Source of the DNA: Candidatus Heimdallarchaeota archaeon
Lineage (GTDB): Archaea > Asgardarchaeota > Heimdallarchaeia > Heimdallarchaeales > Heimdallarchaeaceae
NCBI GenBank assembly: GCA_019057375.1
Contig: DXJF01000114.1
Location: 44,632 to 108,631 of the forward strand
Reading direction: 5' to 3'
Length of the DNA stretch: 64,000 bases
The translations under genes were made by a program, and so were the position numbers. This document shows positions 1 through 64,000 of the stretch, piece by piece (within the stretch, counting starts at the first letter, position 1; each line of letters opens with the position of its first letter). Under the pieces are notes generated by a model. That model did not search any database and had not been told where the DNA came from. It saw only the letters and a program-made list of their open reading frames with translations.

Positions 1-1
1 C

Positions 2-337
2 AACTTAGATTATGTAAATGCTGCAAGAGTATTAGGAGCAAGTAATCGGAGAATCATTTTAGTCCATATACTACCGAATATTTTAGCTCCTATCATTGTT
101 ATTGCCACAATATCCATTGCAGGAGGAATTCTCTCAGAAGCAGGATTAACCTTTTTAGGTTTAGGAAGTCCAACAACGATTTCTTGGGGACAGATGGTTA
201 ATGAAGCACAAACGGTTCTTAAAACGAACCCAGAATTAGCGCTTCTACCAGGATTCGCAATATTCTTTGTAGTACTGGCATTCAACTTGCTAGGAGACGC
301 ATTAAGAGATGCGCTAGATCCAAGATTAAGAGAGTGA
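2..337 (+). CDS. oppC: Peptide ABC transporter permease (OppC/DppC family), C-terminal part; 5'-truncated by the window edge
   Basis: Manual translation from position 2 gives NLDYVNAARVLGASNRRIILVHILPNILAPII...FNLLGDALRDALDPRLRE*, with the EAA-loop region and the typical C-terminal GDALRDALDPR. It lies directly upstream of two Opp/Dpp ATPases. Not in the ORF track. Confidence 0.9.
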   Translation, partial: NLDYVNAARVLGASNRRIILVHILPNILAPIIVIATISIAGGILSEAGLTFLGLGSPTTISWGQMVNEAQTVLKTNPELALLPGFAIFFVVLAFNLLGDALRDALDPRLRE

Positions 338-341
338 TACA

Positions 342-1376
342 ATGGCACAAAATAAAAAAATACTAGACGCACGAAATATTTACACATACTTCTATACTGA
401 GAGCGGTGTTGTTGAAGCCTTAGATGGTGTTTCCTTCGATGTTAATTATGGTGAACCTGTAGGTATTGTTGGAGAATCAGGCTGTGGTAAAACAGTCACT
501 GCTCACTCCACTTTACGTATCTTACCTAAAAATGGTAAAACTGTTGCTGGTGATATAATCTACAAGGGTGTTAACCTTCTTGATTTACCTGATCTTCAAA
601 TGAGAAGGATACGTGGTAAAGAAATTGCTATGATTTTCCAAGATCCTATGACAAGCTTGAATCCAATTTTCAAAGTATCAGATCAGATGACTGAAGTTAT
701 TGCTTTGCATAGAAAATGCAATAAGAAAGAAGCTTTAGAGATTGCTATTGAAACTCTTGATCAAGTAGGAATTTCCGAAGCTGAAAAACGTATTACTGAT
801 TATCCTCACCAATTTAGTGGAGGAATGCGTCAGAGAATTCTCATAGCCAGAGCACTTGCTCTTCAACCCAGTCTTTTGATTGCTGATGAACCTACAACTG
901 CTTTAGATGTTACAATTCAAGCACAGGTTCTTGAAATCATCAAAGAGATGCAAAAAAAACTAGGGTTAGCTATGATGCTCATTACTCACAATCTTGGAGT
1001 TGTTGCAGAGACTACAAAGCGAGTTCATATTTTCTATGGTGGTCGTGTCGTTGAATCTGGACCAACAGAAGAGATATTCCTTGATCCCAAACATCCATAC
1101 ACATATGCACTCTTTGAAAGTATTCCATCTCTGGAAAAAGACAAGACACGTCTTGAAACGATTCCTGGTAATGTACCAAGATTGATTAATCCTCCAAAGG
1201 GATGTCGTTTCCACCCGAGATGTAAATATGCAACTGAAATTTGTTCTCGTGTTCGACCTCCTGAATTTAAGTTTGGCAAGGGTCGTCGTGTTGCTTGTCA
1301 TCATTTCGAGGAACTAGATTTGCATATAGATATGGAATCTATACGTGAGAGTAAGGCTATAAAGGAGGAAGCATGA
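342..1376 (+). CDS. oppD: Oligopeptide/dipeptide ABC transporter ATP-binding protein
   Basis: Walker A GESGCGKT, signature FSGGMRQR, Walker B LLIADEPTTALD, C-terminal GCRFHPRC oligo_HPY domain. Confidence 0.95.
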   Translation: MAQNKKILDARNIYTYFYTESGVVEALDGVSFDVNYGEPVGIVGESGCGKTVTAHSTLRILPKNGKTVAGDIIYKGVNLLDLPDLQMRRIRGKEIAMIFQDPMTSLNPIFKVSDQMTEVIALHRKCNKKEALEIAIETLDQVGISEAEKRITDYPHQFSGGMRQRILIARALALQPSLLIADEPTTALDVTIQAQVLEIIKEMQKKLGLAMMLITHNLGVVAETTKRVHIFYGGRVVESGPTEEIFLDPKHPYTYALFESIPSLEKDKTRLETIPGNVPRLINPPKGCRFHPRCKYATEICSRVRPPEFKFGKGRRVACHHFEELDLHIDMESIRESKAIKEEA

Positions 1377-1377
1377 A

Positions 1378-2415
1378 ATGACAACGCTTGAAGAATATGA
1401 AACAATTGATCTCTTCTCTAATTGGGACCAAAAAACACAACCTATTATAACAATTGATAACCTAAAGAAATGGTTTCCTGTAAGTCAACAGTCAGTCCTT
1501 TTCTCTCGAGTGGTTGCAAATATTAAGGCTGTTGATGGGGTAAACCTATTTCTTAACAAAGGTGAAACTCTGGGTCTAGTTGGTGAATCAGGCTGTGGTA
1601 AAAGTACAACAGCCAGAGTTATTGTCAAGTTAGAAAAACCTACTGAGGGTTCTATTTATTTCAAAGGAATAGACATCTTCCAACCTATGTCTCGTGAAGA
1701 AGAACTAGCAGTTAAACGTCAATTACAGATGGTTTTCCAAGATCCTTATTCCAGTTTGAATCCAAGGAGAATGGTTCTTGATTTAATCAAAGAGCCTTTT
1801 GATATACATTATCCAGATATGCTCTATGAAGAAAAAGAATCAAGAGTCCTTGAAATTCTTGCAAAGGTAGGATTAGAAGATTACCATGCTTTAAGATATC
1901 CTCACGAATTCAGTGGTGGTCAAAGACAAAGATTAGGGATTGCAAGGGCTTTAGCAATTCACCCAGAAGTAATTTTGTTAGATGAACCAGTTTCAGCTCT
2001 TGATGTCTCTGTGCAGGCACAAATCCTGAATCTTCTACATGACTTGCAAAAGGATTTCGATCTAACTTTCATGTTTATTGCACATGATCTCAGTGTTATC
2101 AAACATGTCTCAGATAGAGTAGCAGTAATGTACCTAGGAAAAATCATGGAAATGTGTCCAACAGGAGAATTGTTTCGTAAGACAGCTCATCCCTATTCAG
2201 TATCTTTGCTTTCAGCTATTCCTCGTCCAGATCCTCGTATAAAAATGGATCGTATAATTCTTGAGGGTGATGTTCCAAGTGCAATTAATCCTCCTACAGG
2301 ATGTCCATTTCACCCAAGATGTTACAAGGCTCAAGAGATATGCTCAAAAGTTACTCCTCAATTAGAAGAACTAGAACCAAATCACTACGTTTCATGTCAT
2401 TTTCCAGAAATTTAA
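1378..2415 (+). CDS. oppF: Oligopeptide/dipeptide ABC transporter ATP-binding protein
   Basis: GESGCGKS, FSGGQRQR, LLDEPVSALDVSVQAQ, GCPFHPRC. Confidence 0.95.
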   Translation: MTTLEEYETIDLFSNWDQKTQPIITIDNLKKWFPVSQQSVLFSRVVANIKAVDGVNLFLNKGETLGLVGESGCGKSTTARVIVKLEKPTEGSIYFKGIDIFQPMSREEELAVKRQLQMVFQDPYSSLNPRRMVLDLIKEPFDIHYPDMLYEEKESRVLEILAKVGLEDYHALRYPHEFSGGQRQRLGIARALAIHPEVILLDEPVSALDVSVQAQILNLLHDLQKDFDLTFMFIAHDLSVIKHVSDRVAVMYLGKIMEMCPTGELFRKTAHPYSVSLLSAIPRPDPRIKMDRIILEGDVPSAINPPTGCPFHPRCYKAQEICSKVTPQLEELEPNHYVSCHFPEI

Positions 2416-2501
2416 TTTGTTACTTTTTTCTTTTCTTTTTATTTTTGAATTAACTCTGAACAATAGAGAGTTTTTTAACTTTCTTAGGTAACAACCCCAT
2501 A

Positions 2502-3080
2502 ATGCACGTGTCACAATATTTCAAGAAACGAACTTATACTTTCAAAGCATTCAGGCGAGACGTTTCAAAAATATTTAGAAATAGATCTCAGATTAGAGAA
2601 TCTAGGAAAACAGAAAGATTGTCTCCACAGTTCAGAGAGCGAATTATGTTAGCAGTAACAGCTGTTAATGGTTGTAGATATTGTGAGTGGGGTCACACAA
2701 AAGCAGCATTAAATCTTGGGTGTACAGAAGAAGAAATAGAACAGATTATGAAACACGATTTCGGTTCTTGTGACCCTGATGAAGTTATAGGTCTTGCTTA
2801 TGCCCAACATTATGCTGAATCAGGTGGATCACCAGCAGAAGACGCAAAACAGAAATTATTGGAATTTTATGGTGAACAGAAGGCTCGAGACATTCAACTA
2901 TACATAGATATGGTTACAATAGGGAACTTACTTGGAAATACAGTAGATGCTTTTGAAAGTAGACTAAAGGGTTTACCACCAGAAAATGGATCGTTTCTAT
3001 TTGAGTTGTTACTCTATTCCTTAGGTTTTCCTTTTGTTATTATCTTCAATAGAAAAGAGAAAAAGAAACGTAAAAATTAG
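2502..3080 (+). CDS. Carboxymuconolactone decarboxylase / AhpD-like protein
   Basis: ERIMLAVTAVNGCRYCEWGH is the CxxC-xx-H motif of the AhpD family. Confidence 0.8.
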   Translation: MHVSQYFKKRTYTFKAFRRDVSKIFRNRSQIRESRKTERLSPQFRERIMLAVTAVNGCRYCEWGHTKAALNLGCTEEEIEQIMKHDFGSCDPDEVIGLAYAQHYAESGGSPAEDAKQKLLEFYGEQKARDIQLYIDMVTIGNLLGNTVDAFESRLKGLPPENGSFLFELLLYSLGFPFVIIFNRKEKKKRKN

Positions 3081-4111
3081 TAGCCTTCTTCAAGATTTAC
3101 CTCATTCAAGAATTTCTTCTTACCTTTTGCAAATCTACGTAAATTTTCTATTTGTTCATCCCATCTTTTTAGATCACCCATAGGTGATGCACCTCTATGA
3201 GGGGACACAATGACATTGTCTAGTTCATGAAAAGGATATGAGGAAGGATATTTTTTCCCTTTGTCATCTTCTTCTGGTTGATAATTGTACCAAACATCGA
3301 TAGCAGCACCAGTTATTTTGCTTTCCTTCAGGGCTTCAAATAAACTCTTCTCTTCAATGATTGGTCCTCTACCTATATTAACAAGTAAACTATCTTCTCC
3401 CAGTAAGTCAAGTTCTTTTTCTTGGATTAAACCTTCGGTTACAGATGTTAAAGGTAAGGCAACAACTAGAATATCAATTTCTCTTAGGAATTTCGGAAGA
3501 TCCTCAAAAGAATACTGCTCTGCAGGAGTGACTAAAGGTTCCATTTGTTTGCTCCAATTATTTCTTAGAATGGAAAAATCGATATCGAATCCAGACAGAA
3601 AAGTGTGTACTAATCTATTAACTGCTCCATATCCTAGTAAACCTACTTTTCTTCCACGTAGAGGTATAGAAGTAGCAAATGAATCGCCTCGTCTCCAATG
3701 ACCCTCAACCATCCAATTATGGTGAAGAATAACCTTGTTCATTAGAGCCAATAAGATTGCTACAACATGTTGTGCAGTAAAGTAGGCATTACCATGTCCA
3801 TTGACTAAAGTTATCTTTCTATTTGTTGTTACTTCTCTGAAAAGAGGAACAAGATGTTGTACTCCTGCTCCTGGATTAATGAAAAGTTGAAGCTTGGTAG
3901 CTGCATTAAGTAATTCTTTAGAGGGACGCCACCCCATTATTATATCAGCTTCTGGAACAAGTTCTAGCAAATTTTGTTCAGAAAGATCTTCAGGAAAAAC
4001 TAGATTGACATTGGGATATCCTTTTAGTCCTTCTTCCAGATAATTTCTTAAAATATCGTTTGGTTTCCAGATACAAAGAACACTTACTTCTTTTTCACTC
4101 ATTATTGACAT
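3077..4111 (-). CDS. D-isomer-specific 2-hydroxyacid dehydrogenase
   Basis: GLLGYGAVN Rossmann motif, LVNIGRG, AAIDVW, SPHRG. Confidence 0.9.
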   Translation of the reverse strand: MSIMSEKEVSVLCIWKPNDILRNYLEEGLKGYPNVNLVFPEDLSEQNLLELVPEADIIMGWRPSKELLNAATKLQLFINPGAGVQHLVPLFREVTTNRKITLVNGHGNAYFTAQHVVAILLALMNKVILHHNWMVEGHWRRGDSFATSIPLRGRKVGLLGYGAVNRLVHTFLSGFDIDFSILRNNWSKQMEPLVTPAEQYSFEDLPKFLREIDILVVALPLTSVTEGLIQEKELDLLGEDSLLVNIGRGPIIEEKSLFEALKESKITGAAIDVWYNYQPEEDDKGKKYPSSYPFHELDNVIVSPHRGASPMGDLKRWDEQIENLRRFAKGKKKFLNEVNLEEGY

Positions 4112-4231
4112 GAAAAGATTACTTGATTTTAACCTTTAGTTTATAACTGCCTATGTATCTTACTAATTGATAACTAGAAGAGTGTATGAAAATGTCAAGG
4201 GTAAAGATATCTGTTATTAAAAATAGTTCAG

Positions 4232-5089
4232 GTGATTAAAATGAAATTTGGTTATACATTAGAAAACTTTGACATGAATTTAGAAAGAGATTTATTAATT
4301 GAAACTGCTAAAATTGCAGAAAAAGCAGGTTTTGAATCTCTTTGGACTGTTGATCATATCATGCAATCTGATGAAAAAGGTTTGACAATCTATGGAAATA
4401 CTACTACTGCACTCTACAATAATATTGCTGAACCCTTAACAACGATAGCTTTTCTCGCAGGACATACAAATAAAATTAAATTTGGAGTTTCTACTCTAGT
4501 TCTTCCTATAAGGAATCCCATTATTGTTGCTAAACAGTTAGCTACTTTAGATTATTTAACTAATGGAAGAATTGTAATGACATTCGGTGCGGGATGGAAT
4601 GAATCTGAATTTGGCTTTCTTGGAGAAAATTACAAGAAACGAGGAAGCAAACTTCGAGAATGTCTTCAGATTATAAGAGCCTTATGGAATGGTGAAACTT
4701 CATTTGAAGGAAATTATTATCAATTCCAAAACGTATGTTTCCAGCCATTAAGACCTGAACTTTCCAAATTACCCTTAATTGTCGCAGGAACATCTGACTA
4801 TATGATAGAAACAGCAATAGTATATGGTGATGGGTTACATCCAGCTGGTGCAAGTGGGCAGGAAATCAAACAGATAATTGCACCTTATCAAGATAGATTA
4901 AATGGTAGAGATTTCTATTTATCAGTTCATGTTGACATTTACAGAGATACGAATCTGGAAAAATTAGTTAACGATTATGAAGAAAATGGAATTCATAGAG
5001 TCATTTTTGATCTATCCAGAGGAGATATCAAGCCAGAAGAAAGAATAGAGTTTCTAGAACGATTAAGTGATTATGTAAGAAACTTTTAA
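4232..5089 (+). CDS. Luciferase-like (LLM class, probably F420-dependent) oxidoreductase
   Basis: AEKAGFESLWTVDH, AKQLATLDYLTNGR, GAGWNESEF. Confidence 0.85.
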   Translation: MIKMKFGYTLENFDMNLERDLLIETAKIAEKAGFESLWTVDHIMQSDEKGLTIYGNTTTALYNNIAEPLTTIAFLAGHTNKIKFGVSTLVLPIRNPIIVAKQLATLDYLTNGRIVMTFGAGWNESEFGFLGENYKKRGSKLRECLQIIRALWNGETSFEGNYYQFQNVCFQPLRPELSKLPLIVAGTSDYMIETAIVYGDGLHPAGASGQEIKQIIAPYQDRLNGRDFYLSVHVDIYRDTNLEKLVNDYEENGIHRVIFDLSRGDIKPEERIEFLERLSDYVRNF

Positions 5090-5116
5090 ACTATTTGTGA
5101 ATCAAATGTCATTTAG

Positions 5117-6409
5117 ATGATGTTTGATAAAGAATTAATTGAGCAAATTAGAACAGCCTTTCCTAGAGCAGTTTCTGATTTCAATGGACGGAAGCGTGCT
5201 TTCTTTGATAATGGTACAGCAACACTTGTTGTTGATAAAGCAGCAAAAGCTGAAACTGAAGCTCGAATCAATTGGAGTGCTAATGTAGGTGGTATTTTTG
5301 ACGAGTCCAGAAAAGCAAGTGAAATTATCCTTGCGGGGAGACAATCGGTAGCAGATTTCTTAAACACTCCCGACCCATCAACTATCATCTCTGGAGAATC
5401 TGCGACTTCATTGCTCTTTAACTTAAGCTACGCTCTTGGCAAAGAACTTACTGGTAATGAAAATGTTGTTACAACAGATTATGAGCATTATACTAACGTA
5501 GACCCTTGGGTAGAACTGAATAAACGTGGAAAAATCAAGCAGGTTCGATTTACCAAGCTGAATATGGAAGAAGGTACACTCAATATGGATCACTTACAAG
5601 AATTGATAGATTCTAACACAAAAATTGTTACCATTACAGCTGCTTCGAACATGCTGGGAACAAAAAGTCCTTCAGAAAAGATTGGAAAATTGGCACGAGA
5701 AGTTGGTGCACACTTTATAGTGGATGCAGTACATCACATTCCTCATGGCCCAACTGATGTTCAAGCTTTAGACTGTGACTTTCTTGTTTTTTCAGGATAC
5801 AAACTCTTTACTTCTCATGGTAGTTTTCTCTATGGTAAGAAAGAGCATCTTGAAGATCTTCAACCTTTCAAGGTAAGAACAGCTCCCAAAACTTCTCCTG
5901 GCAAATTCGAGTGGGGAACCAGGAATCAAGCAACATTCGCAGCTTTTAGTGGTGTTATTGATCATTTTCTTTGGTTATCAAAAGAAGTTCAATCCAAGTA
6001 CGAAAATGAATTCTCGAATTTTGATGAAAATAAGCGTGCATTGAAGATTGCAATGGATGCAATAGAACAGTACGAAACAGAATTTTCCAAAGCCATCCTT
6101 ACTGGATTTGATGACATCCCAGGTTTGCTAGACATGCCAAAAGTAACAGTATACGGATTGACTGACCTAAACCGATTAGACGAAAGAGACCCAACCTTTT
6201 CCTTTGAAGTAGAAAACATTCCTGAAGAAGAAGTAGTTAAACGCCTTTGGAAGGAAGGAGGGATAGCTGCTCGCGCAGGTCACTATTATTCATATGCTCA
6301 AGATATCTATAATAAGCAGAAGATTATCAGAATTAGTTTAGTTCACTACAATACAATAGAAGAAATCAGGCTATTCTTGAAAACCTTGGATTCAATATGC
6401 AAATCATGA
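5117..6409 (+). CDS. Cysteine desulfurase-like class V aminotransferase
   Basis: FFDNGT, VDAVH, FSGYK (PLP lysine), FEWGT, RISLVHYNT. Confidence 0.85.
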   Translation: MMFDKELIEQIRTAFPRAVSDFNGRKRAFFDNGTATLVVDKAAKAETEARINWSANVGGIFDESRKASEIILAGRQSVADFLNTPDPSTIISGESATSLLFNLSYALGKELTGNENVVTTDYEHYTNVDPWVELNKRGKIKQVRFTKLNMEEGTLNMDHLQELIDSNTKIVTITAASNMLGTKSPSEKIGKLAREVGAHFIVDAVHHIPHGPTDVQALDCDFLVFSGYKLFTSHGSFLYGKKEHLEDLQPFKVRTAPKTSPGKFEWGTRNQATFAAFSGVIDHFLWLSKEVQSKYENEFSNFDENKRALKIAMDAIEQYETEFSKAILTGFDDIPGLLDMPKVTVYGLTDLNRLDERDPTFSFEVENIPEEEVVKRLWKEGGIAARAGHYYSYAQDIYNKQKIIRISLVHYNTIEEIRLFLKTLDSICKS

Positions 6410-6449
6410 TAACACTCAACTCTAACAGAAATAAGTTAGATGGAAAAAG

Positions 6450-6531
6450 GAAGCTAGCGCTACTAAGCTTGCCATATCATTAATAAGAATGCAACGTCTG
6501 AACCACCAAGCAGAGTAGGCAAGCTAGCTTC
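6450..6531. repeat. Dispersed inverted-repeat element, copy 1 (GAAGCTAGC-N64-GCTAGCTTC)
   Basis: Perfect 9-bp arms at 6450-6458 and 6523-6531; related arms at 24225-24300 and 43823-43878. Confidence 0.6.
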
Positions 6532-6606
6532 AGAAGGATATGAAGAAAAGAGTATAAAAACACAAAAAAATTGAAACAATAATTGTAATTAAGAAAGAAG
6601 GAAGGA

Positions 6607-6683
6607 TGGCGCCGCTGGTAGGATTTGAACCTACGACCGATCGGTTAACAGCCGATTGCTCCACCAGACTGAGCTACAACGGC
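6607..6683 (-). tRNA. tRNA-Asn(GTT)
   Basis: Cloverleaf: acceptor GCCGTTG/CAGCGGC, anticodon arm ATCGG-CTGTTAA-CCGAT, T-loop TTCAAAT, encoded CCA. Confidence 0.97.
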
Positions 6684-6798
6684 ATACTTTTGGTTACATT
6701 CGTTCTACTTCCTTTTTCTTTTTAAACCTTTTTTTCTATTCTTTAATTTCTCATAGGAAGAATTATCAACAAGGAACCGTCAGTTTATTGGAGTAAAA

Positions 6799-7473
6799 AT
6801 GGATATTAAATCTCAGGAAGAGTTGTTTGAGAAGAATTGGGAGCATTATAGTAAAATTATGTTAGAAGATAAAGTACCTCTTTTTGATGATAGTGTAATC
6901 TACTCTGGAAAAAAACTCTACGATAAAAACAATCCTCCTTTTCTAGCCTCTATTGTTAAGGTTCCTCATTCCCTTTGTGAAAACCTCCAACAAATTCAAG
7001 CTGCTTTCGATAGGATTGATCACAGACATACTTATTTTCATCCCATATATTTTCACATTACTCTAAAAGAATTTGGCTGGGAGGACCAAGTAGAAATCAA
7101 GGAAATCAGTGAAAAAATGACAAGGGTTGCAAATAATTTTTCACCTTTTGAATTAGAAATCAAAGGAATTAATTGCTTTGAAAGAATCATTTTTGCACAA
7201 GTGTTCGATAAGAATCAGGTTCTAGAATCTATCTTTAATAAGATTTTTGAAGAGTTTCCACATTTGGAAAAATACTTCCCATTCTATATTCCCCACATAT
7301 CTTTAGCTAGAATAGAAACAACTGAAGCCAGGAATTTAATTCATGTGATAAATGAAAAATATAGAAATATGGAAATTGGATTTATGCGAGTAGAAGATAT
7401 TCAGATTGTAGCGGCTAGACCTTATCTAACGGTTGGAAGGATAGATATCCGTGAGAAAATCAGTCTTGGATAA
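6799..7473 (+). CDS. 2H phosphoesterase (2'-5' RNA ligase / LigT-like family)
   Basis: Two HxT/S motifs, FHITL and PHISL. Confidence 0.75.
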   Translation: MDIKSQEELFEKNWEHYSKIMLEDKVPLFDDSVIYSGKKLYDKNNPPFLASIVKVPHSLCENLQQIQAAFDRIDHRHTYFHPIYFHITLKEFGWEDQVEIKEISEKMTRVANNFSPFELEIKGINCFERIIFAQVFDKNQVLESIFNKIFEEFPHLEKYFPFYIPHISLARIETTEARNLIHVINEKYRNMEIGFMRVEDIQIVAARPYLTVGRIDIREKISLG

Positions 7474-7534
7474 AAGATAGTAACAATCAAAATATTTTTT
7501 ATACGAATATCATCAAAACTCCTTGCAAAGTATT

Positions 7535-7609
7535 GCCTCGGTAACTCAGTGGTAGAGTGATTGACTTGTAATCAATTAGTCGAGGGTTCAATTCCCTTCC
7601 GAGGCTCCA
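7535..7609 (+). tRNA. tRNA-Thr(TGT)
   Basis: Acceptor GCCTCGG/CCGAGGC, anticodon arm ATTGA-CTTGTAA-TCAAT, encoded CCA. Confidence 0.97.
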
Positions 7610-7630
7610 TCTTTTTCTTCTATTACTTCA

Positions 7631-8164
7631 TTACAGTTTACTCTTTGCTTTTTCAATTATGTTTTGTATGAAATCTGATTTGCCTTCTGTATATTTTTCT
7701 CTATCATTTCCATATTTAAGAAATAATTTCTGTTTAAGTTCAGAATATTGTTCTAATTCTTTTGGATATTTTCTCAAAAAATCTCTAAACAGAATATGTT
7801 TATCCCATTCATAATGACCTTTTAGCATAACATGAAGATGATGGGTTCTATAATTCTCTCCCCCTTTCACAAACATATGTCTATCTGGGATTCCCTGCTC
7901 TCCCCTATAGATAAAACCAACATTTTTTAGAGGAATAATGATTTTCTCAATATTATCAAGTGAATCAATAGCAACAGCGATATCTATTATTGGTTTAGCT
8001 ACAGAGTTTGGAATGGCAGTGCTTCCAATATGTTGGATATCAACTAGAAAATCAGCTATCACTGCTGACATTAACTCTTTTTCCTGTTTGAAAAAATCTT
8101 TCCACTGTAGATTATATGGTTTTAACAGAACTGTACCACGTTTTAAACCAATCATCAAACCCAT
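7631..8164 (-). CDS. GrpB family nucleotidyltransferase-fold protein
   Basis: IQHIGSTAIP...AKPIIDI, HHLHV, FRDFLR...Y..LK..L...DREKYTEGKSDFI. Confidence 0.9.
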   Translation of the reverse strand: MGLMIGLKRGTVLLKPYNLQWKDFFKQEKELMSAVIADFLVDIQHIGSTAIPNSVAKPIIDIAVAIDSLDNIEKIIIPLKNVGFIYRGEQGIPDRHMFVKGGENYRTHHLHVMLKGHYEWDKHILFRDFLRKYPKELEQYSELKQKLFLKYGNDREKYTEGKSDFIQNIIEKAKSKL

Positions 8165-8257
8165 TTTAAAAACAGTTTATTTAGATTTTTTCATCGCTCA
8201 TAATAGCAAAATGATGATGACTCCCTCCCTTCGACAGAGACCTTACTTTGTTTGTTC

Positions 8258-8578
8258 TTATGAACTATCAGCTGTTACTATTTCCATTAATCCTAATATT
8301 TCGAGTAGTTTTCTTTCTAAATCTATTCCTACTACACCTGCTAATGCTAAAGTACTAAGAAGACTTTCAATTAATTCATCCTCAATAGTTGGATCACATT
8401 CTAAACCTTCACAGTCATCTAATATTTGGCTAGCAAAAGCATTCAACATTTTTTCTCCCATTATTCTGCTTGGAGTTTTTGGAATATTCATTACATCTAA
8501 TTGTTTTACACTGTTTCTACTGTTAATGAGTTCAAGCAGTTTCTTTTGTGCCTCGTTAATTGTTACCATCATCATCAC
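8258..8578 (-). CDS. Small helical protein, possibly a degenerate MazG-like NTP pyrophosphohydrolase fold
   Basis: The C-terminal pattern EDELIESLLSTLALAGVVGIDLERKL resembles the MazG 'EElxD..l..lA...giDle' segment, but the catalytic acidic residues are incomplete. Confidence 0.45.
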   Translation of the reverse strand: MMMMVTINEAQKKLLELINSRNSVKQLDVMNIPKTPSRIMGEKMLNAFASQILDDCEGLECDPTIEDELIESLLSTLALAGVVGIDLERKLLEILGLMEIVTADSS

Positions 8579-8700
8579 CTATTCTTCGGAGTTTTTCCTA
8601 TTTATACAGAGATAATATTTACTTTTAAAATCATCTAATATATTTACTTAATGATTCATTGTTCCACAAGAAATCTAATAGAAAAAATTATTTTTTCCTT

Positions 8701-8795
8701 AGAGGTGGATTCGTTAAGAAGAGGGGCTGAATCTCCGAAGAACCACCGTTTCCATTGGAAACTATGGGGAGGGGCTTTAAACGGCTGAAAGACAA
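8701..8795. ncRNA. Candidate structured non-coding RNA of unknown family
   Basis: GC-richer intergenic patch with stems GGTGG/CCACC, ATTC/GAAT and GTTTCC/GGAAAC, and a C(UUCG)G loop on the minus strand. Confidence 0.35.
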
Positions 8796-8812
8796 CTAAT
8801 CATTAAATTTAG

Positions 8813-8849
8813 GATTTTTGTCGGGAGTCTGTAAACTGATTTTTGTCGG
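8813..8849. promoter_or_regulatory. 12-bp direct repeat GATTTTTGTCGG x2, 25-bp period
   Basis: Exact copies at 8813-8824 and 8838-8849 in the divergent intergenic region upstream of tRNA-Ala. Confidence 0.4.
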
Positions 8850-8975
8850 TAAATGTAATACCAGCCTATTATCAAAAAAAGTAGTTTTCACTTAAATTTT
8901 CAAAGGTTTATACTAAAACAAATCTTTTCGATATCGAAATGTTAAAAAAAGGAGGAAGGGAAGACAATCCAACAT

Positions 8976-9051
8976 GGGCCAGTAGATCAGTTGGGAGATC
9001 GCATCGCTTGCACCGATGAGGCCTCGGGTTCAAGTCCCGACTGGTCCACCA
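8976..9051 (+). tRNA. tRNA-Ala(TGC)
   Basis: Acceptor GGGCCAG/CTGGTCC, anticodon arm CATCG-CTTGCAC-CGATG, encoded CCA. Confidence 0.97.
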
Positions 9052-9117
9052 TTTTTACCTTTCAGAGTTAATGATTAAAGAAAGGTTTTTGTTTTCAAAT
9101 AGAATAAGGATTTTGAA

Positions 9118-9843
9118 ATGATGGTTTCTGCAATTATTCCAGTCCATAATGAAGAAGGTAACGTTATACCTGTATACCGTGAACTAAAAGAGATATTGCA
9201 GAAAGTAACAACTGATTTTGAGATAATCTTTGTAGACGATGGGTCGAAGGACACTACCTTGGATAAGCTTCTTTCACTTAAATCTAAGGAAGAAAAACTG
9301 CGTATTATTCAATTTAAGAAAAACTATGGTAAAAGTGCAGCTCTTTCAGCTGGATTTGACAATGCAGAAGGAGATTCCATCATCACACTTGATGGAGATG
9401 GCCAAGATGACCCAAATAACATTCCTAATCTAATCAGTGCCTTAACAGAAGAATATGACTTTGTTTGTGGTTGGAGAAATAAACGTAAGGATAAATTTCT
9501 TAAAAAAACTAGCTCGAAAATTTACAATTTTCTAAATAGGGTAATTAATCGAAGTAAAATTCACGATAACAATTGTATGCTGAGAATTTACAGAAAAGAA
9601 GCTGTTTCGGATTTAAAATTAACAAAGGGGGCACATAGATACATCCCAACAATTCTTACCAGCAAAGGTTTCAGAATTGCAGAAATAGAAGTCAATCACA
9701 GACCAAGATTAACAGGGGAATCAAGTTATGGTTTCAAACGGCTTTTTGTTGGATTCTTTCATTTATTCAGATTTCGTTCTTTTAACAGAATTAATCAAAA
9801 GTCAATATATGCAATAGAAAAGAAATATGGTTTTGAGGAATAA
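9118..9843 (+). CDS. Glycosyltransferase family 2 (DPM1/ArnC-like)
   Basis: IIPVHNEE, FVDDGSKD, NYGKSAALSAG, TLDGDGQDDP. Confidence 0.9.
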   Translation: MMVSAIIPVHNEEGNVIPVYRELKEILQKVTTDFEIIFVDDGSKDTTLDKLLSLKSKEEKLRIIQFKKNYGKSAALSAGFDNAEGDSIITLDGDGQDDPNNIPNLISALTEEYDFVCGWRNKRKDKFLKKTSSKIYNFLNRVINRSKIHDNNCMLRIYRKEAVSDLKLTKGAHRYIPTILTSKGFRIAEIEVNHRPRLTGESSYGFKRLFVGFFHLFRFRSFNRINQKSIYAIEKKYGFEE

Positions 9844-9854
9844 TATCTAATAGA

Positions 9855-10844
9855 TCAAACTAGTTTCTGTTCTTTCATCCAGTTAAAAGCATCCTGAAAA
9901 GAATCTTTAATAGAATATTCTGGTTCAAAACCCACTATTTGGTTAATTTTTTCTAAACTATATACTCTTGTTCTACTGAATTGATTTACTCTTCTACGGG
10001 ATATTTTTGGTGTTGATTTTTTTATTTTAGCCATTGTTTCACTAAAAACAGCTGCAATTATCGCTAGTGGGAAGCTTATTTCTTCAAATATAGGTTTTTT
10101 TCTGGTAATTTCTCCGACCATTTCAAATAACTCCCGAGCAGTGCAAGTAGAACCAATAACATGAAAAGCTTCACAATTAGCTTTTTCTGTAGCTCCACAC
10201 ATAACTAAAGCTCTAGCTACATCCTCATGATGAACAAAAGAAACAACAGCTTTACCAGTTCCAACAAGAGGTATCTTTCTTTCCTTCAAAAGGTAATCAA
10301 AAACTTTGGGTGCTACTTGTCTATCCCTTGGACCAACAATGTAAGGTGGTCTAACTGCTGATGCAAAAAAACCATGCTCTTGTGCATACTTGAATATTAA
10401 TTTCTCTGCTATCCATTTAGTTTCATGATAAGGATGGTCAGATTTTTTTGGATAATCCTCTTTTATTGGTTGGTTTTTTACCTTGTAACCATAAATGCCA
10501 ACTGTACTTACATGTAAGAATTTTTTCCCATTGTTCTCAACAAATGCTTCAAGCAAATTCTTTGTACCGGTTACATTAACATCATAATATAATCTCGAGG
10601 GAATATTATCTCTAGCTTCTCCTGCAGCATTATAGACATCATCTATTCCGTTTAACGCTTTTACTAGAGATTCTTTATCAGTTAAATCTCCTTTAACGAA
10701 ACTGATACCTAGTTCTTCTAAAGCAGGATATTTTTTGTCTGACCTAGTTAATGCTTTGATTTCTGTCTTTGGATATTCTTCTCTTAATTTCTTAGCGATA
10801 AAATATCCTACTGCACTAGTTGCTCCAGTTACCAATATAGTCAT
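9855..10844 (-). CDS. NAD-dependent epimerase/dehydratase
   Basis: ILVTGATSAVG, HVSTVGIYG, YxxxK (YHETK), VRPPYIVGP. Confidence 0.9.
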   Translation of the reverse strand: MTILVTGATSAVGYFIAKKLREEYPKTEIKALTRSDKKYPALEELGISFVKGDLTDKESLVKALNGIDDVYNAAGEARDNIPSRLYYDVNVTGTKNLLEAFVENNGKKFLHVSTVGIYGYKVKNQPIKEDYPKKSDHPYHETKWIAEKLIFKYAQEHGFFASAVRPPYIVGPRDRQVAPKVFDYLLKERKIPLVGTGKAVVSFVHHEDVARALVMCGATEKANCEAFHVIGSTCTARELFEMVGEITRKKPIFEEISFPLAIIAAVFSETMAKIKKSTPKISRRRVNQFSRTRVYSLEKINQIVGFEPEYSIKDSFQDAFNWMKEQKLV

Positions 10845-10968
10845 TTTCTTCCATCTAAAGTAAAACGGGTTCTATATATTTTTTTAGAATGAAAAAGGAC
10901 TAGAAGCTAAATTATTTTAACTTCTGTTAAAGCGAAACGCTTTTTTAAACCGATTTTGTAACTAACTT

Positions 10969-12402
10969 ATGATAAAAATTTACAGCACTCTTACACGTCA
11001 ACTTGAAGAGTTCAAGACTATTGAACCTAGTGTTGTGAAGTGGTATAACTGTGGACCAACAGTTAATGGTCTAATGCATTTAGGGCACGCTAGGTCAGCC
11101 ATAGCCTTTGATACTATTCGAAGATATCTTGAGTATAAAGAATACAAGGTGGAATATGTAATGAATTTCACAGATATCGAAGATAGGGTGATAGAGGTAG
11201 CAAAACAGGAGCAAAGAGCTGTACTAGAAGTTGCAGAGGAGTATCTAAGCTATTTTCGAAGGGATATGGCAAGTTTAAATCTAAAAGAAGCTACTGTACA
11301 CCCTCGAGCCATGCTTCACATTAACCAAATGATTGAGTTCATTGAGGGGTTAATAGAAAAGGGATATGCATATGAGAGTGGTGGTGATGTCTATTTTGAT
11401 GTTAGAAAATTTGATGAATACGGAAAACTATCAAACCAAAAAATAGACAATATCCTACAAGAAGGTACAGAAGATGCTAAGAATCCTAAAAAACGCTTTC
11501 CTGCAGACTTTGCACTCTGGAAGGAGAAGAAAGAAGGGGAACCATATTGGTTCTCGCCATGGGGAGATGGAAGGGTTGGCTGGAGTATCGAATGTTCACA
11601 AATGTCTATGATGTACCTTGGCGATACTTTAGACATCCACAGCGGTGGTCAGGATCTTATCTTTCCTCATCATGAAAATGAAATTGCTCAGTCCGAAGCA
11701 CTTACTGGAAAACCTTTCGCCAAGTACTGGCTCCATAATGGTTATGTTAACATAGATAAGGAGAAGATGAGCAAATCTCTAGGCAATTTTGTCAATATTG
11801 TTGATTTGCTCCAACACTATTCTCCTGATGCTGTTCGCTTATTTGTCCTTCAAACCCATTACCGTAGTCCAATTACCTTTACTGAGGATGCAATAGATCA
11901 AGCTCAAATAACATCGGATAGGTTGTTTGATGTTATTCTACTAACCAAGAATTATGCAACCGATACAACAGTGGATGAAAGTGCTCTATCGGATTTAGAT
12001 AAAGATTTACTAGAAAAAATCACCAAAGCTAGAGAGGATTTTGTTAATGCAATGGATGAAGACTTCAACACATCTAATGGTTTTGCTGTAGTCTTTGACT
12101 ATTCTAGGGAAGTTAATGATTATCTTCGAAAAGCGGACAAAATTAATGGAGCTGTTATTAACAAAGCTGATGAACTATTCGATGAATTCAGGTCAGTTTT
12201 TGGTTTATATGAAGATTTTAACAGTTACTTATCAATGGATTTAGTTGAAAAGCTAGTTAAGCTTCTTGTTGAATTACGTGGTGAATATAGGAAAGAGAAG
12301 AATTGGGAAATGAGTGACAAAATAAGAGATGAGCTAAAGCAAGCTGGTGTCACCTTGGAAGACAATCCAAAAAGAATTCTCTGGAAACTTAGTGAAAACT
12401 AG
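10969..12402 (+). CDS. cysS: Cysteine--tRNA ligase
   Basis: CGPTV, HLGH (HIGH motif), IECS, DLIFPHHENE, KMSKSLGN. Confidence 0.97.
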   Translation: MIKIYSTLTRQLEEFKTIEPSVVKWYNCGPTVNGLMHLGHARSAIAFDTIRRYLEYKEYKVEYVMNFTDIEDRVIEVAKQEQRAVLEVAEEYLSYFRRDMASLNLKEATVHPRAMLHINQMIEFIEGLIEKGYAYESGGDVYFDVRKFDEYGKLSNQKIDNILQEGTEDAKNPKKRFPADFALWKEKKEGEPYWFSPWGDGRVGWSIECSQMSMMYLGDTLDIHSGGQDLIFPHHENEIAQSEALTGKPFAKYWLHNGYVNIDKEKMSKSLGNFVNIVDLLQHYSPDAVRLFVLQTHYRSPITFTEDAIDQAQITSDRLFDVILLTKNYATDTTVDESALSDLDKDLLEKITKAREDFVNAMDEDFNTSNGFAVVFDYSREVNDYLRKADKINGAVINKADELFDEFRSVFGLYEDFNSYLSMDLVEKLVKLLVELRGEYRKEKNWEMSDKIRDELKQAGVTLEDNPKRILWKLSEN

Positions 12403-12482
12403 GAGCTCCCTCCTTTTTTATTTCTAATTTCAGACAAAATAATCTAAAATGATTTATAATCTGTGTTTGACTAAAGAAGTTA

Positions 12483-12920
12483 ATGACTAGAATGTATGGT
12501 GTCCCTGAAGATTTCAAAGTATATATGTACACTGCAGTTGGAATGGTGATTACTGGTGTTGTGGCTTTTATTATTTTCTTAATAATTGGAATTACAGCTT
12601 TAATTTCAGCTAGTGTAATTGCCATCGGATGTGGTTTTTTTATAGCTGCAGGAATGGGCTTTGGCTTTCTTAGAAAAAAGAAGAAAGACACTAACGCTGA
12701 CCTCAATATTACAATAGTAATTAGAATTTTGTTACTTTTAGCTTTTGCTGTGAGTACTTATCTAACTATATTTTCAGGTTTTTATATTATAGAATCTGAT
12801 CCCTTCTCAACTAATATGCTTATCACTCTGGCAATTATACTTCCGATAGTTATTATATCGCTAATTACTTGTGACCTATTTCTAAATCGAAAGAGGAATG
12901 AAAAAGAAGGGAGTAATTAA
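12483..12920 (+). CDS. Hypothetical membrane protein (about 4 TM)
   Basis: 145-aa ORF with several hydrophobic segments; no recognisable motif. Confidence 0.6.
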   Translation: MTRMYGVPEDFKVYMYTAVGMVITGVVAFIIFLIIGITALISASVIAIGCGFFIAAGMGFGFLRKKKKDTNADLNITIVIRILLLLAFAVSTYLTIFSGFYIIESDPFSTNMLITLAIILPIVIISLITCDLFLNRKRNEKEGSN

Positions 12921-13015
12921 TCATTTAGCCATAAAAAAACCTAGGAATTCGTTAATTAAGGCAAAATCTGATTAATGGTTCCTGTTGAATTTGAAAGGAA
13001 TGATTTATACGATTT

Positions 13016-14602
13016 TTATCTCGAAATTAGTTTTCTTCTTCTTAGACTTATAGCAGATAGTAACAATGGTGGTATCACTAAAGATAATGGATGAAATCTT
13101 GATTCATTTGTAGTTTCTGGAGGTTTCTCAAATATTTGTACGTTGATTTGTTCGATGTTTTGATGCTCACTCTCATCTTTAATAACAATAGTTAGATTGT
13201 AGTTACCATCTTCTAAGTAACCCAGATCTACACTCAATGAAGTTGGTTGCCAATACTTCTTGAAATCAAGTTCAGATTGTTCTATTAGTTCCTCCTCGAA
13301 ATATAGTCTATAGCTGCCATTCATTGGATATTTATTTCTAAAGTTGTAGAAAGCTTCCCAGTTTATGATTGCTTTTTCACCAGATTTTATCCAATACAGT
13401 GAATCTATTTGTATTATTGGCGAAAGTGATACTCTTTCCATTCTGTAAACTCCTCCTGCAACATCTCCTTCTTCTGGAAAATACATCTCCCAAACAATTT
13501 CTGATTTACTATTTACTTCGACCAACCTTGCCCCAATTGTAGTTTTTCCTTCATGACCGTGTGTCCCAAAAGTTCCTAATTTATTACCATTGGGTAACAG
13601 ATCTGCGTCACCCCACCAAGCAGTATGATAATTCTTAGGAGATGAAAATTCATAAGTCGTATTAGCAGTCATTGTATTTTCATCAATAGTAATCTCAATA
13701 ATCCTCGAATGATGATTCAAATTGTCTGTCTGATTGTGTTCATCATTATCAAAATAGATGAAGGAATTTTCAGATATTATCTCTAGTGCATGACCATGAT
13801 AGAAGAGGCCGTCTTTTATGTTTCCATAAATATCTCTCATTGTAAAGTCTCCATGCTCTCCTAGAGACCAGAGAAGAGAACCTGTTTTATGATCTATCTT
13901 GTAGAAAGTGTTAGTATTCCTACAATTGACATAAATTACATCTTGATCTTGATCATAGCTTATAGAATTTGCATGTGTGACATCAGCAACCCCTCCAATT
14001 TCTAAGTCTTGATAAGGACACCAATGACTAAAGGGTATAAAGTCGCCCATATTCACACTCCAGACTAAAGTGCCATCAGGAGTATATTCTGCTATTTGAT
14101 CATACAGATATTCTGTTCCTTGGTTTTCAATTGTATACGGATGCAGTGTGAAATAAGTGTCATTTGCTTCATTTCTTTCATAGTCATGGTGTCCTTTGAA
14201 CCCTAATTGTTCGGTCTCATCAGTTTCAATATTCCACAAGAAAGCTCCAAAATAATTACCATATAGAAGAGTTGTTGAGTTGAGAAATTCAACGCTCATG
14301 AACCCATCAAGTCCTATATCTTCTTCTATGATAATATTTCCTCCCATATCTGTTAAATAAAGCGTTTTATCCACAGACGTATAGTCATCCATATTCCTTC
14401 TTTCAATAATAAAGAGATTATAAGCATCAAAATAATCACCATTAGAAGTTATTACAGGATTACCACGAATACTAGTAGTACCAGTTGATTCTTCGAAGTT
14501 TCCCTGGCTAATCATTCCGTTTGAAGTAAGGAAAAACAAGATTAGTATTGATGGATATATTTTGGAAGTTATTGAAGTATTGAGCATAGATAGTATCTCC
14601 AT
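13016..14602 (-). CDS. Aryl-sulfate sulfotransferase (ASST) family, secreted and C-terminally anchored
   Basis: GHHDYE, THANSI, YHGHALE, FDN, WWGDADLLPNGN; N-terminal hydrophobic signal and C-terminal hydrophobic plus basic tail. Confidence 0.75.
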   Translation of the reverse strand: MEILSMLNTSITSKIYPSILILFFLTSNGMISQGNFEESTGTTSIRGNPVITSNGDYFDAYNLFIIERRNMDDYTSVDKTLYLTDMGGNIIIEEDIGLDGFMSVEFLNSTTLLYGNYFGAFLWNIETDETEQLGFKGHHDYERNEANDTYFTLHPYTIENQGTEYLYDQIAEYTPDGTLVWSVNMGDFIPFSHWCPYQDLEIGGVADVTHANSISYDQDQDVIYVNCRNTNTFYKIDHKTGSLLWSLGEHGDFTMRDIYGNIKDGLFYHGHALEIISENSFIYFDNDEHNQTDNLNHHSRIIEITIDENTMTANTTYEFSSPKNYHTAWWGDADLLPNGNKLGTFGTHGHEGKTTIGARLVEVNSKSEIVWEMYFPEEGDVAGGVYRMERVSLSPIIQIDSLYWIKSGEKAIINWEAFYNFRNKYPMNGSYRLYFEEELIEQSELDFKKYWQPTSLSVDLGYLEDGNYNLTIVIKDESEHQNIEQINVQIFEKPPETTNESRFHPLSLVIPPLLLSAISLRRRKLISR

Positions 14603-14664
14603 ATATTATTCTCTTCAATAAATTTTTCTTTATTTCTTAATCATTAAAACTTATATTAACTGCG

Positions 14665-15417
14665 TTAAGATAAGTGGTTTAGGTTTTCTCTCGCCAAAAT
14701 CATATTCACTAGATAATATGGAACTTTAGTCTTTCTTCCCTCTTTGTTTCCCAAAGTCATATCTAGATCATAAGAAAGTGACCAGTTTTCTACAACAGCT
14801 TCCTCTCTGATTTTAGTAGATATTATCTCCCACTGTGTCCCAGGTTTCAACCCTTTTTCCTCTAATTCAATATAAACTTCTTGTAGAGTTGCTTCATGAG
14901 GAAAATGTCTAGCAATAGCACGCTCAATTATTTCTACAATTTCTATATTTCTTCCTGAACTAAAAAGAGCTAGTGGTTTATTCGTTTCTGCATTAGTTTT
15001 AGTGCTTTCCTTTTGCGGTATCGTTGCCCCATATGGTGTTTTCTCTGGTTTCAATTTTTGTTCAATCATTTCTGCTATTTCATCAGTTAGAACATGTTCC
15101 CATTTACATGCTTCTTCATGTATCTTTGACCATGGAACACCTAACCATTCAAGAAAACTTTCAGATAGTCTGTGCTTTCGCACAACTTTTCTAGCTATTT
15201 CCTCTCCCTCAGAGGTTAACTTAGCACCGTAATATGGCTTATACTCAATAAATCCTTTTTTTGATAATTTCTTAAACATTGAAGTAACTGTACCCGGATC
15301 TACATTCATCATTTCAGCTATTTGGTTGGTTTTAACGTTTTTAGTACCATATTCAAAAAACCAGAAGAAAGTTTCTAGATACTCCTCTTCTGCAGCTGTT
15401 ACTTCTGTTTGATTCAT
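14665..15417 (-). CDS. DtxR/MntR family metal-dependent regulator
   Basis: EEEYLE, PGTVTSMFKKL, RKHRLSE, IHEEACKWEH, TPYGATIP. Confidence 0.9.
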   Translation of the reverse strand: MNQTEVTAAEEEYLETFFWFFEYGTKNVKTNQIAEMMNVDPGTVTSMFKKLSKKGFIEYKPYYGAKLTSEGEEIARKVVRKHRLSESFLEWLGVPWSKIHEEACKWEHVLTDEIAEMIEQKLKPEKTPYGATIPQKESTKTNAETNKPLALFSSGRNIEIVEIIERAIARHFPHEATLQEVYIELEEKGLKPGTQWEIISTKIREEAVVENWSLSYDLDMTLGNKEGRKTKVPYYLVNMILARENLNHLS

Positions 15418-15444
15418 GGGAAACCCTATAGGTTGTTATAGAAA

Positions 15445-16236
15445 TCATTCACCTTTGAAATCAGGCTTTCTCTTTTCAAGTACAGCTTTTATTCCTTCTC
15501 TTATATCTTTAGTCCTAAAACAAGTCCTTATTCCTTTAGTTTCAGCTCTATATCCTCCATCGATTGAGGTATTAAGTCCTCTCTTTATTGCTTTCTTGGC
15601 TTCTCTTAGAGCAATGGGTGCATTATTAACAATGATTTCAGCTTTTTCTATCGCTTTTACTTTCAGTTCTTCTAGAGGAACTTTTTCACTAATCAAACCT
15701 ATTTCAAGAGCTTCATCAGCTGAGAATTTTCTTCCAGTTAAGATGAGATCTTTTGCAATGCTCAAACCTACAACCTTGGGGAGACGATAAGTTCCACCCC
15801 AACCTGGTTGCAATCCTATGGTGGTCTCAGTCAGCCCAAATAAGGCAGTATCAGCTGCTATTCGTATATCGCATGAAAGAGCTAATTCCATCCCTCCACC
15901 TAGAGCATATCCATTAATCGCAGCTATCACAGGAGTTGGATGATTTTCAATTTGTGAAAACACTTTTTGCCCTTTCTTTATAGCTGTCATCACTCTCCAT
16001 CCAAGGGATGCGGTCCATTTTAAATCCACACCAGCAGACCAACTTTTACCTTCAGCATAGATAATTACTGCTCTAACATTTTTCTTTTTCTTTAACGATT
16101 TGAGTGTAATAGATAACTGATTTAACAACTTATCATTGAAAGCATTCAAAGCTTTTTGACGATTAAGTGTAATTAAAGCGATGTTATTGTTTTCACCTAC
16201 ATAATCTAGTAGGAGTAAAGAATTATTCTCGGCCAT
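15445..16236 (-). CDS. Enoyl-CoA hydratase/isomerase
   Basis: SAGVDL, AAINGYALGGGMELALSCDIR, FGLTETTIGLQPGWGGT. Confidence 0.92.
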   Translation of the reverse strand: MAENNSLLLLDYVGENNNIALITLNRQKALNAFNDKLLNQLSITLKSLKKKKNVRAVIIYAEGKSWSAGVDLKWTASLGWRVMTAIKKGQKVFSQIENHPTPVIAAINGYALGGGMELALSCDIRIAADTALFGLTETTIGLQPGWGGTYRLPKVVGLSIAKDLILTGRKFSADEALEIGLISEKVPLEELKVKAIEKAEIIVNNAPIALREAKKAIKRGLNTSIDGGYRAETKGIRTCFRTKDIREGIKAVLEKRKPDFKGE

Positions 16237-16466
16237 GAACTAACTATCCCTATGTCATATCTAAATTTTATGTAGTGTATTGTTAATATATTTAGTGATA
16301 AGAGAAAATTGCAGTAGAAAATAACTTAGGAGCTTTAGATTGTACAATTCAAAAGTGAATAATACTAAAATAATACGATAAGCATATATTTATCCGGTAA
16401 AAAAGGCGGTACTTCAGCTGATGCTGGAAAGAAGTTTCGCGTAGAAAATGTTATGTCACCAAATGA

Positions 16467-18047
16467 TTAATCCGCTTCATACCCTCCTCCACCTGGAGTC
16501 TCAATAATCACTATATCTCCCTTCTTAATTTCCTTAGTGACTTTAGATGGAAGACAAATTGATTCACCATCTTGTCTCAAGATATTGCGACCTTTGGAAC
16601 CAGTTCCTCCTCCCAGTAATCCAAATGGAGAATGTTCTCTTCTTTCACTTTGTATTGACAGTACGGCTTTTTGTGCTAACAACTCAACTGATCGACGAAC
16701 ACCATTACTCCCTTGCCATTTTCCTGAGCCACCAGTATTAGGTATAATTGAGTATTCATGTATTCGCAAAGGATAATATCGTTCTAGAACTTCTACTGAA
16801 GTATTCCTTGTATTGGTCATGTGACTGTGTTTTGCATGGGGAGGAGTGTAATCCTTTCCTGCACCTATACCTCCAGCAATTGTTTCATAGTAAGTAAATT
16901 GAACACCTTTTGGGTTTATTCCTCCAATAATTATATTGTTCATTGTTCCACTACTTGCAGCTGGTACCGCTGTTGGGAAAAGTTGTGCAAAAGCACCTAA
17001 CATAACATCAGTTATTCTTTGACTTGTTTCTACATTCCCTGCAGCTACTCCCGCGGGGGGAAGAGGATCAACTAAAGTTCCTTTTTTGGTTATAACCTCC
17101 AAAGTTTCATAGAGGCCATAGTTTGTTGCATAGTCTCTAGAAACTAAACAACGCAGAATGTAATATGTTGCTGAAAGTGTTACTGCATAGGGGGCATTGA
17201 TGTTTCCTTCTACTTGAGAGTCGGTTTTACTATAATCAACAATAAGTTTTTCACCCTTTCTTTGCACTTCAGCCGTAATTGCAATTGGTTCTTCCGTCAC
17301 CCCATCATTATCCATATAATCAGTATAGGCTACAATTTCATCCTCAGGAATGGTTTTCACAAGCTTTAAAGAAGCACTTCTTGATCTTTTATTCAAGAAA
17401 TCTATTATTTTTTGAACCCTATCCAGAGAATATTTTTTCAAAAGAGCATGGAATTTTTTCTCACCAATCTTTGTAGAAGCTAATTGAGCTTGTATATCTC
17501 CTTTCCGTTCATTTGGAACACGAATATTGTCAAGAAAATAATCTAACCATTCTTGGTTTAAAATACCATTTCTTTCCAGTATGGTTGGATCTATGACAAA
17601 CCCCTCTTCTTCTAAAGTATACTTCCCACTGGGCATAGAACCGGGGACTACACCTCCAACGTCTGCATGATGGCACCTATTTGCAATATACCCTACTAAT
17701 GTTCTATCAAAGAAAATAGGTTTAACTACAGATATGTCTGGAAGATGTGTTCCACCCAAATAAGGATTATTTGCAATGTAAATATCCCCATCCCTGATGT
17801 TATCCTCACCAAAATGCTTGATTAAAGCTTTAACTCCCTCTGGCATCGCACCAAGATGAACTGGAATGTGCTCTGCCTGAGCAATTAATCTACCTTTGTG
17901 ATCCATTATAGCACTTGAAAAGTCTAATCTATCTCTTATATTTGGGGAAAAGGCTGACCGTTGAAGAACGATTCCTGTTTCTAAAGCTACGTTCTTCAGT
18001 GACTGATTAATGACTTGTGCCTCTATGAGACTAAATTTAGAACTCAT
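16467..18047 (-). CDS. Hydantoinase B / 5-oxoprolinase subunit
   Basis: SPNIRDRLDFS, HIPVHLG, GGTHLPD, HHADVGG, GNVETSQR, IETPGGGGY. Confidence 0.93.
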   Translation of the reverse strand: MSSKFSLIEAQVINQSLKNVALETGIVLQRSAFSPNIRDRLDFSSAIMDHKGRLIAQAEHIPVHLGAMPEGVKALIKHFGEDNIRDGDIYIANNPYLGGTHLPDISVVKPIFFDRTLVGYIANRCHHADVGGVVPGSMPSGKYTLEEEGFVIDPTILERNGILNQEWLDYFLDNIRVPNERKGDIQAQLASTKIGEKKFHALLKKYSLDRVQKIIDFLNKRSRSASLKLVKTIPEDEIVAYTDYMDNDGVTEEPIAITAEVQRKGEKLIVDYSKTDSQVEGNINAPYAVTLSATYYILRCLVSRDYATNYGLYETLEVITKKGTLVDPLPPAGVAAGNVETSQRITDVMLGAFAQLFPTAVPAASSGTMNNIIIGGINPKGVQFTYYETIAGGIGAGKDYTPPHAKHSHMTNTRNTSVEVLERYYPLRIHEYSIIPNTGGSGKWQGSNGVRRSVELLAQKAVLSIQSERREHSPFGLLGGGTGSKGRNILRQDGESICLPSKVTKEIKKGDIVIIETPGGGGYEAD

Positions 18048-20119
18048 TTTCTCTCCTCCATTATTATGTATCCTAAATTGTTTACCCGCCCAATTACTGA
18101 AGGTGGAATTACAGTAGTTGTATCAAGTTGATCAATAATACATGGTCCGTCTAGAACATTACCTGATAGCAATTTTTGCTTATCATAAACTGGAATATTT
18201 ATCCACTCTCCATCAAAATTAACACTTCGGTTTGTTTTAATCGCATCTTCAGGTGGATTTTCAGAACCCTTAGCTAACTTTGTGAATTCTATTCTTGGTA
18301 CTTTACCAACTCCCCTTACAGATAAGTTTACTATCTCAACTATGAGTTCTTTATCAAACCAAGAATAATTCTGATTATGTAACAACTGAAATTTTTCAGT
18401 TACAGATTCTAGTTGTTTTTTATCAATTGGGAATGTAACAGGTAAGGTTAGAAAGTCAGATTGACCCACGTATCTCATATCTAAGGAATAATCAAAGGAT
18501 TGATTTTTGCTTCTAACCTCTTCACTTGTAAGAACTTCTTTCAGATTTTCCTCGATTTCCTTAAGTTTTTCATTCATCTCAGTAAAATCTACTTCATCTT
18601 TAGTTTGAAGATAGGATTGTGTATGTTCGTGTTTAATGTCTGAACAGACAAGTCCAAAAGCTGACCAAACACCAGGGAAGGGTGGAATAATAACACCGTC
18701 CATTTCAAGCTCTTGAGCTATTTCCCAAGCTTGTAGAGGACCAGCTCCACCAAACCCTAGCAGAGCAAAATCTCTTGGGTCTAATCCTCTTTGTATTGTC
18801 ACTACCCTGATTGCATTAGCAATGTTGTTGTTTAGTATCTTCCTGATAGATAATGCTAGTTCATCTACGGTCACTATTTCAAGAGGGAATGGTGATGACT
18901 TGATTTCATTTAATAGATTATTGAGTTGTAGAGTTGCTTTATCTTTATCTATATTCAAACTCCCTGCAAAATTATCTTGATGAACATAACCCAGATACAG
19001 ATTTGCATCAGTTAAGGTTACCTTATCTCCTCCTAGAGAGTAGCACGCTGGACCAGGATTTGCCCCCTGAGACTCTGGTCCAACAGATAATAAACCATCT
19101 TTAAAGTCTGCAATTGATCCACCACCACTACCTATTGTTTCTACATCCACCATACTTGCAACTAGTGGGAAACCTCTAAATTCTCTTGATCTTAAAACAA
19201 TTGGACCATTTATTAGAGCTGCAACATCAGTAGATGTTCCCCCTATATCAAGAGAAACTAAGTGCGTTCTGTTTAAGTGTTTAAGACTATCAGCTGCAGC
19301 TAAGACTCCACCCGCAAGCCCAGAATAAAGAGTTTGTATACCCGATTTACCTATCGAAACAACATCTGCCATTCCAGTATTGGATTGCATAATAAGTAGA
19401 GGAGATTCCACTCCTAGATTTATTAGCTTACTTTTCAATCTCGATAAGTATGAATTGACCACTGGGCTAACTTTAGCATTAACGATTGTTGTAACAGCCC
19501 TTTCATACTCCTTGATTTGAGGACTTATCTCATGAGATGTAAAAACATTGTAACCCTTCTCCGAAAAATATTCAGCAACCCTCTTCTCATGTTCTATATT
19601 GAGAAAAGAAAAAAGAAAGGAGATGGCTAAGTTCTTAACTGACTTTGACTCAAACATCTGTAAAGAATTTTCCAACGAACGAAGATCAAGAGATTTGACA
19701 ATCTTTCCATTACTATCAACTCTTTCTTCAACCTCGTAAAGAACATCTTTTTGAAAATTAACTGGATATTTCTGATTGAATTTAAGATTATAGAGTTCTG
19801 ACCTTTGTTGTCTTCCAATTTCAACTATGTCTTTGAATCCTTTTGTAGTTAGGAAAGCAATAGGGGGACATTTGTCCTCTAGAAATGCATTTGTTCCTAT
19901 TGTTGTCCCATGAACAATCACTTCCACATCATTTTTTTGAAAGTGATGCTTTTCCATAATTTCGTTGAAACCAAAGATTATACCCTCACTTGGATCAGTA
20001 GGAGTAGTAGGAGTCTTCCATGCAGAAATATGTCCGTTAGTTACAATAACATAATCTGTGAAAGTCCCGCCCGTATCAATTCCAATTCTAACTTGTGATG
20101 ATAGATTGTCCCCGTTCAA
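18044..20119 (-). CDS. Hydantoinase A / 5-oxoprolinase ATP-binding subunit
   Basis: GIDTGGTFTD, HGTTIGTN, DIGGTSTD, SGGGSI, GPESQGANPGPACY, FGGAGP. Confidence 0.93.
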   Translation of the reverse strand: MNGDNLSSQVRIGIDTGGTFTDYVIVTNGHISAWKTPTTPTDPSEGIIFGFNEIMEKHHFQKNDVEVIVHGTTIGTNAFLEDKCPPIAFLTTKGFKDIVEIGRQQRSELYNLKFNQKYPVNFQKDVLYEVEERVDSNGKIVKSLDLRSLENSLQMFESKSVKNLAISFLFSFLNIEHEKRVAEYFSEKGYNVFTSHEISPQIKEYERAVTTIVNAKVSPVVNSYLSRLKSKLINLGVESPLLIMQSNTGMADVVSIGKSGIQTLYSGLAGGVLAAADSLKHLNRTHLVSLDIGGTSTDVAALINGPIVLRSREFRGFPLVASMVDVETIGSGGGSIADFKDGLLSVGPESQGANPGPACYSLGGDKVTLTDANLYLGYVHQDNFAGSLNIDKDKATLQLNNLLNEIKSSPFPLEIVTVDELALSIRKILNNNIANAIRVVTIQRGLDPRDFALLGFGGAGPLQAWEIAQELEMDGVIIPPFPGVWSAFGLVCSDIKHEHTQSYLQTKDEVDFTEMNEKLKEIEENLKEVLTSEEVRSKNQSFDYSLDMRYVGQSDFLTLPVTFPIDKKQLESVTEKFQLLHNQNYSWFDKELIVEIVNLSVRGVGKVPRIEFTKLAKGSENPPEDAIKTNRSVNFDGEWINIPVYDKQKLLSGNVLDGPCIIDQLDTTTVIPPSVIGRVNNLGYIIMEERK

Positions 20120-20124
20120 AGTTA

Positions 20125-20146
20125 TTCAGATTACAGAGAATCTGAA
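20125..20146. terminator. Perfect 8-bp hairpin TTCAGATT-N6-AATCTGAA
   Basis: Lies between the small ORF stop (20159) and the hydantoinase A start (20119); terminator or attenuator role is inferred. Confidence 0.4.
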
Positions 20147-20158
20147 CCAATTTAAAGT

Positions 20159-20281
20159 TTAGCGGAAAACCATTTGACCGTTATAAAATTCAAATTTCTT
20201 CTGCTCTGCTTTATTCTCTAAGGTATACTTCCAATCCTTCTCAACTTTCTCCATTCTTGCTTTAGTCTTATTTTCATTCAT
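20159..20281 (-). CDS. Unannotated 40-aa small protein (MNENKTKARMEKVEKDWKYTLENKAEQKKFEFYNGQMVFR)
   Basis: ATG preceded by AGGTGA at normal spacing; below the ORF-track length cutoff; protein-like composition. Confidence 0.55.
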   Translation of the reverse strand: MNENKTKARMEKVEKDWKYTLENKAEQKKFEFYNGQMVFR

Positions 20282-20522
20282 TATCTATCACCTATACTAC
20301 TCACTAATTCATCTAATTTCAGATGCTAGGCTCATGTCACCAGCAGTGACTTTCTCCCTGTATCCTACAAGTAAGCTAGATATAAAAACACCAAAAACAA
20401 ATTGCGAAGAACTGTTGAAAGTTATACTAGTATTTTCTTAATTCTAGAAATTGTCAAAGAACAAGCATTAAAAATCAAATGTTCCCATTTTTACCATCAA
20501 AAATAATTCTGAGCTGAAATCG

Positions 20523-21518
20523 ATGCCATACTTTTTACGAAAAATCTGGAATGACTCAATCTTTCAAGGTAAGAACAAAAAACGGAATTACTTTGAAGGA
20601 TGGTATTTCAAAATAATAAATTCTACAAAAGATGAGATTTATGCAATTATTCCTGGGATTTCCTATGATAATAATGGAAATGGAATAGCTTTTGTTCAAT
20701 TCTTTGATGGAATAAATGCAGAAACTACTTTCTTTGAATTCGATATCTCTGCGTTCAAGTTCTCAAAGAAGGAATTCGCTGTTGAAATCGGAGAAAACTA
20801 TTTTAGCTCTGAAAAGATTAAACTCAGTCTATCTTCAGAGGGAAAAAAAGTGGAAGGAGAGATTGGAATAGGAGAATTAGTACCTTGGTCTAAGAAGAAG
20901 TTATCTTTAGGTGTAATGGGTTGGTATAAGCTAGTTCCATTTATGGAATGCTATCACGGCGTTCTAGGTTTTGATCATTCTATTGAAGGAGAACTTTCAG
21001 TAGATGGAAAGAAAATCGATTTCACAAATGGCAAGGGGTATATGGAAAAAGATTATGGTAAAAGCTTTCCTCACTATTATATCTGGATGCAATCAAATAC
21101 TTTCGATAAAGAAGGTGTTTCTCTCATGGCTTCATATGCAAAAATACCTTGGTTAGGTAATTCTTTTGATGGCTATCTAGTAGGTTTTAGACACAATAAA
21201 GAACTATACAGATTTACAAATTATACTGGAGCAGAAGTTACCAAACTTCAACTAAAAGAAAAGGAGATTATACTTCATGTCACTGATAAGAAGTATAGGG
21301 TTGAAATAACGGCTTTTAAATCCAAAGCAGTTAATCTTCATTCTCCAATTGATGGTTCTATGGTCGGAAGAATTTTGGAAAGTAATACTTCTGAACTTAA
21401 AGTTCGTTTAATCAAGCTCAGTAAAAAAGAGGGAGAAAGTATACTTTTTGAGGGAACTGGCAAAAATGCAGGTCTAGACATAGGTGGAAGGGTTGAAGAA
21501 ATAAAGGAAATTCATTGA
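20523..21518 (+). CDS. Tocopherol cyclase family protein
   Basis: YFEGWYFKI, GVMGWY..VPFMECYHGV, GKGYMEKDYGKSFP. Confidence 0.8.
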   Translation: MPYFLRKIWNDSIFQGKNKKRNYFEGWYFKIINSTKDEIYAIIPGISYDNNGNGIAFVQFFDGINAETTFFEFDISAFKFSKKEFAVEIGENYFSSEKIKLSLSSEGKKVEGEIGIGELVPWSKKKLSLGVMGWYKLVPFMECYHGVLGFDHSIEGELSVDGKKIDFTNGKGYMEKDYGKSFPHYYIWMQSNTFDKEGVSLMASYAKIPWLGNSFDGYLVGFRHNKELYRFTNYTGAEVTKLQLKEKEIILHVTDKKYRVEITAFKSKAVNLHSPIDGSMVGRILESNTSELKVRLIKLSKKEGESILFEGTGKNAGLDIGGRVEEIKEIH

Positions 21519-21542
21519 AAACCTATCTTTTACCATAGAAAT

Positions 21543-22334
21543 CTAAATAGTTTTTATTGTATAGATAGCAGATAATGCTGCTAGCCAACTCGTTTTTGGG
21601 TTGGTTGGTGAAGGGTTGTTCTCGAAAAGGAAATTATATTTTCCAACTTCAGATTCAATTTCGATTGCATGAATGTTCTTTGAAATCGATGGATCAGCGA
21701 TTATTTCAACTAATGTTTTTTCAGGACCTAATGTTGAGAGAGCTAAGCGTGCAGCAACATTAATACTCCTTGGAAAATATGCAGCGGCTAGTTTAGCATT
21801 TCCTTTGAATATGACCACTGGTGAATGTTCGTTTAATTTGATGTTGTTTGATTCAATATAGCTGTTGTTCCTAAAGGCTCTGTTTGGTTTTCTAGTTTGG
21901 AGCTTAGCAGATTTTATGCCTACTAAGTTAATTGTTTCTACACTATCAAATCCACCAATAGCACCAGAGGGAAGAATAATGTTCTTTTTCTTTATTTCAG
22001 TTAATTTTTGGTATTTAGAAAATAAACCAGGGAAAGATACGAAAGCACCAATACTCATAGGAACGAAATATTTGCCACTTTTTATTATTTCATCAAATAC
22101 TTCAGCTACTACTTGTTGAACTGCACATTCTACAACAATATCACAATCTTGGAAATCAGTTACATGTTGCATTAGTCTGATTGAAGGATGTTTTTCAGCA
22201 ACATCTTTCATTTTTACATCGTCAATATCATATATAGCTTGGATGGTCAGATTTTCATTTGCTTCTTCACTTACAGCATTCAGAATAGTAGTTCCTATGT
22301 ATCCCAGTCCTATTAATCCTATCTTTTTTGTCAA
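21543..22334 (-). CDS. nadX: L-aspartate dehydrogenase
   Basis: GLIGLGYIG, VVECA, LPSGAIGG, FPRSINVAA, NPKTSWLAALS. Confidence 0.88.
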   Translation of the reverse strand: MTKKIGLIGLGYIGTTILNAVSEEANENLTIQAIYDIDDVKMKDVAEKHPSIRLMQHVTDFQDCDIVVECAVQQVVAEVFDEIIKSGKYFVPMSIGAFVSFPGLFSKYQKLTEIKKKNIILPSGAIGGFDSVETINLVGIKSAKLQTRKPNRAFRNNSYIESNNIKLNEHSPVVIFKGNAKLAAAYFPRSINVAARLALSTLGPEKTLVEIIADPSISKNIHAIEIESEVGKYNFLFENNPSPTNPKTSWLAALSAIYTIKTI

Positions 22335-22353
22335 TGAATCATGCTCCTGAACA

Positions 22354-23337
22354 TTATCTAATACTCTCGTAATCAGCTACCCAGTCAGATACTTCGTCTA
22401 ATCTCTTTATTTCGTCTTCATCTAGTTTAACTTCTAAAGAAGCAACATTTTCTTCTAATTGCTCAACTGAATTAGCACCGATAATTGGGGCTGTTATGAA
22501 GTCCTTTGCTAGTATCCAAGCAATTGCAACTTGTGTCATCTTAACTTCCTTGCTCTTAGCAATTTCCTTTACTGTGTCATGTATTTTCCATCTCTTTTCA
22601 GTAAAGTATCTCTTCTGTGCCCCTTCACTTCTTGGAGTATCTGGAAGAGGACCATCAGAAGAATACCTGTCTGTTAGGAAACCACCAGCTAGAGGACTAT
22701 AAGGAATGATACCAAGGCCAAATTTCTTGATTACATGTTCCATTTGATGTTCAACAAGCATTCTTCTGACAATACTGTAGGGTGGTTGAACTGTTTCAAA
22801 ACGAGCATATCCATTCTTTTCACTTACCCAGAAGGATTCTACCAACATCCAAGGATGTATATTTGATGCCCCTATGTAGTTTATTATTCCTTTTTCTACA
22901 AGTAGATTCATTGCATGTAATGTTTCTTCAATAGGTGTGTCATTATCAAAACTATGAATCTGATAAAGGTCAATCCAATCAGTTTGCAATCTCTTAAGAC
23001 TATTAGTAATTGCTTGATGTACGTGTCTTCGTGATAATCCTCGATCATTAATATCGTCAGACATGGCACCTCGAAGTTTAGTTGCAAGAATTAAATCATC
23101 TCTTGTACTCCTATCATTTAACCATCTTCCAATTATTTCTTCAGTTTTACCTGCATGGCTGTTTTCAGCCCAGTAACTGTAAACATCTGCAGTATCAAAA
23201 CAATTGATACCTAATTCTAGAGCCCTATCCATTATCTTAAATGACTCTTCTTCGTCTACTCTCCATCCCATTTGCATAGTTCCAAGAACAATTGGTGATA
23301 TCTTTACACCTGTTGTTCCCAATCTTCTGTATTCCAT
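22354..23337 (-). CDS. Aldo/keto reductase
   Basis: LGTMQMG, FDTADVY, ATK, SLKRLQTDWIDLYQIH, IPYSPLAGG. Confidence 0.93.
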   Translation of the reverse strand: MEYRRLGTTGVKISPIVLGTMQMGWRVDEEESFKIMDRALELGINCFDTADVYSYWAENSHAGKTEEIIGRWLNDRSTRDDLILATKLRGAMSDDINDRGLSRRHVHQAITNSLKRLQTDWIDLYQIHSFDNDTPIEETLHAMNLLVEKGIINYIGASNIHPWMLVESFWVSEKNGYARFETVQPPYSIVRRMLVEHQMEHVIKKFGLGIIPYSPLAGGFLTDRYSSDGPLPDTPRSEGAQKRYFTEKRWKIHDTVKEIAKSKEVKMTQVAIAWILAKDFITAPIIGANSVEQLEENVASLEVKLDEDEIKRLDEVSDWVADYESIR

Positions 23338-23381
23338 AATGAAAGTTAATACAAGTTAGTTAAAAGAATTGTTTTTCTCTT

Positions 23382-23648
23382 TTAAATAGAGAATATTTTT
23401 TTAATTGTAACTAGAATCTTTGTTAGAAGAGTTTCTTGCTTTTCTCCTTTTACTGCTTCTTTTGCCCAGTAATCTTGTCTATTATGAACTAATCTGTGTT
23501 CACCTTTACAATGTGGGTGTAATGGCATTTTACATTTATTACATATTGCCCAAGTTGCACCACAAGTCTTTTTTCCCGAATCTAAAGATTTCCCACAATG
23601 TCCACATTTTCCCATTAATGGCATAGATGGATATGCAACAACATACAC
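23382..23648 (-). CDS. Small Cys/His-rich zinc-finger protein
   Basis: CxxC...C...CxxC...HxxCxxxHxxxH in 88 aa; in line with co-oriented neighbours. Confidence 0.6.
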   Translation of the reverse strand: MYVVAYPSMPLMGKCGHCGKSLDSGKKTCGATWAICNKCKMPLHPHCKGEHRLVHNRQDYWAKEAVKGEKQETLLTKILVTIKKIFSI

Positions 23649-23668
23649 TTATCAATATAACGCAAAGA

Positions 23669-24160
23669 TTAGAGGTTTATTATCACATCTTTTGCTCTCT
23701 TTCCGCTCATGTATTCAATATCGATTTTTCCTATAGTAACTCTAGTAATAGATTTCTCTGTTAATTGTGCCTTTTCAACTTCTTCTGGTTTATTATCTAG
23801 TTTTCTTATCACGGCTTGTAAAGCAGTTTTCTTCTCCTCAAAATCTTCAATGAATGTAACTTTTCCTTTGAATTGAGTTGTAGCATAAAGATGATCACAA
23901 GAACCTTGAACGTAACCTTCATCCATAAGCGCTTGCCCCCAGATAATGTTGTTTTTCTTAAGAATATCAATTTTCTTCCCCTCGCCAGCACAATGGAAGT
24001 AAATACGATGTTGCTCAGAATCATAAACATGACTTAAGGTTACTAAATAGGGAACATTGTCTTCACACATAGCAATAGTTATGTGCTTAACTGTTTGGAG
24101 AATATATTTCATCTCTTCAATACTTTCTATTGCTTTTTCTTTACGTCTCATACCTCTCAT
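23669..24160 (-). CDS. Pyridoxamine 5'-phosphate oxidase-like (NimA family) flavin-binding protein
   Basis: MRRKEK, PYLVTL, IYFHCAGEGKKIDIL. Confidence 0.85.
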   Translation of the reverse strand: MRGMRRKEKAIESIEEMKYILQTVKHITIAMCEDNVPYLVTLSHVYDSEQHRIYFHCAGEGKKIDILKKNNIIWGQALMDEGYVQGSCDHLYATTQFKGKVTFIEDFEEKKTALQAVIRKLDNKPEEVEKAQLTEKSITRVTIGKIDIEYMSGKRAKDVIINL

Positions 24161-24224
24161 TTGAATGTCACTTGAAGAAAAAAATCTTCATACGTTATAT
24201 CTTTTTGGTATAGGAGAAGAGAGT

Positions 24225-24300
24225 GAAGCTAGCGGAGAAATGCAGGGGGTGGAAGCAATGCGGAGGTGGAAGTCACCAGGCAGATATATTAGCTAGCTTC
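24225..24300. repeat. Dispersed inverted-repeat element, copy 2 (GAAGCTAGC-N58-GCTAGCTTC)
   Basis: Perfect 9-bp arms at 24225-24233 and 24292-24300; shares AGCTAGCTTCAGAA with copy 1. Confidence 0.6.
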
Positions 24301-24384
24301 AGAATAAATACTTGTTTTATGCTTAAAAACCTAAAAGGAAGAATTACTAATTAAAGGCAAGGAGTAACTAAAAGAAAGAAAAAT

Positions 24385-24492
24385 TGGAGCCCAGAGCGTG
24401 ATTTTCAATGCTCAGAACGCATCTGAAACAGTTCTTGAACACGCGACAACTGGATCTTCAGTCCAGCGCTCTCCCAGCTAAGCTATCTGGGC
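24385..24492 (-). tRNA. tRNA-Phe(GAA) with a 32-nt intron in the T-loop (59/60; intron 24402-24433)
   Basis: Acceptor GCCCAGA/TCTGGGC, anticodon arm CTGGA-CTGAAGA-TCCAG. The T arm forms a BHB: TTCA/TGAA central helix with bulges AGA and AAT. Splicing restores a 76-nt tRNA. Confidence 0.93.
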
Positions 24493-24939
24493 ATCCATGT
24501 CTTAACCTTTTTCTTCTTCTTTCCAATAAAAGTTTTTTGATAAAGAGAAGAAAGTAGATTTGGCAGTAGTGAAGGAATTTTTTGAATTGAAGTTCTTGTA
24601 AGATGTTTTGTATATGATTCAGCTGTATCTACATCATATCATCAATATTTTATTTAAACTCATAAATAATCTAAAAAAGTTCTAGTTGCAAACCTAAATG
24701 AAATCATCTAACCCCGCTTGTTTCTTGGTTCTCTTGTTTGTTTCATATTTGCGAGATTAATTTTCTCTTTGTAAAGTGTGCTGTCCACTTTTTACACTAT
24801 TATCGTCAGAAAAGTGGGAAAAACAAGAGCCTACCGATTTCAAACAAGTTTGTAGATTATTAAAAGTCGGTAATGTTTAATTGTGAAGTTTAATCCCTCA
24901 ATATAAAAATATGTTTTAAAATCTCAGCTGAAGTAAAAT

Positions 24940-25569
24940 TTAATCTAAAGGCGTGTTCTTATACACTTTTCGATATTTTATCTTTTGATACTTGCTCCTA
25001 ATAAACCAAATTCCCCTTTTTATAACGCCTAAAAATGTATCTTCTTCAATGTTATAGATTAGTAGTTTCCATCTTTGATCAGTACGTTTTCCCCCAAATA
25101 ACAGTAAGATATTTCTTTCTTTGTCTTTATATCCTAAATAACTTCCAAATATTGCTAATGTTCCTTCTTCCCAATTTTCAACTTCTTTAACTAAATCAAA
25201 TACAAAAGCCTTTGAGTGATTTTGACCTGAATCTAAGGGAAATTCATAGTTTATCAAAGCTGGAACCAATGTTTGAGCTACATCCTTCTTCCTTTTTGAA
25301 TAATAAGGATGAACATTTATTACAAGAGACAAATCCATTACAGTACTTATCTCTCCTGAATTTCTAAAGAGAAGTTTAATCCTACAACCTGGAGGTTTAT
25401 TTTCTCTAATTATGTACGGTTGTTCAACTCTAACTTTTGATATGTAAATACGCGGTTGAGGTTGTGTTCTTCTTCTAGCATATAGGTAGTTCAACAATGC
25501 AAAAGATGTAGTTATTATTAGTGCTGCTATTGCTATTGACTCAGATCTCAACCATACCATATTTATCAA
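24940..25569 (-). CDS. Hypothetical protein with an N-terminal TM anchor and a beta-sandwich-like domain
   Basis: Hydrophobic N-terminus, then LFRNSGEIST; same architecture as 33166-33783. Confidence 0.65.
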   Translation of the reverse strand: MINMVWLRSESIAIAALIITTSFALLNYLYARRRTQPQPRIYISKVRVEQPYIIRENKPPGCRIKLLFRNSGEISTVMDLSLVINVHPYYSKRKKDVAQTLVPALINYEFPLDSGQNHSKAFVFDLVKEVENWEEGTLAIFGSYLGYKDKERNILLLFGGKRTDQRWKLLIYNIEEDTFLGVIKRGIWFIRSKYQKIKYRKVYKNTPLD

Positions 25570-25618
25570 ATATCTAGTTATTAATTTCTTATTTAATCTT
25601 TTTCAGTACTTCTCATGG

Positions 25619-26455
25619 TTATTTTTTCTCAAAAAACTCACTTAGGACTTTTCTTAATCTTTTTTCTACTTCATCACCTATTAATTTTGCTTGCTTTTTC
25701 TCATATTTGTATTCATCAATTTCTTTTTCTTCAGTCGAACTAGTTGGAGAAATTGATGAATATCTTCCTTCCTCTAAACTCCTATAATACTTGATTTCTT
25801 CTTTTAAACGATTGGAAAGCTCTATTTGTTCAGGTATTTCTTCTATTGCACCTAAGGTCTTTTCTTCATTAAATTTTGAACAATATTCTGATTCAAACTG
25901 AAATTTCCTTCTTGTATGGTCTTCTATTTCTTTCCTATCGAATATCAAATGTCTACAATCTTCAGATAGAACTGCTATTCCATTTCCTATGCAGAAATCA
26001 ACTCTCCTACTTGCTTCTGAAATATCTTTTTCTTCTGATTGAATCAGAGGTATTGCCCAATTTATCAATCCAATAATGCTTTCTTTATCAGCAATAATGT
26101 TATCATAATATGGGTCATTACGAGTATAGTAAGATTCACCTAAATCTAGATTATGTTTACAAATTCCTTTACACTCACTAAAAAAGGGACAAAAGATTGT
26201 CTTAAGTGCTTCTCGGTTTAACTTTGTTATTTCTTTATCATTCATCCAAATCTTAGTGGATTTCCAAGTACCTATGATATCAATAAGTTGTTTCAAATCA
26301 TTACTTGCTTCTGAAAAATAGATATTGTAAAAATTTTCATCTTCGGTAGAATCATTATCTTCAATAATCTTGAGTGCATCAGGATAAGAATCGCTTCTAG
26401 ATACTTTTGTAATTCTTAATTTTATTCCTTTATTATTTGTTTTTTCTGTTTCCAT
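25619..26455 (-). CDS. Hypothetical protein
   Basis: 278-aa ORF with a small Cys cluster (CPFFSECKGIC); no family recognised. Confidence 0.7.
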   Translation of the reverse strand: METEKTNNKGIKLRITKVSRSDSYPDALKIIEDNDSTEDENFYNIYFSEASNDLKQLIDIIGTWKSTKIWMNDKEITKLNREALKTIFCPFFSECKGICKHNLDLGESYYTRNDPYYDNIIADKESIIGLINWAIPLIQSEEKDISEASRRVDFCIGNGIAVLSEDCRHLIFDRKEIEDHTRRKFQFESEYCSKFNEEKTLGAIEEIPEQIELSNRLKEEIKYYRSLEEGRYSSISPTSSTEEKEIDEYKYEKKQAKLIGDEVEKRLRKVLSEFFEKK

Positions 26456-26587
26456 TCTATCACTAACTATATTTTCTTGGTCTTTTTATACTTTCTTTCT
26501 TCTCTCCTTACTGAAACTCTGTCTAGATGGGTCCTTCCAGCACTATTTCTACATAGATTTTTATAATTTGCTTCTATATGACATCTA

Positions 26588-27130
26588 ATGAATAAGGAAT
26601 ATGTTCTTGGTCTATTGCGAACAACTTTGAACAACTATGTAGTAGGCTGTCTTTCGGGATATTTTATCACGCATATAGATCCCTTCAATCTTACAGAAAC
26701 TATTGAGATGAGAAACCAAAATGCTCCAGAAGTATTTATTATACTTGATCTAAAACCAATAAAAGAATTGTTACAATTTCCTGATAAGAGAAGTAAATTA
26801 CTTAATGAACACATGAAATCTATACTCAGAAGTTTCGTTAAGGATATGTTTGAAATTGTTAAACTTTATACTAAAGAGACTAAACAATTTAATAAAATGA
26901 AGAAAGCTAATTGGTACGATTTTGTTCGTATCATTAGAAATTGCTTAGCCCATGATTTCAAATTAAGATTCAACAATCATGATAAGAAAACGCTTCCTGT
27001 TAAATGGCGGGATAAGGAAATTACTTTAACAATAAACAACCAACTATTAAATGTACAAATCTTGAATGAAGCTAATGCAATTGAGCTTTATAGTGAAATA
27101 TTTGCATATGTGGAAACTGAATTGAGCTAA
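26588..27130 (+). CDS. Putative HEPN-domain protein
   Basis: FVRIIRNCLAHD contains RxxxxH in a helical context. Confidence 0.55.
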   Translation: MNKEYVLGLLRTTLNNYVVGCLSGYFITHIDPFNLTETIEMRNQNAPEVFIILDLKPIKELLQFPDKRSKLLNEHMKSILRSFVKDMFEIVKLYTKETKQFNKMKKANWYDFVRIIRNCLAHDFKLRFNNHDKKTLPVKWRDKEITLTINNQLLNVQILNEANAIELYSEIFAYVETELS

Positions 27131-27272
27131 TTTAATCTTTTTCAATAGATTATTTCGTCTTATCTTAGTAAAACACTGACACCGAATTCTTTGTTCAAGA
27201 CTATTATAACAAGATTTATCTATTTATTTCATATTTTTTTAATTTAATTAAGAAATATGATGCTGAATATCT

Positions 27273-28097
27273 ATGACTGGAGAAACAATGGATGATATGA
27301 ATATAAATCAATTTGAGAAAGATACCTTACTTTTCCTCATTCAAGATGTTCTTGATGCTTTAGATGATTTGGAGGACTTAGAAGATGATGAGGTTTTTCA
27401 AGTAATTTACAGAAAAAAAGACCTTTCCTCAGAACAGTTTTATAGAATGCTGAAACTCATTGAGTTTTGTCAAGATAGCATATCTCCTTTCCCATTTTTC
27501 AGTAGAAAAGAAACTGAAGAAAATGGAATCAGAACAATTAGAATTAGATCTTCAGATGAGACAGGTATTTTTCATACATGTTACCTTGAATTTATTTTCA
27601 TAATTGGTGATGATTATGTTATTATCCCAGAAACCTGCGGTTGTAGAAAAGAGAATTTTGATTATACTCTTCCTTCTGTATTGTCCTTAGATATGTATAA
27701 GATTTGGTTATGTATTAGTTTACATGAAAACACAACAATTGAATTCAAAGATAGGGTTAATTCTCTTCTCAAAATGTATGTTCAAAGCAACTTCGTTGAA
27801 GCTTGGACACATATAGGTTTTATAGCTGAAACTCTGACAAAAGAGATTTATCTTAAATCCTACCCTAATAAAACTCTCACAGATACAAATAACATTAAAT
27901 GGAATAGTCTTCTCAAACAACTTGCAAATGATAAGAACCTTGCTGATATTGAACATTATGCACTTCTTTTAGATTCTCTCAGACCAATTAGAAATGATGT
28001 AATTCACAACGATTACAAACCAACATCTGAAGATACAGAATTAGGACTTCTAAGCTTAGATCGATTATTCAAGTTTTATGTGCAGAAATACAAATAA
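27273..28097 (+). CDS. Protein with a C-terminal HEPN/DUF4145-like domain
   Basis: AETLTKEIY...LRPIRNDVIHNDYKPTSEDTEL; N-terminal CGC...C possible metal site. Confidence 0.6.
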   Translation: MTGETMDDMNINQFEKDTLLFLIQDVLDALDDLEDLEDDEVFQVIYRKKDLSSEQFYRMLKLIEFCQDSISPFPFFSRKETEENGIRTIRIRSSDETGIFHTCYLEFIFIIGDDYVIIPETCGCRKENFDYTLPSVLSLDMYKIWLCISLHENTTIEFKDRVNSLLKMYVQSNFVEAWTHIGFIAETLTKEIYLKSYPNKTLTDTNNIKWNSLLKQLANDKNLADIEHYALLLDSLRPIRNDVIHNDYKPTSEDTELGLLSLDRLFKFYVQKYK

Positions 28098-28257
28098 TAA
28101 TCCTCTTCTCTACTACTATGTTGATATTGGGTGTTCTCCATTTGTCACTTTTTAGCTTCTTAATTTTTTGAGTCCTGTACCTATTAACTTTTGCTCGTGA
28201 TGTGTTTTTATATGGTTTTTTAGTTGAATTGGTGAGTATAACCACTATTACTTCAAA

Positions 28258-29922
28258 GTGACAGTTATGGAAAAAACTATTCTCCTTGGATATGAATATG
28301 ATTACGGTTTAACCTCTAATGAAATTTCTATAGATATTGGTGAACTCCTCTATAATGTTGAAATCTATGGAATGATTGGAAGAGGAAAAACTCGCTTGGT
28401 CTGCAGTATTATTCAACATCTTTTTCACAATAAAGTACCAAGTTTGATCTTCGATATCAAGGGGGAATATGCTGCAACTTTTGCTACTGAACCAAATGTA
28501 GAGATTTTTACAATTGGTGCTCCTCATCCACTCTGTATCAATCTTTTTGATACCAAAGATGAAGATGATGTCAGTGGAACACTCTTAGTTATTGAAGAGA
28601 TGATGGTTTCTTCTAACCAAGAATTCAGTCCTTCGATGAAAAACCTCTTTGAAACAGCTCTATTCCTAACCCACAAAGCTGAGGTAAGAACACTAGAGAC
28701 CTTTGTTGAAAACCTAATTGCTCTTGCTAAGAAAACTAAACAGATCAAATCAATACAACATACCTTAGATGCTGTTCTTAATAGATTAAATTACATCTTA
28801 AATCCTATCAGTTTTGAGATTTTAGGAGTCTCTCAAACAACGTTAAACTTCGATATGTTAGAGCAAGGAAAAAGCATAATTCTTGATCTTAGCCAATTTC
28901 AAAAAAGGGCAGCTAGACCGTCGGATATCTACCTTATTTGCAATCTTATTTTGAAACTATTTTACAAGTATGCATCCTCTAAAGAACTAACCAACAAGTT
29001 ACGTTATGTTGTGGTTTTAGAAGAAGCGATTAACATTATACCTCACTTCTATAGAAAACAGAGTTCAGCATCCTTGATTACAGCTGAAAACAACTTCTTA
29101 CTTGGTAGAAGTCTAGGTATTGGTCACATAACTATATCTCAAATGTGGAATAGTGTGAGTAATGTTGTTCATGCAAATTCCTCAACTAAGATTGTTTTTC
29201 GTTCAGGTCAGGAAATAGAGAAAATTGCTAAAGCTCTAAATCTTCAAGATTTTTATTTCAAACGTCTCCAACAACTACCAATTCGTCATTGTTTCCTCTG
29301 GAAGGATGGTCAAGAATATGTCAAAGAGATGACTACAGTTAATTTTACTCTTGAACCACTCAAATACGACCATTATTTGTTATTTCTTAGAAGAAAATAC
29401 CATTCTTCTACTTATCCTCTATTATTTAGCAACTTTATTGATATGCGAACAGCACTCTACGATAAACTAACCAATACCAAGAAAACCAAACAAAAAAAGA
29501 AGGAGAAACCAGTTGAAAATAACCAAATATCTAAGAAAAATCCAGATTCTCAAAAGGAAATTACAAGTAAAGTTGAGCAATTCAAGAAGATATTTTCAGA
29601 AGAAATCAAATTTCAATTAGATGATGTTTGTTTCACCTTTTGTTCTTTAAGCAAAGACAAGAAGAAATGTATGAAAATTAGAAAAGATGCAGAAAGAGTC
29701 AACTCGTCTCTACTGAAGAGATTTACAGAGTATGAGATTAAACAAGCTATACTTGAAAAATCTCAGATATCAATAGATGAGCTGCTAAAACAAGTTCTTC
29801 TAGAGAACAAGCTGTCATCTAATAGTCAAGTACTATTTTGTGCAAAGAGAGAATTAATCAATTTTTTGATGAGAAGTGACCAAGAATTATCCTTCAATCT
29901 TTCTAACAATTCAAAAAAGTAG
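28258..29922 (+). CDS. HerA/DUF87 (FtsK-HerA superfamily) ATPase
   Basis: Walker A GMIGRGKT, IFDIKGEY, Walker B VVLEEA, arginine-finger region GRSLGIGHITISQ, NSSTKIVFR. Confidence 0.85.
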   Translation: MTVMEKTILLGYEYDYGLTSNEISIDIGELLYNVEIYGMIGRGKTRLVCSIIQHLFHNKVPSLIFDIKGEYAATFATEPNVEIFTIGAPHPLCINLFDTKDEDDVSGTLLVIEEMMVSSNQEFSPSMKNLFETALFLTHKAEVRTLETFVENLIALAKKTKQIKSIQHTLDAVLNRLNYILNPISFEILGVSQTTLNFDMLEQGKSIILDLSQFQKRAARPSDIYLICNLILKLFYKYASSKELTNKLRYVVVLEEAINIIPHFYRKQSSASLITAENNFLLGRSLGIGHITISQMWNSVSNVVHANSSTKIVFRSGQEIEKIAKALNLQDFYFKRLQQLPIRHCFLWKDGQEYVKEMTTVNFTLEPLKYDHYLLFLRRKYHSSTYPLLFSNFIDMRTALYDKLTNTKKTKQKKKEKPVENNQISKKNPDSQKEITSKVEQFKKIFSEEIKFQLDDVCFTFCSLSKDKKKCMKIRKDAERVNSSLLKRFTEYEIKQAILEKSQISIDELLKQVLLENKLSSNSQVLFCAKRELINFLMRSDQELSFNLSNNSKK

Positions 29923-30310
29923 GTTCTTCCTCTTCTCCCCATAGCAGTCAACTTTCTCTATTCTTTTTCATAACTCTTCTTCATTCTAATTATTCTTTTT
30001 AGAATGATTTGGCACAAAATTTCTGTGGTGCTAATAATATCAACCTCATTCTAGATTCCTGATAGGCAAGAATTACAACCAAACCTGTAATTCTTCGCTT
30101 TTCACCTAAAAGGAAAAAGGAGATGAGAAAAAAGAATAGGTAGTTCTTTGAGATCTTATTCGAATTCCTGAAGCAATTTTACACGTAGTACTTATCATTG
30201 GTTCCTCTACTGGTTTCAAACTGAGAAGAGAAGAGGATCCAATGATTTTCGACAATTCGAAAAGAGTTTCAGTGTTTATAATACACTTCCAATTTCAAAA
30301 GGTGAAAACC

Positions 30311-31846
30311 ATGAAAATTGAAGAAATTAATGAACAAAAAGAACTACAATCAAAAGTCAAGAAACATGGAAAACATGGAGAAGTCAAAAGCATGTCTCAA
30401 GCACCATTAGTTACATTCTACGAGGTTGTCCCTTTGAGAATCAAGACGGAATTAATGTCTGTGAGAGAGTGCGAAAGGTTGCGAAGAATAACCGAACGAG
30501 ATACCAGAATCATTCGAGACTACCTCAGAATCATCAAACATAACGAGGAGAATATTCTGCAAAAAAACGGCAAAGTCAATACGTCCCTGTTGGATAAATT
30601 GACTTTAACCACATCGAAGAATACGAAGAACAAGTTACGGACATCTGTTCCTCATGACTTGAAGAAACGTTATCCCCGTTGCTCTTTTGATGAATTCCAA
30701 GAATGCAGAGACAAAGCTATCTGGACTTATGAAAGCTGGAAAGCACAACAAGATGTTTCCAAAAAGGAACTGAGTAGACCAAAGTTTAAGAATAAAACCC
30801 CCCGACCCTTGTTCAAAGGAACAGAAGGCAGAGGTACATTTCAGGTACATTCCAAATCTGATAATACTGATGCTAGACTTTGGCTGGAGTTAAGGGATTC
30901 TCTTGATACAAAACGATCTGGCAAACGAACCCATCAGAGACTATGGCTACCATTAGCTTACTCACCTTACCACGAAAAGAGGTTGAAACTAGAGAACATC
31001 AAAATGATGGAACTAGTACGCAAATCCAAAGAACAACAGTGGTGGGCACATTTCACCCTCCAGTATTCTGTCTCATGTTACCAATCCACCCTTCCACCTG
31101 CAGTGTTAGGAGTAGACCTGGGAATAAAGAAGACAGCTGTTGCAGTCTTACTTACCCCTACAGGCAAAGTAATTATGGATGAAATCCGCTTCATCGTCAA
31201 TAAGGAGAGACAGTCTAAGATATGGCAACTTGAAAACCAAATCGAGGATACTCAGAGAAAGTTGAACAAAAGTCTCAACAACGGTCAGCACACTAAACAG
31301 CTTAACACTACACTCTTCCGTCTACGTAGAAGACGACGTTCTATTATAGAACAAGAACTGGGGTATGCTGTTAACCAATTGGTTGATTTCACCCTTCAGT
31401 TGAAGAAGCGTTACAATCTGTTTGTGTCTGTTGGCTATCCTAAGAACATTCAGAAAAGTCAACCTCGAGGTAGTGGAAACAAATCTCATAGAAGACGATT
31501 ACATAAATGGTGTTACCGTCTTTTCATTACTAAGCTGAAATATAAGCTTACTAGCTATGGGTTTGAACCTCTTCGAGTAGTAGCTGTTAAGGAGAGCGAC
31601 ACCTCTAAAACATGTTCTAGATGCAATTCTACAAACACTACACGTACAGGACAAGGACAGTTCAATTGCCACGATTGCAACTACGTACTAGACGCTGACT
31701 TGAACGGAGCAAAGAACATAGGAAAGAGGTTGATTCGATATGTATTGAAATCAAAGTTCAATTATATATTCGATATATTAACAAAAGAATGCTATCCACT
31801 AAGACACTACAAGTCTTTCCTGCCCTTAGGTCAATGGCTTAAGTGA
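30311..31846 (+). CDS. tnpB: TnpB-like RNA-guided endonuclease with a rearranged RuvC site (ORF track starts at 30242; ATG 30311 follows GGTGA)
   Basis: RuvC-I VLGVDLG; RuvC-II VSVGYP (Gly instead of Glu); VKESDTSKTCSRC...CHDC Zn finger; RuvC-III DADLNGAKNI. Confidence 0.9.
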   Translation: MKIEEINEQKELQSKVKKHGKHGEVKSMSQAPLVTFYEVVPLRIKTELMSVRECERLRRITERDTRIIRDYLRIIKHNEENILQKNGKVNTSLLDKLTLTTSKNTKNKLRTSVPHDLKKRYPRCSFDEFQECRDKAIWTYESWKAQQDVSKKELSRPKFKNKTPRPLFKGTEGRGTFQVHSKSDNTDARLWLELRDSLDTKRSGKRTHQRLWLPLAYSPYHEKRLKLENIKMMELVRKSKEQQWWAHFTLQYSVSCYQSTLPPAVLGVDLGIKKTAVAVLLTPTGKVIMDEIRFIVNKERQSKIWQLENQIEDTQRKLNKSLNNGQHTKQLNTTLFRLRRRRRSIIEQELGYAVNQLVDFTLQLKKRYNLFVSVGYPKNIQKSQPRGSGNKSHRRRLHKWCYRLFITKLKYKLTSYGFEPLRVVAVKESDTSKTCSRCNSTNTTRTGQGQFNCHDCNYVLDADLNGAKNIGKRLIRYVLKSKFNYIFDILTKECYPLRHYKSFLPLGQWLK

Positions 31847-32010
31847 TTCTGCAAAGAATACATCATTTAGCAATATTTGATGTGCGAGGTCGAGAATCTG
31901 TCGTTTCACTTGTTTGACTGATTCAGCAATGAGTGCCCTTTATCAGGAGATGAATCCTTTGAACAGATTTACAGCAATGTAAATGTTCCAGAAAACTAGT
32001 ACTGTAACTT
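31846..32010 (+). ncRNA. Candidate omegaRNA (TnpB guide scaffold)
   Basis: Four GCAA-capped hairpins on the tnpB sense strand directly after the stop codon: 31846-31859, 31860-31883, 31921-31934, 31961-31988. Confidence 0.7.
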
Positions 32011-32331
32011 ATGAAATATTCTATTTTTCATTTTACAGTTATGCCTCCTTGCCTACCCTTAGCTACGCTAGTTTAGGATGAGTCTTGAAAGGATCTATTT
32101 GAAAATCGTAAGGTTTTTGAAGAGAAAATAACTCATTAAAAGTTTTTTGTTTCGTTTCCATTCTCTTTCCTTTTCCTTTTTTTTCTCTGTAAATGCTTAT
32201 GTTTTGATTGATTTTAATAGAAAAAAGATAAGGCATAATAATAACCTTGCTTGCTTTTTTTCGATTTTTTCTTCTATTTTTGTTCCGTTTCTTTCTATTT
32301 CTTTTTAAATTTATTTTAAATTCTCTTTACC

Positions 32332-33144
32332 ATGCCTTCTCCTTCCAGAAAAAACCCTTGGTCTTCTCCTGAATGGAAAGCTCTCGTGGAACGTCTTCGC
32401 AAAGATTATTGTGAAATCTGTGGTTCTCGTACTCCTCCTTTCACTCTTCATCATGAAAAACCCCTTCTTCCCTATTCTTCCATTCGTACTCAAGTTGCAG
32501 AATCTCTCTTTTCTGAGCTTCTCGATAAAGGTGAGTTAAATACTGATCTCATTCAAGTTACTATTCGTGATTCTTGTCCTGAATGTGATTCCATCAATGT
32601 TCAAGGTCCCCGTTCTACTATCTCTCCTCCCTTTTACTGTGGTCGCTGTTATCATCGTTTTGATCATCCTGTCAAAAAGAAAGTTAAAAACGATAAGGCT
32701 CTTCGTCGTGACTTTTTTCAGAGATTTAAGGACGAAATCGATAAAAGAACTCAGATAGAACGAGATAAACAATCTGCTTATTATCTTTCTGGCAAAGATG
32801 TTATTACTGTTTGTTCAAGATGTCACCTTCCTACTGAACAGGGCAAGGTTTTATGCAAAATCTGTAATCACCACTTTCACAACGCTCGTTTCAATCAATG
32901 TTGGGAATGTTTCATCAAGATGAAGATTGCTGATGGACAAGTTAAATGTAAATTTTGTGAATCAAAATTTCATTCCTCTGATGAACCTGCTTGTGATGAA
33001 TGTAGTATTTTAAGATCCACTATCTACTGCCAAGAATGTAATCAAACCAAATATTCTCTTTCTTGCTATTGTTATAATTGTGAAACATCCATCTGCGAAG
33101 ATTGTTCTTCAAAACATAGTGAAAGGGGACATGATGTTGTGTAA
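32332..33144 (+). CDS. HNH-endonuclease-like protein with several zinc fingers and a C-terminal B-box-like domain
   Basis: W...R...CEICG...LHH and, after an insertion, VITVCSRCH; two CxxCxxxFHx6CxxC repeats; terminal CxxC-x10-CxxC-x4-CxxC-x3-H-x4-H. Confidence 0.7.
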   Translation: MPSPSRKNPWSSPEWKALVERLRKDYCEICGSRTPPFTLHHEKPLLPYSSIRTQVAESLFSELLDKGELNTDLIQVTIRDSCPECDSINVQGPRSTISPPFYCGRCYHRFDHPVKKKVKNDKALRRDFFQRFKDEIDKRTQIERDKQSAYYLSGKDVITVCSRCHLPTEQGKVLCKICNHHFHNARFNQCWECFIKMKIADGQVKCKFCESKFHSSDEPACDECSILRSTIYCQECNQTKYSLSCYCYNCETSICEDCSSKHSERGHDVV

Positions 33145-33165
33145 ATACTCTAGGCTCCAAATCTT

Positions 33166-33783
33166 TTATTCATTTTGCTGGTGATTTTCTATTTTGACTC
33201 TTTTCCAGAATTTTTTAACATATTTTCTTTTTGCTTCTTCTATTCCAAAATATTCTAATCTTGTCTCCTCAATTACTTCTCTTTCAATCTTGTAGTATTT
33301 GTTGATTTTCTGCATTTTGTTTCTATGATCTAAGAAAACATATAAAATTTCTAAATGAGGAATCTCCCAGAGACCTGGGTCTATAAATTCTATTGTTTGA
33401 TTCAATTCTATAACCTCATCTGGCTTGAGTCTATAATCTTCTGTAATAATTTTCATCTCATAATCTAATGATGATTCATCTTCAGCTCCAACAGTTGATT
33501 GGTTTAATGCTCTCAGAAACATGAAGAAGTCAATATTTGTTGTCATATCTCCTACATTGTGAAGTCTGTATTCAACCTTGATTTTTGAAAAATTTATTCC
33601 CTTCTCAGGAATACTGAAACCTAAGATGTTAAAATTAATCTTAGGTCCTCTTCTATCTCTATAAAACCTCATAATAGCCAACAATAACATTCCAACTGAA
33701 ACAACAGAACCAATTAGTGCAAGTAAAAAACTAGTAATTGTAAAAGCATCCATAACTATATGATGGATCTTCTTGTTTATCAA
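33166..33783 (-). CDS. Hypothetical protein with an N-terminal TM anchor and a beta-sandwich-like domain
   Basis: Hydrophobic N-terminus, then RLHNVGDMTT; same architecture as 24940-25569. Confidence 0.65.
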   Translation of the reverse strand: MINKKIHHIVMDAFTITSFLLALIGSVVSVGMLLLAIMRFYRDRRGPKINFNILGFSIPEKGINFSKIKVEYRLHNVGDMTTNIDFFMFLRALNQSTVGAEDESSLDYEMKIITEDYRLKPDEVIELNQTIEFIDPGLWEIPHLEILYVFLDHRNKMQKINKYYKIEREVIEETRLEYFGIEEAKRKYVKKFWKRVKIENHQQNE

Positions 33784-34034
33784 TTTTTCACACTTATGTT
33801 ATCTGCTCTGTAGACACCGGCTCTTTAATTTGATTTGTTTTTCTTCTCCATAAATCTTCTAACATTCTTTTTCTTATTGTTTATTATTGGTTTAAATGAC
33901 TAACAACAATGAAGATCCTATTAATCTAAAATCTATTCACTTTCTACACATCCACACCTTATGTCAAAATTGAGATCTATCGTTTCTCATTGGAATGTTT
34001 TTATAATTCTACTTCCTTTTATCTTTGATTCACA

Positions 34035-35633
34035 TTGATTCTTCGAAAGAAAGATGTTTCTATTCTTAGGGAACTGACCTTAGATTTTCTTAATCAATTC
34101 TTTTCTTATATCCATTCTTCTGCTTTTTCTGACAGATATATTAAGCATTACGATACTGTCTTAGACGTTTTTCAGTCTTTTTGTACTGCTGAAAAAGGTG
34201 ATCCTGAATCCTCTTCTTTCAGTTTTTCAATTGATGATATTTACTCCTTATCACATGCTGAAATAAAGCATTTTACTAATCTATATCTTGACAATGAACA
34301 GAATAATTCAAAAGTTGAGACTTTGGAAAAGATTGGTGCTTTCAAAAGTCTTAATTACTTCAGACTCGGCCCTCACTTGTCTTTATTTGGTTTTATTTTT
34401 TATAGATTTATACAAGAACAATTCAAAGCCTCATCAAAAGAAGATATCTTTAGTATACTTGAGAGACTAGAATTCAATAGAGATTTATTTGATAACCTGT
34501 TCACTGAAATAACTGATCTAATTGTAGAGGATGTTGTTAAACTAGACTATTTTTACTTTATTTATGGAGTCAGAGTTACAGGAGAATCAACTTCTTTTGA
34601 TAAAACTAAAAATGAAGAGTTCTTAAAATTGAATAACAAAATTAGAAAAGAGTTAATCAAGAAATTCAGATTTAGGAAAGATGAATTTACTGGAACCTCT
34701 ATACTAATCAATAAGATGAATTGGATAATGAATTGTCCTACTATGATTTGGGGAGAACTAACAGTAAAGAATCCTCAAATCAAGGAAGATTTGAAAAATT
34801 TAGATGATTTGAAACTCAAAAATGTTGATCTACTTGTTCCAATTTACCTAGAAGAAGCACTGTTTTTACTAGGGTACACTAATCCTTTAGTTCATTTTGC
34901 TAGTATTACGCATCCTAGCTATTTTGGTAATTTTAGTGTCAACTCTACTCCTCGAGGAATTTTCTTCTCCAGAGGTGACTTTAGTGGTTTACAATATCCT
35001 TATTGGATGAATAAAGAGATGTATGACTTTCGTCGTCCTCTAGGTAAATCTGAAGAATTTGTTCTCTCTTCTGACAAATTAGAGTTCTTGAGATTATATC
35101 CTAGATTTAGATTTAAATTAAAAGAGAACTCTATTGAAAGATTAATACTTAATAGATTTTACCGAGTGATGGAACTTTCAGATCCAAAGGACATAATACT
35201 AGAATCTTGTATAATTTTTGAAACTATAACAACTACAGAAACTAAGGAAGTAGGTTTTCAATTAAGAATAAAACTAGCTTGGCTTTTAGCCAAGAATCTT
35301 GAGTATAAGAAACTAATACAAAAAATTTCTAGAATTCTCTATGATATACGAAGCGACATTGTTCATAATGGGGGCATTAGTTCTGAAAAGAAAGCTAAAA
35401 AACTTGGAGGATTGAAGAATGCAGCTAAAATTTCAAAAATGATGGTAAGGATCTTAATTTTAAGAATTTTGCATGTTGGAGACAACAAAATCACTATAAT
35501 GTCTAGAAACGAGGTATCAAATGCTCTAGATAATTTAATGTTAGGTGAAGAAAAGCAATTGCCTGAAAACTCTTATTTTAAAGAACTATCTTCAGTATTC
35601 TTTGATAACATCTCAGAATTAGTTAAGTTTTAG
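34035..35633 (+). CDS. Large protein with a C-terminal ApeA-like HEPN domain
   Basis: IIFETI...EVGFQLRIKLAWLL...LYDIRSDIVHNG. Confidence 0.7.
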   Translation: MILRKKDVSILRELTLDFLNQFFSYIHSSAFSDRYIKHYDTVLDVFQSFCTAEKGDPESSSFSFSIDDIYSLSHAEIKHFTNLYLDNEQNNSKVETLEKIGAFKSLNYFRLGPHLSLFGFIFYRFIQEQFKASSKEDIFSILERLEFNRDLFDNLFTEITDLIVEDVVKLDYFYFIYGVRVTGESTSFDKTKNEEFLKLNNKIRKELIKKFRFRKDEFTGTSILINKMNWIMNCPTMIWGELTVKNPQIKEDLKNLDDLKLKNVDLLVPIYLEEALFLLGYTNPLVHFASITHPSYFGNFSVNSTPRGIFFSRGDFSGLQYPYWMNKEMYDFRRPLGKSEEFVLSSDKLEFLRLYPRFRFKLKENSIERLILNRFYRVMELSDPKDIILESCIIFETITTTETKEVGFQLRIKLAWLLAKNLEYKKLIQKISRILYDIRSDIVHNGGISSEKKAKKLGGLKNAAKISKMMVRILILRILHVGDNKITIMSRNEVSNALDNLMLGEEKQLPENSYFKELSSVFFDNISELVKF

Positions 35634-35703
35634 TTTGGTTTCGTGTTATTTTTATTAGAAAGGTTTTTTACTAATAATTAACAGAATTAACTAGTGCTTT
35701 CAA

Positions 35704-36729
35704 TTGGAGGAAGTTTTGTTGTTCAAAGAGATTCTAAAAACTGACATGATTAAAGGAGAAAGAGCAGATTTAAGTAAACAAATGAATTTGGGCTATTTTC
35801 AAACTCTTTGGCAAATAATTAAAGAAAACAGCAAAAAGAAGATCTTTATTTTAGCTCTATGTTCTTGTTTGGCCTGTTCCGGGTTTGTAGTTTCTCTTGT
35901 TGTCTTTTCAGATCCAGACATAAAATTAGTATCTACTATAATTATTGTATTTTTCATTGTTTTGCTTTTGGTAGTTCTATTCGTTAGCCCTCTGAAACGC
36001 ACTCAAATTATATCAAAACTAATTAAAATTAACAAATTATTGCGAATTGTTCAATTTATTAGCTTTACAATCGCTTTATCTATACTTTTGATTCTTATTT
36101 GCTTTTTAGATTTTCTTGAAAGTGATTATTGGATGTTCTTAACTGGATTTTTCTTGATGGTTTCATTTTTTTTCATCCTTTTTGTTTCTATGACCCTTTC
36201 TGTAGATATAGAAGAAAGAGATAAAGTTTTTTGGCACTTGCTTTTTATTCATTATCCTTATCTTGATAAAGAAAATTATGATAAATTATTTGATTCAATT
36301 CAGCACGAATGTGAAAATAATTCAAATATCATTAATGATTTCCAGGATATTCTAAAAAGATTATCAAAAATACTTGAATCTTTTATTTCTCCAAAACTTA
36401 GAGTTAAATTACATACTTCAGATTCATACAATCTTCATCTATCTTTCCTGAATAATCAAGAAACCCAGAAAATCACCAATGCATTCATCTCTACCATTTT
36501 AGAACTTAACAAAGGTAATTTCAAGAATTTCTATATGTATTTTCACCAACTGGTTCAATTTTTCAGAAGTGAAAATCTGTCAGCTCCAATTGATTCATTT
36601 GTATTTCATCCTAAAGCTTCTGTGAACAAGTTTTTTTCAAAGATAATTTACAATCAATATTTTCTTGGATTCGTATTTATATTAATATCAGGTCTATTTG
36701 GATTTCTTACCAATTTTTTAAAACCTTAA
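35704..36729 (+). CDS. Hypothetical membrane protein (about 4 N-terminal TMs and 1 C-terminal TM)
   Basis: Hydrophobic segments flanking a soluble helical region; start codon uncertain. Confidence 0.65.
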   Translation: MEEVLLFKEILKTDMIKGERADLSKQMNLGYFQTLWQIIKENSKKKIFILALCSCLACSGFVVSLVVFSDPDIKLVSTIIIVFFIVLLLVVLFVSPLKRTQIISKLIKINKLLRIVQFISFTIALSILLILICFLDFLESDYWMFLTGFFLMVSFFFILFVSMTLSVDIEERDKVFWHLLFIHYPYLDKENYDKLFDSIQHECENNSNIINDFQDILKRLSKILESFISPKLRVKLHTSDSYNLHLSFLNNQETQKITNAFISTILELNKGNFKNFYMYFHQLVQFFRSENLSAPIDSFVFHPKASVNKFFSKIIYNQYFLGFVFILISGLFGFLTNFLKP

Positions 36730-36834
36730 ATTTCAATATACTTTTTTGTTCCTTTTCTTTTACTATTCTAGAATATTTTTTGTGAATGCTAACATATAAT
36801 AATCCCCTAGCTTCATTTTGTTTGAGGATATATT

Positions 36835-37398
36835 ATGTCACAAGATCGTTATTATTCAAAAAAAGACTATAAAGGAGATTATTCTGCTTTTGGAGTCGCT
36901 ATAGTATTCACAATTGTTGGAATTGTTTCTCTCGTTCTCAGATATGCTTATCCAGCTCATGATTTTTGGGGAATCTCCGGTTGGGGTTACTGGATGTTCG
37001 TTCCAGCTTTCTTCATTTTCATAGGTGCCATTGGTCACGTTGATACTGATCGAAGAATGAGAAACAATGTTCTTGCATCTGTTCAAAATCGAACAGGTTC
37101 AATAAGAATAGAAAACTTAGCTGCTGAAACAGGAATAAAACCGCATCATGTACTACGAGTTCTAGTTGATTTACGTACTAGAAATCACATAAAGTACAGT
37201 TATGACTCTACTACTGGAGAAATTCAATTTGGGGAAACAGTTTCATATGACAAAGCTCCTGAATTTGTTACTCCCTTACCTAAAAAACAAGCTGATGTCA
37301 TTTTTGCTGGGGGGGAATCAACTTTCTGTCCTTATTGCGGTCATAAACCCCCTGTTGGGTCACAATTCTGTGAAAACTGTGGTTCTAAGCTTACATAG
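36835..37398 (+). CDS. Membrane protein with a winged-helix-like region and a C-terminal zinc ribbon
   Basis: Two TM segments; IENLAAETGIKPHHVLRVLVDL; CPYCGH...FCENCG. Confidence 0.75.
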   Translation: MSQDRYYSKKDYKGDYSAFGVAIVFTIVGIVSLVLRYAYPAHDFWGISGWGYWMFVPAFFIFIGAIGHVDTDRRMRNNVLASVQNRTGSIRIENLAAETGIKPHHVLRVLVDLRTRNHIKYSYDSTTGEIQFGETVSYDKAPEFVTPLPKKQADVIFAGGESTFCPYCGHKPPVGSQFCENCGSKLT

Positions 37399-37418
37399 AA
37401 CCTCTCTTTTTCTTTCTT

Positions 37419-38414
37419 TTATTTTTGAAAAGTTAAATGGATTACATCTTTATCTTTAAGTTCGTAAGTTATTCCAACTCTTTTTCTTCTTCCATTTGGT
37501 CCACCCTCAAGAACTACAGCATCTTTGAATATGTCTATTTTACTTTTGCTTATTTTGTTTACAACATCTTCAACTATCACTGTATCGTTGTAAAACGCTA
37601 CAGGTTGATCTTGAATTTCATTAAATGAGTTCATAGTGAATATTCTTACTGGTTTGCTAATTTCAAACATGGTTTTCTTTATTTCATCAAGATTATTAAC
37701 AAACACATTCTTCAAATTGTTATAGGATATAAGGCCTAGATTTTCCTTTTTTACCAAAAAAGTTGGAATTCTTCTTGGACTGGTTTGAGCAAAACTATCA
37801 CCCAACCTTTTCTCGATTAATTCAATATTCTGCTCCTCTAACTCAGATAACACTATTGTAAAATCTTCAAAAGATTTACCTAGAATTAATAGACAATCTG
37901 TAGAGTGTACTAACGCTAGAGTCGATTTGTCGTAAATCCAACCTCCTTCGCTTATTGCAGGAAGCTCTACAAGTTGGAATTTTATTCCTTCATATTCTAA
38001 GGCACCATATTGTGGTTCTGTTGTGGTGTATTCATAGTCTCCTACAGGGATTTCAGTGCCGCATAGATTGTTAATCAAAGTACTTTTACCACTATTTGTT
38101 GTACCTATTACAAGGATTTGCGGTGTTTCTTTTTTGGTTTTAGTACTTTTTCGAGAAGCTTTTTTTGCTTGTTCTACCATCTCGATTTCATTTAATTCGC
38201 GTCTTAGTTTATCCTTTATTTTCCTATAGTCTCCTACATCCCATTGTATTTCCTTTAGTATTTTTCTGATTTCTTTTGCTCTTTCTTCCCCCACTTTTCC
38301 TTTTAGAGCATCTTTTATCTCTTCATTAATTACGCTATAGGGTTTAGGCATTGTCCACGACCTGTTTTCATTTTGATATGTCTTGTTTGAGTGCTTATTA
38401 ACTTTCTTTCTCAA
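37419..38414 (-). CDS. OBG/DRG-like GTPase with a TGS domain (likely start ATG 38351)
   Basis: G1 GTTNSGKST, G2 YEYTT, C-terminal TGS (VGITYELKDKDVI); G3 is ELPA and G4 is not recognisable. Confidence 0.75.
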   Translation of the reverse strand: MRKKVNKHSNKTYQNENRSWTMPKPYSVINEEIKDALKGKVGEERAKEIRKILKEIQWDVGDYRKIKDKLRRELNEIEMVEQAKKASRKSTKTKKETPQILVIGTTNSGKSTLINNLCGTEIPVGDYEYTTTEPQYGALEYEGIKFQLVELPAISEGGWIYDKSTLALVHSTDCLLILGKSFEDFTIVLSELEEQNIELIEKRLGDSFAQTSPRRIPTFLVKKENLGLISYNNLKNVFVNNLDEIKKTMFEISKPVRIFTMNSFNEIQDQPVAFYNDTVIVEDVVNKISKSKIDIFKDAVVLEGGPNGRRKRVGITYELKDKDVIHLTFQK

Positions 38415-39270
38415 TAGCTTCTGAGACTAATCTTTCACTCAATTCCCAAAGATAATCTTGATTTTCTATAACTTTAGTCATTTTTGCAGTTTTTGTTTCT
38501 TTGCAGTCAGTAAGATATTTTCCAGTTACACCTTCTAAATCATTTGAAGCAGCTACATAAACTGAAGTCTCTGCACCTTGTTCAGGAGTTCGACGATTAG
38601 GTATTAGATTCGACATTGTATTCATCCATTTTGGAAGTCCTTCTGTTGTCAATTGTGTCTTAATATGTCCCGGATTTACTGTAAATGCTGATACTCCCGT
38701 TCCTTCTAATTCTCTTACTAACTTATTGGTAAAGAGAACCATAGCTGTTTTAGAATTACTATAGGCTTGTTGTCCACTATATCTTTTTTCCAGCAAAGGA
38801 TCTTTTAGTTTTATTTTGAAGAATTTGTGTATATCAGAAGAGAGATTTACAATCCTAGAGGGAGAACTCTTCCTCAACAACGGAAGCAAAAGCTTGGTTA
38901 GATAGAAGTGAGCTAAATAATTTACTGCAAAAGTGAGTTCAAATCCATCCTCAGTTACAGTTCTCTTCATTCGGAAAACTCCCGCATTATTTATCAGAAC
39001 ATGTAAACTTGAGTATTTCTTTAGAAACTCATCAGTAAACTGTTTTACTTCATTTAATGATGATAAATCACAGATTAGAAGATCAACATTCTGATTATTA
39101 GTTTTTTGAATAATTTCCTTACGAGCTGCTTCTCCTTTTTCTAGATTACGACAAACCATTACTAAATGAGCTCCTAGAGCAGCTATCTTTCTTGCTGTTT
39201 CTTTCCCAATACCTGTATTTGCTCCAGTTATCATGCAAGTTTTCCCATTTATCCAAGAGTTATTCGGCAC
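38398..39270 (-). CDS. Short-chain dehydrogenase/reductase (retinol dehydrogenase-like)
   Basis: TGANTGIG, LINNAG, YSNSK. Confidence 0.92.
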   Translation of the reverse strand: MPNNSWINGKTCMITGANTGIGKETARKIAALGAHLVMVCRNLEKGEAARKEIIQKTNNQNVDLLICDLSSLNEVKQFTDEFLKKYSSLHVLINNAGVFRMKRTVTEDGFELTFAVNYLAHFYLTKLLLPLLRKSSPSRIVNLSSDIHKFFKIKLKDPLLEKRYSGQQAYSNSKTAMVLFTNKLVRELEGTGVSAFTVNPGHIKTQLTTEGLPKWMNTMSNLIPNRRTPEQGAETSVYVAASNDLEGVTGKYLTDCKETKTAKMTKVIENQDYLWELSERLVSEAIEKES

Positions 39271-39354
39271 AATATCACATCATAAAATGTTTCTGTACAT
39301 TTATACCTATACGTTCAAGTAAAAACTTTATCCGAATCTTTTATTAATAACTCA

Positions 39355-40575
39355 ATGTCTACTCTTTTCATGAGTTCAGAAAAATCAAAAGTCTATTTCG
39401 GTTCTGTTCAACATGGAAGAAATTCCGCTTTTGCTTCTTTTGCTGCAAAGGTTGACAAAATCACAGAACTTTTACTTGAAGAAACACCCATTGAGAAGAA
39501 GGATAAGGTTGCTGTTAAAATGCACCTTGGTTTCAACGATGGTTATCAAACTGTTCCTGTTTTTTTTGTTCGTAAAATAGTAGAAGCTGTTAAAAAACGA
39601 GGGGGATATCCCTTTGTTACAGATAATCCCACTTCTGTTTATAATGCGGTCAACAGAGGGTACACTCAAGAGACATGTGGTTGTCCTATTATTCCAATAG
39701 CAGGTGTAAAAGATGGTTATACTACTCCTGTAGAAGTTAATTACAAAGGAATAGATACACTAGATCTTGCTGGAGCTTTGAAAGACGCAGATGTTTTAGT
39801 TGATTTGTCCCATGCTAAAGGTCATGGAGCTTGTGGTTATGGTGGTGCAATCAAAAATCTAGCCCTTGGTGGTTATTCAGGTCCAACCCGTTGGAGAAAA
39901 ATCCATGGGGCATCCCACGTTGATGAATATTGGGACAAAGCTAAAGGCAATCCAGAACTAGCAAAGAAGCTTGTTGAATCATGTCCTTACGGTGCCCTTC
40001 GATATGATGAAGAAAAGGATGACCTCAAAAGAAATTATCACGACTGTCGCCAATGTATGACCTGTTTACAAGTTGATGGAGGTCTAGGAGCCGTTAAACT
40101 TCCACGTGAAAGCTATACTGCATTTAATGAAATGATGGCAATAGCAACAAATGAAGTACTGAAAACCTTTGATCCTGCTAAAGTTATGTATATCAATTTC
40201 TTGACACAGATAACAATTTATTGTGATTGCATGGGCCTAGGCCAGCCACCATTCATAAATGACATTGGTGTTGTTGGCAGCAAGGATATTGTTGCAGTTG
40301 AAACAGCCACACTTGATTTAATCAAAAAGGAAAAGATAATAGAGAAAAACATTCCTCCTTACTTCAAACATGTCAATCTCGATCCAAATGAAGATCTTCA
40401 CCCATTCACAAGAGTTCATGGACCATACAAAGATCCTTACGAAACGGTTGTTTTCGCAGAAAAATTGGGCTTGGGTACTTCCAAGTATGAATTAATTGAA
40501 ATCTTATCTGCTGAAGAAACTATGAAGATGAAAACCCCAGAAAGAGTCTACGAAGGTGAACCAACTTTCTTTTAA
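39355..40575 (+). CDS. DUF362 family iron-sulfur protein
   Basis: VAVKMHLG, LSHAKGHG..GYGGAIKNL, CRQCMTC, CDC, DIVAVETA. Confidence 0.85.
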   Translation: MSTLFMSSEKSKVYFGSVQHGRNSAFASFAAKVDKITELLLEETPIEKKDKVAVKMHLGFNDGYQTVPVFFVRKIVEAVKKRGGYPFVTDNPTSVYNAVNRGYTQETCGCPIIPIAGVKDGYTTPVEVNYKGIDTLDLAGALKDADVLVDLSHAKGHGACGYGGAIKNLALGGYSGPTRWRKIHGASHVDEYWDKAKGNPELAKKLVESCPYGALRYDEEKDDLKRNYHDCRQCMTCLQVDGGLGAVKLPRESYTAFNEMMAIATNEVLKTFDPAKVMYINFLTQITIYCDCMGLGQPPFINDIGVVGSKDIVAVETATLDLIKKEKIIEKNIPPYFKHVNLDPNEDLHPFTRVHGPYKDPYETVVFAEKLGLGTSKYELIEILSAEETMKMKTPERVYEGEPTFF

Positions 40576-40679
40576 ACATGAAATCGCTTCTCTTTCTTTT
40601 TTTCTCCTTTTATTGTAATATTTGAAATAGCGAATAAATAAATAATTCATTTAATGAAAAGCCTAAAATAGATTTGGAT

Positions 40680-41093
40680 TTAGTTGAAAATTTCATCATT
40701 AATCCAATTATTGAATAAATCTTTGAAGTGTTCTAAGGATTTTTGAACAATAGAATAATGTGTAAATTTACCCTTCTTCCAACCTTTAATCAAATTTAGA
40801 TTTTCAAGGATTTTAAGGTGATAGGATATATTAGATTGACTTTTTCCTAATATGGCCTCTAATTCGCATACACATCGATCCTTTTCCATTAAGATTCTAA
40901 GAATTAAAATCCTATCAACATGAGAAAAAGCTTCCAATAATTTTGATAAGCTAGCAAGGTATGATTCATTTAATATTTTCTTTCCGTATTCTGTTATTTT
41001 ATCATAATATGCACTTGCATCTTCGATATCTTCACATTTTGCTAGTGTTGTGATTAATTCCATCTCTTTTTTACTATACTCCATACATTTCAC
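40680..41093 (-). CDS. arsR: ArsR/SmtB family regulator
   Basis: RILIL...CVCEL...SQSNISYHLKIL; divergent from acr3. Confidence 0.88.
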   Translation of the reverse strand: MKCMEYSKKEMELITTLAKCEDIEDASAYYDKITEYGKKILNESYLASLSKLLEAFSHVDRILILRILMEKDRCVCELEAILGKSQSNISYHLKILENLNLIKGWKKGKFTHYSIVQKSLEHFKDLFNNWINDEIFN

Positions 41094-41203
41094 ATTACTT
41101 CAACTATATTAATAAACTATTTATCAGACATTTATACATCAAAAGTTTTTAATATGAACCAACTATCATTGATGTATAAAAAATTTCTGGCATGTGAAGA
41201 GAT

Positions 41204-42268
41204 TTGAGTAACAGTGTTGAAACTAATCAAATTGAGGAAGATACTAAAAAGAATAAAGGACTTGGTTTATTTGAAAAATTATTACCAATTTGGATTGTAA
41301 TTTGTATGGCAGCAGGTATTCTGCTATCTCTATATGCACCAGGAATTGCAGAAACTATTGATAGTTGGCAAGTTAGGGGAATATCAATACCAATAGGGAT
41401 ATGTCTCTTTTTTATGATGTATCCTGCAATGCTGAATCTTAAAGCTTCAGAATTAAAGAAGCTAGCAAAGAATCCTAAACCAATTATCCTAACTTTAATA
41501 TCAAATTGGATAATTGCACCTTTTGTAGGGTGGGGGCTTGCTAGATTATTCCTTCCTGGAAATGAACAATTAATGTTTGCAATAATTCTTTTATCTTCTA
41601 GTCCTTGCACAGCCATGGTTCTGGTTTGGGGTTATTTAGCTGATGGAAACCAAGAACAAAATGTGATTACTACAAGTCTTAACACTATAACTATAATTAT
41701 AGGATATGTCCCTATGGTTGTATTACTATCTGGAATTTCAAACATATCCATAGATGTTATCGCACTTATCGTATCAGTATCGGTTTTCATCGGAATTCCA
41801 CTCATATTAGGCATTATCAGTAAAGCATTGATTATAAAAACAAAAGGAGAGGAATGGTTTAAAAACAAATATATTCCAATAGTTAGCAAAATTTCAATAG
41901 TTGCTTTACTCACGACTCTAGTCGTTCTGTTTTCATTAAATGGAAATGTGATGATAACTAATTTCAACTTACTATTACTAGTATCAATACCATTATTGTT
42001 AGGTTTCATTATAGTGGTTGGTTACAATTTACTTGTTACCCGATTTACAAAATTAGCTTACAAAGAAGGTGTAATTACTGTAATTATTGGATCATCAAGT
42101 CATTTTGAAATTGCTATTGCAACATCTATTGCCATTTATGGAGTCGGTTCAGTAGCCGCTCTAGGTACTACAATGGGGTTATTTTGGGAGATACCAGTCA
42201 TGGTTGGTTTAGTATATCTCGCTAAATTTCTTAAAAAGAAAAATTGGTGGAAAGGAACGCCAATTTGA
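41204..42268 (+). CDS. acr3: Arsenite efflux transporter Acr3
   Basis: MMYP, SNWIIAP, PCTAMVLVW, SSHFEIAIA; about 10 TM. Confidence 0.92.
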   Translation: MSNSVETNQIEEDTKKNKGLGLFEKLLPIWIVICMAAGILLSLYAPGIAETIDSWQVRGISIPIGICLFFMMYPAMLNLKASELKKLAKNPKPIILTLISNWIIAPFVGWGLARLFLPGNEQLMFAIILLSSSPCTAMVLVWGYLADGNQEQNVITTSLNTITIIIGYVPMVVLLSGISNISIDVIALIVSVSVFIGIPLILGIISKALIIKTKGEEWFKNKYIPIVSKISIVALLTTLVVLFSLNGNVMITNFNLLLLVSIPLLLGFIIVVGYNLLVTRFTKLAYKEGVITVIIGSSSHFEIAIATSIAIYGVGSVAALGTTMGLFWEIPVMVGLVYLAKFLKKKNWWKGTPI

Positions 42269-42271
42269 TTT

Positions 42272-42655
42272 TTATTTTTCCTTTTTCTTTCCAAGCCATG
42301 TTGCAATTAAATCAGTTATAGGACCATAAGCTATACCTGCCGCAAAGGTTGTAAAGCCGAAATGAGGATCCATTAGCAGAACAGCTGCAGAAGTAATTAA
42401 ACCAAAAATTGTTCCTCTAATTCCAGCATTTAACCATTTTTGCCATTGTTCTCCTTTGATAATTGTTATTCCATCAGCTAATCCAATGAGCATTCCTAAA
42501 ACAACTCTCATTGCCCAAATACCCATAAGGTAAACAATATTTTCAGCATAAGTTCCAAGAATACGCTGTCCCACACCAATTATACAAGCTACTCCTAATA
42601 TAGCGCCAGTAAGTGTAGATATCCAAAGACGTTTGTAATTAACCATTTTTCTCAA
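42272..42655 (-). CDS. Hypothetical membrane protein
   Basis: 127 aa with about 4 Gly-rich hydrophobic helices. Confidence 0.65.
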   Translation of the reverse strand: MRKMVNYKRLWISTLTGAILGVACIIGVGQRILGTYAENIVYLMGIWAMRVVLGMLIGLADGITIIKGEQWQKWLNAGIRGTIFGLITSAAVLLMDPHFGFTTFAAGIAYGPITDLIATWLGKKKEK

Positions 42656-42765
42656 CTTTACTTTATTGAAAGTAGCATAAAAATTCTACGTATAGACAAG
42701 AGTTTACAAAAGAGCTTGCAAGTCACATCGAATATTTTTTAAATCTTCATTACACTTTTGACCAA

Positions 42766-43704
42766 GTGAGCAAAATGGATTTGAAAGGTAGATCACTTCT
42801 ATCATTAGAGGATTTCACAGCAGATGAAATCCGTTTTCTTCTAGATGAATCTAAACGTTTGAAAGCTGATTTTAAGGCCTATAAAAGAACTAAACCACTT
42901 TCTGGTTTAACTTTGGGGATGATTTTCCAGAAACGTTCAACTCGTACTAGAGTTTCAACAGAGGTTGCAATGTATAACCTAGGAGGGCATGCAATTTTCC
43001 TGAGTTCAGCAGATATTCAACTAGGTGCCGGTGAATCTATTAAGGACACATCCCGTGTTCTTGCAAGAATGGTTGACGGCATACTTGCGCGAGTTTATGC
43101 ACATGAAGATGTTGCAGAGTTAGCTAAACATTCTACTGTTCCAGTTATCAATGCACTCTCAGATAAATACCATCCTCTCCAGATTCTTGCTGATCTTCTT
43201 ACTATTGAAGAACACAAAGGCAAGCTAGCTGGTTTAAAGCTTGCTTGGGTTGGTGATGGAAATAATGTTTGTAATTCATTATTAATTGGATGTGCAAAGA
43301 TGGGTTTAGACGTGTCAGTTGCTACACCAAAAGGTTACGAGCCACCTAGTGATATTGTGGGAAATGCTGAACATCATGCAGAGGAAACTGGTGCCGAAAT
43401 CATAATAACCAATGATGCTATTGCAGCAGTAACAAATGCAGATGTTGTTGTAACTGATACATTCATCTCTATGGGAGAAGAAAAGGAAGCTACAGCTAAG
43501 CTCAAAGCTTTCGAGAACTATGTTATTACAGAGGAACTATGTACTAACGCTAAATCCGATTATCTTTTTATGCACTGTTTACCCTACAAACATAAAGAAG
43601 CAACAGAAGAAGTCTTTGAAAGTAGTAATAGTGTAGTGTTTGATGAAGCTGAAAATAGATTACATACTGTTATGGCTGTTCTAAATGCATTAATGGGGAG
43701 TTAA
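42766..43704 (+). CDS. argF: Ornithine carbamoyltransferase
   Basis: STRTR, HPLQ, SMG, HCLP, EAENRLH. Confidence 0.96.
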   Translation: MSKMDLKGRSLLSLEDFTADEIRFLLDESKRLKADFKAYKRTKPLSGLTLGMIFQKRSTRTRVSTEVAMYNLGGHAIFLSSADIQLGAGESIKDTSRVLARMVDGILARVYAHEDVAELAKHSTVPVINALSDKYHPLQILADLLTIEEHKGKLAGLKLAWVGDGNNVCNSLLIGCAKMGLDVSVATPKGYEPPSDIVGNAEHHAEETGAEIIITNDAIAAVTNADVVVTDTFISMGEEKEATAKLKAFENYVITEELCTNAKSDYLFMHCLPYKHKEATEEVFESSNSVVFDEAENRLHTVMAVLNALMGS

Positions 43705-43822
43705 AATTCTCCCCTTTTCCTTATTTTCTTGAAAATATTCCTAAAAACTATGATTTATTCAACCTCTTACCCTGTTTTTTAGATTGCTAACTTTTCAAAA
43801 CAGAATTCAAGTTGAGATGGAG

Positions 43823-43878
43823 GAAGCTAGCAAAAAGTGCTTTTATGAGAATTATGTTAACGTGGTCTTGCTAGCCTC
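43823..43878. repeat. Dispersed inverted-repeat element, copy 3 (GAAGCTAGCAA...TTGCTAGCCTC, outer arms AAGTTGAG/CTCAACTT)
   Basis: Upstream flank AAGTTGAGATGGAGGAAGCTAGC resembles the copy 1 flank AAGTTAGATGGAAAAAGGAAGCTAGC. Confidence 0.5.
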
Positions 43879-43931
43879 AACTTAATAATATTGACAATTG
43901 TTTAAAAACCCAAAAAAAAGTGAGATATAAA

Positions 43932-44114
43932 TCAACCAAAGAGGTTTTCAAAAGAAACTTGGGACCAGTCTATTAAACTCATTATAATACCGAAGATAAT
44001 TGCAAAAATGAGTATGGCTATACCAATTAGTAAGATCTCCTCTAAGATAGGACCACCTTTTTTATTCTTCAATCTTAAACTTTTCAACATTCGAAAGATT
44101 AACATTTTAGTCAA
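43932..44114 (-). CDS. Minimal pilin-like protein with a class III signal peptide
   Basis: KNKKG|GPILEEILLIGIAILIFAIIFG: basic leader, Gly cleavage site, Glu at +5, hydrophobic helix. Confidence 0.7.
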   Translation of the reverse strand: MTKMLIFRMLKSLRLKNKKGGPILEEILLIGIAILIFAIIFGIIMSLIDWSQVSFENLFG

Positions 44115-44191
44115 AAGTTGTACTCAAGGTCAATATTTAAACTCAACAAAAATATAGAGAGAAAAGAATGAAGCTTTCAAGGCATTCTATG

Positions 44192-45076
44192 TCATGAAGT
44201 AACAATCTGTAATTCTGTTTCCACAATTTCTTTTTCTGATGGAATCTCTCTATCGGTTGTATATTTCCCAACAATTATCTGTGATGCAATACCTGAAACA
44301 ACCTTCTTTTTGAATTTCTTAGATCGTTTTGTTATCCAGATTAATGGTCTAAACATTTTTGGCAGTATGAGGTTTTCTTTTGGTTTTAGTATAAGTTTAA
44401 CAATTTCTTTAGCCAATTTTGCAACTTCATAACCTTTGAACGATGCTTTTCCAATATTCGCCACTTGATTAAACTCAGTATTATAGGGTCCAGGTAAAAC
44501 AGTTGAAACCAATATTCCATACTCTTTCAATTCTTCTCTTATACAATCATCAAATGTTTTTACAGCAGATTTGGTGGCAGAGTAAACAGCGAATGGATAT
44601 GTAGGAAGCATTGCCAAAGTAGAAGATAAATTGATAATGTGTCCATGACCTTGTTCTTTCATCACTTTTGCAGCTTTTTGAGTTAGTTTGATTAAAGAAA
44701 TAACATTTGTATCTATTAGTTCATTAATTTCTTCCTCAGGTTGTTCTAGAAACAGATTTACTTTTCCTAATCCCGCATTATTAATGAAAACATCAATTGA
44801 ACCAAAGGCTGTTATTGAAAAATCTATAATTCTATTTCTATCATCACTGTCTCTAACATCAGCTGTTACTGGTAATACTTTCAGACCTAGTCTTCTCAGA
44901 TCCTTTGTTGTCTGCATTAATTTCTTCTTTCTTCTTGCTACAATTACTATTTTTGGTTTGTGTGCAGCCAAAGCAAGTGATACTGCTTTTCCTATCCCAG
45001 AAGAAGCTCCTGTGATAATCACCACTTTATCTCGAATAGGAGAATCCTTTACCCCTTTTACCCTAATATTATGCAT
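44192..45076 (-). CDS. Short-chain dehydrogenase/reductase
   Basis: TGASSGIG, INNAG, YSATK. Confidence 0.92.
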   Translation of the reverse strand: MHNIRVKGVKDSPIRDKVVIITGASSGIGKAVSLALAAHKPKIVIVARRKKKLMQTTKDLRRLGLKVLPVTADVRDSDDRNRIIDFSITAFGSIDVFINNAGLGKVNLFLEQPEEEINELIDTNVISLIKLTQKAAKVMKEQGHGHIINLSSTLAMLPTYPFAVYSATKSAVKTFDDCIREELKEYGILVSTVLPGPYNTEFNQVANIGKASFKGYEVAKLAKEIVKLILKPKENLILPKMFRPLIWITKRSKKFKKKVVSGIASQIIVGKYTTDREIPSEKEIVETELQIVTS

Positions 45077-45169
45077 AATATCAGTAATGTTTCTAAAAAA
45101 TTCTATAAAAACCCAAAAAATACACTTAAAGGGTCAATGATACAGAAATCGATCAGTATTTTCAAGATT

Positions 45170-46024
45170 TTAAATGAATATGTGCTCTTTTCCCAAATTT
45201 TCCAGCATTTTTATTGCATTCTTTCTTTGTTCTGATCTTGCTCCCTTCTTATCTATCAATGCTCCAACAGGTGATTCAATTGTTTTTTCGAACGCTTGTT
45301 TTAGAACATCTTCTGTTAAATCATCCAAAGAATGTTTAGCAGCTATGTGACTAATAAAGACATCTGGATTTTCCATCAGATATTTATGAAAACGGTAAGC
45401 ATAATGATTTCCCCCTATTCCAATATAACTTAGATTATCAATATTTTCTCGATGTATGAAGCCTTGAGCTGTCTCGAGTATGGCTTCAGCCACAGCTATA
45501 GCACCGGTTTCATGTACCCAATATTCTTCGCTACTACCAAGTTCCATGAAAATAAGAGGAGTTGTTAATTCTGTAGGACCATGATGAGTAACTTCTAAGT
45601 CTACCTTGAATTCATCTAGTTTGAATTCTTCCTGTTTCTCTTTTAGTTTCTTCAATCCATAGTTCAAAGCCCAGCTTGAAGTGTAAGAAAGTTCAGATTC
45701 TCTCCCCGCCAAAGTGATTTTTGACCAATTTCCAGTAGGGTGTATTAATAATGCCGGTGTTCCAGAAGCTGCTCTATGTCTACTAGCAAATATGTATAAT
45801 TCGGCATTCACTCCTCTATCCAGATGACATGATTCTACACCATCCCTCTTTGTATGGATTAATTTTATTTCATTGGGGTTTTGTTTAAGCGAATAGACAG
45901 GAATGTTATCAAAACTTTCGTCTGTTTCTTTGAAGAATGATTGCTGATTCAAAACGTGCCATATTGTTTGAGCTGCTTGATCTTTTTCAGGAACTATTAT
46001 GGCTACTTTTGTATTTATGGTCAA
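45170..46024 (-). CDS. dtdA: Archaeal D-aminoacyl-tRNA deacylase
   Basis: FASRH, LIHPTGN, EVTHHGP, MELGS, GGNHY. Confidence 0.92.
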   Translation of the reverse strand: MTINTKVAIIVPEKDQAAQTIWHVLNQQSFFKETDESFDNIPVYSLKQNPNEIKLIHTKRDGVESCHLDRGVNAELYIFASRHRAASGTPALLIHPTGNWSKITLAGRESELSYTSSWALNYGLKKLKEKQEEFKLDEFKVDLEVTHHGPTELTTPLIFMELGSSEEYWVHETGAIAVAEAILETAQGFIHRENIDNLSYIGIGGNHYAYRFHKYLMENPDVFISHIAAKHSLDDLTEDVLKQAFEKTIESPVGALIDKKGARSEQRKNAIKMLENLGKEHIFI

Positions 46025-46094
46025 AAATCACACTTCTTTCTATGTTAAGAAAAAGCAGCTAAAGTGCTATAAAAATCTAGAGTAAGATAGAAAA

Positions 46095-47135
46095 TCATTC
46101 ATTATAAAACACTTGATAGATAGTGTCGTTGGTTTTCTTTACAGCTGTGAGCTCATTAAGCTTAAAATTTATTTCTTGTTTTGTTTTAACAGGAAAATCA
46201 TAAAATTCGTTTCTATACTTAAGTTCTCCATGTTTTTGAGCATGTTCAATCATGTAATCCTTATGTTCTTCTAATCGATTATGATTGTATTTATTGGCAT
46301 AAGTTACTATGTCTTTTATTCTTCCATCGATTATTTCGTTGAAATTAGTAGCAATTTCAACTCCAATACTATTTCTTTCTAAAGCCATAGCAGCTAGCAT
46401 GGTGGTTCCTGTTCCTAGAAAAGGATCTAACACAATATCATGTTTTAAGGAATACATATTTATTAGACGATAAGCTAACTCAAAAGGAAAAGCTGCGCTT
46501 CTTTCTCGTGTATTGTTCTGTTTTAACGCTTGGTGGACACCTTTGAGATCCCAAACATCAGAGAACCATTTATTCCTTTCTTCCCAGAAATATGAGCTAT
46601 CAATTCGCTTTTTCTTCTCAATGTCTGTTTTGAATTCCCTTTTACCGCCTTTACGAAGAACAAGAATATATTCGTGTTCCAGAGTTACATATCCTCCAGG
46701 GGGTAACATACCCGACCCCATGAATTTGTTAGGGGCATTTGTTAGTTTTGCCCAAATGATGAGCGGAAGACATTGAAAACCTATTTTACAACAATGAGAA
46801 ATAATTCTAGAATGAGATGCATACAGTTTGAAATCATTTCCAATACTTCTAGTCGTATCTCCAACGTTAATGCATGCAATTCCATTAGTTTTCAGTATTC
46901 TGAAAGCTTCATTCCACACTTTATCTAGTTCCTGATGCATTAATTCAAAAGCTAGATTTCCATCTTCTTCTTCTAATGCTACACCTATGTCGGGATTTAG
47001 CTGAGAAAAAACATGATCCCATATTTGAACAAGTGGGTACATTGGGCTTGTGAGAATAAGGTCAACAGATTCATCTTCTAGAGTCCTCAAATTTTGTGCA
47101 TTCTGGAAGTAAATCTTATGAGTTGTCTCTGACAT
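46095..47135 (-). CDS. Orphan N4/N6 DNA methyltransferase (beta class)
   Basis: Motif IV TSPMY (variant of SPPY) precedes motif I VLDPFLGTGTT; no adjacent restriction endonuclease. Confidence 0.85.
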   Translation of the reverse strand: MSETTHKIYFQNAQNLRTLEDESVDLILTSPMYPLVQIWDHVFSQLNPDIGVALEEEDGNLAFELMHQELDKVWNEAFRILKTNGIACINVGDTTRSIGNDFKLYASHSRIISHCCKIGFQCLPLIIWAKLTNAPNKFMGSGMLPPGGYVTLEHEYILVLRKGGKREFKTDIEKKKRIDSSYFWEERNKWFSDVWDLKGVHQALKQNNTRERSAAFPFELAYRLINMYSLKHDIVLDPFLGTGTTMLAAMALERNSIGVEIATNFNEIIDGRIKDIVTYANKYNHNRLEEHKDYMIEHAQKHGELKYRNEFYDFPVKTKQEINFKLNELTAVKKTNDTIYQVFYNE

Positions 47136-47198
47136 GCTTTCCCCTTTGTTTATGCTATAAGTATAATATATTAATTAATTGGATATTAAATACTAAAA

Positions 47199-47257
47199 AT
47201 ATTAGCTAGATTAAAGTTTTGTGTAAAGATATTAGCTAGATTAAAGTTTTGTGTAAA
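47199..47257 (+). repeat. 30-bp tandem duplication ATATTAGCTAGATTAAAGTTTTGTGTAAA(G/A) x2
   Basis: 29 identical bases at 47199-47227 and 47229-47257, between the divergent MTase and fdh genes. Confidence 0.9.
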
Positions 47258-47348
47258 AACAATTTTTAGTTGTGAAAAGGATAGCGAAAGATTTTTGTAA
47301 AAATTATTTTTAGTAACACAATCATTATCAAAATAATCATTTAATTAT

Positions 47349-50066
47349 GTGAAAATCATGGCAAATGGAGAAATTATTAAGATAACAATTGATGGTAAGG
47401 AAATTGAATGTCACACGAATGAAACATATCTTTCTATTGCTGAAAGGAACGGTATTGAAATTCCAACAATATGCCATCATCCTGCTTTAGAACCCGCAGC
47501 TAAATGTAGAGTGTGTGTTGTGGAAGAAATAATTGGTAATGTTTCAAAAACAGTAGCTTCCTGCAAAGAACTTGCTAAACCAAATGCAATAATTAAAACA
47601 GATTCTGAAAGAATTTTAAGAACAAGAAAAGCGTTAATCACTAAATTTGCAAAATTACACACTGAAGAATGTATTATTTGTGCAATCGGTCAAATTTGTA
47701 AGATTAAAACTCTTGAATTAGAACATTTGGATGAACCTGTAGAAATTGAGGAAAGGAAAGTAGATTTACATGAATCGAACGAATTCTTTTCGCTCAACTA
47801 CGAAAACTGCATCAAATGTGGTATTTGTGTAAGAGTTTCCAGTGAACTACAAGTTTGTAATGTACTTTCTATGGAGAGAGGAAAATTTGATGGCTACCCC
47901 ACCACACCAGACGGTGGTAGTTTTGAGAGTGCTGGCTGTGTAGCTTGTGGTAATTGTGTTGCACTCTGTCCAGTTGGAGCTCTTGTTAATCATCATGTAC
48001 GAGATTCAGAACATTGGAAAAATTTAACCAGAACCACAACAGTTTGCTCTTATTGTGGTGTAGGGTGCAATTTCGATGTTCTTGCAAACCCAAATACTAA
48101 CACAATTTCTTATGTTGATTCAAATCATTACAATGTTGTTAATGGTGTGGCTCTCTGTGTAAAAGGCAGATATGGTTGGGACTTTGTTAATCATCCAGAA
48201 AGGCTAAACACACCATTGATCAAGAAAGAAGGAGAATTTGTAGAAGCTTCTTGGGATGAAGCATTAGATTTAGTTGAAAAGAAACTAAAAAGTATTCGAG
48301 ATGAAAGTGGTCCGGGAGCTCTTGCTTTCCTAGCCTCTGCTAAATGCACTAACGAAGAGAATTATCTTATGCAGAAGTTCGCAAGAGCAGCTGTTGGAAC
48401 CAATAATGTAGATCATTGTGCAAGGTTATGTCATGCTTCAACTGTTACAGGACTCGCCAAAGCTTTTGGTTCAGGTGCTATGACTAATAGTATTGGTGAT
48501 TTAACTAACGATGCTGAAGTAATATTCATAATAGGTAGCAATACAACAGAAGCTCATCCAGTTATTGGTATAAAAATTAAACAAGCAGTCAAAAGAGAAG
48601 TCACAAAGCTGATTGTTGCAGATCCAAGAAGAATAGAACTTTCTGATTATTCAGAAATCTATCTACAACAGAAACCAGGGTCGGATGTTGCTTTAATCAA
48701 TGCTTTCATGAAAGTTATTCTAGATGAGAAACTACATGATGAAGAATTTATCAGAAGCAGAACAGAAGGTTTTGAAGAATTCAAAGAAGGCCTAAAGGAC
48801 ACATCGCTGGAATTACTCTGTAAAATCGCAAATGTTGATGTTGAAGAGGTTAAAGAAGCTGCTAGGCTATATGCAAATGCCAAAACAGCTGTAATAGTTT
48901 ACTCAATGGGTATAACTCAACATACCACTGGAACAGATAATGTCTTATCTCTAGCTAATCTTGCCATGATAACTGGAAACATTGGACGTCCTGGTACTGG
49001 AGTCAATCCCCTAAGGGGTCAAAACAATGTTCAAGGTTCTTGTGATCTTGGAGGATTACCTAATGTTTATCCCGGTTATCAACAAGTAACTGATCCAGAA
49101 AACAAAGCTAAATTTGAGAAAGCTTGGGGGGTTTCCAATCTTGATGACAAGGTAGGTTTAACAGTTGTAGAGGTAATGCATGCAGCTCATAGTGGAGACA
49201 TTCGTGGAATTTACATTATGGGAGAAAATCCTGCTTTAAGTGATCCAAATCTAAATCATGTAAAAGAAGCTCTTGAAAACCTTGAATTCCTTGTAGTTCA
49301 AGACCTATTCCTCACTGAAACAGCAAAATACGCAGATGTCGTTCTTCCAGGAGTTTCTTTTGCTGAAAAAGATGGTACTTTCACAAATACAGAGAGGAGA
49401 GTTCAACGAGTTAGGAAAGCAATTAATCCAATAAATAACAGAAGAGATGATTGGGACATACTCCAAGAAATGTTAAATCGTTTTGGAATTGAAGCAAATT
49501 ATAGTAGTCCTAGTGACATTATGGATGAAGTAGCAACTCTATCCCCAATATATGGAGGGATAAGTTATGAAAGAATTAAGGAAATTGGTTTACAATGGCC
49601 TTGTAAAGACAAGGATCACGAAGGAACTAAAATACTCCATCAAGGAGAGTTTACTAGAGGAAGGGGTAAATTCCATGCTATTTCCTACATAGATCCTGCA
49701 GAATTACCTGATGAGGAATATCCATACATGCTGACAACTGGTCGTATCTTATATCACTTCCATACAGGTGAAATGTCTCGCAGATCTAAAGGATTACATG
49801 AACGAAGACCTATTGAAAGAAGTGAGATTAACGTAAAAGATGCTGAAAAACTCGGCATTAAGAGTGGAGATAAGATTACTATTGAATCAAGAAGAGGTCG
49901 TTTAACAACTGTTGCTAGAGTTACAGATAGAATCCAAGAAGGTTTAGTCTTCATGTCTTTCCATTACAAAGAATCTGCTGCAAACCTTCTAACTAATGAT
50001 GCCTTAGATCCTCTAGCTAAAATTCCTGAATTCAAAGTATGCGCTATTAAAATATCTAAAGAATAG
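47349..50066 (+). CDS. fdhF: Formate dehydrogenase alpha subunit (Mo/W-bisPGD) with NuoG-like N-terminal Fe-S domains; Cys-type
   Basis: 2Fe-2S (CHH...CRVC), HxxxCxxCx5C, two ferredoxin motifs, CSYCGVGC, active site RLCHAST, RGQNNVQG, PEFKVCA; likely start ATG 47358. Confidence 0.93.
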   Translation: MKIMANGEIIKITIDGKEIECHTNETYLSIAERNGIEIPTICHHPALEPAAKCRVCVVEEIIGNVSKTVASCKELAKPNAIIKTDSERILRTRKALITKFAKLHTEECIICAIGQICKIKTLELEHLDEPVEIEERKVDLHESNEFFSLNYENCIKCGICVRVSSELQVCNVLSMERGKFDGYPTTPDGGSFESAGCVACGNCVALCPVGALVNHHVRDSEHWKNLTRTTTVCSYCGVGCNFDVLANPNTNTISYVDSNHYNVVNGVALCVKGRYGWDFVNHPERLNTPLIKKEGEFVEASWDEALDLVEKKLKSIRDESGPGALAFLASAKCTNEENYLMQKFARAAVGTNNVDHCARLCHASTVTGLAKAFGSGAMTNSIGDLTNDAEVIFIIGSNTTEAHPVIGIKIKQAVKREVTKLIVADPRRIELSDYSEIYLQQKPGSDVALINAFMKVILDEKLHDEEFIRSRTEGFEEFKEGLKDTSLELLCKIANVDVEEVKEAARLYANAKTAVIVYSMGITQHTTGTDNVLSLANLAMITGNIGRPGTGVNPLRGQNNVQGSCDLGGLPNVYPGYQQVTDPENKAKFEKAWGVSNLDDKVGLTVVEVMHAAHSGDIRGIYIMGENPALSDPNLNHVKEALENLEFLVVQDLFLTETAKYADVVLPGVSFAEKDGTFTNTERRVQRVRKAINPINNRRDDWDILQEMLNRFGIEANYSSPSDIMDEVATLSPIYGGISYERIKEIGLQWPCKDKDHEGTKILHQGEFTRGRGKFHAISYIDPAELPDEEYPYMLTTGRILYHFHTGEMSRRSKGLHERRPIERSEINVKDAEKLGIKSGDKITIESRRGRLTTVARVTDRIQEGLVFMSFHYKESAANLLTNDALDPLAKIPEFKVCAIKISKE

Positions 50067-50077
50067 ACCTAGGAGAT

Positions 50078-51100
50078 TTATTTTATTCTTCTTGGTTCAA
50101 TCTTCATTTTTTTTCTTAATTCCTTAATTTCAGCACTGATACTTGGTTTTCTCTCCCTAGGAAAATATTTAGCAAGATCATCCAAAGAGTGAAGAGCAAG
50201 AAAAGGCATTTCATTTTTAATCCAAAATTCATATTCTTTCTTCAACGATTCAATTCCAAATGCCTTGTATTTTCCAATGGAAATTTTCTTTTGTTTCAAG
50301 AAATAAAAGGATAAAAGAAAAGCTGAGTAATAATTTTCAATTTCAATAAGAGTCTCAACGGTTTCATCTTCCTTGTTGTATCTAGTATCATCAAATGTAA
50401 AATTTGGCTGTTCTCTCTCGATTATTACTGAATTGGGGATATTAACTGCTGCTGAATTAGAATATTCTATTCCTTCATTTTCGATATCAGGTTGAATATT
50501 AATGTTAGCGAAAATTTTGGAAGATAAATTATTTCTATCAAGTATTTCATTTATACTATAAACTTGAATTTCATTAGAAAATCTAATTGGAACATCTGCT
50601 CTTGACAATGGAAGTTGAGAAAAGCTCTCTGGAAAAGATGCTTGTGCCCCGTATAGAGAAAGTAAAGGCTCAATCATACCATTATCATACCTGAGCAAAC
50701 TTACTCCCCTTTTCATAACTTTTAAACCTCTTAAAATACTTAAGTCGAGATAGGGGCGATCTGAAGGGATGAATTGAACTGAAGATTTTGTTCTCTTTTT
50801 AAGAGTTGAATAAATTCCTTTTAGAACACCATCTAAAGAGATTTTTCTTAAATCAACAGTGAAATCTATACTGATATTTGGTAAATAACCCTCTATAATC
50901 TCCTTATAATCACGCTTTCTAGAATTTGAATTTACAGAAATATTGATACCATCAAAAATTTCGTTTCCTTGAGCTAAAAGATGTATTAAAAGAGGTTCAT
51001 TGTTAAAATGTAACAAAGCTTTGTCTAACCACTGACCATCTTTTTTCTGAAATCTTCTAGAATGGCCGCCTGCAAGAATAGTTAGTGTTCGATTAGACAT
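50078..51100 (-). CDS. MobA-like NTP transferase (molybdenum cofactor guanylyltransferase-like)
   Basis: ILAGGHSRRF...DKALL, PSDRPY, EPLLSLY, FANIN; convergent with fdh. Confidence 0.7.
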   Translation of the reverse strand: MSNRTLTILAGGHSRRFQKKDGQWLDKALLHFNNEPLLIHLLAQGNEIFDGINISVNSNSRKRDYKEIIEGYLPNISIDFTVDLRKISLDGVLKGIYSTLKKRTKSSVQFIPSDRPYLDLSILRGLKVMKRGVSLLRYDNGMIEPLLSLYGAQASFPESFSQLPLSRADVPIRFSNEIQVYSINEILDRNNLSSKIFANINIQPDIENEGIEYSNSAAVNIPNSVIIEREQPNFTFDDTRYNKEDETVETLIEIENYYSAFLLSFYFLKQKKISIGKYKAFGIESLKKEYEFWIKNEMPFLALHSLDDLAKYFPRERKPSISAEIKELRKKMKIEPRRIK

Positions 51101-51170
51101 TAAGAAAAATGTCTGCTTTCTCTATAAATGACTTTTGAAATGAAAAAGAAAATAAAAAAAGAAAATAGAA

Positions 51171-52478
51171 TTAGTAAGAATCTTCTGATTCTTCGTCTAT
51201 TTTTGTTTCTACGGTATCTTCAACAGCTTCAGTGATTTCATCTACTTTTTCTTCGACAGCTTCTTCTACAGCTTCTTCAGTAATTTCGTCTACAACCTTT
51301 TCAACTATATCTTCAGCTATATGTTCAGCTTTTTCTTCGCTTATACCTTCCGCTTTTTCAAGAACATCTTCAACGACATCTTCAACGACATCCTCGACGA
51401 TTTCTTCAACAGCTTCAGTGACTTCCTCGACGATTTCTTCGACGATTTCTTCGACGACATCCTCGACAGCTTCAGCAATTGTTTCTTCCTTATCAAGTAC
51501 TTCTTTAACAGCATCTTCAATTTCTTCTGCTACTTCTTCTAGTACTTCCTCGGAAACTTCTTCAACTACTTTGTCAACGATTTCATCGGTTTTTTCTTCA
51601 ATAGCTTCTTTCACCAATCCAGCTACTCTTTCGTCTGATATTTCTGCTGCAACACCCTTGGCCACAGCTTCAGTAACTTGTTCAACAACTTCCTCGACAA
51701 CATCTTCAACGACATCTTTCACTGTTTCCTCAACTGTTTTTATTATTTCAGCCTCAGGTTCTTCAACAACCTCTACAGATGGTTCTAGTTCTGGTTCAAC
51801 AACAGGTTCAACAACAGGTTCGATAAAAGTTTTAGATGGTGGTTCAACAACAAGTTCAGGTTCTGGAAAAACCATAGTTTGTGGTTCTGGTTCTGGTTCT
51901 GGTTCTGGTTCAGCTATTGGTTCAATTGCTGGCTCATGTGTTGGTTCAACGATAGGTTTTGGTTCATAAACATCCTGGGGATGTGGTAGTTTTTGATCTT
52001 GAATCTTTGGAGTTTCTTCGAAAACACCTTTAGCGGGTGGTGTATCTTGTGCAAACACTTTCTTAGGGAAAGAATCTTGTCTAGAGTCTCCTTGAAAACC
52101 TCCAAGATCTGTATCTATGTACTTCTCTTGTACTGTCTTATGTAAATCACCAATATTATCTTCAGTGATTTGTTCCAAACGGCATTTTATACCTGTCCTC
52201 TCGCCTGATGAAATCAAGAACCCTGATCTGCTAATTGTATCAGCTATTCTTCGACCTGTTCTTTGAGCAACAAGTCCTAGATGACTACCAAAAACCAAAT
52301 GCCATTCATTCTTTTCATGATGGAAAATTAGAAGACCATCTAAACCTAATGAAGACAATTGCCTAGATATGTCAGTTAAATCCCCTTCTATAATGGATTG
52401 ATATTTAGTTGAATCTGTTAATTCTTGAAAATCGCCTTTGCCATGATCGTATCCTAGAAAAACATTACTTGGACTCAT
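51171..52478 (-). CDS. Protein with a globular N-terminal domain, an (EP)n linker and a long acidic low-complexity tail
   Basis: Codon usage and strand fit the minus frame; VEEV/VEDV 4-residue repeats. Confidence 0.8.
   Translation of the reverse strand: MSPSNVFLGYDHGKGDFQELTDSTKYQSIIEGDLTDISRQLSSLGLDGLLIFHHEKNEWHLVFGSHLGLVAQRTGRRIADTISRSGFLISSGERTGIKCRLEQITEDNIGDLHKTVQEKYIDTDLGGFQGDSRQDSFPKKVFAQDTPPAKGVFEETPKIQDQKLPHPQDVYEPKPIVEPTHEPAIEPIAEPEPEPEPEPQTMVFPEPELVVEPPSKTFIEPVVEPVVEPELEPSVEVVEEPEAEIIKTVEETVKDVVEDVVEEVVEQVTEAVAKGVAAEISDERVAGLVKEAIEEKTDEIVDKVVEEVSEEVLEEVAEEIEDAVKEVLDKEETIAEAVEDVVEEIVEEIVEEVTEAVEEIVEDVVEDVVEDVLEKAEGISEEKAEHIAEDIVEKVVDEITEEAVEEAVEEKVDEITEAVEDTVETKIDEESEDSY
51365..51468. 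repeat. Degenerate 12-bp coding tandem repeat (VEDV/VEEI units)
   Basis: CATCTTCAACGA / TTTCTTCGACGA units inside the acidic protein gene. Confidence 0.75.
51883..51912. repeat. (GGTTCT)4 GGTTCA microsatellite encoding (EP)n
   Basis: Read directly from the sequence. Confidence 0.85.
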
Positions 52479-52609
52479 AGTAGTACCCTACTTATAATTC
52501 TAATCTTATAGATGAATATTTAATAAAAAGTTATTCTCTTTAGGCAATGGTACAAAATAGCTTTTTGTCGGAAGAAAATAATAAAAAAAAAGGATAGGAA
52601 AGAGGCTAT

Positions 52610-54862
52610 CTAAGATAGACTCATAGTTTGGAGTTCTGTATTTACATTTTCAAGAATTGTAAAGATGTTATTTACACTTGTTACAAATTGAGCTGCTTGA
52701 GCGATTGGATCTGGTAGCACTATTGTTAGAATAGTGTCCAATTCAGTATTTACATCTGTCAGAGAATCTCTGATTACAATAAGAGTGTCTCTTGGAGATA
52801 CCAATTGTGTCATTCCAGCATCAACAGACTGATTCATGTAAAATATCGATAGAGTCATATTTGATATTGCATAGTTCAAAGACTCGTTTGCAGCTAGGAA
52901 GTTATTTTCAGCTGCAACATAGTCTGGAACATAAAAGTTTGTTTCTCCTTTAGTAATATTTGAATAAGTGTAGCTCAGTTCTCGTAGTGAGTATACCATA
53001 TAATACATGGCATTTGCGATGTATTTTGTGCTTGCAATAGAGCTAATCATATCAAACTGTATCATTGTTTCTGCAAATCCACCTGCAAAATCACTAAGGA
53101 AACCATATCCTTGAATCTGAGCTTTATCATATACTACTGTAGCAGAATCATTGACTGCAATAGCATCAGCTTCAATGCTAGTTAGGGTTACATTAATAGC
53201 CGAAGTATCATCAAGAATTGTCTGATAATTTGTAACATTCTGATAATCAGTTGTTTCAAAGATATCTATGATTCCTTCCATATCTGTAAATCCAGTAGCC
53301 AGGTTCAAACCTAAACTAGCAAAAGGTATTCCAACTTGGGTGAAGTCGTATGCAAAACTTAGAAAGTCTTTTCCAATAGTGATGTTTCCACCAACTCTAT
53401 TTATGATGTCTTGAACTTCAGGAGTACTTAGTTCTGTATCTACAATTGAAAAGTTACCATATGCATAGTCAAAATTCTCATATGTACCATTAAATGCAGT
53501 TATTTCTCCGATTGATGTTCCAGCAAACAGAACGTTTACCCATCCTAGGAAAAAGTGCACAAGTGTAGCATCACTACTTCCTGCGGGTTTACTTAAGAGA
53601 ATTGAAATTCCAGCAATAATATCTTTAATATCTTGTAGATATGTTGAAGCAAGTTCCGCATAAGTAGCAATTGCCACATAAGCTTCGTCTGGCATCCAAG
53701 GTATTTTTGAAATATTTCCTGCTAAATCTTCAATTGAAACATTGTCTAAGCTTTCAAGTGCGTCATCAAGAGAATCTGTGCTGTTACCAATAACATCAAC
53801 ACCAGCTCTAATACCATCTATTGCTTCATCAAACGCTGTTTCATTTATTTCATTAATTGAAACAGATTCACTGCCATCTGGAGCTTGTTTTATGGAAAAT
53901 GATCCATTAAACACATCACCAAACCCTTCAATACTTCCCATTACCATAAACAGTCCTTCTGCAAATGGACCTATTCCTTGCGTTAGTTGTGCAAGAGCTA
54001 AAGAAACCCAATAAACATTCGTAAGTATTGATCCCAGAAATGGTATTATACCTGCAATTTTTATTAAACCTGCACTTTGTAAGCTTTTCAACGTTTCAGC
54101 TGTTTGATTAAAGTACAGTGATGCATCATACAAATTATCAAGAGCCTGTTGTATTTCAGTAGAAGTTGCATTTTGATCGAAAAGTGTTCCGAATCCATCA
54201 GCTAGGAGTATTCCTCCTGGAACCGCGTCGACCCCTACAGAAACCACACCTGCTAACATGAGATGTACGAGTGGTGTTAAAATCAAACCAATGATGATAA
54301 ACAACGCAGCAAATATTGACTCAAAAATTGTTGCAATTTTCAAAGCTGTCGTGAATATCTGTACTACCCACGTTAAACCTAGTGTTCCAAAAAAGAACAA
54401 AGGCAGTGCTAAAGCCAAATCACCAACGAAGGCAAATTGACTGTATTTTTCAACATTTTCTAAACTAAATTCTCCTGCAAACATTTCAGGCATTGTTTCA
54501 TTTAACACTGCGAAAGTTTCCAGAATTGGTTCAGTTCTTTCAGAAATAGGAGCAAATGGATTGTACACTGGGGCTGCTACAACATAGTTGAAGAGATAAC
54601 CTGTCCCAAATACTACTATTAGTAAAATTGGAACGGATAGCATAACTCTTCCTTTATCTCTTACTAAAATAGCAAACACTGCAAGTGACACTATACCTAA
54701 AACATAAGCAAGGATGGTTGCAGTTAAGCTTTCTCTAGGTTGAATCACAGCCTCAAGAAGGAACATTAGTCCTATGAAGAATGCTGTGAAAATAAGTAAC
54801 CCAATGCCCCAAAAGCTCCATTTTTTCTTTTTAATTGGTTCTACATATTCTTCTTTACTCAT
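52610..54862 (-). CDS. Hypothetical membrane-anchored surface glycoprotein
   Basis: Several N-terminal TM helices and a long helical C-terminal region with many N-x-S/T sequons. Confidence 0.75.
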   Translation of the reverse strand: MSKEEYVEPIKKKKWSFWGIGLLIFTAFFIGLMFLLEAVIQPRESLTATILAYVLGIVSLAVFAILVRDKGRVMLSVPILLIVVFGTGYLFNYVVAAPVYNPFAPISERTEPILETFAVLNETMPEMFAGEFSLENVEKYSQFAFVGDLALALPLFFFGTLGLTWVVQIFTTALKIATIFESIFAALFIIIGLILTPLVHLMLAGVVSVGVDAVPGGILLADGFGTLFDQNATSTEIQQALDNLYDASLYFNQTAETLKSLQSAGLIKIAGIIPFLGSILTNVYWVSLALAQLTQGIGPFAEGLFMVMGSIEGFGDVFNGSFSIKQAPDGSESVSINEINETAFDEAIDGIRAGVDVIGNSTDSLDDALESLDNVSIEDLAGNISKIPWMPDEAYVAIATYAELASTYLQDIKDIIAGISILLSKPAGSSDATLVHFFLGWVNVLFAGTSIGEITAFNGTYENFDYAYGNFSIVDTELSTPEVQDIINRVGGNITIGKDFLSFAYDFTQVGIPFASLGLNLATGFTDMEGIIDIFETTDYQNVTNYQTILDDTSAINVTLTSIEADAIAVNDSATVVYDKAQIQGYGFLSDFAGGFAETMIQFDMISSIASTKYIANAMYYMVYSLRELSYTYSNITKGETNFYVPDYVAAENNFLAANESLNYAISNMTLSIFYMNQSVDAGMTQLVSPRDTLIVIRDSLTDVNTELDTILTIVLPDPIAQAAQFVTSVNNIFTILENVNTELQTMSLS

Positions 54863-54996
54863 AAAATCAACTTTTATGTTGCTAACAATTGTATAGCCAT
54901 ATGGGTTATTTATAGGTTCTTTTTCACCTAGTTTGAAAAAAGAAGGAAATTAGGAGATTTTTAGTGATAAAAAAGTAAAATGAAAGTTGAAGTATT

Positions 54997-55458
54997 CTAA
55001 AGCAATATATCTTGTATAGAAGATATTAATCCAGATCCAAAATCAGGATTCAGATGTGATAAGGTTAAGAAAGATTGTGTCAACTGATATATTGTTTTTT
55101 CAATTGAGCGAATATTTGATCCTATAAGAGGTAAGGAACTAGTTGGAAAAACTAAAAAGACAATAATAGGTGAAAAGTCTCCTTCATCACTATTATCATC
55201 AATAAGCACCAAATCGAACCCATAAACAAAGTACTTTTCTGATAATTGAAGCAGACCTCTGAAACGTCTGGAATTGTTATAATTATAAGAAAGACCATTC
55301 ATTAAAGATGAAGTTCCTTTAATCGCTAATCTCGTTAACAGATCTTCTGACAATGAAGAATGGTTATGCAGAACAATAGGACCCAACTGTAAATCGAATT
55401 TTACAGTAACTACCCCCAGATCTAGTAAGTTTTCTTGCAATAGAGAGCATGAAGACAT
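54997..55458 (-). CDS. Longin/uDENN-like small protein (ATG 55458 preferred over the ORF-track start)
   Basis: VVTVKFDLQLGPIV resembles the 'FD...GP' first strand and turn of uDENN/longin domains. Confidence 0.5.
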   Translation of the reverse strand: MSSCSLLQENLLDLGVVTVKFDLQLGPIVLHNHSSLSEDLLTRLAIKGTSSLMNGLSYNYNNSRRFRGLLQLSEKYFVYGFDLVLIDDNSDEGDFSPIIVFLVFPTSSLPLIGSNIRSIEKTIYQLTQSFLTLSHLNPDFGSGLISSIQDILL

Positions 55459-55592
55459 GATTACCGATATAACATAAGTGAAAGGGATATTTAAGAAAAA
55501 CAGACAGACTTTGTTGAAAGTGAACAAAATGAGGAAAGGGGCTAAGGATGGTTGTTTTAAGACGACATAAAATTGCAAGTGAGTTTATAAAT

Positions 55593-55677
55593 TGGTGCGG
55601 GGAGGGAGATTCGAACTCCCGAACCACTAAGGACTGGATCCTAAGTCCAGCGCCTTTGACCACTCGGCAATCCCCGC
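55593..55677 (-). tRNA. tRNA-Leu(TAG)
   Basis: Acceptor GCGGGGA/TCCCCGC, anticodon arm CTGGA-CTTAGGA-TCCAG, long variable arm, encoded CCA. Confidence 0.97.
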
Positions 55678-55750
55678 TTAAAGTTACGAAAAGGTCTGGT
55701 CAATAAAGTCAGTAGCTTTTATTTTTAAATTTATTCTTGAATGTCTATGT

Positions 55751-56215
55751 TTAAACTAAAAGTAAAACCATTTCACTTTTTGTTTCTACAAAGCCTTTCT
55801 TTTCATATAATGATTTACCAACATCTGTTGTATGTAGCCTAATTTTTCTTATTCCTCTTTTCTTGGCTTCATTTACAGTTTTATCTAGAAGGTTGCTCCC
55901 TATTCCCTGTTTTCTGTATTCGGGAAGTGTATACATGTTCATGAGATAAGCTTCTTCTCCTGAAGGATTTTCAAATGATGGAGGTACAACATGGAAAGAA
56001 AAACCACTTGTTGCTATAATTTTACCTCCATCCTCAGCTAACCATGATACAAATATTTTGTTAGGTATTTTTTCTTTGAAATAGTTATAAAGCGATTTTT
56101 TCAACTCTTCTACAGAACTTGAAGGTTCCACTTCCTCAGCTTCTTGTAAGAATATTATTCTCAATAATACTAGATTATCAATATCCTCCATTGTAGTAAG
56201 TCTATAATCAACCAT
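55751..56215 (-). CDS. GNAT family acetyltransferase
   Basis: YLMNMYTLPEYRKQGIG...LYEKKGF. Confidence 0.92.
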   Translation of the reverse strand: MVDYRLTTMEDIDNLVLLRIIFLQEAEEVEPSSSVEELKKSLYNYFKEKIPNKIFVSWLAEDGGKIIATSGFSFHVVPPSFENPSGEEAYLMNMYTLPEYRKQGIGSNLLDKTVNEAKKRGIRKIRLHTTDVGKSLYEKKGFVETKSEMVLLLV

Positions 56216-56287
56216 CAGTTGTCGAGAACAGTATAATTGAACTTTAATAAAGTTTAATTTGAAGACTTGAAAGGTTTAAGAAAAGTT

Positions 56288-56396
56288 TGGTGCCTCAACC
56301 GGGATTTGAACCCGGGTCTGCGGATATTCCTGCTTAGTCACGCGGACTTTCTCATGTGAAAGTCCGCAATGATTGGCCGAGCTACACCATTGAGGC
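56288..56396 (-). tRNA. tRNA-Glu(TTC) with a 31-nt anticodon-loop intron (37/38 or 38/39)
   Basis: Acceptor GCCTCAA/TTGAGGC, GCGGA-CTTTCA-[insert]-TCCGC, T arm CCGGG-TTCAAAT-CCCGG, encoded CCA. Confidence 0.9.
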
Positions 56397-56444
56397 ATTG
56401 CTTGTTATAACGCTTCTTTGAGCTATTCTTTTTAATATTTTTCG

Positions 56445-57227
56445 TTATTTGCTTATTATTAGCTTTTTTATGAATTGTTCGATCTTCTTAAAGGCTTCTT
56501 CTCTATTTTCATCTACTGTTAGTATATGATCCCCTCTTGGAAGTTGTACTAATTCTTTTTCTGATGTTAAATCTTCATAAATCCATTCTGCACTTCTGGG
56601 AGTTATTGTCTTATCTTCTTTTGATTGTATGATTAAGGCAGGAGCATCAATTTGATCTATCTTTCTATGTAAAACGTTTAGCATCTTTAAAATTTGATAA
56701 GCAGCGTATGTTGAATCATCAGGATAAGCAAATAAATCGTTTTCAACATACCATTTTATCCTATCAATATTTCTAGGTCTATGTATTTTGAAAAAATGCA
56801 ATAACCATATTAAGGGGGTGAGTTTTCTTGAAAATCTATATAATGAATTTATTGTAAAAAAACCTGTAAACTTGAGCTTGGTACATGCATATAGAGTTAA
56901 GGCGCCACCTAGCGAAATACCGCCAATATATACGTTATTGTATTTTTTGGCACACTCATCATATATTTTAGCAATATTCTCGTACCAATCCCTCCAACTG
57001 ATTGAATCCATATCTTTGGGATCTGTTCCATGACCAGTTAATAAAATGCCATAAATGTCAAATCCATTCCCACACAAATATTCCCCTAACGGTCTAGTTT
57101 CTGTTGCAGAAGCACCAAAACCATGTACTAGAATAACCAAAGTATTGGTTTCATTCTTCTTTTCAGCCTTAAAGAAATAAGGCTTTGCTAATTCTTTGAG
57201 TTTATCAGGAATAATGATCTCTTGCAT
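56445..57227 (-). CDS. Alpha/beta hydrolase (carboxylesterase / monoacylglycerol lipase-like)
   Basis: LVHGF, nucleophile elbow GISLG, D (EDKTI) and H (GDHIL). Confidence 0.9.
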   Translation of the reverse strand: MQEIIIPDKLKELAKPYFFKAEKKNETNTLVILVHGFGASATETRPLGEYLCGNGFDIYGILLTGHGTDPKDMDSISWRDWYENIAKIYDECAKKYNNVYIGGISLGGALTLYACTKLKFTGFFTINSLYRFSRKLTPLIWLLHFFKIHRPRNIDRIKWYVENDLFAYPDDSTYAAYQILKMLNVLHRKIDQIDAPALIIQSKEDKTITPRSAEWIYEDLTSEKELVQLPRGDHILTVDENREEAFKKIEQFIKKLIISK

Positions 57228-57384
57228 TCTAAGTGTTTAAAGTTAAAAGCGCTTAAAATTTCGTTGGTTTGACATAAATACTTGAATAGAGAGAACTTAT
57301 TTTTCCTTTAAGGTTCCGTATCTATTTAAGCAATTCTGAAAAAAGTTTATTAAACAATAATACATACATTCTGTAGGTGATGTC

Positions 57385-57621
57385 TTGATGGCGATAGCTT
57401 TTATTCTGATAAATAGTGAGATTGGAGAAGAAAAGGGCGTACTCAACCAACTAATGTCCTTACCCAACGTAAAAGAAGCTCATGTTGTTTACGGTGTTTA
57501 TGATCTCATTGCAAAAATTGAAGCAGATACAATGGATGAGTTAAAGAAAATTGTTACTGAAAATCTAAGAGCTTTAGAGAATGTGCGTAGCACTATGACT
57601 ATGATTTGCGTTGAGAAATAA
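57385..57621 (+). CDS. Lrp/AsnC ligand-binding-domain protein
   Basis: AFILIN...VKEAHVVYGVYDLIAKIE...VRSTMTMI. Confidence 0.9.
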   Translation: MMAIAFILINSEIGEEKGVLNQLMSLPNVKEAHVVYGVYDLIAKIEADTMDELKKIVTENLRALENVRSTMTMICVEK

Positions 57622-57720
57622 ACATTTCCTCTCTTTTTTATTCTGAATCTATCCTATTTCTTTTTATGTACTTTTTATCTTCTGGCAAATTTTAAATAAA
57701 AGTCTACAATCTTCTACCCT

Positions 57721-58431
57721 ATGGCATATGAGATTCTATATGAGATTCTTTTAGTGGTTGCAGGCTATTTGTTTGGCTCTATACCCTTTGCATATATAGT
57801 TGGTAAAGTTGGTCGTGGAATTGACATAAGGAACTATGGTTCAGGAAATATGGGTGCAACTAATGTAATGAGAGCACTAGGAAAAAAAGCAGGTTTCCTA
57901 ACAATGGGACTTGATATGATTAAGGGGACAATACCAGTACTTCTAGCGAGACTTTATATCTGGTTAGGAAATTATTCTGGGTTTGGAACTAAAAGTGTAG
58001 GAACAGACTTTCCAAAGTTCCTTGATGAAGGATTTTTGTTAACTTTAGTAGCTCTAATGGCAGTAGTAGGTCATGCTTTACCTGTTTGGGTTAAATTCAA
58101 AGGAGGAAAATCTGCAGCTGTAGGATCTGGTGCAATACTGGGAATCAACCCCATTGCTTTTGTGATTGTTATTCTAGCATGGATTCCATTACTCAAATTT
58201 ACCAAGATCATGTCACTTTCAAATTTAATAATGGCACTGGTTGCACCTGTCATATATTGGATTTTTGCAGGAACTGATTGGTTTTTCAATGGTAGTCTTT
58301 GGGCATTAATTGTTGCTTGTATAATGGTTGTATTTATTTTCTGGCGTCATAAGGCGAACCTCAAACGATTACTTACTGGAACAGAAAGGAAAATGGGAGA
58401 AAAGGTAGAAATAGAACCTGAAAGTGTATAA
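57721..58431 (+). CDS. plsY: Glycerol-3-phosphate acyltransferase PlsY (acyl-phosphate dependent)
   Basis: YLFGSIPF, motif 1 GSGNMGATNVMR, D..KG, GHALP...FKGGKS, motif 3 RHKANLKRL. Confidence 0.92.
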   Translation: MAYEILYEILLVVAGYLFGSIPFAYIVGKVGRGIDIRNYGSGNMGATNVMRALGKKAGFLTMGLDMIKGTIPVLLARLYIWLGNYSGFGTKSVGTDFPKFLDEGFLLTLVALMAVVGHALPVWVKFKGGKSAAVGSGAILGINPIAFVIVILAWIPLLKFTKIMSLSNLIMALVAPVIYWIFAGTDWFFNGSLWALIVACIMVVFIFWRHKANLKRLLTGTERKMGEKVEIEPESV

Positions 58432-58500
58432 TCCTCTTCCTTTTTTACAATCCAAAGAATATATAATAGTTTAACATATTATTCCTTTAGTGAAGGTAGT

Positions 58501-60030
58501 TTGAAAAGAACCACTCTTATTGCTATATTATTAATTGGTCTAACAGCTGTGGGTGTGGGTGGTTATTTTGTCACTAATACAATTATTTCTAATTATTTCT
58601 CGGGAGAAGCTACTTTAATTTCCTTATTACATCCAGAAGAAATATTGAAAGGAGATCCTCTAAAGCTAAAATTTGAGTTAGATATCAGTGGAATTAACAA
58701 ACTAACGGTTGAATCTGTTGAAATAAGAATTAGTTCCACTCTGTATTCCCTTAATGATACAATGCGTTATGATATTAATCAAGAACTTCTACGAGGTACT
58801 GAGCTTATTACCATTGATGTTGGACCTCTGTTAAACACAAGTACGGGATTCTTTGCACTAAATGTTGGAGAATATAAAACAGAGTTTGTTAATTTCACAT
58901 TTGAGGATAAAGCTCCGGATGTTTTAGAAGAATTGTCAATGATTTTCAACGTTGTTAATCCACAAGAAACGGAACAACTATCAAATGAAAAATTTCAGGA
59001 TGGACTAAGTGGTTGGAATATTAATCAAGTGAGCGATAATACCTCTGTAGGAATTTCCACCCATGGTTCTCTGGATGGAAATAGCCTTCTTATTAGCAAT
59101 ATTCAAGATGTACAACCAAATAATTCTATCTGGGTTAGCATCTCACAAACAATCAATATGACTAACAGTCATTTTCTCTCTTTTGAACAAGTTATAGAAA
59201 GTACTAACAGTAGCATTAACTTTAAGCTGTTCTCAGATGGTATCGAAGCTAATATGAGCTTGGAACTCAACGTAGGTTCAGTACAAAATCAGATTATACA
59301 CTATGGTGAAGCTTCAGAAATCACTAACGTTACCTTACAGATATCTTTCACCTATGCCGATAATAATACCAATGTCTACCTAGATGATTTATCCATCCTA
59401 CAATACGAACATCGTGTTTATGTTTTGATGCTTAATGACAATTGGGAAACTATTGGGGACGAGATAGGAAGATCAGATCTTTTTACAACCATCACAGCAA
59501 CATCATATTTCTTTGAAAAGGAACTTGGAATTAAGCTGATACCTATTCTAGAACTTGAATGGCACCCATCTAATCTTAGCTGGTTAGTAGTGGATGATGA
59601 TGCTTTAGCTTCAGCAGGAGAGATGTTAGGATTAGAAAATGAATGGAATGTTACAACGGGTAGATCTAACCAAAATAATGGTTTTGATCTCTTAACATCA
59701 TATTCGAATCAAACATCTGAACATTATGGATTTGCTTACTATGAAATGAATGCATGTTTTCATTTTGGTCAATCAGAAGAACTAGGTGGGTATAGTTGGT
59801 TAACAATTGTCGGAGATTGGGCAGAAAATCTTATTCAACACGAAATCAGTCACAATTTTGGTGCTCATGACAGAGATAGAACATTTTTCCCCCCTAGTGT
59901 TATGAGCAAACCATCAAATCCTGACCAAGTTGTTGCAGATTTTCTGATAAACAAACTCTGGTTACAAGTTAACAACTGGTTAATAGAAGATGTTTTGCTT
60001 ATGTTAGCCAACAGAGTAATGTTTGATTGA
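58501..60030 (+). CDS. Secreted or anchored zinc metalloprotease (metzincin/reprolysin-like C-terminal domain)
   Basis: N-terminal TM, many sequons, QHEISHNFGAHD followed by SVMS (Met-turn-like). Confidence 0.7.
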   Translation: MKRTTLIAILLIGLTAVGVGGYFVTNTIISNYFSGEATLISLLHPEEILKGDPLKLKFELDISGINKLTVESVEIRISSTLYSLNDTMRYDINQELLRGTELITIDVGPLLNTSTGFFALNVGEYKTEFVNFTFEDKAPDVLEELSMIFNVVNPQETEQLSNEKFQDGLSGWNINQVSDNTSVGISTHGSLDGNSLLISNIQDVQPNNSIWVSISQTINMTNSHFLSFEQVIESTNSSINFKLFSDGIEANMSLELNVGSVQNQIIHYGEASEITNVTLQISFTYADNNTNVYLDDLSILQYEHRVYVLMLNDNWETIGDEIGRSDLFTTITATSYFFEKELGIKLIPILELEWHPSNLSWLVVDDDALASAGEMLGLENEWNVTTGRSNQNNGFDLLTSYSNQTSEHYGFAYYEMNACFHFGQSEELGGYSWLTIVGDWAENLIQHEISHNFGAHDRDRTFFPPSVMSKPSNPDQVVADFLINKLWLQVNNWLIEDVLLMLANRVMFD

Positions 60031-60094
60031 ACTAGTTGTAACAAGAACGAAAAGCTTAATTAGATGAGTTAAACGCAAATAGTGTAGAATTAGT

Positions 60095-60202
60095 GGCCGG
60101 ATGGTCTAGCTTGGTATGGCCCCTGGTTTGGGACCAGGAGATCCCGTGTTCAAAAGGTTTCAGATGCGTTCTGAAATACTGAAAATCATGGTCCGGCCAC
60201 CA
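60095..60202 (+). tRNA. tRNA-Pro(TGG) with a 31-nt intron in the T-loop (59/60; intron 60155-60185)
   Basis: Acceptor GGCCGGA/TCCGGCC, anticodon arm CCTGG-TTTGGGA-CCAGG; BHB with TTCA/TGAA helix and bulges AAA and AAT. Confidence 0.93.
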
Positions 60203-60258
60203 TTCTTCTTATATTATTTTTATTCTCTTGTTTCAGAGAACTTTTTATAAATTAGGAA

Positions 60259-61140
60259 ATGAATGGAAAAACTATGAACATAGGTTTTGTTACGGATAGT
60301 GGTTCAGATATCGATCTTGATTATGCTGAAAAAATAGGTGTGAAAGTTGTTCCTTTGACTGTAACTTTTAGTGATGCAGATGATGTTGTACATAAGGAGG
60401 ATAGAAGTTTTGATCTTGATTCCTATTATAGCAAATATGACTCAGTTGATGATTTCTCCGCAAAAACTGCTCAACCAACCCCTAATGATTTCTTTACTGT
60501 TTATGAAGAACTAGCAAAAGAAGGAGTAGAAGAAATAATAGTGGTAACTCTAAGTTCAGGTTTAAGTGGAACAATGAACAGCGCACGTTTGGGGGTAAAT
60601 ATGCTTAAGAGGAAAAATGACAAAGTTAAGGTTCATCTTGTTGATGCATTAAATGCGTCATATTCTGAGGTACTGTTGATTGAGAAGGGTTTGAAACTAC
60701 AAGAACAAGGTTTAGATGCTGATGAAATTGCAAAAAAACTAAGAGAACATGTTAAAAACATCAAAACTTACATACTTCTTCCTTCACTGAAATTCTTGCG
60801 TAAGGGAGGTAGAATCTCGGTGACTAAATACATTCTTGGAACTCTTCTAAAAAAGAAACCTATTACAATTGTTAATGAAGAAGGCAAAAACGAAGTCGCC
60901 ACAACTGTAACAGAAACAGATGAAGGCATTCATAAAATCCTTGAATTAACTTCAGAGAATTTTACTAGATTTCCAAAACAAGTTATTATTATTCATGGTA
61001 ATAATCTAGAATTTGCTGGAAGAATGGAGAAACAATTAGAAAAACACTTCAAAGATGTGAAAATCAGAACAAGATGCACGGGGGTTACGATATCTGCACA
61101 CACAGGACCAGATGTTGTTGCCTTGATATCTGAATTCTGA
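60259..61140 (+). CDS. DegV family fatty-acid-binding protein (FakB-like)
   Basis: VTDSGSD, KTAQP, LSSGLSGT, LRKGGRI, ISAHTGP. Confidence 0.92.
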   Translation: MNGKTMNIGFVTDSGSDIDLDYAEKIGVKVVPLTVTFSDADDVVHKEDRSFDLDSYYSKYDSVDDFSAKTAQPTPNDFFTVYEELAKEGVEEIIVVTLSSGLSGTMNSARLGVNMLKRKNDKVKVHLVDALNASYSEVLLIEKGLKLQEQGLDADEIAKKLREHVKNIKTYILLPSLKFLRKGGRISVTKYILGTLLKKKPITIVNEEGKNEVATTVTETDEGIHKILELTSENFTRFPKQVIIIHGNNLEFAGRMEKQLEKHFKDVKIRTRCTGVTISAHTGPDVVALISEF

Positions 61141-61146
61141 TATTTT

Positions 61147-61491
61147 CTATTCTTTTAATCTTTCTGAGGTCATAAGAGCTCTTAGATAATCACTCAACGC
61201 ATGAAATCGCTCTTCGTAACTCTTCTTCGGATCCATGAATATTTCTCTGCTCATCGTGTGGTACTTTTGTTCTTGTTTTTCTATTATCGTATTATTTTTC
61301 GTTTTTATCAATCTGATTCTAGGTTGCTTCTGTATATACACAATTAGATTTAACCATTTTTCAGCTGTGGCTGGGTTTAGACCTACTTTTTGGAGTTTAG
61401 ATTTTGGAAAGGGATCATCTTCATAGTCAACTAGTTTGAATATTGCTTGAGCTCTTTCAATTAATGTTCTTCGTGTTTTAGTTTGCTCCAT
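61147..61491 (-). CDS. Hypothetical protein, possible winged-helix
   Basis: 114 aa; KSKLQKVGLNPATAEKWLNLI is HTH-like. Confidence 0.6.
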   Translation of the reverse strand: MEQTKTRRTLIERAQAIFKLVDYEDDPFPKSKLQKVGLNPATAEKWLNLIVYIQKQPRIRLIKTKNNTIIEKQEQKYHTMSREIFMDPKKSYEERFHALSDYLRALMTSERLKE

Positions 61492-61554
61492 AATACATTA
61501 TTGTATTATTATGCTATAATAATGTATTTATGTGAAATGATAATTTTCCAATAT

Positions 61555-63690
61555 ATGTCTAAGAAAGCAGCTGATGAATCAAACATTAGAGTTGATATTG
61601 AAAACCAAAAATGGGCCATAGTAGGGATTGTAAATGCATTTTTAGAGAGATATAACAAAGAAAATGCAAAGGAATTGAGAGAAACATTCTCAGAAAAATA
61701 TGATGCACTAATTAAACAACACGAACAAGAAGATTTAACAGAATTGGCCCAATTTTACCGACTTGTTTCAGAATTTAGATTAGCACTTGAATCAGTTCTA
61801 GAAACAGGTCCAATTTATGAAAACTTAATCGACAGAATGGTAGAAATGTTTGATATTACATTAGCTGGTATTCAAAGACAAGTTGATAATAAAATCCGTC
61901 GTCCTACTGAAGATGGTCCGGTCCTTCCAGGCAGTGATAAAACAACCTCAATCAAATTCTTCTGTACAGTTTGTGAAAAGTTCTTAGATATTCCTGAAGA
62001 GTTGAAGGAGCAGCTGTTAAATTCAGATGAAAGAATAGAATTACCTGAGCATCATGATAAAGAATTGGAGATAAGGATCGTAAGTACTGAGGAAGATACA
62101 TTAGAATTGAAGAGCAGTAAATCAGTTTTAGAGATAAAATCTGCAAGAGAGTTAATGGGGTATTCTAATACAGAAATTGAAGAGATTCAGCAAAATAAGA
62201 ACAAGTTAGCTGAGATATTTCCTGAAATTCTTTCTCAAACAGGTGATGATATTGGTGAATACTTGAATGTTTTAAGTGTTGGAATTGATGTTGGGTCTTC
62301 TACATCACATCTTGTATTTTCAGGTTTAACTCTGAGAAGAGAAAGAAGTTTTTTCAATATGTCAAATCGCTTTCATCTGATTAACCGTAAAATAATCTAT
62401 GAGGGCAATATAATTGACACTCCGTTATTAGATCGCTTTAACATAGATATTGAGGCAGTTGTAGAATTCTTTGAAGAAGAGTACAAGGAAGCAGGCATCA
62501 AGACAGAGATGGTAGATACAGGTGCAGTCATAGTTACTGGAGAAACAGCTAAGAAACAAAATGCAGAGGAAATAGTGAGAAGATTATCTTCTTCAACTGG
62601 AAAATTTGTTAGTGCTGCAGCAGGACCAAACTTTGAATCTCTGCTTGGAGCCATGGGGAGCGGCATTGTTGATCAGACTCTGAAAGATGAAAATACAATA
62701 ATGAATATAGATATTGGTGGAGGTACTAGTAATCTTGCTATTGCATCAAAGGGTGAAGTAACAAGTACATCCTGTATAAATGTTGGTGGGAGATTGCTAG
62801 GAATAGACAAAGATTTCAAGATTTGGAGGATAGATGAGCCAACTGAGTTCATAATGAAAGAACTTGATCTAGACTACAAAATAGGCGCTGTTATCCCCGA
62901 AAAAGATGTTAAAACAATAGCTAAGAAATATGCACATGCTTTAGTTGAAGTAATGAGAGGACCAGCAAAAAGCAAAATTGCCAAAGAACTGATGATGACG
63001 AGTGATTTAGATTTTAGCATTCCAATTGATGGTTATTCTTTCTCAGGTGGAGTTGCTGAGATGATTTATGGTGAGAAAGGTACATTTGATGACATTGGAA
63101 AGTATCTTGCAGAAGAATTCAAATCTTTAATGAATAAATATAATCTACCAATTCTTGAGCCAGAGAACAAAATCAGAGCAACAGTTATTGGTGCAGGTTC
63201 ATTTTCACTTTCAGTATCTGGATCCACTTGCTATTTTGATAAAAGTATCTTGTTTCCTCTCGAAAATATCCCAGTGCTAAATGTAAATATTAGAAAGGAA
63301 GACTTCAATCCAGAGAAACTTAAGGAGCAAGTTAATGGAGCATTCAAAAGATTCGATATGCAAGAGGGAGAGGATTTAGTAGCTTTATACTTCAAAGATC
63401 CAATCTATAGGAATAATTTCTATCTAACAGATTTTGCTAAAGCTATCGAAAAGGCATTACCAAATTCAATTACTAATGGTAAAATGGTTATTTTGATTTT
63501 TGACCAAGATATGGGAGGATCTGTGGGAATTGCTCTTCGTCGAGAAACGTTTTTGCAAAATAACCTTATTTGCATGGATGAATTAGAGCTTGAGGAAGGT
63601 GATTGGATTGATATTGGTGTGCCTCTATACTCAGGTCAAGCTTTTCCTGTAACTGTGAAGAGTTTAGTATTTAATAAAAACAAAAACTAG
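61555..63690 (+). CDS. eutA: EutA-like (ethanolamine ammonia-lyase reactivase family) ATPase with an N-terminal extension (ORF track starts at 61483)
   Basis: SVGIDVGSSTSHLVFS, GAVIVTGETA, AGPNFE, DIGGGTSN, IRATVIGAG, C-terminal PVTVKSLVF. Confidence 0.8.
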   Translation: MSKKAADESNIRVDIENQKWAIVGIVNAFLERYNKENAKELRETFSEKYDALIKQHEQEDLTELAQFYRLVSEFRLALESVLETGPIYENLIDRMVEMFDITLAGIQRQVDNKIRRPTEDGPVLPGSDKTTSIKFFCTVCEKFLDIPEELKEQLLNSDERIELPEHHDKELEIRIVSTEEDTLELKSSKSVLEIKSARELMGYSNTEIEEIQQNKNKLAEIFPEILSQTGDDIGEYLNVLSVGIDVGSSTSHLVFSGLTLRRERSFFNMSNRFHLINRKIIYEGNIIDTPLLDRFNIDIEAVVEFFEEEYKEAGIKTEMVDTGAVIVTGETAKKQNAEEIVRRLSSSTGKFVSAAAGPNFESLLGAMGSGIVDQTLKDENTIMNIDIGGGTSNLAIASKGEVTSTSCINVGGRLLGIDKDFKIWRIDEPTEFIMKELDLDYKIGAVIPEKDVKTIAKKYAHALVEVMRGPAKSKIAKELMMTSDLDFSIPIDGYSFSGGVAEMIYGEKGTFDDIGKYLAEEFKSLMNKYNLPILEPENKIRATVIGAGSFSLSVSGSTCYFDKSILFPLENIPVLNVNIRKEDFNPEKLKEQVNGAFKRFDMQEGEDLVALYFKDPIYRNNFYLTDFAKAIEKALPNSITNGKMVILIFDQDMGGSVGIALRRETFLQNNLICMDELELEEGDWIDIGVPLYSGQAFPVTVKSLVFNKNKN

Positions 63691-63735
63691 TCAGAAGACC
63701 CCCTCCTAGGCAAGGGTAGTTCATTGAAAGATGAT

Positions 63736-63999
63736 TTATAAGTGTAATTTCTTCTTCTCAAAAGGTCTACCATGACCTGGATATACGTATTTGAACTCTA
63801 AAGAACCTATTTTTTCAATACTTTGTTTCATATCATTGCTATCTGACACCATACTTGCTTGATCAGGTTGTTTTATATTCTCAAGAATATCACCGCAAAA
63901 AAAATGTCCATCTTCTGTTAGGACTCCTACAGATCCTTTAGAATGACCTGGTAAGGCAATGATTTTAGCAGATAAACCATATTCATCAAGTTTCTGTTC
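63736..63999 (-). CDS. MBL-fold metallo-hydrolase, C-terminal part; truncated by the window edge
   Basis: Manual translation: ...LPGHSKGSVGVLTEDGHFFCGDIL...VYPGHGRPF...*. Confidence 0.85.
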   Translation of the reverse strand, partial: EQKLDEYGLSAKIIALPGHSKGSVGVLTEDGHFFCGDILENIKQPDQASMVSDSNDMKQSIEKIGSLEFKYVYPGHGRPFEKKKLHL

Positions 64000-64000
64000 A

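Follow-up and report, generated by a model that had tools for sequence, protein, structure and literature searches.

The window analysed here, i.e. the whole 64,000-nucleotide stretch of a Candidatus Heimdallarchaeota genome, harbors two tRNA genes interrupted in their T-loop, between positions 59 and 60: a tRNA-Phe(GAA) gene on the minus strand (24385-24492) and a tRNA-Pro(UGG) gene on the plus strand (60095-60202). The tRNA-Phe gene starts with a 5' exon (positions 1-59; 24434..24492, minus) that ends with the T-stem strand GCGTG and the T-loop sequence TTCAAG, and gives a partial Rfam tRNA match of 23.8 bits. Then comes a 32-nt bulge-helix-bulge (BHB) intron (24402..24433, minus) made up, in this order, of a bulge A, an inner hairpin with the core TTCAGATGCGTTCTGA, a TGAA segment that pairs with the TTCA of the T-loop, and a bulge AA. 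The 3' exon (24385..24401, minus) comprises T60, the T-stem strand CACGC, the acceptor strand, the discriminator and an encoded CCA. Similarly, the tRNA-Pro gene consists of a 5' exon (60095..60154, plus) ending with the T-stem strand CCGTG and the T-loop sequence TTCAAA; a 31-nt BHB intron (60155..60185, plus), the hairpin core and TGAAAA 3' end of which are identical to those of the Phe intron; and a 3' exon (60186..60202, plus) with T60, the T-stem strand CATGG, the acceptor strand, the discriminator and an encoded CCA.

The two introns have in common the 18-mer GTTTCAGATGCGTTCTGA and the TGAAAA end, and the coordinates and sequences that an earlier note on this DNA had assigned to these elements were exact. 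When up to three mismatches were tolerated, the 18-mer was found twice in the window, as compared to 0.08 matches expected; with at most one mismatch, a search of the whole genome (3.47 Mb, 159 contigs) returned just the Phe and Pro sites. The global identity between both introns is 79%, a value reached by none of 2000 shuffles (mean 49%, maximum 73%). Together with the 59/60 position of both inserts, these data bear out the claim of the note that homologous introns occupy the same non-canonical site of unrelated tRNAs. The Phe junction is uniquely 59/60, as the intron-less Phe alleles of related species read TTCAAGT, while the sequence of the Pro gene alone permits a shift of one or two bases, the BHB rule placing the junction at 59/60. 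The alignment of the Phe and Pro genes is restricted to the T-arm and the intron (78% identity, query positions 47-108), and thus the duplication of a whole tRNA gene is not the explanation for the shared intron. More generally, the host tRNAs of the 59/60 family differ in their anticodon and acceptor stem, and mostly also in their T-stem.

Neither gene was detected by ARAGORN or at the Rfam gathering threshold, and Rfam run in E-value mode returned the partial Phe match only. With the insert cut out at 59/60, ARAGORN called a cloverleaf tRNA-Phe(GAA) and a cloverleaf tRNA-Pro(UGG). A genome-wide scan for T-loop introns revealed no 59/60 intron other than those of Phe and Pro in the genome of the window (G000), all its other matches being false excisions from intact tRNAs, and no likeness to the Phe/Pro family was evident by eye in the other introns of G000. 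Automated typing also stumbled on other intron-bearing tRNAs. A second ARAGORN "Phe(GAA)" (G000 C47:59658-59767) is actually an Ile(GAU) gene with a canonical intron, the ARAGORN "Ser(GGA)" (G000 C115:55577-55683) reads as a Pro(GGG) gene with a canonical intron, and the Tyr gene of a related genome (G024) was called His. Such mistyping will lead to erroneous automated tRNA counts in this lineage and, since standard finders miss the genes with T-loop introns, the lineage seems to be devoid of tRNA-Phe and tRNA-Pro(UGG) unless such introns are searched for.

Two other features of the window were noticed. The tRNA-Glu(UUC) gene (56288-56396, minus; Rfam 47 bits) has a 31-nt intron that ARAGORN places at position 41 instead of 37/38. 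The tRNA-Phe gene is adjoined by a run of accessory genes (24940-36729), which encode, among others, a HerA-like ATPase (28258-29922) and a TnpB-like protein (30242-31846). No partial repeat of tRNA-Phe occurs at the ends of this island, so that there is no sign of its integration via tRNA-Phe as an attachment site.

In both precursors, the outer helix of the BHB motif is the 5-bp T-stem, and the 4-bp central helix pairs the T-loop UUCA (54-57) with the UGAA of the intron 3' end. The two 3-nt bulges, A58-R59-A (the last A being intron nucleotide 1) and A-A-U60, contain the splice sites (A-R/A and A-A/U, where the slash marks the cut). The inner helix is the 6-7 bp hairpin UUUCAGA-UGCGU-UCUGAAA, with a YGCGY loop, and it is irregular beside the bulges, where one pair is followed by a mismatch or bulge and then by the hairpin. 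RNAfold returned the expected fold for Phe, including the 4-bp central helix, and only the T-stem and the hairpin for Pro. In an alignment of 27 distinct T-arm and intron sequences collected from the genomes described below, the BHB geometry is intact in 27/27, 99% of the cells are paired and five pairs display compensatory changes, a level of pairing and covariation that none of 500 shuffles attained and that slid registers did not approach either. The description of the motifs as strict BHB in the earlier note holds for the two 3-nt bulges and the 4-bp helix; it was slightly generous as regards the irregular inner helix and the Pro precursor, which RNAfold folds without the central helix. 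We also considered, and rejected, a K-turn or box C/D reading of the hairpin (GAUG...CUGA), because a natural variant in which CAG/CUG is changed into UAG/CUA retains the Watson-Crick pairs and destroys the G.A pairs. Furthermore, a 31-nt intron is too short to contain a guide segment, which argues against an intron bearing a box C/D sRNA. No Rfam family was found for the hairpin, the CRISPR-repeat and snoRNA matches (E = 3-9) being noise.

Several lines of evidence suggest that the interrupted genes are functional and can be spliced. The tRNA-Phe gene is single-copy in the G000 assembly (89% complete) and, as regards the intron-less functional copies envisaged in the earlier note, the assembly contains no intron-less tRNA-Phe gene. 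Between species, the interrupted genes have an exon identity of 94-95%, with compensatory changes in the acceptor and T stems. G000 encodes RtcB and two paralogues of the splicing endonuclease EndA (183 and 180 amino acids), which the earlier note had proposed to type. The best match of the first paralogue (183 amino acids) is the catalytic subunit of Aeropyrum pernix (3P1Z_B, E = 3.5e-39), and it also matches the Pyrobaculum aerophilum catalytic subunit, both enzymes being heterotetramers. The motifs of this paralogue contain the expected Tyr, His and Lys residues, and one of its segments, which includes KP, aligns with the extra loop. The second paralogue (180 amino acids) is more distant. 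Judging from these alignments, the EndA of G000 is predicted to be a two-subunit, Crenarchaeota-like enzyme, in agreement with the report that the Asgard EndA is an (alpha-beta)2 enzyme with an L1 loop (PMC5829648). We infer from the sequences that splicing takes place in vivo, and the same holds for the direction and route of the intron transfers discussed below.

A search of 185,579 species, each represented by a single genome, with the pattern GTTCAA-N4-9-TTCAGAYGCGYTCTGA yielded 28 matches, namely two chance matches in bacteria and 26 matches in the records of Candidatus Heimdallarchaeota or related archaeal MAGs (including AB_125), the titles of which identify the lineage called Asgard-like in the earlier note as Heimdallarchaeota. 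Metagenome contigs provided nine further tRNA cases (Phe, Pro, Ser and Tyr), along with four chance matches outside tRNAs. G000 falls in a genus represented by 25 species genomes, AB_125 among them; its family comprises 31 such genomes and its order 47. Like G000, many genomes of the set are incomplete (72-92% complete), which leaves some tRNA states uncalled. The 16-nt core has 28 exact copies in the order (47 genomes), each of them located in a T-loop intron of this genus. The reversed-pattern control gave 0 copies, and neither a free-standing copy of the core nor a core inside a mobile element was found across the 47 genomes of the order.

The 59/60 intron of tRNA-Phe is present in 16 of the 24 congeners (17 genomes counting G000), and that of tRNA-Pro(UGG) in 10 congeners (11 genomes counting G000). 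Precisely intron-less genes occur in four congeners for tRNA-Phe (TTCAAGT; G014, G003, G020 and G013) and in nine for tRNA-Pro(UGG) (TTCAAAT), and in both cases these alleles from sister species are identical to the predicted spliced product. In several species, both tRNA genes belong to a single syntenic neighbourhood. The searches in sister genera revealed no 59/60 intron in Phe (g10, g11 and g13), Pro (g11 and g13) or Tyr (g10-g13). As a separate observation, the Phe intron of G004, G007 and G019 (L014, L015 and L010) opens with TCTCG, which repeats the start of the 3' exon (T|CTCGC), and the 5' exon together with the beginning of this intron can build a complete pseudo T-arm. This repeat might be a trace resembling a target duplication or might reflect an alternative fold.

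Across the genus, tRNA genes of eight identities (Phe, Pro, Tyr, Ser, Thr, Asn, Trp and Asp) were found to carry the 59/60 family or its diverged relatives, and every member sits at 59/60. After excision of the insert and typing of the host, the exact core TTCAGAYGCGYTCTGA was also assigned at this site to tRNA-Tyr (G009 and G013) and tRNA-Ser(GGA) (G016). The diverged members comprise those of Tyr in G018, G024 and G021, which have a compensated CTAGA...TCTAG stem, of Thr(UGU) and Asn(GUU) in G014, of Trp in G011 and of Asp, typed by hand, in G008, as well as those of Trp in two genomes from another family of the order, which retain GTTTCAGATGCGTT. A covariance model gave scores above 60 bits in this genus only, and 26-48 bits for the diverged members; being built on the T-arm and intron, it rewards the family's own loop, so that a bias towards resemblance affected the selection of the low-scoring members (Thr, Asn, Trp and Asp, plus Trp in that other family). 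Two candidate matches were discarded, one in a coding-like sequence (G025:C230), attributable to chance, and one that is not a tRNA (G018:C380, 26 bits). Unrelated hairpins occur in the 59/60 introns of tRNA-Ala (G025) and tRNA-Trp (G032) of the same order, indicating that the site itself does not require the family sequence. Altogether, these sequence comparisons support the view that the 59/60 family has probably spread between tRNA genes. Besides this family, the canonical intron of tRNA-Tyr (46-47 nt; L164-L183) contains a stretch, CCCTTGTGA.CAATGATCAAGG, that is well conserved in the genus and its sister genera and looks like another constrained intron segment.

As the earlier note had proposed, the introns were mapped on a phylogeny of the relatives, for which we used CysRS and RpoB (1,447 columns). 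This tree divides the genus into five clades, and because it is built on two proteins and some of its nodes have only 44-54% support, the counts of gains and losses are approximate. The Phe intron occurs in all five clades, and parsimony requires one gain and four losses, versus ten gains if no loss is allowed; the Pro intron fits one gain and about six losses. The Tyr intron is found in five of the 26 genomes scored and is absent from all outgroups and 16 congeners, which implies at least three gains. As a side observation, the rpoB-like frame of G020 (L143/L151, G020:C1:84825-89249) encodes 1,637 amino acids, as compared to 1,132-1,149 in its congeners, with a match split in two; the extra length may correspond to an intein or another insertion. 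Moreover, the sole RpoB match in G015 (G015:C117; L146/L149) shows 42-51% identity and includes two TGA codons in frame, and no genus-type rpoB was found in the G015 bin; this contig may be a contaminant or use another genetic code.

The introns of the window are more similar to their orthologues (85-88% for Phe and 90-97% for Pro) than to each other (79%), which indicates that the Phe/Pro split predates the radiation of the genus, and that both copies in the window are old. The patchy distribution of the Phe and Pro introns is best read as mostly reflecting repeated precise loss. For instance, the intron-less Pro gene of G024 has the same derived CATGG T-stem as that of G000, suggesting that the Pro intron was lost recently and precisely in G024. 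Exchanges of tRNA alleles between species probably add to this patchiness: the tRNA-Phe gene of G013 (L163, G013:C88:56500-56800) lacks the 59/60 intron and has a canonical 12-nt intron that, together with the anticodon stem, resembles that of the distant G001 (L016), with flanks that match its own clade. Other members of the family appear to be younger, in that the Thr and Asn introns occur only in G014, the Ser intron only in G016, and the exact-core Tyr intron in G009 and G013, and this restriction of gains to single species or pairs of species suggests that the spread has continued. In clade A, the Pro gene of G018 carries the family, while its Tyr gene has a different variant; the sisters of G018, G009 and G013, have lost the Pro intron, and their Tyr intron is 90% identical to Pro introns. 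Apparently, a Pro-type copy took the place of the Tyr intron on a short branch. The idea of a recent, possibly ongoing spread, put forward in the earlier note, is thus supported as regards the spread itself, which the gains seen in one or two species (Tyr, Thr, Asn and Ser) suggest has continued, but not for the copies of the window, which are old and nearer to their orthologues.

From these data we propose, with a probability of about 0.83, that the Phe and Pro introns of the window are two old, orthologous members of one family of 59/60 BHB introns, which was later copied into other tRNA genes and often precisely lost. A simpler history would involve a single ancient entry into Phe and Pro, followed only by precise losses and by whole-allele exchanges through homologous recombination. 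It would account for the closer resemblance of orthologous than paralogous introns, for the fit of Phe and Pro to one gain and 4-6 losses, for the CATGG stem shared by G000 and G024, with its implied recent loss, and for the G001-like Phe allele lying inside own-clade flanks in G013. We nevertheless hold it to be unlikely, because one to five species each have members of the family in Tyr, Ser, Thr, Asn, Trp and Asp, with outgroups and most congeners lacking it there; because the 90% identity of the G009/G013 Tyr introns to Pro introns, together with the differing variant of their sister G018, requires that an intron moved late from one type of tRNA to another at least once; and because the data lean toward gains of the Tyr, Ser, Thr or Asn introns on terminal branches.

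A history of independent origins, in which convergent selection for one required sequence produced the shared hairpin, appears far less probable still. The strong purifying selection acting on the core (96-97% identity, versus about 54% for the rest of the intron) does indicate that this sequence matters to the cell, but other 59/60 introns manage with unrelated hairpins (those of Ala and Trp mentioned above), the similarity reaches the variable flanks beyond the core (90% between the G009 Tyr and the Pro introns), and it is very unlikely that an identical 18-mer arose twice by chance. We give even less credence to the possibility that the inserts are unspliced and mark pseudogenes or assembly artefacts, the latter having been envisaged in the earlier note. 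That standard tools miss or under-score both genes would fit this possibility; against it, the inserts were recovered from species genomes that had been assembled separately (17 for Phe and 11 for Pro), as well as from metagenome contigs, in genes whose exons are conserved with compensatory changes and whose BHB geometry is maintained in every distinct sequence, the assembly containing just one tRNA-Phe gene.

Returning to the proposal of one family that was copied and lost, the introns would operate as follows. EndA would cut in both bulges and RtcB would ligate the exons, to generate a normal T-loop, UUCAAGU in Phe or UUCAAAU in Pro. As the intron brings with it the pairing partner of the near-universal T-loop sequence, any tRNA whose T-loop reads UUCAA can form a spliceable motif with it, and this portability explains the presence of the family in many tRNA types. 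The arrival of the family in tRNA-Phe and tRNA-Pro would date from the base of the Heimdallarchaeota genus or later; afterwards, the family would have been copied into further tRNA genes in single species, with many precise losses. Concerning the route of copying, Pro and Tyr share 13 nt on the 5' side and 6 nt on the 3' side of the intron, while Thr, Asn and Ser share with Pro/Tyr just the 7-nt T-loop and one base around the intron. With a homology between donor and recipient sometimes limited to the 7-nt T-loop, ordinary homologous recombination is unlikely as a general route. For an RNA-level reverse reaction with subsequent copying into DNA, no obvious reverse transcriptase is at hand, as the search for RVT_1 in G000 (89% complete) found none. 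The mechanism by which archaeal tRNA introns move has been left open (PMC4090602).

The inner hairpin displays an exon-like level of conservation. Across species, the identity is 96-97% for the 16-nt core, 53-55% for the remaining part of the intron and 39-47% for the 3' flank, and the loop retains its GCG throughout, including in the variant with the compensated stem. To our knowledge, BHB recognition does not need a particular sequence in the inner hairpin. Such a conservation is unexpected, and it points to a sequence-specific partner. Tentatively, and with clear reservations as to its likelihood, one may envisage the 16-nt hairpin as a functional module that would act as a copying signal, recognised by a factor of the cell or of a mobile element for insertion into new T-loops, serve a role in the excised intron or maintain an intron in the T-loop so as to break the target sites of tRNA-directed mobile elements. 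As regards the latter possibility, an intron at 59/60 would not separate positions 54-59 of the T-loop from the 5' exon, and a shielding from TnpB elements is therefore not obvious.

Compared with the canonical 37/38 archaeal intron, the 59/60 introns follow the same BHB logic and are expected to depend on the same EndA and RtcB enzymes, but their outer and central helices derive from the T-arm instead of the anticodon arm, their site is 59/60, and ARAGORN and the Rfam threshold miss their host genes. The transposition of introns between tRNA genes has been described in Thermoproteales (Fujishima et al. 2010, as summarised in PMC4033280 and PMC4090602), a precedent that the earlier note had rightly cited. 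As far as these summaries describe them, the Thermoproteales families resemble the present one in consisting of near-identical short BHB introns located at the same position of tRNAs that have different identities and unrelated bodies, in varying between close relatives, and in residing in hosts endowed with an (alpha-beta)2 EndA with an extra loop. The same summaries depict many families and many sites in Thermoproteales, whereas in Heimdallarchaeota we found one small family at the single site 59/60, with two copies in G000. The inner hairpin of the Heimdallarchaeota family displays exon-like conservation, which may also set it apart from the Thermoproteales introns as they appear through these summaries.

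In Asgard archaea, a preprint of October 2026 reported that cross-isotype families (at least 80% identity) account for 1.5% of introns, versus 28% in Thermoproteales, that no arrival route is general and that Heimdallarchaeia carry few introns (10.64898/2026.10.13.758758). The introns studied in this preprint and in PMC11291895 are similar to those analysed here in their non-canonical BHB motifs, repeated gains on terminal branches and two-subunit EndA. These studies centre on Freyr-, Jordi- and Atabeyarchaeia, whereas it is the Heimdallarchaeota genus that shows a clear cross-isotype family, the Phe/Pro pair falling, with its 79% identity, just below the 80% threshold of the preprint (10.64898/2026.10.13.758758).

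Previously, the only clear instance of intron copying between tRNAs was that of Thermoproteales, and the Heimdallarchaeota family provides a clear case outside that order. With one family, one site and 25 species genomes that display both precise losses and single-species gains, the genus constitutes a small and tractable system, in which the narrow homology shared by the host genes (sometimes the 7-nt T-loop) narrows the range of possible copying mechanisms. If the 16-nt hairpin does turn out to be a functional module, the family would represent a minimal RNA element, either mobile or selected, with sequence specificity, rather than a passive BHB spacer.

Follow-up and report, generated by a model that had tools for sequence, protein, structure and literature searches.

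A tnpB gene from an Asgard archaeon raises the question of what becomes of an RNA-guided nuclease when a glycine occupies the position of its RuvC-II glutamate and another glutamate appears farther along the chain. Is such a protein an active nuclease, has it lost its catalytic function, and does the rearrangement, which eukaryotic Fanzors have in common with it, place it near the origin of those enzymes? The gene lies in a 64,000-nucleotide stretch of DNA from Candidatus Heimdallarchaeota archaeon (contig DXJF01000114.1), and this whole stretch is referred to here as the window. A sequence-only reading of the window had described a TnpB of an Asgard-like archaeon, and the host is indeed a Heimdall-group Asgard archaeon. 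We consider it very likely that the protein is an intact TnpB of the alternative-glutamate class (Ealt / TnpB2 / RIIr) with an omega-RNA, and that it belongs to an Asgard-specific multicopy family outside the Fanzor/pro-Fanzor lineage. The relocation of the glutamate is already known from other enzymes, and the linkage of this TnpB to an ATPase gene is the only feature for which no published description was found.

Active-Site Residues and Family Identity

30311..31846, + strand: tnpB open reading frame, 511 aa; predicted catalytic residues D269, E428 (alternative Glu) and D463; G375 at the canonical Glu site; zinc-finger cysteines C435, C438, C453 and C456

Translation of 30311-31846 on the plus strand yields 511 amino acids with zero stops. 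An alternative in-frame ATG at 30242 leads to a longer reading frame; comparison with paralogues favors the start at 30311, as does a GGTG/GGAGG site that precedes it by 6-8 nt. D269 lies within LGVDLGI (codon 31115), G375 within VSVGYPK (codon 31433), E428 within AVKESDT (codon 31592), 53 residues C-terminal of G375, and D463 within LDADLNG (codon 31697); the residues and codons named in the sequence-only reading match this translation exactly. All elements of a split RuvC nuclease are present, namely three acidic residues and a CxxC...CxxC zinc finger between RuvC-II and RuvC-III, with the glutamate at its alternative position six residues ahead of the zinc finger. A profile alignment built from 33 homologues places G375 opposite the catalytic Glu of AsCas12f (QMEDL) and E428 opposite a Pro of the same enzyme (IDPQYTSQRC), which bears out the earlier proposal that a Gly has taken the RuvC-II Glu position and a Glu the position of the canonical Pro.

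Conservation of the alternative glutamate, a point that the earlier reading had left to be checked, is strict. D269, G375, E428, D463, and the four zinc-finger cysteines are invariant in the 33 homologues at identities down to 26%. Two very large protein searches provided a broader set of 211 relatives with a length of at least 320 aa, and the four positions read D-G-E-D in 168 of these, D-E-P-D in 28, and D-E-A-D in 3. Across the 211, a Gly at RuvC-II is always paired with the downstream Glu and a canonical Glu always with Pro or Ala, and hybrids carrying Gly with Pro or two glutamates number zero. Judged from these alignments, the residue pattern is far beyond chance.

The assignment to TnpB, also made in the sequence-only reading, holds for an intact protein. 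The NCBIfam model guided_TnpB (NF040570) gives 102.1 bits against a cut-off of 100, and the Pfam Cas12f1-like TNB domain is matched at 1e-16 with 61 bits against a cut-off of 26. An AlphaFold2 model built on the 33 homologues has a mean pLDDT of 84, and the structures that Foldseek ranks highest against it are AsCas12f and OsCas12f (E about 1e-15), ISFba1 TnpB, CnCas12f1, and ISDra2 TnpB. Within the model, G375 closes strand 369-376 and E428 directly follows strand 423-427. The placement of E428 just after strand 423-427 agrees with the site reported for Ealt enzymes, beta-5, and in RIIr enzymes the Glu is described as having moved within the RNase H fold, leaving beta-4 for beta-5 (PMC10691335).

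The RuvC site would accordingly be composed in the model of D269 from RuvC-I, E428, and D463 from RuvC-III, with G375 predicted to occupy the canonical RuvC-II glutamate position. Precedent for such a site comes from the archaeal Ealt enzyme TvTnpB of Thermoplasma volcanium, which is active in a guide- and TAM-dependent manner without collateral cleavage, and from mutagenesis of ApmFanzor, in which the alternative Glu is essential for catalysis (PMC10530073). Loss of the RuvC-II glutamate might instead have left a catalytically dead protein that acts as an RNA-guided binder or regulator, as the Gly at the canonical position would lead one to suspect and as the existence of inactivated TnpB clades illustrates (PMC10691335). 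We regard this outcome as most improbable given that the family never varies in the two Asp residues or the compensating Glu, that these occur strictly together with the Gly, and that the same arrangement is experimentally active in TvTnpB and Fanzors (PMC10530073). Homology and the published work on the same active-site type indicate that the Asgard TnpB is most likely an active RNA-guided nuclease. Members of the family are predicted nucleases of ~500 aa, and collateral activity may be absent from them.

Relation to Fanzors

The sequence-only reading had taken Gly/Pro with an alternative Glu to mark Fanzors and their closest TnpB relatives. The rearrangement is in fact found in many prokaryotic clades. 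Jiang et al. defined "TnpB2" as a monophyletic TnpB group with Gly/Pro and the alternative Glu (Jiang et al. 2023, PMC10530073), and Altae-Tran et al. counted two major clades, along with eight large branches, in which RuvC-II is altered (Altae-Tran et al. 2023, PMC10691335). Among these, RIIr-6 and RIIr-8 are almost exclusively archaeal, and RIIr-5 shows the change from Glu to Gly together with a compensating Glu (PMC10691335). The relocated glutamate by itself is therefore no Fanzor signature but a known trait of a large prokaryotic class.

A more specific fingerprint is available from the work of Yoon et al., in which Fanzors and pro-Fanzors combine DPG in RuvC-I with Ealt, and Ealt enzymes whose Pro is replaced by a hydrophobic residue group apart in a clade of their own (Yoon et al. 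2023, PMC10711439). The RuvC-I motif of the Asgard protein is D269-L270-G271, and DLG is invariant in the family. The published pattern for non-Fanzor Ealt enzymes, D{P}G x(120,160) E x6 CxxC x(12,18) CxxC x(4,8) D (PMC10711439), matches residues 269-463 of the TnpB, and the DPG version of the pattern fails.

A special relationship of the Asgard TnpB lineage to eukaryotic Fanzors, or an ancestral position with respect to them, would have some appeal, as the two have the Ealt rearrangement in common, the hosts belong to the archaeal lineage closest to eukaryotes, and Fanzor2 (9b0l) is a significant structural match to the model (E 3e-11). However, that match stands at rank 17 in Foldseek with 16 Cas12f/TnpB chains above it, and Fanzor1 is absent from the best 50 matches. 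When run against structure chains, the family profile finds Cas12f/TnpB chains at 1e-19 to 1e-23 and ISDra2 TnpB at 1e-3, and no Fanzor chain is matched at E up to 10. DPG does not occur in any of the 168 Ealt relatives, and the IS607 serine TnpA link is absent as well. The DLG motif, the fit to the D{P}G pattern, and the profile that fails to match Fanzors leave the Fanzor-origin reading unsupported, and we regard a special kinship as highly improbable; the relevance to Fanzor origins claimed in the earlier reading falls with it, and a tempting link is removed. In a FastTree phylogeny built from 198 RuvC cores, Ealt and Ecan proteins are resolved into separate groups except for three long Ecan proteins; the tree contains no Fanzors and thus has no bearing on Fanzor ancestry.

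Downstream RNA and Predicted Guide

The preferred reading of an Ealt TnpB outside the Fanzor lineage includes an RNA encoded at the 3' end of the gene, and the evidence for this RNA comes from comparison of the family copies.

31847..32136, + strand: predicted omega-RNA (reRNA) scaffold, 290 nt, with conservation stop and covariation
32137..32156, + strand: predicted guide segment (TAAAAGTTTTTTGTTTCGTT...), variable DNA 3' of the scaffold, with a length assumed from known TnpBs

The source genome holds seven copies of the Asgard TnpB family, and DNA similarity runs from ~30003 to 32136 among these and a dozen copies in other Heimdall MAGs. Conservation across the 19 copies ends exactly at 32136, after ...TAACTCAT (the conserved right end in its longer form reads ...GAGAAAATAACTCAT), and sequences are unrelated beyond this point. 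The consensus fold of the 290 nt contains 43 pairs, and 97.5% of cells are paired in comparison to 29-46% when the partners are slid. Compensatory change occurs at 13 pairs versus 4.1 in shuffles, and not one of 500 shuffles reaches the observed value. A closing helix is formed by an invariant ATGAGT (31929-31934) that pairs with the terminal ACTCAT (32131-32136). No known RNA family was identified by Rfam in 29800-32400. The sharp end of conservation, the variable flank, and the helices supported by covariation underlie the omega-RNA reading, and on the strength of these sequence comparisons 31847-32136 fits an omega-RNA scaffold with a flank-derived guide from 32137.

The TnpB protein would then bind an omega-RNA, ~200-290 nt long, whose template is the 3' end of the tnpB gene itself, with the scaffold predicted to end at 32136. 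The 16-20 nt after the scaffold would serve as the guide, and matching DNA would be cut beside a short motif (TAM). With the guide-RNA scaffold and its boundary now defined, the family is directly testable. The guide segment is unrelated from copy to copy, and the 23-mer at this position in the window occurs only once in the genome when up to three mismatches are allowed; as it has no second match, no empty or target site was found in the genome.

A pyrimidine-rich tract begins at about 32162. This tract was considered as part of the element, with the guide internal to it, and rejected upon finding that its distance varies from 10 to 56 nt and that it is missing from three of the loci (L026, L028, and L029). 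The tract more likely marks an insertion context, or else it serves the RNA as a fortuitous terminator.

Several smaller observations concern the same region. The copy on contig C80 (L009:8884-8960) has a 22-nt predicted guide, CCCCAGAATTTACTTACATCTT, that recurs in near-identical form ~25 nt on, past the pyrimidine tract, and the copy on contig C72 (L010 around 10039-10077) has a second AAACTCAT 37 nt past the scaffold end. In addition, a hairpin at 31846-31859 (ATTCT-GCAA-AGAAT) begins with the final base of the stop codon. It reads ATTCC-...-GGAAT in other copies, a compensatory change, and lies there within a C-terminally extended reading frame.

Linkage to a HerA/VirB4-Like ATPase

The sequence-only reading had described the TnpB as standing alone. 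This description has to be given up, as the gene is linked to an upstream HerA/VirB4-like ATPase gene in a recurring, bounded unit.

28196..28257, + strand: left end of the unit, in front of the ATPase gene; promoter-like motif CGTGATGTGTTTTTATAT...
28258..29922, + strand: HerA/VirB4-like P-loop ATPase, short form, 554 aa; Pfam DUF87/HerA at 7e-15
29881..30002, + strand: spacer between the ATPase and TnpB modules, not common to most copies
30003..30310, + strand: conserved 5' region of the TnpB module, with hairpins at 30061-30103 and 30195-30245 and, preceding the ATG, a ribosome-binding-like GGTG
ATPase family loci: window 28195-29922; L009:4012-6761; L102:4928-6602; L103:4934-6599

The unit spans 28195-32136 (3.9 kb), comprises the ATPase and the TnpB, and recurs with unrelated flanks. 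Over its full length it has 85% identity to an ENA contig (L102) in which the neighbors differ, and similarity to L102 (over 3,983 bp) and to a further locus, L103, begins at the left end with unrelated upstream flanks. A long form of 4.9 kb, with a long ATPase and TnpB, occurs at 90-93% identity in the source genome, another MAG, and a JGI metagenome; it has sharp ends on either side, and its flanks are unrelated across genomes. The ends of the unit are TCTTGATGTGTTTTTATAT... on the left and ...TAACTCAT on the right, and the left-end motif also heads the long form in L009, L010, L019, and L031.

The short ATPase lacks the ~350-aa N-terminal domain of its ~890-aa paralogues. It aligns at 63-68% identity with residues ~354-890 of two of these, 892 and 910 aa long, which lie upstream of the TnpB copies on C80 and C72. 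ATPases of ~890 aa are likewise found upstream of TnpB in other genomes. A model of the N-terminal domain of the long ATPase shows a weak likeness to the VirB4/TrwK N-terminal domain (E 1e-4, TM about 0.4). The domain had been modeled in search of a hidden transposase or nuclease, an idea that was set aside. As a side observation, the ATPases form an Asgard-restricted family with long (~890-950 aa) and short (~533-554 aa) members and one promoter-like left end.

The junction between the two modules varies. The two conserved blocks abut in most copies and are ~130 bp apart in the window, and L102 has its own, poorly conserved spacer at this position. Conservation sets in at ~30003-30018 in all copies. 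According to RNAalifold, the two long, strongly conserved hairpins in the 300 nt before the tnpB gene have stems of 15 and 18 bp with a few compensatory changes, and they could represent 5' UTR structure or DNA hairpins for a recombinase.

Two small genes lie upstream of the unit at 26588-28097, one with a weak DUF4145 (HEPN-like) match, and in L102 a minimal nucleotidyltransferase occupies the corresponding place. Because the 26588-28097 genes lie outside the unit and a different gene takes their place in L102, a "HEPN plus HerA module" does not constitute a conserved set.

Mobility and Possible Roles of the Unit

No linked transposase was found that could account for the spread of the family. 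Y1 TnpA is absent from the 89%-complete genome, and its four serine recombinases are all on contigs other than those carrying copies of the Asgard TnpB family. No TnpA was seen next to homologues at the loci examined, and with no linked TnpA of either type the locus does not qualify as a resident of an IS200/IS605 or IS607 element. The window contains no CRISPR-like tandem array, and the single Cas1 of the genome is on contig C8. The statement in the sequence-only reading that neither tnpA nor CRISPR is nearby thus stands. The ends of the element likewise gave no sign of a left-end TAM or terminal inverted repeats: no motif is common to the left flanks, and the left end, read as its reverse complement, does not give the right end. 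Identity among the copies in the genome amounts to only 63-85%, and recent transposition is therefore not supported. The aloposons of Heimdallarchaeum were considered as a carrier and set aside, as these are defined by giant genes and tRNA integration with no involvement of TnpB.

How the ATPase relates to the nuclease allows for speculation in two directions. The ATPase, the Ealt TnpB, and the omega-RNA might together make up a previously undescribed Asgard-specific unit in which the ATPase replaces TnpA or works physically with the nuclease. We put this forward as a tentative idea with a small chance of being correct; if true, the unit would represent a new route of TnpB mobilization or a new ATPase-coupled RNA-guided system. 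The recurring ATPase link in the absence of a transposase is the part of this work that could open something new.

In the main rival reading, a domesticated TnpB and its ATPase might form a host or defense-island module, for example an RNA-guided nuclease that a hexameric ATPase loads or powers, and the TnpB would not be a transposon maintenance factor. The recurrence of the two genes as a single bounded unit in several genomes, in both long and short forms, would agree with such a role, as would the lack of a linked transposase, the age of the intragenomic copies suggested by their low identity, and the HEPN-like or nucleotidyltransferase genes in the neighborhood. HerA-type ATPases also partner nucleases in known defense systems, and the PADLOC matches to HerA and mad8 are weak. 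The broader family is harder to reconcile with domestication, however. Many members are found solo between housekeeping genes, and many copies keep only a 3' stub of the ATPase gene or none of it. L103 has a short ATPase without TnpB. The guide region differs at each locus, as expected of flank-derived guides, and the family is multicopy. Domestication is thus a doubtful explanation for the unit, and the reading of an intact, RNA-guided Ealt TnpB is preferred for the nuclease itself.

Comparison with Known Systems

By published description, TvTnpB is a close counterpart of the Asgard TnpB, being archaeal with Gly/Pro at RuvC-II, an alternative Glu ~45-53 residues downstream, a zinc finger, and a 3' RNA. 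TvTnpB differs in that it is shorter and resides in an IS605 element with a Y1 TnpA, whereas the Asgard proteins (~480-560 aa) are without TnpA, Asgard-specific, and often linked to the HerA/VirB4-like ATPase. The RIIr clades, some of them archaeal, show the same catalytic rearrangement (PMC10691335). The Asgard TnpB groups reported in the same study are linked to aCas1, but no Cas1 adjoins any copy here; an aCas1 link of the published kind was accordingly dismissed, with the sole Cas1 on another contig.

Fanzor2 and the pro-Fanzors resemble the Asgard family in the Ealt residue six positions before the first CxxC, in the TnpB fold, and in a right-end RNA (PMC10711439; 9b0l). Fanzors and pro-Fanzors carry DPG, are associated with the IS607 serine TnpA, and are found in cyanobacteria, eukaryotes, or giant viruses. 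In contrast, the Asgard family has DLG, no TnpA, Asgard hosts, and no profile match to Fanzor chains. Cas12f (AsCas12f 8j12, OsCas12f 9nzq, and CnCas12f1 8hr5) gives the best matches both to the sequence profile (1e-21 to 1e-23) and in Foldseek, and the Asgard TnpB is similar to it in size and has the WED/REC/RuvC/zinc-finger layout in common with it. Cas12f nevertheless has the canonical RuvC-II Glu and a CRISPR array, whereas the Asgard TnpB has Ealt, no array, and a single predicted guide derived from the flank.

Distribution and Neighboring Observations

An abundant, Asgard-specific Ealt TnpB family is thereby documented, with multiple copies in complete Heimdallarchaeum genomes. Genomes of the Thor lineage, like those of the Heimdall lineage, carry it in several copies. 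All named hosts among the matches are Asgard archaea, including Heimdallarchaeota, Thorarchaeota, Sifarchaeum, and other Asgard MAGs. Heimdallarchaeum endolithica has at least 13 loci and H. aukensis at least 9. At E 1e-30, a match is found in 49 of 201 sampled genomes of the phylum, mainly in two families (13/21 and 31/43 genomes).

The source genome contains ~29 TnpB-like matches in total, which fall into several families and include eight canonical ones of ~420 aa. In loci of the Thor lineage (L064:2-3763 on the minus strand, L071, L074, L075, and 15 others), a conserved reading frame of more than 1250 aa lies divergently upstream of the TnpB homologue. This giant frame has no match in Pfam, PDB sequences, or ESM-Atlas; its representatives extend off the locus and are 25-77% identical among themselves.

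Follow-up and report, generated by a model that had tools for sequence, protein, structure and literature searches.

The window, a stretch of 64,000 nt from a Heimdallarchaeote genome, is situated in a variable island. It contains a tnpB gene preceded by a gene encoding a HerA/DUF87-type ATPase (Table 1). The TnpB protein matches the Pfam family Cas12f1-like_TNB (E = 1e-16) and the NCBIfam family guided_TnpB (101.3 bits, with a cut-off of 100), and it can be aligned to Cas12f/TnpB structures. The motifs GVDLG, VSVGYP, VKESDTS and DADLN were recognized in it. In VSVGYP a Gly is placed where the RuvC-II Glu is expected, and the Glu of VKESDTS falls in the sequence alignment opposite the Pro of the Cas12f motif 'dpqyTSq'. 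Nuclease activity would depend on a presumed alternative Glu, the canonical one being Gly (PMC10691335).

When this locus is compared with six further copies from the same genome and with about 15 from sister species, homology begins near 30003 and stops at 32136, and the flanking sequence is different at each copy. The genome carries seven copies of the unit in all, and homologues were found in 12 of the 24 sister species. All the TnpB/scaffold copies used were recovered by an nhmmer search, and a motif scan of a metagenome collection gained only one further full member. Neither end of the unit (GATTTGGCAC... on the left, ...TAACTCAT on the right) is an inverted copy of the other. The unit has asymmetric ends like those of IS200/IS605 elements, with a hairpin on the left, the hairpin P8 on the right and no terminal inverted repeats. 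The arms of the left-end hairpin are kept and its loop differs in length between copies. Copies L002 and L006 also contain the palindrome around the start codon, which gives a reverse self-match there. No transposase was found next to the element in the surroundings of any copy, and none of the four resolvase-domain genes of the genome adjoins the TnpB copies. No empty site or counterpart of the flanks of this copy was found in the 24 sister genomes or the metagenome collection. Moreover, the left-end flanks are partly homologous between copies through HerA remnants, which confounded the comparison for a TAM.

Table 1. Features of the tnpB locus and of the putative omegaRNA (positions in the window)
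Feature	Position	Strand	Basis
HerA/DUF87-type ATPase gene, directly upstream; outside the RNA	28258..29922	+	Pfam DUF87, E = 7e-15
TnpB-only mobile unit, ~2.1 kb	30003..32136	+	left end, tnpB, putative omegaRNA scaffold to right end
Left-end subterminal hairpin, AAGAATTACA / TGTAATTCTT	30068..30095	+	perfect 10-nt inverted repeat
Imperfect palindrome, 25-nt arms, around tnpB ATG (30242)	30194..30246	+	80% complementary
tnpB, 534 aa, RNA-guided endonuclease family	30242..31846	+	Pfam, NCBIfam, Cas12f/TnpB structure alignments
Putative omegaRNA scaffold, 312 nt	31825..32136	+	conservation, covarying consensus structure, plus-strand asymmetry
P0 hairpin, CTTAGGTC/GGCTTAAG, in last codons (PLGQWLK)	31825..31843	+	8 pairs, 98% of cells paired
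P1 (hairpin 1 of the original prediction)	31846..31859	+	5 pairs, 98% paired
P2 (hairpin 2 of the original prediction)	31860..31883	+	8 pairs, 5 compensatory
P3 hairpin, GAATCTGTC / GACTGATTC	31894..31924	+	9 pairs, 4 compensatory
ATGAGT, 5' strand of predicted closing helix (long-range, pseudoknot-like)	31929..31934	+	independent RNAalifold prediction
P4 (hairpin 4 with outer extension), optional module	31958..31992	+	outer GAAC/GTTC stem, 2 compensatory pairs
P5 long-range helix, AAACTA (31993-98) / TAGTTT (32069-74)	31993..32074	+	encloses P6 and variable module
P6 hairpin, ACTGTAAC..ATGA / TCAT..TTACAGT	32001..32039	+	13 pairs, 4 compensatory
P8 subterminal 3' hairpin	32094..32125	+	14 pairs, 9 compensatory, many G-U
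ACTCAT, 3' strand of predicted closing helix, final right-end bases	32131..32136	+	alignment, RNAalifold
Predicted guide, TAAAAGTTTTTTGTTTCGTT	32137..32156	+	first bases past conservation drop; length inferred from other TnpBs

Alignment of the 3' flanks of homologous loci, the check proposed with the original prediction, revealed a sharp drop in conservation. In 22 loci from one Heimdallarchaeote genus conservation extends 290 nt beyond the tnpB stop codon and ends abruptly after TAACTCAT at 32136. Beyond that point the flanks are unrelated among all 22 loci, as expected if the guide is taken from flanking DNA. The same end at TAACTCAT is present in five of the six loci of a second clade (46% protein identity). 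The boundary between scaffold and guide was placed at the drop, the criterion being that of PMC10278001, and the 5' end of the scaffold was defined solely by the loss of conservation. As read from these alignments, the predicted scaffold runs from about 31825 to 32136 and the guide would begin at 32137. The scaffold measures 245-337 nt in the homologues against 312 nt in this copy, where only about 22 nt overlap the coding sequence and the remainder is placed downstream of it, in agreement with what had been anticipated. Synonymous-site identity does not rise upstream of ~31820 and there is therefore no sign of a conserved RNA reaching deeper into the gene. Elsewhere in the genome the predicted guide is matched no better than by chance. 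It contains a run of six T at positions 7-12, and such a run might terminate archaeal transcription early.

A consensus fold of 91 pairs was obtained from the 22 loci. Compensatory changes were seen in 36 pairs, and 88.7% of cells are paired, a share that is inflated because the consensus was derived by folding the very sequences scored. When the partners were slid as a control only 35-50% of cells were paired and 8-20 pairs were compensatory, and in 500 shuffles the observed value was unmatched on all five measures. An unbiased scan for helices and pseudoknots over all column pairs gave nothing beyond the consensus helices. The plus-strand fold is more stable than the minus-strand fold in 21 of the 22 loci, with 91 consensus pairs versus 53, and the cells with G-U number 188 versus 47 with A-C. 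For the window fold the z values were -1.68 (plus strand) and -0.19 (minus strand). Structure and G-U asymmetry favour the sense strand of tnpB. The strand-specific folded RNA that had been proposed at the 3' end of the gene is upheld by a conserved, covarying and stronger plus-strand fold; for this element conservation, boundary, strand and base-pairing are all directly observed. The scaffold contains no meaningful or conserved small ORF and, as whole helices also come and go as modules, it can be regarded as non-coding. A search of the whole window against Rfam at the gathering score gave no match, and neither did one of 29900-32300 at E <= 10. Few omegaRNA models are held in Rfam, so that a missing match tells little. 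The promoter and terminator scan used bacterial models, which makes it uninformative for an archaeon, and the 3' flanks of distant TnpB relatives (36-40% identity, another family) do not align with this scaffold.

The individual helices differ in how constant they are. In P0 two pairs have compensatory changes, which are synonymous, and in P1 the closing pair changes from U-A to C-G in five loci. The entire P3 module is missing in five loci. P4 is missing in six loci and reduced to GAACAG/CTGTTC in three, and its middle stem ATT/AAT is unique to this copy. P5 was the top match of the unbiased scan and consists of six pairs (97.6% paired), with compensatory changes in three pairs and 13 cells. 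The tip of P6 is missing in L002, L019 and L006. P8 ends 11 nt before the end of the scaffold. The long-range pairing of ATGAGT with ACTCAT is nearly invariant; it is paired in 150 of 150 cells in 25 sequences and includes a single compensatory change, from G-C to A-U, and one U-G, a result that is equalled by 26 of 500 shuffles.

Taken together, these data point to a non-autonomous TnpB-only insertion element at 30003-32136, whose last ~312 nt encode an omegaRNA scaffold on the sense strand of tnpB; we give this reading a probability of about 85%. The gene upstream suggests another possibility. Of the 16 clade-1 loci, 10 have a HerA homologue, or a C-terminal remnant of one, adjoining the left end, and every copy from the same genome that could be tested is among them. 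The HerA-like ATPase and the TnpB/omegaRNA could form a co-inherited two-gene module in this Heimdallarchaeote genus, either a cargo-carrying element with the omegaRNA as its right end or a functional pairing of a HerA-type translocase with an RNA-guided nuclease, and the long modular scaffold would then belong to a HerA/TnpB system and not to a plain insertion sequence. We find this very unlikely.

The conserved 290 nt might also act as DNA only, as the right end of a transposon with single-strand hairpins read by a transposase and no functional RNA. Ends of the IS200/IS605 type do have subterminal hairpins that are used by TnpA (PMC10278001), and both P8 and the hairpin at 30068-95 are compatible with this. 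However, a transposase signal needs tens of bases, whereas 312 nt of covarying helices are found here, and no match to the Y1 transposase TnpA (PF01797) was found in the genome, which is 89% complete. Moreover P0, P5 and P8 make use of G-U pairs and are missing from the fold of the opposite strand, and G-T pairs are weaker in DNA. A purely DNA-level function is for these reasons quite improbable; a role as a DNA end and a role as an RNA are compatible with each other.

It is very unlikely that this TnpB has been domesticated and, no longer mobile, acts with the HerA-like ATPase in RNA-guided regulation or defence, so that the scaffold would serve a host function instead of maintaining the transposon. 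The frequent HerA gene or remnant at the left end and the location in a variable island would fit such a role. However, the other six clade-1 loci lie among ordinary host genes without a full HerA gene upstream, two of them retaining a remnant of ~30 nt, HerA homologues are also found without TnpB, and several diverged copies are present per genome. In addition, the sequence that follows the scaffold is different in each copy, even between TnpBs that are 83% identical, which is the mark of mobility and not of a fixed target.

The original prediction was built on four hairpins with the same loop, and these were located as described: ATTCT-GCAA-AGAAT (31846-59), ACATCA..TA-GCAA-TA..TGATGT (31860-83), ATTCA-GCAA-TGAGT (31921-34, with one U-G pair) and GAAC..ATTTACA-GCAA-TGTAAAT-GTTC (31961-88), the GCAA being at positions 31851, 31870, 31926 and 31974. 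When the 143 nt were shuffled 5000 times with dinucleotide composition kept, GCAA occurred 0.73 times on average and four or more times only rarely (P = 0.0018), and no shuffle had flanking pairs around each of four GCAA. The minimum free energy of the 171-nt stretch on which the prediction was made was no better than that of shuffles (z = -0.20, plus strand). As a trait of the family the repeated loop does not hold, since the same stretch in the 21 homologous loci has 0-2 GCAA; the loop of hairpin 1 is a GNRA in 12 of the 22 loci and that of hairpin 2 is GCAA in this copy only. As RNA helices, hairpins 1, 2 and 4 are borne out, the last as an optional module, but hairpin 3 is not retained. 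It shows no compensatory change, its 5' arm, which overlaps the 3' arm of P3, is deleted in five loci while its 3' arm is invariant, and it competes both with the covarying P3 and with the pairing of ATGAGT (31929-34) to the guide-adjacent ACTCAT.

A short scaffold that consists of these four hairpins and ends near 31988-31990, followed by a guide of ~20 nt at about 31989-32010, had been expected. The hairpins exist and their four GCAA are beyond chance in this copy. Nevertheless this scaffold end is refuted by the alignment of the homologous loci and is scarcely credible: conservation goes on for 150 bases, to 32136, in 22 of 22 loci and the added part forms the covarying helices P5, P6 and P8, the homologues have 0-2 GCAA, and a guide should vary between copies, whereas variable sequence appears only from 32137. 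The stretch that had been read as guide belongs to the helices P5 and P6. A structured 3' UTR of the tnpB mRNA controlling stability or translation, or an unrelated small RNA with no guide role, would fit a long hairpin-rich structure and the post-transcriptional cis-regulation known for IS200/IS605 elements (PMC10278001), but is extremely improbable in view of a conservation boundary that is the exact end of the element, of a guide-adjacent pairing and a final 3' hairpin typical of omegaRNAs, and of the lack of an Rfam family match. The case advises caution when a sequence is read by itself, as the most conspicuous motif, the fourfold GCAA, is conserved least of all features, and the RNA continues past the point where the run of hairpins seems to end.

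For the omegaRNA of the insertion element, the layout from 5' to 3' would be P0, P1 and P2, then P3, then ATGAGT paired with the final six bases ACTCAT. This closure would hold the optional P4, P5 with P6 and the variable module inside it, and the subterminal P8. By analogy with characterised TnpBs, we infer that the RNA is transcribed, processed and bound by this TnpB and used by it for cleavage. The transcript would run past the right end, so that the 16-20 nt after 32136 could serve as the guide, and TnpB would bind the scaffold and probably trim its own mRNA on the 5' side. It would then cut DNA that has a TAM and matches the guide, the likely target being the empty donor site, and cutting of this site would favour retention of the element.

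Within this reading the 312-nt scaffold is an ordinary omegaRNA of an already known kind, of which it is a newly found member. For a TnpB family that is present in several copies in Heimdall-group Asgard archaea, it provides an omegaRNA with well-defined limits (scaffold 31825-32136, guide from 32137); in the literature searched on TnpB and Asgard archaea together only other, Cas1-linked groups were described. The copies moreover constitute a natural deletion series in which P3, P4, the tip of P6 and the variable module are each absent in some members, and dispensable parts are shown in this way.

The downstream location of the scaffold, taken in the original prediction for a different architecture, has been described before. 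The omegaRNA is placed downstream of tnpB by Altae-Tran et al. 2023 (PMC10691335), and the scaffolds of 59 TnpB orthologues surveyed by Nety et al. 2023 (PMC10278001) measure 79-466 nt and vary widely in hairpin content. The present RNA is hairpin-rich like those of the survey, lies within their length range and was delimited by the same conservation drop. The one feature shared in the survey is a 3' stem-loop within ~10 nt of the guide, and its counterpart here is P8, 11 nt away. The survey takes in clades with a rearranged RuvC-II (PMC10278001), and the present Heimdallarchaeote family is not known to figure in it. With RuvC-II-rearranged clades such as RIIr-5 (PMC10691335) our protein appears from its sequence to share the Gly at the position of the RuvC-II Glu and a Glu before the zinc finger, and the element is likewise mobile and multi-copy with the RNA downstream of tnpB. 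The Asgard-linked groups of the same study are unlike it, as they are Cas1-associated and have a GTTCACTCA motif after a hypervariable region, an arrangement not observed here. Fanzor omegaRNAs (PMC11423790) are also long scaffolds of variable length placed 3' of a TnpB-like nuclease with a shifted catalytic Glu, although Fanzors are eukaryotic or viral and the likeness carries no claim of homology for the RNA or the protein. From the ISDra2 omegaRNA of Deinococcus radiodurans, known by cryo-EM (PMC10097598), the present scaffold differs in that it has no sequence similarity, is much longer and has optional modules; the functional ISDra2 scaffold, of 116 nt, includes C-terminal codons of tnpB, whereas the overlap here is ~22 of 312 nt. 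Each is nevertheless a sense-strand RNA of the tnpB 3' end; it stops at the right end of the transposon, takes the guide from the flank and has a hairpin just before the guide. The predicted guide-adjacent pairing would have a counterpart as well: in ISDra2 positions -5..-3 form a pseudoknot with -105..-103 (PMC10097598), and here positions -6..-1 are predicted to pair with ~-208..-203.

Comparison of the sequence with its homologues indicates that the RNA encoded at the 3' end of tnpB is an omegaRNA-type scaffold, placed on the sense strand and mostly outside the CDS. This part of the original prediction was sustained; its scaffold end, its guide, its third hairpin and the meaning given to the repeated GCAA loops were not.

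The ORF at 30242-31846 (534 aa) was assigned by profile searches to the TnpB family of RNA-guided nucleases, with matches to Pfam Cas12f1-like_TNB (1e-16) and NCBIfam guided_TnpB (101.3 bits, cut-off 100), and its best solved relatives are Cas12f/TnpB structures. The motifs GVDLG and DADLN are present. In VSVGYP (31433 region) a Gly replaces the expected RuvC-II Glu, and the Glu of VKESDTS (31592 region) is aligned to the Pro of Cas12f 'dpqyTSq', a position where both Cas12f and TnpB have Pro. This Gly/alternative-Glu arrangement resembles in its motifs the RuvC-II-rearranged pattern of the RIIr clades (PMC10691335). An imperfect palindrome (30194-30246; 25-nt arms, 80% complementary) spans the start codon (ATG 30242) and is conserved in other copies; it may be a translation-control hairpin within a conserved leader of 240 nt.

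The host genome (GC ~34%) carries seven copies of the element, with nucleotide identities of 71-81%, and a search of 24 sister species yielded homologues in 12. The 3' flanks of first seven and then 22 distinct loci were aligned. Conservation extends 290 nt past the tnpB stop and ends abruptly after ...GAATAACTCAT at 32136, every locus being different beyond. Such a drop is the criterion used in the literature for placing the scaffold-guide boundary (PMC10278001), and the guide is therefore predicted to start at 32137. In the same 22-locus alignment the scaffold end first proposed, shortly after 31988, and the guide proposed at about 31989-32010 both fall within the conserved scaffold. On the left side homology starts near 30003, giving a unit of 30003-32136. 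A second clade (clade 2), with a protein identity of only ~46%, shows a comparable 3' region of ~290 nt in which the core motifs GCCAATGGCT, AATGAGT, GAGATGA and GAGTCCT are shared, and its right end is also TAACTCAT in five of six loci. No second target of the predicted guide was found in the host genome, and searches with the flanks of the window copy and with left-end flanks found no empty site, hence no TAM was derived. Two clade 2 loci from different species (L033, G017:C13; L035, G005:C62) have the same sequence after the right end (GTTACAAAACA.ATTTATG); judged from this flank, these insertions are probably orthologous and the guide would have been stable since the species split. Solo 3'-terminal scaffold fragments ending in TAACTCAT were observed at G000:C72:9895-9934 (L005 1325-1367; 40 nt, 142 nt downstream of that copy's own right end) and at G000:C153:21580-21665 (L008; 85 nt, standing alone), which may represent either relics of earlier insertions or additional guide units.

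Within the gene, the C-terminal tail (31736-31816) is the least conserved stretch and synonymous-site identity is not raised upstream of ~31820, while the last seven codons (PLGQWLK) hardly vary in nucleotide sequence and form a hairpin. The stop alternates between a TGA just after QWLK (10 of 15 loci scored) and a TAG nine codons on, in the loop of P2 (alignment columns 44-75, window 31844-31875). In some copies the C-terminal nine residues are therefore translated scaffold, and the two stop positions limit the scaffold/CDS overlap to only ~22-49 nt. The scaffold measures 312 nt in the window copy and 245-337 nt across homologues. RNAs of other genomes with the shared elements ACATCG/CGATGT, GAACAG/CTGTTC and CCUACC..GGUUUAGG may belong to the same family. 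No meaningful ORF was found in the scaffold region and no Rfam match for the RNA.

RNAalifold, applied to the 22-sequence alignment, returned a long-range pairing between ATGAGT and the terminal ACTCAT besides P0, P1 and P2, and averaging of per-sequence pair probabilities over the alignment gave a consensus of 91 pairs (table). In this consensus 88.7% of the cells are paired, compared with 35-50% when the partners were slid, and 36 pairs have changes on both sides, compared with 8-20; the observed value was reached by none of 500 shuffles on any of five measures. Compensatory pairs are found in P8 (9), P2 (5), P3 (4) and P5 (3, in 13 cells), and an unbiased scan over all column pairs placed the same helices on top. 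In addition, helices are lost as whole units: P3 is absent in five loci, P4 is absent in six and shortened in three, and the P6 tip is absent in three. The closing helix pairs in 150 of 150 cells (alignment including clade 2), with one G-C to A-U double change (ATAAGT/ACTTAT) and one U-G in single loci, which is suggestive of the ATGAGT/ACTCAT pairing but not proof.

Helices of the consensus scaffold RNA and their positions in the window
Feature	Position	Remark
P0	31825-43	within last codons
P1	31846-59	hairpin 1 of the original prediction
P2	31860-83	hairpin 2
P3	31894-31924	competitor of hairpin 3
Closing helix	31929-34 / 32131-36	nearly invariant
P4	31958-92	hairpin 4 plus outer stem
P5	31993-98 / 32069-74	long-range
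P6	32001-39	inside P5
Variable module		absent from window copy; inside P5
P8	32094-32125	subterminal 3' hairpin

The folds also favour the sense strand: 21 of 22 loci reach a lower energy when folded as the plus strand (mean -86.8 vs -73.4 kcal/mol). The reverse complement gave by the same procedure only 53 consensus pairs; P5 and P8 vanish entirely and P0 loses its outer half. G-U cells (188) exceed A-C cells (47), a comparison that is partly circular as the structure was derived from plus-strand folds. For the 315-nt sequence of the window copy the z-score of the fold is -1.68 (plus strand) and -0.19 (minus strand).

The four GCAA hairpins are present exactly as described (GCAA at 31851, 31870, 31926 and 31974). 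Dinucleotide shuffling of this 143-nt stretch gives 0.73 GCAA on average (P = 0.0018 for four or more), and four GCAA each closed by flanking pairs occurred in 0 of 5000; the 171-nt stretch folds no better than shuffles (z = -0.20 plus, -0.82 minus). The repeated loop had been read as strand-specific evidence for a folded RNA, a reading not borne out by the homologues, which have 0-2 GCAA in the same stretch. Hairpin 1 is a supported helix with a GNRA loop in 12 of 22 loci. The helix of hairpin 2 is likewise supported, its GCAA loop being confined to the window copy. In hairpin 4 the outer stem GAAC/GTTC and the apex TACA/TGTA hold, the ATT/AAT middle is specific to the window copy, and the whole is an optional module. 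For hairpin 3, pairing is possible in the 17 loci possessing it, but there are zero compensatory changes. The 5' arm forms part of the covarying P3 and is deleted in five loci, in which the 3' arm is still invariant and pairs with the last scaffold bases; this hairpin would at most represent an alternative conformer.

A search of the host genome (89% complete) yielded no Y1 TnpA; this genome contains four resolvase-domain genes elsewhere and at least 25 TnpB-like genes. In 10 of 16 loci of clade 1, the family of the window copy (window 28258-29922 and 29620-30003; L002, L004, L005, L014, L016, L019, L020, L030, L032), the TnpB unit is bordered on its left by a HerA/DUF87-type ATPase gene or by only the last 40-120 codons of one. 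These include every host-genome copy with an assembled upstream side; in clade 2 the count is 0 of 6. The HerA stop codon of several copies falls within the conserved left-end sequence GTCATAAAATTTC. HerA homologues were also found without TnpB. Copies lacking this neighbour are surrounded by typical host genes (ABC ATPase, EAP30/Vps36, pyridine-nucleotide oxidoreductase), and no transposase was found near them. A motif of ~42 nt (29915-29956; AAAAGTAGGTTCTTCCTCTTCTCCCCATAGCAGTCAAC...), situated after the HerA stop and before the left end of the TnpB unit, has further occurrences of 93-95% identity, both on contigs C22 and C28 and among three sister species. Elsewhere in the window, ~55 nt (26465-26520) match three sister genomes (88-95% identity) within DNA otherwise without match, and a tRNA match of 106 nt (56291-56396, minus strand) suggests an intron-containing tRNA gene.

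TnpB is known to trim its own mRNA; in 59 orthologues the scaffolds left after processing measure between 79 and 466 nt and differ greatly in their hairpins, sharing only a stem-loop no more than 10 nt from the guide (PMC10278001). In ISDra2 a hairpin also precedes the guide, and the bases 5' of it (-5..-3) pair with -105..-103 in a pseudoknot described as conserved throughout the Cas12 guide RNAs (PMC10097598); the closing helix is a plausible counterpart in the window RNA. The functional 116-nt scaffold of ISDra2 overlaps the C-terminal codons (PMC10097598), whereas here the scaffold lies mostly downstream of the CDS. This had been proposed as a different architecture; it does differ from ISDra2, yet it is not new: earlier work places the omegaRNA downstream of tnpB and located the boundary between scaffold and guide in many branches (PMC10691335). 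In position, boundary and 3' hairpin the predicted RNA agrees with known omegaRNAs.
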